Shown here: in pieces, positions 1-64,000 of the stretch | Layout of the letters: every line of letters begins with the position of its first letter | Position numbering within the stretch: position 1 is the first letter of the stretch | From: Zootoca vivipara | Taxonomy: Eukaryota | Length of the DNA stretch: 64,000 bases | Assembly (NCBI RefSeq): GCF_963506605.1 | Contig: NC_083282.1 | Coordinates: 46,128,001 to 46,192,000 of the forward strand | Direction: 5' to 3' | Position numbers and translations under genes: made by a program | The notes under the pieces: generated by a model | Database searches by the model: none | Seen by the model: the letters and a program-made list of their open reading frames with translations, nothing else | Told to the model about the DNA's origin: nothing

Positions 1-1326
1 AAGAATTTTTAACACTACCCATCGTTGTGCGCATTTTGGGTGGTTGGTATTCAGTCTCCATGGGGTATTTGGCCCCTGGCATTTAACATGAAGCTGGGCC
101 ATTTGAGTTGAGGGTCTGAACAAAAGTCAATTCGGGTTTACTTTCTCCAAGTCACCTTATCTGGAATTGCATCATCTCAGAAAAGAGAAAAATGACACGG
201 AATTTGGGTCCCCTTTGTGTGAGACAGTAGAGAAGAGCTTGCACACTTCATTCAGCTCCTTATCTCACTGGCTCAGGCTCAGCCACCAGCCAGGTCCCTC
301 AAAATACCCACCCTGTCCTCTCTCCATCCACCCTGTTCTCTATGTGCTACAGTTTATAGAGGCATCCTTTCATGCTGCCGATATCCTACAAACTATCTTG
401 GGCCACAGACAGACACAAAGACACCATGGCTGTCCCTTTTTCGCTGCCTGGCAGTACCACCTGGTCTCTAGCACAATGGCAGAGCTGACCTGGCACGTGA
501 CTAGGTGCACCAGGGTGGAAGGCAATTGCCTCCCATCTGTGTCCTCAGCGGCAGCTGTGCCCCTGTGCGTGTTTGGTGCCCTGAAGACTTCCCCTGCCCT
601 GAGCACTGGCTACGCTCTTTGCAGCCACGTGTGTGATTCTTGCAGCTTCTTCCCACTTCAGAGATGGGAATGGGCTGAAGGAATCAGGAATGACGGGGCA
701 GATATAAGTGCCTGCTAACCCAAACTCTGCATCCCCTCCCAGCCCTGCTCTCATTTTACCATCTTTGGGCATATGCTGAATGTAGACTGGGAAACGGCAA
801 CGTAATTTTTCCTGTAAAAAGAGATGGTCCTTGCAAATGCACCAGTCTTGGTCACATGTGTTTGTGTGTGTGTGTTCCCCTCATTGAAGATTTAGAGCAG
901 GAGTAACTACCCCTGGCCCAGAGGCCTGATCCAGCCACCTTCCCAAACCACCTCTCCCCCCCCCCCATTGGCAAAAAAAAGTAGTGCTGGTGGGGATGAA
1001 GTAAAGTAGACACGGAACTTGAGTGGTCAGGGAGGGTTTAAGCTTTCTGCTCAGCACCCTGATGGGGATGCAAATATCTCATTCTGTGGTCATCTGATCA
1101 ATCATTTGATGAGCAGAGATGGGCAATAACCCCCCTCCTTCCACATTGATCAGCTGGAGAGGGGAGTTCTGTCTGTGCGCATGTGCATGTGAGAATGTGA
1201 GGTGACTGCAATAACGTTTGGGCATACCCACCATTAGTATGTGGCCCCTGCAGGACTGGCCAGGAGTGAATGCAGCCCTTGAACCTCCTCTCCCCCTCAA
1301 AAAAAAGTTTTGTCACCCCTAACTGT

Positions 1327-1835
1327 GCCCAGAATTGTGTCCAGTTCTGGGCACCACAGTTCAAGAAGGATACTGACAAGCTGGAACGTGTCCAGAAGAG
1401 AGCAACGAAAATGGTCAAAGGCCTGGAAACGATGCCTTATGAGGAACGGCTTAGGGAGCTGGGTATGTTTAGCCTGGAGAAGAGAAGGTTAAGGGGTGAT
1501 ATGATAGCCATGTTCAAATATATAAAAGGATGTCATACAGAGGAGGGAGAAAGGTTGTTTTCTGCTGCTCCAGAGAAGTGGACATGGAGCAATGGATTCA
1601 AACTACAAGAAAGAAGATTCCACCTAAACATTAGGAAGAACTTCCTGACATTAAGAGCTGTTCGGCAGTGGAATTTGCTGCCAAGGAGTATGGTGGAGTC
1701 TCCTTCTTTGGAGGTCTTTAAGCAGAGGCTTGACAGGCATATGCCAAGAATGCTTTGGTGGTGTTTCCTGCTTGGCAGGGGGTTGGACTGGATGGCCCTT
1801 GTGGTCTCTTCCAACTCTATGATTCTATGATTCTA
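1327..1835 (+). mobile_element. CR1 LINE 3' fragment (5'-truncated)
   Basis: Uninterrupted ORF2 C-terminus CVQFWAPQFKKDTDKLERVQKRATKMVKGLE...LEKRRLRGDMI and terminal (ATTCTATG)n repeats. Confidence 0.93.
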
Positions 1836-2020
1836 ATTTAGAGGACAGGAGTTTTCTTTTGTTGTTTCATTTTCTCTAACCAGAGCTCATTTTATTCTCC
1901 ACAGCTTCCTGTCTCTTTGGTCTAATTTGCGCTTCTGTCTGAGCTCTCTGTGTAGCCTGGGAAGCCTAGCCATCAAGACGGACAGTGGGCAGCTGGGCGC
2001 TCACATCACGGCCCCCAACC

Positions 2021-44845
<42,825 letters not shown>

Positions 44846-47025
44846 ACATGAGCCTGGGAGGCAGGGCAGGGAGCCCTCCTTGCACCTCCCCTCTCCCACC
44901 TGCCCTGGTTCTCCAAACCCTACTCTGCTCAGATATACGACAGTGCCCCCCACTGGGTGGGGGAGCCCTGGCTCCCTGGCTCCCGGGCTGCGCCGGACTC
45001 TGGGGGAGGGGCTGTGAGTTCCAACCCCACCCACCTCATTAGTGCCCCCGTGCCATCTTGTAACCCTCATGTTTACAGTCACGTTCAGATGGCCCCAATT
45101 CGCAACCAGGACCAGGGTCAGGGGTGGGGAGGGTGTGCACTGGCCGAACCGTTGGGGGTGCCTTGGGAAAGGGCACCAGGAGGAGGGTCGGTTGGAGCCT
45201 CGCTGGCTCAACAACCCCTTTGGGGGTGGATTCTGGCAGCTGCACCTGGGCCCATGGGGGTCTGGTGTCTATTGGGGGTGGTATGCCCCATACTGCCCTG
45301 GATCAGGGCCCTGGGGACTGGCCCCACAGATAAGCAAATGGGGGGTTGGGGTGGGGGGAGGGCAAGAGGGTTGGTTGTAATTGTAAATGTTAATCCTGAC
45401 ATTCTAGGCATCGCTTGGCCATAGGCTAGGCAGCCTTCAGCTAGGCTGTTGCCCCTGCGAGGGCTCTTCCAGAGATGCACTTAAGACTGCACCTCCCCCC
45501 CCCAACCACTGCACATACCTTCCCAGCTTCCCCACCTAGGAAAGGAAAGCTAGCTTCCCCAGCACTTACCAATTTGCACTTCTCGCCATGGCCTCCCATG
45601 ATACGGTAAGAAATGTTCCTGCTAAAAGCTATGTATTGAATTTGGCAGGTTAATGATTGAGGTGGGGGAGTAGGGGGCAGGAGAGCTCTCCTTAATTGCG
45701 TTGCAAGGGCATGGGAGGAGCACAGCTCCATGAACAAAAATATGCACTTGTCTCCCTCCTGATCTTAATATTGAGCCTTATTTGCACACCATCCAGAATC
45801 GCACACCTGCAGCGTGAAACGTAAGCAAACAGCATCTCTCATAAATAGAAAAAGGGACAGCTGAGAGGCTGGATGCACTGTATTACCATGATAGACATCT
45901 TGAGCAGCGCCACAGACTCTGGGCAGCCCATGCAGCCCAGTGGACAGATTTTGCCCAGGTGTGCATTCTTTGTCTAGACAGCATCTTCTGGAAGCTCCCC
46001 CAAGCCCATTATTCTGAAGCACTTTTCTACACTCTTCCCCGAAGAGGAATAAATTAATTTCAATGGAGTCTCCACAAAGGCAAGAGACCATTGGGACCTA
46101 GCCCTGCCCCATCCCACAGGGAAAGGGACAGAGCCAACCATGGTGCTAAGAGCAGATGATGTGCCAAGTCCTGCCCACACCATTGCAAGTGGGACACACA
46201 CACAAAGAAAAAGCACAAGCTTCCCTAAAAGCTATCCAGGCCAGGCCTGGGTTCCACGCGGCCCACTTCTCCACTAGTGGTGGGGGCAGAAGCTGTTAGC
46301 TTCATGGTGAAGCTTTGGAGAAGTTGGCCATAGGCACCAGCCCCATCTCCAGCTGCAAGGCTTTTCTCCCTAACACAAAGCAGGGCCTGTGCTGCCTCAG
46401 ATGGGTAGAAGGTACTAATGGTTCCGTCTTCCAGCCTCACCATCCTGTGTTTCCATTTCAGTGTTGCTGCCTGCACTTTACCCCCTAGAAACGTCTGGGT
46501 GGAGGAGACAGGAAACCCCAGCAGCCACAATCCTGTCTTGTACCCTGATGCCAATTCACTTAACCAATGCCAAACAGTGCATGTCGGGGGGCACCCCTCA
46601 GCTCCCAGCCGTGCACGATTGCTGCGGTGTAACCATGGTGCCAACAGCAAGGGCACACCTGGCTCCTACCCACGTGGTACCTGCTCCAGCCGGTGGCATG
46701 GGCATAGCAGCCAGCATTCAAGTGCCAAACGTCTGCATCGTGAGCAGTTAAGAGGGAGAGGGGGGGACAGATGGCTCCATGCCATGATGGTACTTTTGCC
46801 CTAAGCCTCCAGCCCCCAGACCTTCCCTCCTCTGTGCCGAGGCTGCACTATTTAATGCATGGTTCCGTGTCTGTCCTTTCCTCCTGTGTCAAAGGCGACA
46901 GCTAGCATTGCCGCCTCATCGTTCATAGCAATAATTGTGACGCGTCTCCCATACTGTGACTCTTCCAGTTGTAGATTTTTAAAGTCTGATAGATTTTAAT
47001 GAAATTTATATTCCTGAACCTTGGG
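44846..47025 (+). other. SLC6A9: SLC6A9 3'UTR (approximate end)
   Basis: Free of recognisable transposons, rich in miRNA seed sites, and ends at AATGAA (46998-47003) followed by a GT-rich tract near 47035-47050. A proximal AATAAA lies at 46048-46053. Confidence 0.6.
46995..47003. terminator. Overlapping candidate poly(A) signals: AATGAA on + (SLC6A9) and ATTAAA on - (CCDC24)
   Basis: The sequence TTTAATGAA lies between two convergent genes. Confidence 0.5.
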
Positions 47026-47373
47026 TGATACAGTTCTTTGGTGTGTGTGTGGAGGAATGGGAAAGGTGTAGGTTGGGTTCACAAGGCCCACTGCCCTGGC
47101 TTGTGGACAAGGATGAGAAGAAACATCTCACTGGCATGGGTCCCACTTGCAAGTAGATTATCTGCATTCATAGGTTGGGGGAGGTTGTGTGTATGCATTT
47201 CTTTGCCTTTTCACTTTCCCTGGAATCCCATTGACCCTGTTCACAAGGATGAGCAAAAGGCAACAGCAGCAACTCTTGAGGCACAGGATGCTGCAGGGTT
47301 GGGTCCTCTTAAGACTCTGCAGCATGGGAGCGGGAAATGAGGTACTTAAGGGAAGGGGGCAGCTCTCTGTTCC

Positions 47374-47743
47374 CTAGCTGGGTCCTTTGCATCGCAGCAG
47401 CCGAGTGCGAGGGCAGAAGCGGGGCACTGGGCATGGCTTTGAAGGAGGCATGGGGTGGAAGACATGGTCCAACCCTGCTACTGCCAGCCCACAGGCTGAA
47501 GCAATCCTGTGCCCTTTCAGAAGCACTGGCACCACAGGTCTAGGCAGCAGAACATCATTGTCCTTCCTGGCTTGGTTGGGTTCCTCACCATCTCGCTGCG
47601 GCCATCCATCAGACCATCGTGCTGAGTGGCTCCTCCGGGGTAGTGCCTGATGGCATAAAGGAGAAGTCTGGTCTCTGCGAGTTGGTGAAGAAGCAGGACT
47701 GATCTCTCCAAAGCTTGGTCCTTTTGCCGATCCTCTTAAGCCA
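47374..47743 (-). CDS. CCDC24: CCDC24 last coding exon (GLRGSAKG...RLLRCKGPS*)
   Basis: The acceptor ctttgctttcacag| is in the correct phase; the frame is open to TAG at 47374-47376; low-complexity Pro/Arg-rich tail. Confidence 0.78.
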
Positions 47744-49045
47744 CTGTGAAAGCAAAGGAAGGGGTTACCAAGAAGCAGGAGGTGTTGCCCAAGCACCTTT
47801 CCGTGTAAAGCCTTAGTCATTACAGCAGAACTAATGGGTCCCACACAGAACAAACTCCAGAATTTTTACTTAAAATATGACAGGTATTCTAGAGACCATA
47901 CAGCACAGCGAGCCAGCATGATGCCCCCTCTAGATGTTAGACTCCCAACAGCCCCACTTAGAGGGCACCACGTTGGTGACGCCTGCCATAGAATAATAAA
48001 CCAACCCTGAACTATGCTTGCACCTCTCTGCTGCAGGCACCAGTTTGACAGCTACCCCTCAGTTATAATATCATGCAGCTCGTGGTATCATAGCTTTGGT
48101 GCTTGCAGGCTTACCTGAATTGCGGCTGGGAGCTGCTACTCCCAAGAAGTTTCGACATCAGGGAAGGGCTGGTGCCTGTCTTAGGCTGGCTTAGCTGCAG
48201 ATCCCGTTCCATGGCACGCTTCTCCTCCTGTAATTCTGTGGAGAGAAGAGACCCTATTTCATGGGGGTTGGGGGAAGCAACAATCATGAAGAGCATTGGG
48301 GCTGGTACTCACAAAGAGACCATGCCCCATTGGCAACACCTGCCTAAAGATGATGGCTATAGGCACCATGATGCTGCATCCCTTCCCCAATTCCCAGCCT
48401 GGCCTTATCTGAGACTCGGGTTCTACATACCAGCCATGGTGGGCTCATGTGTTGCCTCCAGCAGCTCTGTAGCATGCTGATGCGCCTCCTCCAGTTGGCA
48501 CTGTGGAACATGAAAAATGCTATAGGAAACACAACACAGAAGAAAGAAGCTGCTCCTTTAACTATACCACTTCTCTTAAAGATGTACATGTCTCTGCTTA
48601 AAGGTTTTCCTCACGTTGGAAAGTCTTTCTGTATTAAATACCTTACTTTTCCTCCCAGCCTTCTAGTTGCCCCAGTCACTGCAGAAAGCTAATGGATAGG
48701 CACCAGCGTATCCAGTCCCTTCAGCTGATGATGCTAGTTTCTTATTCTTCTGGAAAATAGCAATTGTCACATTGCTGACTTAGAAACTTAGTGGGCTGGC
48801 TTAATAGGCTCTCATTTGTTAGAAGTTTTTAAGCAGAGGCTAAATGGCCACTTCTCAGGGGTGCTCTTCTAGCAGTGGATAGCCTACATTGCCGGAGGCT
48901 GGAGTAGATGATCATTGGGACTAGATGATCATTCCAAGTGCAGATCTACAATTCTTTTGACCCTGATTCCACAGTCACAAGTCACTGTGATTTCATAACT
49001 TGGCAGCTCTCTGCACTATGGGTGTACTGCTGCAAAGGTGTGTTT

Positions 49046-49099
<54 letters not shown>

Positions 49100-52000
49100 A
49101 CACTGGTGACAGCAAGTACTCTTGCAGCAGTCCTGCAACCCAATGTGATGGTGTTTTCACATCCAAATCATAATAACAGTTTTCCTGCCACTCACATCTT
49201 TCCTCAGCCCCTCCCTGTCCCCCAGATTTGGGAAGGATACAAAAAAACTAGCTATTTGGGCAGTTNNNNNNNNNNNNNNNNNNNNNNNNNNNNNNNNNNN
49301 NNNNNNNNNNNNNNNNNNNNNNNNNNNNNNNNNNNNNNNNNNNNNNNNNNNNNNNNNNNNNNNNNNNNNNNNNNNNNNNNNNNNNNNNNNNNNNNNNNNN
49401 NNNNNNNNNNNNNNNNNNNNNNNNNNNNNNNNNNNNNNNNNNNNNNNNNNNNNNNNNNNNNNNNNNNNNTTTGGATTTGATATCCTCGCTTTATTACTAC
49501 CCTAAGGAGTCTCAAAGCGGCAAACATTCTCCTTTCCCTTCCTCCCCCACAACAAACACTCTGTGAGGTGAGTGGGGCTGAGAGACTACAGAGAAGTGTG
49601 ACTAGCCCATGTTCACCCAGCAGCTGCATGTGGAGGAGCGGAGACATGAACCCGGTTCCCCAGATTACAAATCCACCAGTCTTAACCACTACACCACACT
49701 GGAAGCCAAACACCCTTGTCCTCTCTTGATGGACTCAAGAGTTCTGACCCAAGGCCTGCCCACACTCTGTTCTAACCCAGGCTGCCATAGCCATGGGAAC
49801 AGCTTTGTAGATACAGCTCCTATGTATGTGGGCAGGAGGAAAGACATGGGAGTGGTAATACTAGAACTTGGGTCCATCCAGTGAAGATGGTTGCAGCATT
49901 CAGGACAAACAAAAGTAGCTATGGAATTTGCCCCCATGAGATCTAGGGATGGGTGCCAACTTAGATGACTTGCCGTGGGGATGTCCAGCATGCAAGTTTC
50001 CTATAAGGATCTGTGAGAACAGGGTGCTAGACTAGATGGGGCTTTGGTCAGATCCCACAGAGCCTTGCCTCTGTTCTTACACAATAGTCTAGAAGGGCTG
50101 AGGAAATGTTGTCGCAGACGCTCCACCCAAGCTGCAACACAAACCAGTCTCACAGACCTATTGGCCAAAACTTGAAGCAGATGCTTGGAAGCGCATGGGA
50201 GAAACACTGCTTATGAGGAACTCTAGAAACCCTCCTTGAGATGAGAAGGGTTCAGCCCTTACCTGTAAATAAGGGATGTATCTTTCCAGATCACAGCACT
50301 CATTCTCTAGCAAGGTTCTAGAAAAAATAGTACAGCCAGTGAGACCCAAAGGAGGTGACACATTTGGGACAGAAAGCAATTGCCAGCATTGCAGACTTGG
50401 TGTCTCCACATCTTCCTCACTTTTTGTTTATGTTCCCAATGTGGGGACTGGCAATTCAAATGAAAGTTAGATGTGAGGATAGCCACCATCTGCTTGCAGT
50501 GGCAGCTCATGTTGCTACCGTAGGGATGAGAAGAGAAAACCACGCTACTTTGAAGCAGTTCATAACTAGGCACAAGTATCTCTAATGCCAACAGTGTTTC
50601 TAAACCTTGTTTTGTACTCTGCTGCTCTCCTTGTTCAGAGTTCCCCAAGTTCCTGGCTGGTGAACACTGTCTGGGGTGGACTTTAGCAAGCTCCCTTCAA
50701 TAACTATACATACTGCCTGGAATATGCAGGATGCCCAGTGGCACAAGATGGAAGAATCTTTACAAAGCCCTTTGTGTGTTCCCCACTGGATACTGCACTG
50801 GGAGCCAAGACTATGTATGGCTTAGACACCACACCCCTGTGTTGCTTATTGACCTTCTCTTGAGGTTCTCACCTTTTTATGCTATGCCTTTCCCACCAAG
50901 ATCTGCCACAACTGTTGTTTGATCTGCTTCCTTGCAATTACACAGAGCAAAATGTGCCATAGAAATTATATCTGCACCCAGAGGAAGTTTGGAAAGGGAT
51001 TCTTGCCCCTCCTTGTCTTCATGATTGTGGTATAGGCAAGACTGGGAGACAGCTGATGGGGAGGGTTAGAAGGTAGAATACAAGCTGCTTGGATCCATCT
51101 GCACACATTTTCACACAATGCCACCCCCAGCTTCCCTTCAGTCTCTGCAGTGAGTTTACTGTTCTCAGCCACAAGGTCTTCTATTATATCTGCCTTCCAG
51201 ACACTTGCAATGGATACCTGTAACCCTCTTGTGCCTTCTTCCCTCTTACAACATTTGTGCAATTAAGAAACCTAATAGAGCAAAAACTTACCGAAGTTGA
51301 GAGGCTACCTCACTGATATGGGCAATATTCAGTTTATTACAGAAGGATTCCAGATTAGCGGTTCTGGAAAATAATGGCCTAAGGAAACAGAAATTGGGTG
51401 AGACTTGCATTTTCCTGTGACCAGACGGGCTTGATGCCTGCAACTGGGCATTCCTGCACTAAACAAAGCTTGAATGGGACACTGGCACAAGGATCAGGTA
51501 ACAGAATTTGGTTGGGGATGTCAGTCATGTTCTTTCCAGGACCCCTAGTCTCTTTCAATAAGTTGTACTCCCATCCTCTCTGTATGGCTGTCACAGGACA
51601 CAGATTCATCAAACTGAACTAGCATGCTTCTTAGAACTCAGACACAGAACATTAAAATCACACACCACACCCCAGTAGAAGCAACCCTCATAGCAGGAGA
51701 GGAAGCACAAACTACCCAATCATGGTCCTTCACCCCATCCTAACCACCAACGAACTACCTAGAGAGTCTCTTGAAAACTCTCCAAAACTACTTGTGGACC
51801 ACATTACAACCCCCCTCCTACATAAAGCCTACTGAGGGCATCCCTTAAAAAACAAACTTCCTCAAAAATTGGTAAATTAGAACAAGACATTTCAACCTTG
51901 TCATCACACTACAAACAAACAGGAGAAAAAAAAATTCTGGAACAAAAAATCATAGAACAAAAAAGAAGGGAAATTGACTCTCTAGAAATCAATAAAACAA

Positions 52001-55000
52001 TGATAAACATCCTATACTCTAAATGCTTTTACGAATATGGAGGGAAGAACTCCAGACTATTAGCAAACAGATGCAGGAAAAAAAATCACTCAAAACAAGT
52101 ATACACTGTATATACACTATAAAAAACGGTAGCATTAACATCCTCCACCAAAGAAATAACCTCAGAATTTTAAACCAACCTATACATCTCCCGCAACCCA
52201 CCTGAACAGGAAATCAGAAGATTCCTAACAGGGCTGACCATACCAACCTTAACTGCAAAGGAACAAAAATTCATGGAGGAACACCATCAAAAACACCCCC
52301 ACAACAGCACACCCATTTCTCCAAAACAAACTAAAGAAAATCCCCACAACACTGACGCAATCAAAGAACAATGGGAGCATGACATAAGCTATGAAATTAA
52401 CACCACCCAATGGACTAGAATGTGGTCTATACCTCCCTTTAAGTCCATATCAGCCAAAAGAAGGGAACTCACTCAGAAACTCACCTACAGGTGGCACTTA
52501 ACACCACAGAAACAAGAGCTGATATGCCCAGGAACCTCACCAAGGTGTTTGAGAGGCTGCACCTCCGCAGGCACATACCTCCACACATGGTGGAAATGCC
52601 CTATAATCCAACCCTTCTGGACAGCAGTCCTACAAGAGATATACAAAATAACTAAACAGGTATTAGAACTCACCCTAGAACTGGCCCTACTGAACATCTT
52701 CCAAGATCTTAATGACCACTCACAGTATAGAGATCTTACAACCCACCTACTCTCAGCAGCCAGAAGCCTCATAGCCAGACACTGGAGAGACCTGTCAGGA
52801 GTTAACATGAACCAATGGTATCAAATTGTATGGGAAACGGCCTTGCTAGAAAAGCTAACCAATAAACTGAAACTGACAAAGGAAAAATAGAAGAAAACAC
52901 CTTCACCCCAGTATGGTCCCCCTTTATCACAGCCCAAGAAGACAATGACAAGAATCCACCGACAGCATACGAATCAACCTGGCTTACCTGACCCAACAAG
53001 CCCTCCCCTCCTCACAAATGCAAACAAACCCCGCTGCAGCCAACCACAGACAACCAACCACACCCTGCTCCCCAATACATCTCACTACCAAGGAAATGTA
53101 ATAACGAATAGAAAGAGAACCTACCCAGTTGACACTGACACAGAACCCCACAGGTACACTATACAAAAGAATATAAGCCTCACCAGACCACCCTTCCTCT
53201 CCCCCCTCTTCTTCCCCAACCTTATACTGTACTCAACACTAATGTCTCACAGCAAATGTAACTGATTTGTAAGAAAGACTTGAAAAAAGAGACAAGGCAT
53301 GTACTTTTGCAAACCAAGAAAATCTTTAACAAAAATAAATTTAAAAGTAATAACTCAGACACAGCCCTGGAATTACGAGCCACAAGAACAGCATAACCAG
53401 CTTTCACACAGACACCTAAACTTGGAGTTGCTATCTTCATTTTGCCACAGATTTTGAGCAAGCATACCTCATGGATATGTACATACTAGCTGAATAAGCA
53501 AATAGACTTGAGACTGCTATTAAGTCTCTGGGATCTTAATCTATGGGACACCCAAATGCATAAACATTTTATCTAAAGCTATTATGGGGGTTTAAGCCTA
53601 AACTCTTGAATCCTCAAGATAAGTATATTCTTAAACAAAAGGAAATGTGCATTTAGGAAAACAAAAGCAAGCATAAAATCAGGCATATAAGAAAAACAAC
53701 ACATGCTAACAGATTACTGCCCTAGTTTTAGGTGTGATAGGGTTGGTCAAGAGCAGGCCTTCTCAACCTTGGGCCCTCCAGATGTTTTAAGACTACAATG
53801 TCCATCATCCCTGACCACTGGTCCTGCTAGCTAGGGATCATGGGAGTTGTAGGCCAAAAACATCTGGAGAGCCAAGGTTGAGGAAACCTGGTCAAGAGGA
53901 TACTGCTGTGAAAAAGGTCAATTCTATGTTGTGGATCATTAGGAAATAGAAGTGCTGATATCATAAAGCCATTATACAAATTGATTGTGAGACCACACTT
54001 GGAGTACCATGTACAGTTCAGGCTGCCTCACCTCAAAAAGGATATTGCAGAGCTGGAAAAGGTTCAGAAAAGAGCTACCAAAATGGTCAAAGGGGTGGAG
54101 CAACTCCCCTATGAGGAAAGGTTAGTTAAGATAAAAGGCAAATAAAGGGATATGCAGTGGAACCTCGGTTTATGAACACCTCGGTTTACGAATTTTCCGT
54201 TTACGAATGCCACGGACCCATCTAGAACGGATTAATTCACTTTCCATTACTTTCAATGGGAAAGTTCGCTTTAGTTTATGAACAGACTTCTGGAACCAAT
54301 TACACCCATGCTTCGGGTTAAGTACACTTCAGGTTAAGTACGGACTTCCAGAACCAATTACACTCATACTTCGGGTTAAGTACGCTTCAGGTTGAGTACT
54401 CCGCGGACCCATCTGGAACGGATTAATCCGCTTTCCATTACTTTCAATGGGAAAGTTCGCTTCAGTTTATGAACGCTTCAGTTTATGAACGCTTCAGTTT
54501 ATGAACAGACTACTGGAACCAATTGTGTTCATAAACCGAGGTACCACTGTATGACAATAGTGTAAGATTATGCATGGTATGAAGGAAGAGGATAGGGAGA
54601 AAAAAATGCCCCTCTCAAAATACTAGAACCCAGGGCCATCCAATGAAAGAATGATGGAAGATTCAGCACAGACAAAAGAAAGTACTTCTTCACACAGCAC
54701 ACAGCTGAACTATAGAATTCACTCCCACAAAATGTAGTGATGGCCACCAACTAACATGGCTCTAAAATATTAATACAAATCAGAAGTGCCAGCTTGGCCC
54801 CGCAACCGTGGGTGCCCAGGGTTGTGGGTACCATGTAGTGTGCATGGCCCTGGCACCAGAATTTGTGGGTGCCTGGCCACTTCATGAGGAATTTTGTGGG
54901 TGCTCGGGCACCCAGGGCCCCAGGGAGTTGGTACCTATGATACAAATTCATGGAAGATAAGGTTATCAGTGGCTACTTGCTGTGATGGCTATGTTCTGCA

Positions 55001-58000
55001 TCCACTGACAGAGGCAATATGCCTCTGAATACCTGTTGCTGGTAATCACAAGTGAGGAGACTGCTGTTGCAGTAGGTCCAGCTTATAGGCTTTCCATAGG
55101 CACCTGGCTGGCCATGTGAGAGCAGGATGCAGGAACAGATGGTCCTTTGGAGTGATCCAGCATAGCTCTGTTGATGTTGTTTTATGGTTAGCACAAGTTA
55201 TTAGTCTATCTTTAGTAGACTGCTCTAAGTTTCTTCAAATAGATATAAAGGAAAACATACTAGGGGTGGGAATCACCTAACCATCTCTGTCAGTGGAAGC
55301 CCTGCACAAAGATTTCTGCTTGCTCAATGGGTCTCCCCACCATAGCTACCAAGTTTTCCCTTTTCTCGCGAGGAAGCCTATTTAGCATAAGGGAATTTCC
55401 CTTTAAAAAAGGGAGAACTTGGCAGCTATGCTCCCCACCCCATTGATATTGCTCCATCTTAGCGGGCTGGGTCTGTAATTTCACAGCATCTCTGACTTAA
55501 CTTTAAGGTGCCATCCAAAATGGAGACTTATAATTTAAGTGGGCACACCACTGCTAATTCTACACATGCATAATATGCATATCTATATAAATAATACAAG
55601 CACATTTCTAGATTAATACCACAATGGGACTGAAACTAGCACGGAGGCCAATTCATTGCAAGTCCCCGCTCCTGGTACTTGTATGAGGATCAAATGGGAT
55701 AATAGTGATCAGCCCCAAACTGCCCACAGATGCAAAAAGAACCAATTGCTGCTAGGTTTCTAAGTATATGGCACTCTGTGATGTTAGGCTTCCTACAGGC
55801 AAAACCAGTCCTGGATTCTGAGAACTCCTGTGGTGATACAGTTCCTGGTGTTCTGGGTAAGAACAAGTCACAGCCCAGAAGCTCATTGTGTGGAGGCTGC
55901 AGCTTCCTTCAGTCTTACCTGACTAGGGCACTGCTCCCAGATGAAGACTGACTATTGCCAGAATTTCCCTTCAGTGCAAAGGTGACCACATGGGGGCTGT
56001 ATTTAGCAATGGCACAATCTTGGTTCCTGTGAAGCAGAAAAAAGTACAGCCATAAGGCAATTGTTAATCCCCAGTCTTTGGGCTGACAAGGACAAGAGAA
56101 GACCAGTTTGTGGCAGTGCTAGGTCACAAAACCACCCAGTAGCTGGAATGAATAGAAGCCTAAAAGGAAAAAAAAAGCTGGACTAAAGAGCCCAGCAAGG
56201 TCCAACTTTCCATACCAAATAGTCCCACAAAAGTACTTTGACACAGAACCAATAGAACAAATACTGTATTGTGTGGTGGGGAGACTGAGGCAAAAATTTG
56301 ATGCCCCCCCAGTCCTTGCTCTGCCTTCCCAAAGCCAGCTAAGTGAGATAACAGGCTTTGGGAGGGTCCTAGAGCACTCCAGGGAAGCACTAATGAGGCT
56401 TTGGGCAGGAGACAGGAGACAGGAAGACCCTGTCAGAGCCTTTACACCTCCTTCGCTAAGCCTAGTGCCTTGCTTATCTGGCTTTGGGAAGGCAATATGA
56501 GGGCTGGGGAGGGTGTCAAATGTTGCCCAGGGCCAACAAAACAGGCCTCGGGGGCTACATTAGACCACACAGTTCCAGGCAGTACACAGGGAGCCATGGC
56601 CTGTGCTCATGTCAATGTGGGGAAATTCAACACAAGGGGAGCTATTTAAAAGTAAGTAAACAAATGCAGAATTTTAGGTTGTGACTGAGAGATAGTACAG
56701 TAGAAAGGTTTGAAGGGTGTGAAGGGATTCTCCGATATGGCAACATGGTACAAACAACTCCAGCATGAGGAGTTTGAGAGCTCATCCCTTACTAGCCAGC
56801 CTGTTCTATTCCATGCCTTCATTGGTTACACAGGGCTAAGGCAGGGAGCAAATCCTCAGGCAAGGGTTCCAGCAGGTGCTGATCCCAGTGCTCACTCGGA
56901 TGAATGCTCACTTTGAACTTGGAGGTGGGACATAATCCCAGCCTCAGGCTATGGACTGAACACACCATAAAAAACAAACGCACTAGCAGGACTGGCATTC
57001 TTGACAGAGGCACTCAGGAATGTGATTCCTGCATGATGTAAAGGGAGTTAAGTGGGAATGACAAAGGCTATATGGCTGAGCCCCAAAGAATGGTAATGTA
57101 AGGCTGGAATTAATTCTACAGATAAAAAAGACAAGAGAGACACACAAACTGACAAGCTGCACTTGAATGGGGAGCGCAAGTTACAGATGGAGGTGTATGG
57201 TGCAAACATATGTTTGGCACAAGTTATTTTCGCTGGACATCGGCCATCTGAGTGGCAGTCATGTTGAAACTATACTGGAACTGCCAATTAAATTGCATTG
57301 GAACTGATATTTCCTACGTAGTAAGCATTTCTGAAACAGTCACCCTTAGAAGGCAAAGGGAGAAAGAATACTGCGTCAATAGTGTAAACATATAGTTTAG
57401 TCACTAGGTGGCACTGGACTTATGTATATCTGAGTGGAATCAGAGGTTTCCCCCCCATCCTGTTGCTGTTGAAGTAAGTTATTCTCTAGCCTCCTAACTG
57501 ATTTGTCTCATGAAACTAAGCCTTTCATAACAAATAATGGCTTCCTCAATCTGGACTATCAAAAGATGATATAAAACTCACCCATTCCAAACACATAAAT
57601 ACCACCAGCCACAACAGTTGGAAACTAATGGGCTCATTCTTATATCAAATAGGCTTCAGGTCTTAAGATATTCTGCTTGCTTGTCTTCTATCCCTACTAC
57701 TTGCTCCCCCTCAACTCAGCCCTTAATTCTCTCAAGTCCCTTTTCTTCTGATCTCTCCAGTACCTGCCTTCCTGCAATGCCTTCTGCTGTAGACCAATTA
57801 GAAGAAGGCGGATCTCCTCCCTCACCAGCTCCTTGAGGTTGGGGGGAGCTGCCAGCAAGGCCCAGCTGTCAGCTGCTTGCAGTGGGCTTTGTTCCACTCC
57901 AAGGGGGGCTGACTGCAACTCCTGATGGAATTCCAACAGTGTTTGCACCTGTAAATAGGGAAGGGGTTGGACTGCATTAGGAACAGTGCATAGCCACATG

Positions 58001-59823
58001 CAGAAATTCACACATGTGCACATTGACACAAACTGTAATAACTTTCTCAAAGTAATCTTGCCCCCAGCCTCCACCTCCCCAAATGATGAAGCACTGACAC
58101 AACCTAAAAATACAAGTTGCACATCTGGAAATCAAGCCAGGTGCCTGCCTGCAAGAAAAGAAAACCAATACCTAGCCATGGGTTAACTACTCACCTGATG
58201 GTAGACAATTACATTTCATAAAGGCCACAGTCAGGGAACTGAAAACTTTTCAGAAGTATGTCATGCATCAAGGGAATAAAAGATGCCTAACATTGCATCT
58301 GCCCTAAGACTGGGAATAGACTATAAGGCTATTAGTTTATGTGAAGAGTATTTTAGGGTTAAGAGTGAAGCTTTTAGGATTTTTTTTTTTATAAAAAAAA
58401 CCCTTTCGCAGAAAGTGGGCAAAGTTGCCTGCAGAAGATAAGAACAGCAGGCAGGACACTGTCATTCCAATGTAGTTGGCAAGAGGGCACTGCATTGTTG
58501 CCGTCTGTACACTCCATAAAAGGTGCAAAGCTGCAGACAGCCCACCCACAATCATTCCCTCCCTCCCCCCATGAGGAAAGTCAAGGTCATGCCGCAAAAA
58601 TATCTGCAGGATATTTGTAAGGCAAGCGAGTGCCAGAACTCCCTTTCTGGCCCCACACATCCACAAGCGGAACGTTATGGTACAGCTGCTTCCCTGGGCG
58701 GCCTCTCAGATATCCAGTTAGGGAAGGGAGCAGAGACACATACAAGAACACAGCAGGGAGACAGGCAGTACCTGGGTCACATTTATCAGGCTTGTGATGA
58801 AGAGGTAATAGACAGCCAGGTGAGAGACCCCATAAAGGCTGGGAAGGGGTCACTAGTCACGAAGTTGGGGTGTGTGGGGGCTGGATCTCAAGCAAAGCTC
58901 TAACATGAAGAAGTGATAGAGAGAAAAAGGTGCCATCTGGTCAGGGTGTGCTATGCTTGCTCTTCTGGTTTCAGGAGGAGGTAAGGCAATTACCATGTGA
59001 AAAGCCTTTGGGATGTTTACTGTTCTACTCAGCTGCAGTCAGGACCATGCTGAATAAAGAAAGGGCATGAATGGCTGGAGGAGAACAAAGGGCCTGGAAT
59101 AGCATGGATTAGGGGCTCTGGCCAAGCATTAGGAACCAGCTGAGCTGGGAGCTGGCAAATGGGGACCGTGTCAAACAGGGAGGGGGTGGTTGCAACATTT
59201 AATTTTTTATCCTTGACTTGCCTTCTCAGATATGCTTTCCTTTCACTGAAATTAAACAGCATTTAAATCAGGTGTAAGTGGCAAACCAGAGGCTTTCTCC
59301 ATAAAAGATCATTGTACACATGAATGCCACTCTATATGAAAATGCATGTGTGCCAAAACTAGTGGCCAGTGCTCAGTGGAAGGGGGCTTAATCCAATTTA
59401 TAAGCCCTCCCTTAGTTCCACTCAATTTTAGCTCTGTCCACTCCACTCAATCTATAGTCATAAAAGGTGGGCCCTTTCATCAGTCAAACCCCCTTACAAA
59501 ATTAGTGCTGCCTTTTTAGGTGATGAGACTTAGATTTGATGCTTTATTCAGATATTCCTTTGTCACCAGCCACTTCTAAATTGTGTAGTAAGAGGGGTGG
59601 TTTGTTTGTTTGTTCTGCTCTTTTGTGAATCATTTTGAATAGGAGATCCAGTATTTCGGTACTTAACCTCAGCATGAAGTTCCAAGCTCCGTTCCACAAG
59701 GCCATGACCCAAGATAGCTTTCGCCTCAAGCCTCTCACTGGGTGCTAATTGTTCCTCTACCATTCTCCAGAGTGATGGTACTGACTGGAAGGGTTCCCCA
59801 GATGCACCAGGCAAGGGTGACAT
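47374..59823 (-). CDS. CCDC24: Coiled-coil domain-containing protein 24, whole spliced CDS
   Basis: complement(join(59668-59823,57764-57948,55919-56026,51292-51378,50263-50317,48431-48500,48115-48235,47374-47743)) = 1152 nt, 383 aa, all phases compatible. Blocks PSLWRMVEEQ, SLELHAEV, LLAAPPNLKELVREEIR, KYSPHVVTFAL, KLNIAHISEVASQLR, LLENECCDLER and EPTMAELQEEKRAMERDLQ match human CCDC24 as recalled. Tail-to-tail synteny with SLC6A9 is as in human. Confidence 0.9.
48115..48235 (-). CDS. CCDC24: CCDC24 exon (ELQEEKRAMERDLQ...QPQF), 121 nt
   Basis: ccacag| and AG|gtaagc. Confidence 0.88.
48431..48500 (-). CDS. CCDC24: CCDC24 exon (CQLEEAHQHATELLEATHEPTMA), 70 nt
   Basis: ccacag| and G|gtatgt. 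Confidence 0.88.
49047..49097. repeat. (AAT)n microsatellite
   Basis: Directly visible. Confidence 0.95.
49266..49469. other. Assembly gap (204 N) in a CCDC24 intron
   Basis: Run of N; the flanking exon phases are compatible, so no coding exon needs to be hidden in it. Confidence 0.99.
49470..49705 (-). mobile_element. MIR-like tRNA SINE, little diverged
   Basis: Antisense ccagtgtggtgtagtggttaag...gaaccgggttc head with the tail abutting the gap. Confidence 0.75.
50263..50317 (-). CDS. CCDC24: CCDC24 exon (TLLENECCDLERYIPYLQ), 55 nt
   Basis: ttctag| and CAG|gtaagg. Confidence 0.9.
51292..51378 (-). CDS. CCDC24: CCDC24 exon (PLFSRTANLESFCNKLNIAHISEVASQLR), 87 nt
   Basis: ccttag| and CG|gtaagt; a second in-frame acceptor lies 15 nt downstream. 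Confidence 0.85.
51625..53346 (+). mobile_element. Internally deleted L1-clade LINE
   Basis: ORF2 pieces FYEYGGKNSRLLA and WTRMW...YRWHLTP...CLRGCTSAGTYLHTWWKCPIIQPFW (Cys/His knuckle), A-rich plus strand, A-rich tail with AATAAA; no RT core seen. Left boundary approximate. Confidence 0.82.
53754..53890. mobile_element. hAT MITE
   Basis: Palindromic, 8-bp TSD GTCAAGAG; same family as 39562-39697. Confidence 0.85.
54155..54549 (-). mobile_element. Tc1/mariner (Tigger-like) MITE related to 26484-26820
   Basis: CAGTGGAACCTCGG ... CCGAGGTACCACTG|TA; its interior is the reverse complement of the 26484 element's repeat unit. Confidence 0.88.
54781..54939. mobile_element. hAT MITE
   Basis: 8-bp TSD ATACAAAT (54773-54780 and 54940-54947); degenerate TIR cagaagtgccagct / agttggtacctatg. 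Confidence 0.72.
55919..56026 (-). CDS. CCDC24: CCDC24 exon (NQDCAIAKYSPHVVTFAL...), 108 nt
   Basis: tcacag| and AG|gtaaga; absent from the ORF track. Confidence 0.88.
57764..57948 (-). CDS. CCDC24: CCDC24 exon (VQTLLEF...KALQEGR), 185 nt
   Basis: ttacag| and AG|gtactg. Confidence 0.9.
59668..59823 (-). CDS. CCDC24: CCDC24 first coding exon (MSPLPG...SLELHAE)
   Basis: The acceptor tttcctttaaag| puts the exon start at 59855; ATG at 59823; donor GAG|gttaag. The start is slightly uncertain because the frame is open back to the acceptor. Confidence 0.85.
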
Positions 59824-61424
59824 GGGTGCTTTATCCGATTCCACGATAAATGAAGCTTTAAAGGAAAAAAAGGTTGTGCCAATGAGACAGTGAGTAGAAG
59901 CTCCACATCACAACTACTCGGTGCCACATGCAGTGGTGCACCTAGGTAATTTTAGACACTGAACTTAATGGGCTGCTGCCCTCCCAAGATTCACAAATAT
60001 TATTGAAAAGCATTGAAAGTATTCAATTCTGAGGTTCTGCCCCCCCCCAACAGAAGCCTGGTCCCCCGCAATGTCCTATTTATGAGCTATTTTCACCCAT
60101 GATTTCCCAAGAAAAGCTCAACAACTTTGTCCCTCCCCAACTAAAATCCTGGCCACATCCATGGTTTTACACTCCTCTCCCATTAGACAGCCACACATAT
60201 TACATTTGTCAGTTGTCAGTCGTAAGGTAAGCCATTCCCATGTTTTACAACTGCTCCTACATTCCTGATACACAATAAATAAATGGTTGTGAAATACTCT
60301 GAGCATGAACAGTTTCACATTCTAAACTCACTTAAGTCATAGCACTAGCATTACAGGAATACAATGGAATTTGCTTCTGCTGCCCTGATGTTAAACACAT
60401 ATTTGGGGGGAGAAAGCACCAAGGATGAAAGTAAAAGTAAAAAATTGGACTATATGGAGAAGAACTGTAGAAGTTTAAAGACACTTGCAGGACTGAAATA
60501 AATCCTACAAATTGACTTTAAGTAGAAGGAATAAAGGAACTGTGAGATAGGAATGGATAAGAAAACCGATTGGGGGGAAGGAGGGAAGTCAAAGCTTGGC
60601 AGAGCAAAGAAAATTGTAATAATTGATAAGATGCTAAGAAGAAAATTGTTTGTGTTTATTATGTTTATTATGTGTTGTTGTGTTTGTGGTTGTATGTTTT
60701 GTTTTTGTTTAAATGTGTTTAATTGGAAATTTTAATAGTCTTTAAAAAAATAAAAAATAAAGAAAGTAAAAGTAAAAAATAAAATATAGTGCCATGTACA
60801 TGCCTGTCTAACCACCCTCTGACTAAAACTGTTGTAGAAAATAAGGATGTGGCTGTGAGTACCATCAGCCCCAATAGACCACAACATGCCCATCATGCCA
60901 GCCCAGGTGTTGCCACAGGTCGTTTGTTCCTGACTCCATCACCTGACACTCTCTAGATGGCCATTTGAGGCACCTCATTTTTGTGGGGCTCTGTACTTTC
61001 CCCGCGTTGCACTACTGTCTACAAATCATGTTACTTGCACTCACCTTTCTCCCACGTTGGCCACCAGAGAATAACTGCATATAATTTTTCCTGCTCCCCA
61101 TATACCAAACTCATACCTTCACATTAACCCCCAGAGCCACATTAATTCCCGTTAATCGTTATAGCCTCAAATGTAACCTATTGCCCATTATCCCCCCCCC
61201 GGTAGTTGCTCCCCAGTGCTTAACTCACCTACGTCTCGGCCCACCGAGCCCACTTCCGCCCCAGGCCTTTTACTCTCCCCACACTTCCTACGGACTCACG
61301 GATATAACTCTGCGGTAGCCCTCACCTGCGACACCGGGCGGAGGGGCGGAGGGCCAGGCGTCTTGCCCTATCCGATTCCCCTCCCCCCTCTGCCCCCTCC
61401 AGCTCTCTGGAATATAAACTCGCC

Positions 61425-61438
61425 GTCTCCATGGAAAC
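61425..61438. promoter_or_regulatory. RFX X-box GTCTCCATGGAAAC
   Basis: 14-bp imperfect palindrome of the GTYNCCATGGNAAC type near the inferred CCDC24 transcription start. Confidence 0.55.
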
Positions 61439-62232
61439 GCCCCGCCGCGTTCCTCTGAAGCCTCGCCTCTTAAAGGAGCCGTGCCCAGGAGGCAGTCAGG
61501 ATGTCGGTCGAGCGTGGAGACGGGGATTCCGTGGGAAGGAAGCGTGTGCATTGAAGCTATTGGCGCGCCCGCGCATGCATCCAAGCAATCAGAGGTAAAG
61601 AGCAGTCACGCGTCCGCCAGTTTTGATTCGGGAGTGGTCCCAGTGGCTTTACGCTTTGGCAACAGTACAGTATTGAGAAACTTCTTTCTTTGCCCATTGA
61701 TGTTCCTAGGAATAGGGGGGGGGAGGGAGAGAGAGAGAGAGATCCAGCGCCGCGCGTGTTTTGGGAGGCCACGGAGACTGGGAACTGTGGAGACGCAGCA
61801 TTGGCTCCCCGGATGAGTGTTCGAGGGGTTTGGAGTGGAGCGAGCCGGGCACGAACGAAGAGGAGAGCACAGTGGACTTAGGCTTTTCCTGAGGTGCAGA
61901 TAGAGGGCAAGGTCCCTCCCACCGCCCCGGTCCCGCCCGCTCCGTTGGGGAGGGGGTGCTGTGCCCCTGGGCGGGCTCGGGTTGCAAGAAGGGGCGGGCC
62001 AGGCCGGGCGGCGGCTGCACAAAGGCCGAGGCACGCCAGGGCGGTTATTAGCCGCAGCTTCAGCAGGCAACCTCCCGGCGGGACCCCGCGGGCGGCGTTG
62101 GGGCGGACTGGATGCCCACTCTCCCCGCCAGCTCTCCTCCGCTTCGCTCCCCTACTGCTGCTGCTGCTGCTGCTACTCTGCTCCTCCCTCTCGCCAACTC
62201 CCATGCCCATCACCTGTCCCTCGAGTTCAGCG

Positions 62233-62559
62233 ATGCCCTTTCCGTTGGCACAGCTGAGCTTAGCGCCGCTGCTGCTGCTGCTGACTCTGGTGCCCATCCC
62301 AGGACTGGCAGGGCCAGTGACCACGTGCGATGCCAACGGGAGCCTGTACTACGTTGGGGAGTGGTATTTCCTGGACAGTGACCACTGCACCCAGTGCGAG
62401 TGCACAGCGGAGGGGCCCGCCTGCGCCCGCACGGACTGCACCTCTCTGCCACCTGCCTGCATTCACGTCAGCCACTACCCCAGCGACTGCTGCCCACGCT
62501 GCGAAAGGGTTGGCTGCGAGCACCGTGGACAAGTGTATGAGCTGGGGCAGCATTTCCAG
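62233..62559 (+). CDS. First coding exon of a secreted VWC-domain protein, brorin (VWC2/VWC2L)-like paralog; the gene continues beyond the window
   Basis: Signal peptide MPFPLAQLSLAPLLLLLTLVPIPGLAG, then a full 10-Cys VWC domain (CDANGSLYYVGEWYFLDSDHCTQCECTAEGPACARTDCTSLPPACIHVSHYPSDCCPRC) and the start of a second (GCEHRGQVYELGQHFQ); donor CAG|gtaagg, phase 0. An alternative in-frame ATG lies at 62203. Confidence 0.88.
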
Positions 62560-63028
62560 GTAAGGCATACACGGGAGAATTAGGCAAAGGGGTGAGATGG
62601 GGGTGGCATGAGAAGGAATCTAGAGCGAGGTGGGCAGGGTTGGGTGGGTGATGGATGGGCAAATGAGGATATTCAAAAGCAGGAGAAAAGGCGAATGCTC
62701 CTGAAAAAGGCACTGTCTAAGAATCGCAAGCGGTCACTTCTGTTTCTTAAATCTTGTTCTTAAAGGGAGGCCTAGGCAGGAGAGTAAGGGACTGGAAGCA
62801 GGAATTCTGGGTGTCTCTTTATAGTTTGTTCATTACTGGCTGAAGGCAGCAAAATAAAATACAAACAAAACTGATAAATTGCATTTTTCCAAAGTGGGTG
62901 AGAAGCACCAAATCAAAAGTGCTCTATGAAGCTGGAGGTACTCTTAAGATGTTCCCATAAAACCAAAGCTCTTTGATAATTCAGAAGGCAATTTTATTGG
63001 CTCTAGTACCTAGCTGAGCATCCTTTGA

Positions 63029-63296
63029 CAGGGGTGGCCGACTCCAAAGAGACTGCAATCTACTCACAGAGTTAAAAACTCGCAGTGATCTACCCCCTTT
63101 TGGGGGGTTCAGGTCAAAGTTGTTGAGATTTTCTGAGGCGGGAGGAAAGCCCTCTTTTGGGGGGGTTAAGGGCTAAAATGTTGAGCATTTTTTAGGGGAG
63201 CCAAAGTTGTTGAGCTTCTTTGGGGGGAGCCAGTGATCTACCACAGACGTCCAGTGATCTACCGGTAGATCACGATCTACCTGTTGGACGTGCCTG
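63029..63296. mobile_element. hAT-like non-autonomous element
   Basis: caggggtggcc ... ggacgtgcctg ends with internal gatctac and aagttgttgag repeats; no clear TSD. Confidence 0.6.
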
Positions 63297-63879
63297 GACT
63301 AATTGAATTTCATTTTCATCCATTTCTTAGGCCTGACATTGACCAGTTCAGCACCTTGCTTCTGGCTATTGTCTGTCGCTGCCAAAAATGTGTGTAGTTT
63401 ATTTTAGGACCTGAGTCACAGACCAAACAATCTCTAGCATGGCTGACTCGGACAATTGAGGGTGGGTGGAGAAAGGATTATTTTTGGCACTAGGCCTGCA
63501 CTAGCCGAAGAGAGTCAAATTCTGGTCCCGAGGCTGCAGGTGGAAGATCAAAGCCCTCCATTCCTGGGCTCCATGGCTCTTTGGATAGCATGAATTGAGC
63601 GTTTGCAAAAATAAGTGCATTGATGAAGAAGCTACATATAGTCAAAGAATGGGCAGTGGGGTTCTTCCTAGGTGAATTGTCTATTACCTAAACACCAAAT
63701 TTATCGTGTGTCTGTTCGATGCCTGGTCTCTCTTGGCCTGTCCCATTTACCCAAACACAAAATTCTATTGAAAGGCACACAGAAAGTAAATGCTTTCTGC
63801 AAAGCCATATTGAGCCATAGTCCCACCCCCCCCAAAAAAACCTACTTTAATATGGCCAACCAAAATATCATAAAATAGC

Positions 63880-64000
63880 AAAATAAAAAAATTCCTTCAG
63901 TAGCACCTTAAAGACCAACTAAGTTTTTATTTTGGTATGAGCTTTCGTGTGCATGCACACTTCTTCAGATACAGTGAAATGGAAGTTTCCAGGCACTTAT
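63880..64000 (-). mobile_element. Penelope-like element terminal repeat (runs off the window)
   Basis: About 85 bp identical to 12706-12790 apart from A-run length; contains the hammerhead motif and the gtagcaccttaaagaccaac terminal motif typical of reptile Penelope elements. Confidence 0.75.
63935..63972 (-). ncRNA. Minimal type I hammerhead ribozyme inside a Penelope-like element
   Basis: The minus strand reads GUAU CUGAAGA A GUGUGCAUGCACAC GAAA GCUC AUAC: helix I GUAU/AUAC, core CUGANGA and GAAA, stem II hairpin, palindromic AGCU in place of helix III. Confidence 0.75.

Follow-up and report, generated by a model that had tools for sequence, protein, structure and literature searches.

The window analyzed here is a 64,000-nucleotide stretch of the Zootoca vivipara genome (contig NC_083282.1, positions 46,128,001 to 46,192,000 of the forward strand), which carries close to its end the first coding exon (109 codons; 62233..62559, + strand) of a zgc:113531-type brorin-family gene, as identified by translation and homology. 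The stop-free frame on the + strand covers 62203-62559 (119 aa), with an in-frame upstream ATG at 62203 that would add 10 residues to the product started at ATG 62233. We consider ATG 62233 to be the more likely translation start, because it has the better Kozak context (G at position -3, vs C for ATG 62203) and because the annotated starts of two snake proteins align with it. The length of 109 aa given in the preliminary description of this DNA is thus retained, but the span 62203-62559 that accompanied it begins at the less likely of the two start codons. The in-frame extension on the 5′ side of 62203 is long and has no ATG, and was therefore rejected as coding sequence and taken as 5′ UTR.

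The exon ends in a phase-0 junction reading CAG/GTAAGG (splice donor GTAAGG, 62560..62565, + strand), from which the intron continues past the window end. Exactly the same junction is used by five of the 14 examined named models with a different first exon (P0042, P0045, P0050, P0054 and P0097), and two of the 14 (P0062 and P0067) part company directly after it, in agreement with the initial proposal of a phase-0 intron inside the second VWC domain. Against a profile of 21 named orthologues, the window peptide scores 188 bits, compared to 7.6 bits for the best of 1000 shuffles, and the profile matches only one of the 1771 six-frame segments of the window at E<0.09. A tblastn search of five full-length orthologues against the window matches exon 1 alone; exons 2 and 3 are situated beyond the window end. 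A Gekko japonicus protein matches the exon with 88% identity across 94% of the query length, and the exon sits on a short branch (0.047) in a tree of 25 rows.

We note several minor features around the start of this exon. An out-of-frame ATG at 62112 opens an 89-codon ORF (62112-62381, + strand) that overlaps the start of the coding sequence and could damp translation if included in the transcript. The first residues of the Phrynocephalus model P0003 match the frame of this upstream ORF, which suggests an indel or an assembly error in the Phrynocephalus genome. Furthermore, short CTG/GCT repeats are found at 62155-62182, in the 5′ UTR, and at 62268-62283, where they encode the leucine run of the signal peptide.

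The encoded peptide begins with a putative signal peptide (62233..62310, + strand), assigned from hydropathy and from alignment with 18 named relatives, in which the hydrophobic stretch peaks at a Kyte-Doolittle value of 2.5 around residues 19-33 of the 119-aa reading and cleavage is probable, as judged by eye, after residue 36 or 37. No second hydrophobic stretch that could form a transmembrane segment is visible in the aligned orthologues. VWC domain 1, of the procollagen-IIA/chordin type with 10 cysteines (C42-C100; 62326..62502, + strand), starts within ~5 residues of the hydrophobic leader and is recognized by the Pfam family VWC2L_1st (PF23333) at 53.8 bits (cut-off 27), with the generic Pfam VWC family reaching 22 bits on the window peptide, under its cut-off of 27.6. 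Identity of this domain to the column majority falls between 76 and 95% for all but one of the 21 orthologues, and an N-glycosylation sequon at 62335-62343 is found in six of the eight relatives checked. The first 15 residues of VWC domain 2 follow (62515..62559, + strand; alignment and tblastn), cut by the intron. This arrangement, a signal peptide followed by VWC domains in an open frame, is what the preliminary description had read from the sequence, and the absence of an acidic N-terminal segment that it reported holds equally, with no D/E ahead of the first VWC cysteine in the window protein. Among the 22 named relatives listed, 21 have zero to two such residues and the remaining one has seven.

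Both VWC domains, the second of which lies only partly inside the window, are present with identical cysteine spacing in six of six full-length orthologues. All six match the three VWC2L-specific Pfam families PF23333, PF23334 and PF23331, the last of which is a C-terminal cysteine module (50-60 bits, vs a cut-off of 27) that lies outside the window in the present case. The predicted product is thus a protein of ~210-230 aa, probably secreted, consisting of a signal peptide, two VWC domains and a six-cysteine brorin C-terminal module. In the annotated gar isoform X2 (P0025), the final cysteines of VWC domain 2 are missing, which apparently reflects the use of an alternative splice site.

Head-to-head with the VWC gene lies CCDC24, of which one exon is identified at 57760..57948 (- strand; Pfam PF15669, 41.8 bits), while its first coding exon, placed tentatively near 59.8 kb, has no Pfam match. 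The two genes are separated by the sole CpG island in the window by the criteria used (61001..62500). The VWC exon sits in this island, a region with GC boxes and one TATAAA at 61413, which is probably the shared bidirectional promoter of the two genes. One exon of SLC6A9 (GlyT1) is found at 41152..41400 (+ strand; Pfam PF00209), with GlyT1 as its top solved-structure match (E 2e-46, followed by the next transporter at 5e-31), and further SNF-family exons lie near 36.9 kb and 44.3 kb. The remainder of the window includes an assembly gap at ~49.27-49.47 kb (204 N in the window) and long ORFs at 1270-1827 (+) and 52174-52887 (+) without a Pfam match, which we take to resemble the ends of CR1-type and L1-type retrotransposons, respectively.

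The order slc6a9-ccdc24-gene-b4galt2 is also that of zebrafish, and in the lizard it is seen as far as SLC6A9 and CCDC24, with B4GALT2 beyond the window. Zebrafish zgc:113531 is placed at chr2:33,474,092-33,483,153, 34.5 kb beyond slc6a9 (PMC5690287), and ccdc24 and b4galt2 lie in the same region with a 21.5-kb gap between them (Lawson gene table), which leaves room for the 9-kb zgc:113531 gene; these coordinates are drawn from two tables that apparently use different assemblies, that of the Lawson table apparently being the later. The synteny check in fish that had been proposed thus gives a shared neighborhood on zebrafish chr2. In placental mammals the order is B4GALT2, CCDC24, SLC6A9 according to a figure legend in PMC3820594, in line with the adjacency of B4GALT2 and CCDC24 in human given in the preliminary description; this legend, which was not written as a test of absence, names no intervening gene.

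A search with the full-length gecko protein returned 95 proteins, of which 37 carry species names; the other 58 were left out, and each row represents a 90% cluster whose other members are hidden. The named matches comprise five squamates, four turtles, three amphibians, one lungfish, one gar, 20 teleosts and three cartilaginous fish, with no bird, crocodilian or mammal among the 37, and a sturgeon orthologue was added by a further homology search. UniRef names three of the matches Zgc:113531, and the gecko protein is 67-76% identical to these three; the window peptide itself shows 85% identity to Hippocampus Zgc:113531 over 68% of the peptide. Mature-region identity ranges from 62 to 94% among the 21 named orthologues (210 pairs), and is 75-76% between the gecko and both shark and ray. 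In the tree of 25 rows, the window exon falls inside the squamates (98/93) and the three Zgc:113531-named proteins inside the teleosts (97/94); this tree has no outgroup and no VWC2 or VWC2L rows, such that paralogy is outside its scope. This is an old jawed-vertebrate gene, older than the split of sharks and bony vertebrates, rather than a reptile speciality. The preliminary description had it kept in reptiles and lost in mammals; no mammal was found, but the gene also occurs in amphibians, lungfish, ray-finned fish and sharks, and birds apparently lack it too.

In a 50%-cluster library, 15 rows align with the query over a single stretch of at least 150 residues, one at 74% identity and 14 at 34-44% (counted by eye). 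Five proteins of the lower tier, from rows without names, are 311-341 aa long, and their match begins at residue 141-166, which fits the layout of brorin (309 aa, with a 127-aa N-terminal region); this second tier presumably includes brorins. Word-based homology searches, one of them focused on the region shared most widely, returned no named VWC2 or VWC2L protein.

Among the four turtle models (P0026, P0038, P0042 and P0054), the VWC1 domain of Emys is 63% identical to the column majority and has no N-glycan sequon, the first domain of the Gopherus model is scrambled, and two other models are without the first domain. Exon 1 thus looks eroded in turtles, through either relaxed selection or assembly trouble in GC-rich sequence.

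The orthologue group to which we assign the window gene has been catalogued before. Table S10 of Hara et al. 2018 (PMC5901865) lists the group AmnPhylome_0003149_sub_001 as "elusive", with five squamates, Xenopus, coelacanth, gar, zebrafish (ENSDARG00000038794) and stickleback as members; neither a bird nor a mammal was found in a search that covered transcriptomes as well as 112 mammalian and 68 avian gene sets. VWC2L is given in the same table as a separate, non-elusive paralog present in 19 of 19 species, its group holding zebrafish vwc2l together with gecko, anole, python and garter-snake proteins (PMC5901865). The two zebrafish identifiers, ENSDARG00000038794 and ENSDARG00000069134, correspond to zgc:113531 and vwc2l, respectively (PMC7486121), and the gene pair comes first in both panels of the expression heat map of Hara et al. 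(PMC5901865). Taken together, the UniRef name, the sequence identity and the synteny place the window gene in the elusive group, and the gecko protein matched here is, we infer, XP_015278445.1 of that study (Gekko japonicus LOC107120292). By definition, elusive genes occur in two or more reptiles plus an outgroup and are missing from mammals and birds, which is the pattern of both the published table and the 37 named matches obtained here. We find no gene-level difference from the published group, as the orthologue group, the slc6a9/ccdc24 setting and the taxon pattern are the same; sharks, lungfish, sturgeon and turtles are added here. Both turtles of the published table were scored 0 (PMC5901865) and yet four turtle models were found here, such that the absences in birds and crocodilians could partly be artifacts. 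That such a gene exists, is a paralog of VWC2L and is lacking in mammals and birds was therefore already on record in 2018; the gene carries annotations throughout the jawed vertebrates, and the evolutionary reading is not new.

We thus read the locus as exon 1 of the squamate orthologue of zgc:113531, a brorin-family paralog apart from VWC2 and VWC2L that predates the split of sharks and bony vertebrates and is not found in mammals or birds, and assign this reading a probability of roughly 95%. Its membership in the zgc:113531 group follows the high identity to the proteins so named and the adjacency to ccdc24/slc6a9 in both the window and zebrafish chr2. That the locus could instead be VWC2L itself (or VWC2) is extremely unlikely, even though most named matches carry the VWC2L name and all three VWC2L Pfam domains match: the published gene-tree table sets the zgc:113531 group apart, lists distinct VWC2L proteins for its squamates and for zebrafish, and has VWC2L in each of its 19 species (PMC5901865), whereas the 37 named matches obtained here include no mammal or bird; to this the synteny can be added. 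VWC2-type features are likewise not seen, the first VWC cysteine being ~5 residues past the signal peptide and the neighbors being CCDC24 and SLC6A9, unlike brorin, which has a 127-aa N-terminal region and ikzf1/fignl1 linkage in zebrafish (PMC5407822). Only slightly more probable, and still very improbable, is that Zootoca vivipara carries a decaying or untranslated remnant. Exons 2 and 3 do lie outside the window, an out-of-frame ORF overlaps the start, and exon 1 is eroded in turtle models; however, the lizard frame is open, every cysteine is kept, the donor is intact, and both the identity to gecko and the short branch speak against decay. The separate paralog put forward in the preliminary description is thus supported by the published gene tree, the three Pfam domains and the synteny.

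In comparison to its relatives, the gene shares with VWC2L a similar size and the same three Pfam domains, and VWC2L is named as its closest non-elusive paralog, but VWC2L forms its own orthologue group and is kept in mammals and birds (PMC5901865). VWC2L is also described as neural. With brorin (VWC2) it shares the signal peptide, the two 10-cysteine VWC domains and, presumably, two coding-region introns, since fragment boundaries at query positions 130-176 and 173-228 point to three coding exons in the zgc:113531 group; brorin differs in being neural and in having demonstrated BMP antagonism (PMC5407822). The numbering of the gene as a "third" paralog is uncertain, as a zebrafish gene si:dkey-283b1.7 (ENSDARG00000053460) also exists (PMC7486121), of which no mention was found in the literature searched. 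VWC2L probably also differs in a longer acidic N-terminal segment, and the position of the first intron in the zgc:113531 group is, we assume, equivalent to that in brorin. In turn, si:dkey-283b1.7 is a candidate member of the brorin family, in which case there would be at least four paralogs, the present gene included.

Structural comparison by Foldseek places the gecko model with the VWC domain of collagen 2A (probability 1.00, rmsd 2.9 Å over 58 columns, E 0.04), and also matches the CCN3 VWC, CV2 VWC1 and NELL proteins. The VWC domains of the model are confident, but with a mean pLDDT of 73 and a pTM of 0.41 the packing of domains is unreliable. A wide structural fold search gave Z values of at most 5.0, too weak to add support. 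The best solved relative of the orthologue profile is VWC1 of Crossveinless-2 (CV2/BMPER; E 4e-4), and no solved brorin structure was found by sequence search of solved structures, in which matches to a DnaJ-type zinc finger, RGS4 and a sirtuin were discarded as cysteine-rich noise. All 19 aligned rows have Gly46, Gly52 and Trp54, and Tyr49 is nearly invariant; Gly, Tyr and Trp are described as marks of the procollagen-IIA/chordin class of VWC domains and not of the CV2 class (PMC6270503, section 2.5), and the CV2-type clip and loop insertion are not recognizable in the zgc:113531-type protein. Thus, although the chordin-family VWC domains (procollagen IIA, CCN3, CV2/BMPER VWC1) have the same fold in a different architecture, the CV2 binding mode is not transferable. 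VWC domains also occur in proteins without BMP binding, and their sequence gives no binding code (PMC6270503, section 2.5).

Expression of the zebrafish orthologue was followed in a single-cell table of whole larvae at 5 dpf, that is, in one dataset, one stage and one species, where zgc:113531 appears in the marker lists of two of the 62 clusters (6 and 52). In cluster 6, it is detected in 54% vs 7% of cells (adjusted p 4e-212), with col2a1a, otos (otospiralin), matn4, col9a1-3 and cnmd among the leading markers, and also sox9a; in cluster 52 it is detected in 39% vs 9% of cells, with hmx4, dlx5a, stc2a, rbm24a and matn4 among the markers listed. Reading from these markers, we label cluster 6 as chondrogenic or periotic cells and cluster 52 as otic epithelium. 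Cluster 22, which the authors themselves designate as cartilage, does not have zgc:113531 in its marker list. Neither marked cluster is neuronal by its markers, which weakly suggests that zgc:113531 is a non-neural paralog; vwc2 and vwc2l are likewise in none of the 62 lists, such that this table is a weak test of neural expression. The preliminary description proposed a candidate BMP modulator and described VWC2 and VWC2L as neural; the expression data found for the present gene point to collagen-II and otic cells and not to neurons.

In the literature searched, which covers few subscription journals and no supplements and may miss "zgc:113531" in running text, we found no functional study or BMP-binding assay of a zgc:113531-type gene. 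The term "largely uncharacterised" used at the outset is thus apt in terms of function, but the gene, having been catalogued in 2018, is no discovery. By analogy with its relatives, we somewhat favor a role as a secreted protein that would bind and modulate BMPs in the matrix of cartilage-type tissue and the inner ear. Cells that produce collagen II and cells of the inner ear would release it into their matrix, where its VWC domains would bind BMP ligands and local pSMAD1/5/8 signaling would be lowered or reshaped, as by brorin in neural tissue; secretion, BMP binding, the sign of the effect and expression in the same tissues of reptiles are all, in this proposal, what we infer, next to the exon, domains, orthologues, synteny and zebrafish marker expression, which are observed. 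Brorin blocks BMP2/6-induced Smad phosphorylation, its overexpression removes pSmad in zebrafish, and its activity is placed in the two-VWC core (PMC5407822). As VWC sequence is not predictive of BMP binding, BMP modulation by the present protein would follow from family membership. Weighing against this role are the occurrence of VWC domains in proteins that do not bind BMPs, the distance of the second-tier proteins, presumably brorins among them, at 34-44% identity, and the unrecognizable CV2-type clip and loop insertion.

It is possible, though clearly less probable, that the same gene does not block BMP at all and that its product acts as a small matrix adaptor in cartilage-type or otic matrix, or as a ligand for another partner, such as TGF-beta or activin, chordin/Tsg with a pro-BMP effect, or a surface receptor. 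BMP binding varies widely among VWC domains (PMC6270503), the co-markers of cluster 6 are mostly matrix proteins, CD36 has been reported as a non-BMP partner of VWC2L on the basis of cell-surface staining (PMC9578707), and the strong conservation of VWC1 noted above implies a fixed partner without naming it. Weighing against such an adaptor is that BMP signaling is central to cartilage and ear development. In addition, the two family members that have been studied are both termed BMP antagonists, with an activity placed in the two-VWC core. A role mainly in the nervous system, like that of brorin and brorin-like and including extracellular AMPA-receptor complexes, appears improbable. Both brorin and brorin-like are neural proteins that have been found in purifications of AMPA receptors (PMC6502786, PMC12422955), and low or sparse neural expression of the present gene would be compatible with the marker lists, but the two clusters that do list it are not neuronal by their markers, within the limits of a table that tests neural expression weakly.

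If the favored reading of a BMP modulator in cartilage-type and inner-ear matrix is extended to the family as a whole, one can tentatively envisage an early split of the brorin family into neural members and a skeletal/otic BMP modulator, the latter retained across lineages from sharks through to lizards, in the process of erosion in turtles, and lost by separate events in mammals and archosaurs, although we regard this scenario as rather doubtful. If true, the loss would have changed local BMP control in the skeleton or ear and, more speculatively, could bear on the differing cartilage formation or regeneration in lizards, amphibians and fish. At a more immediate level, the locus encodes part of a conserved, putatively secreted protein that, judging from zebrafish, may have a role outside the nervous system, in collagen-II and otic cells, and since its database name is shared with VWC2L, fish and reptile transcriptomes may be mislabeled. 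We also note a database misannotation at P0054, where a Platysternon entry named "lysine-specific demethylase 3B" is really exons 2-3 of a zgc:113531-type gene.
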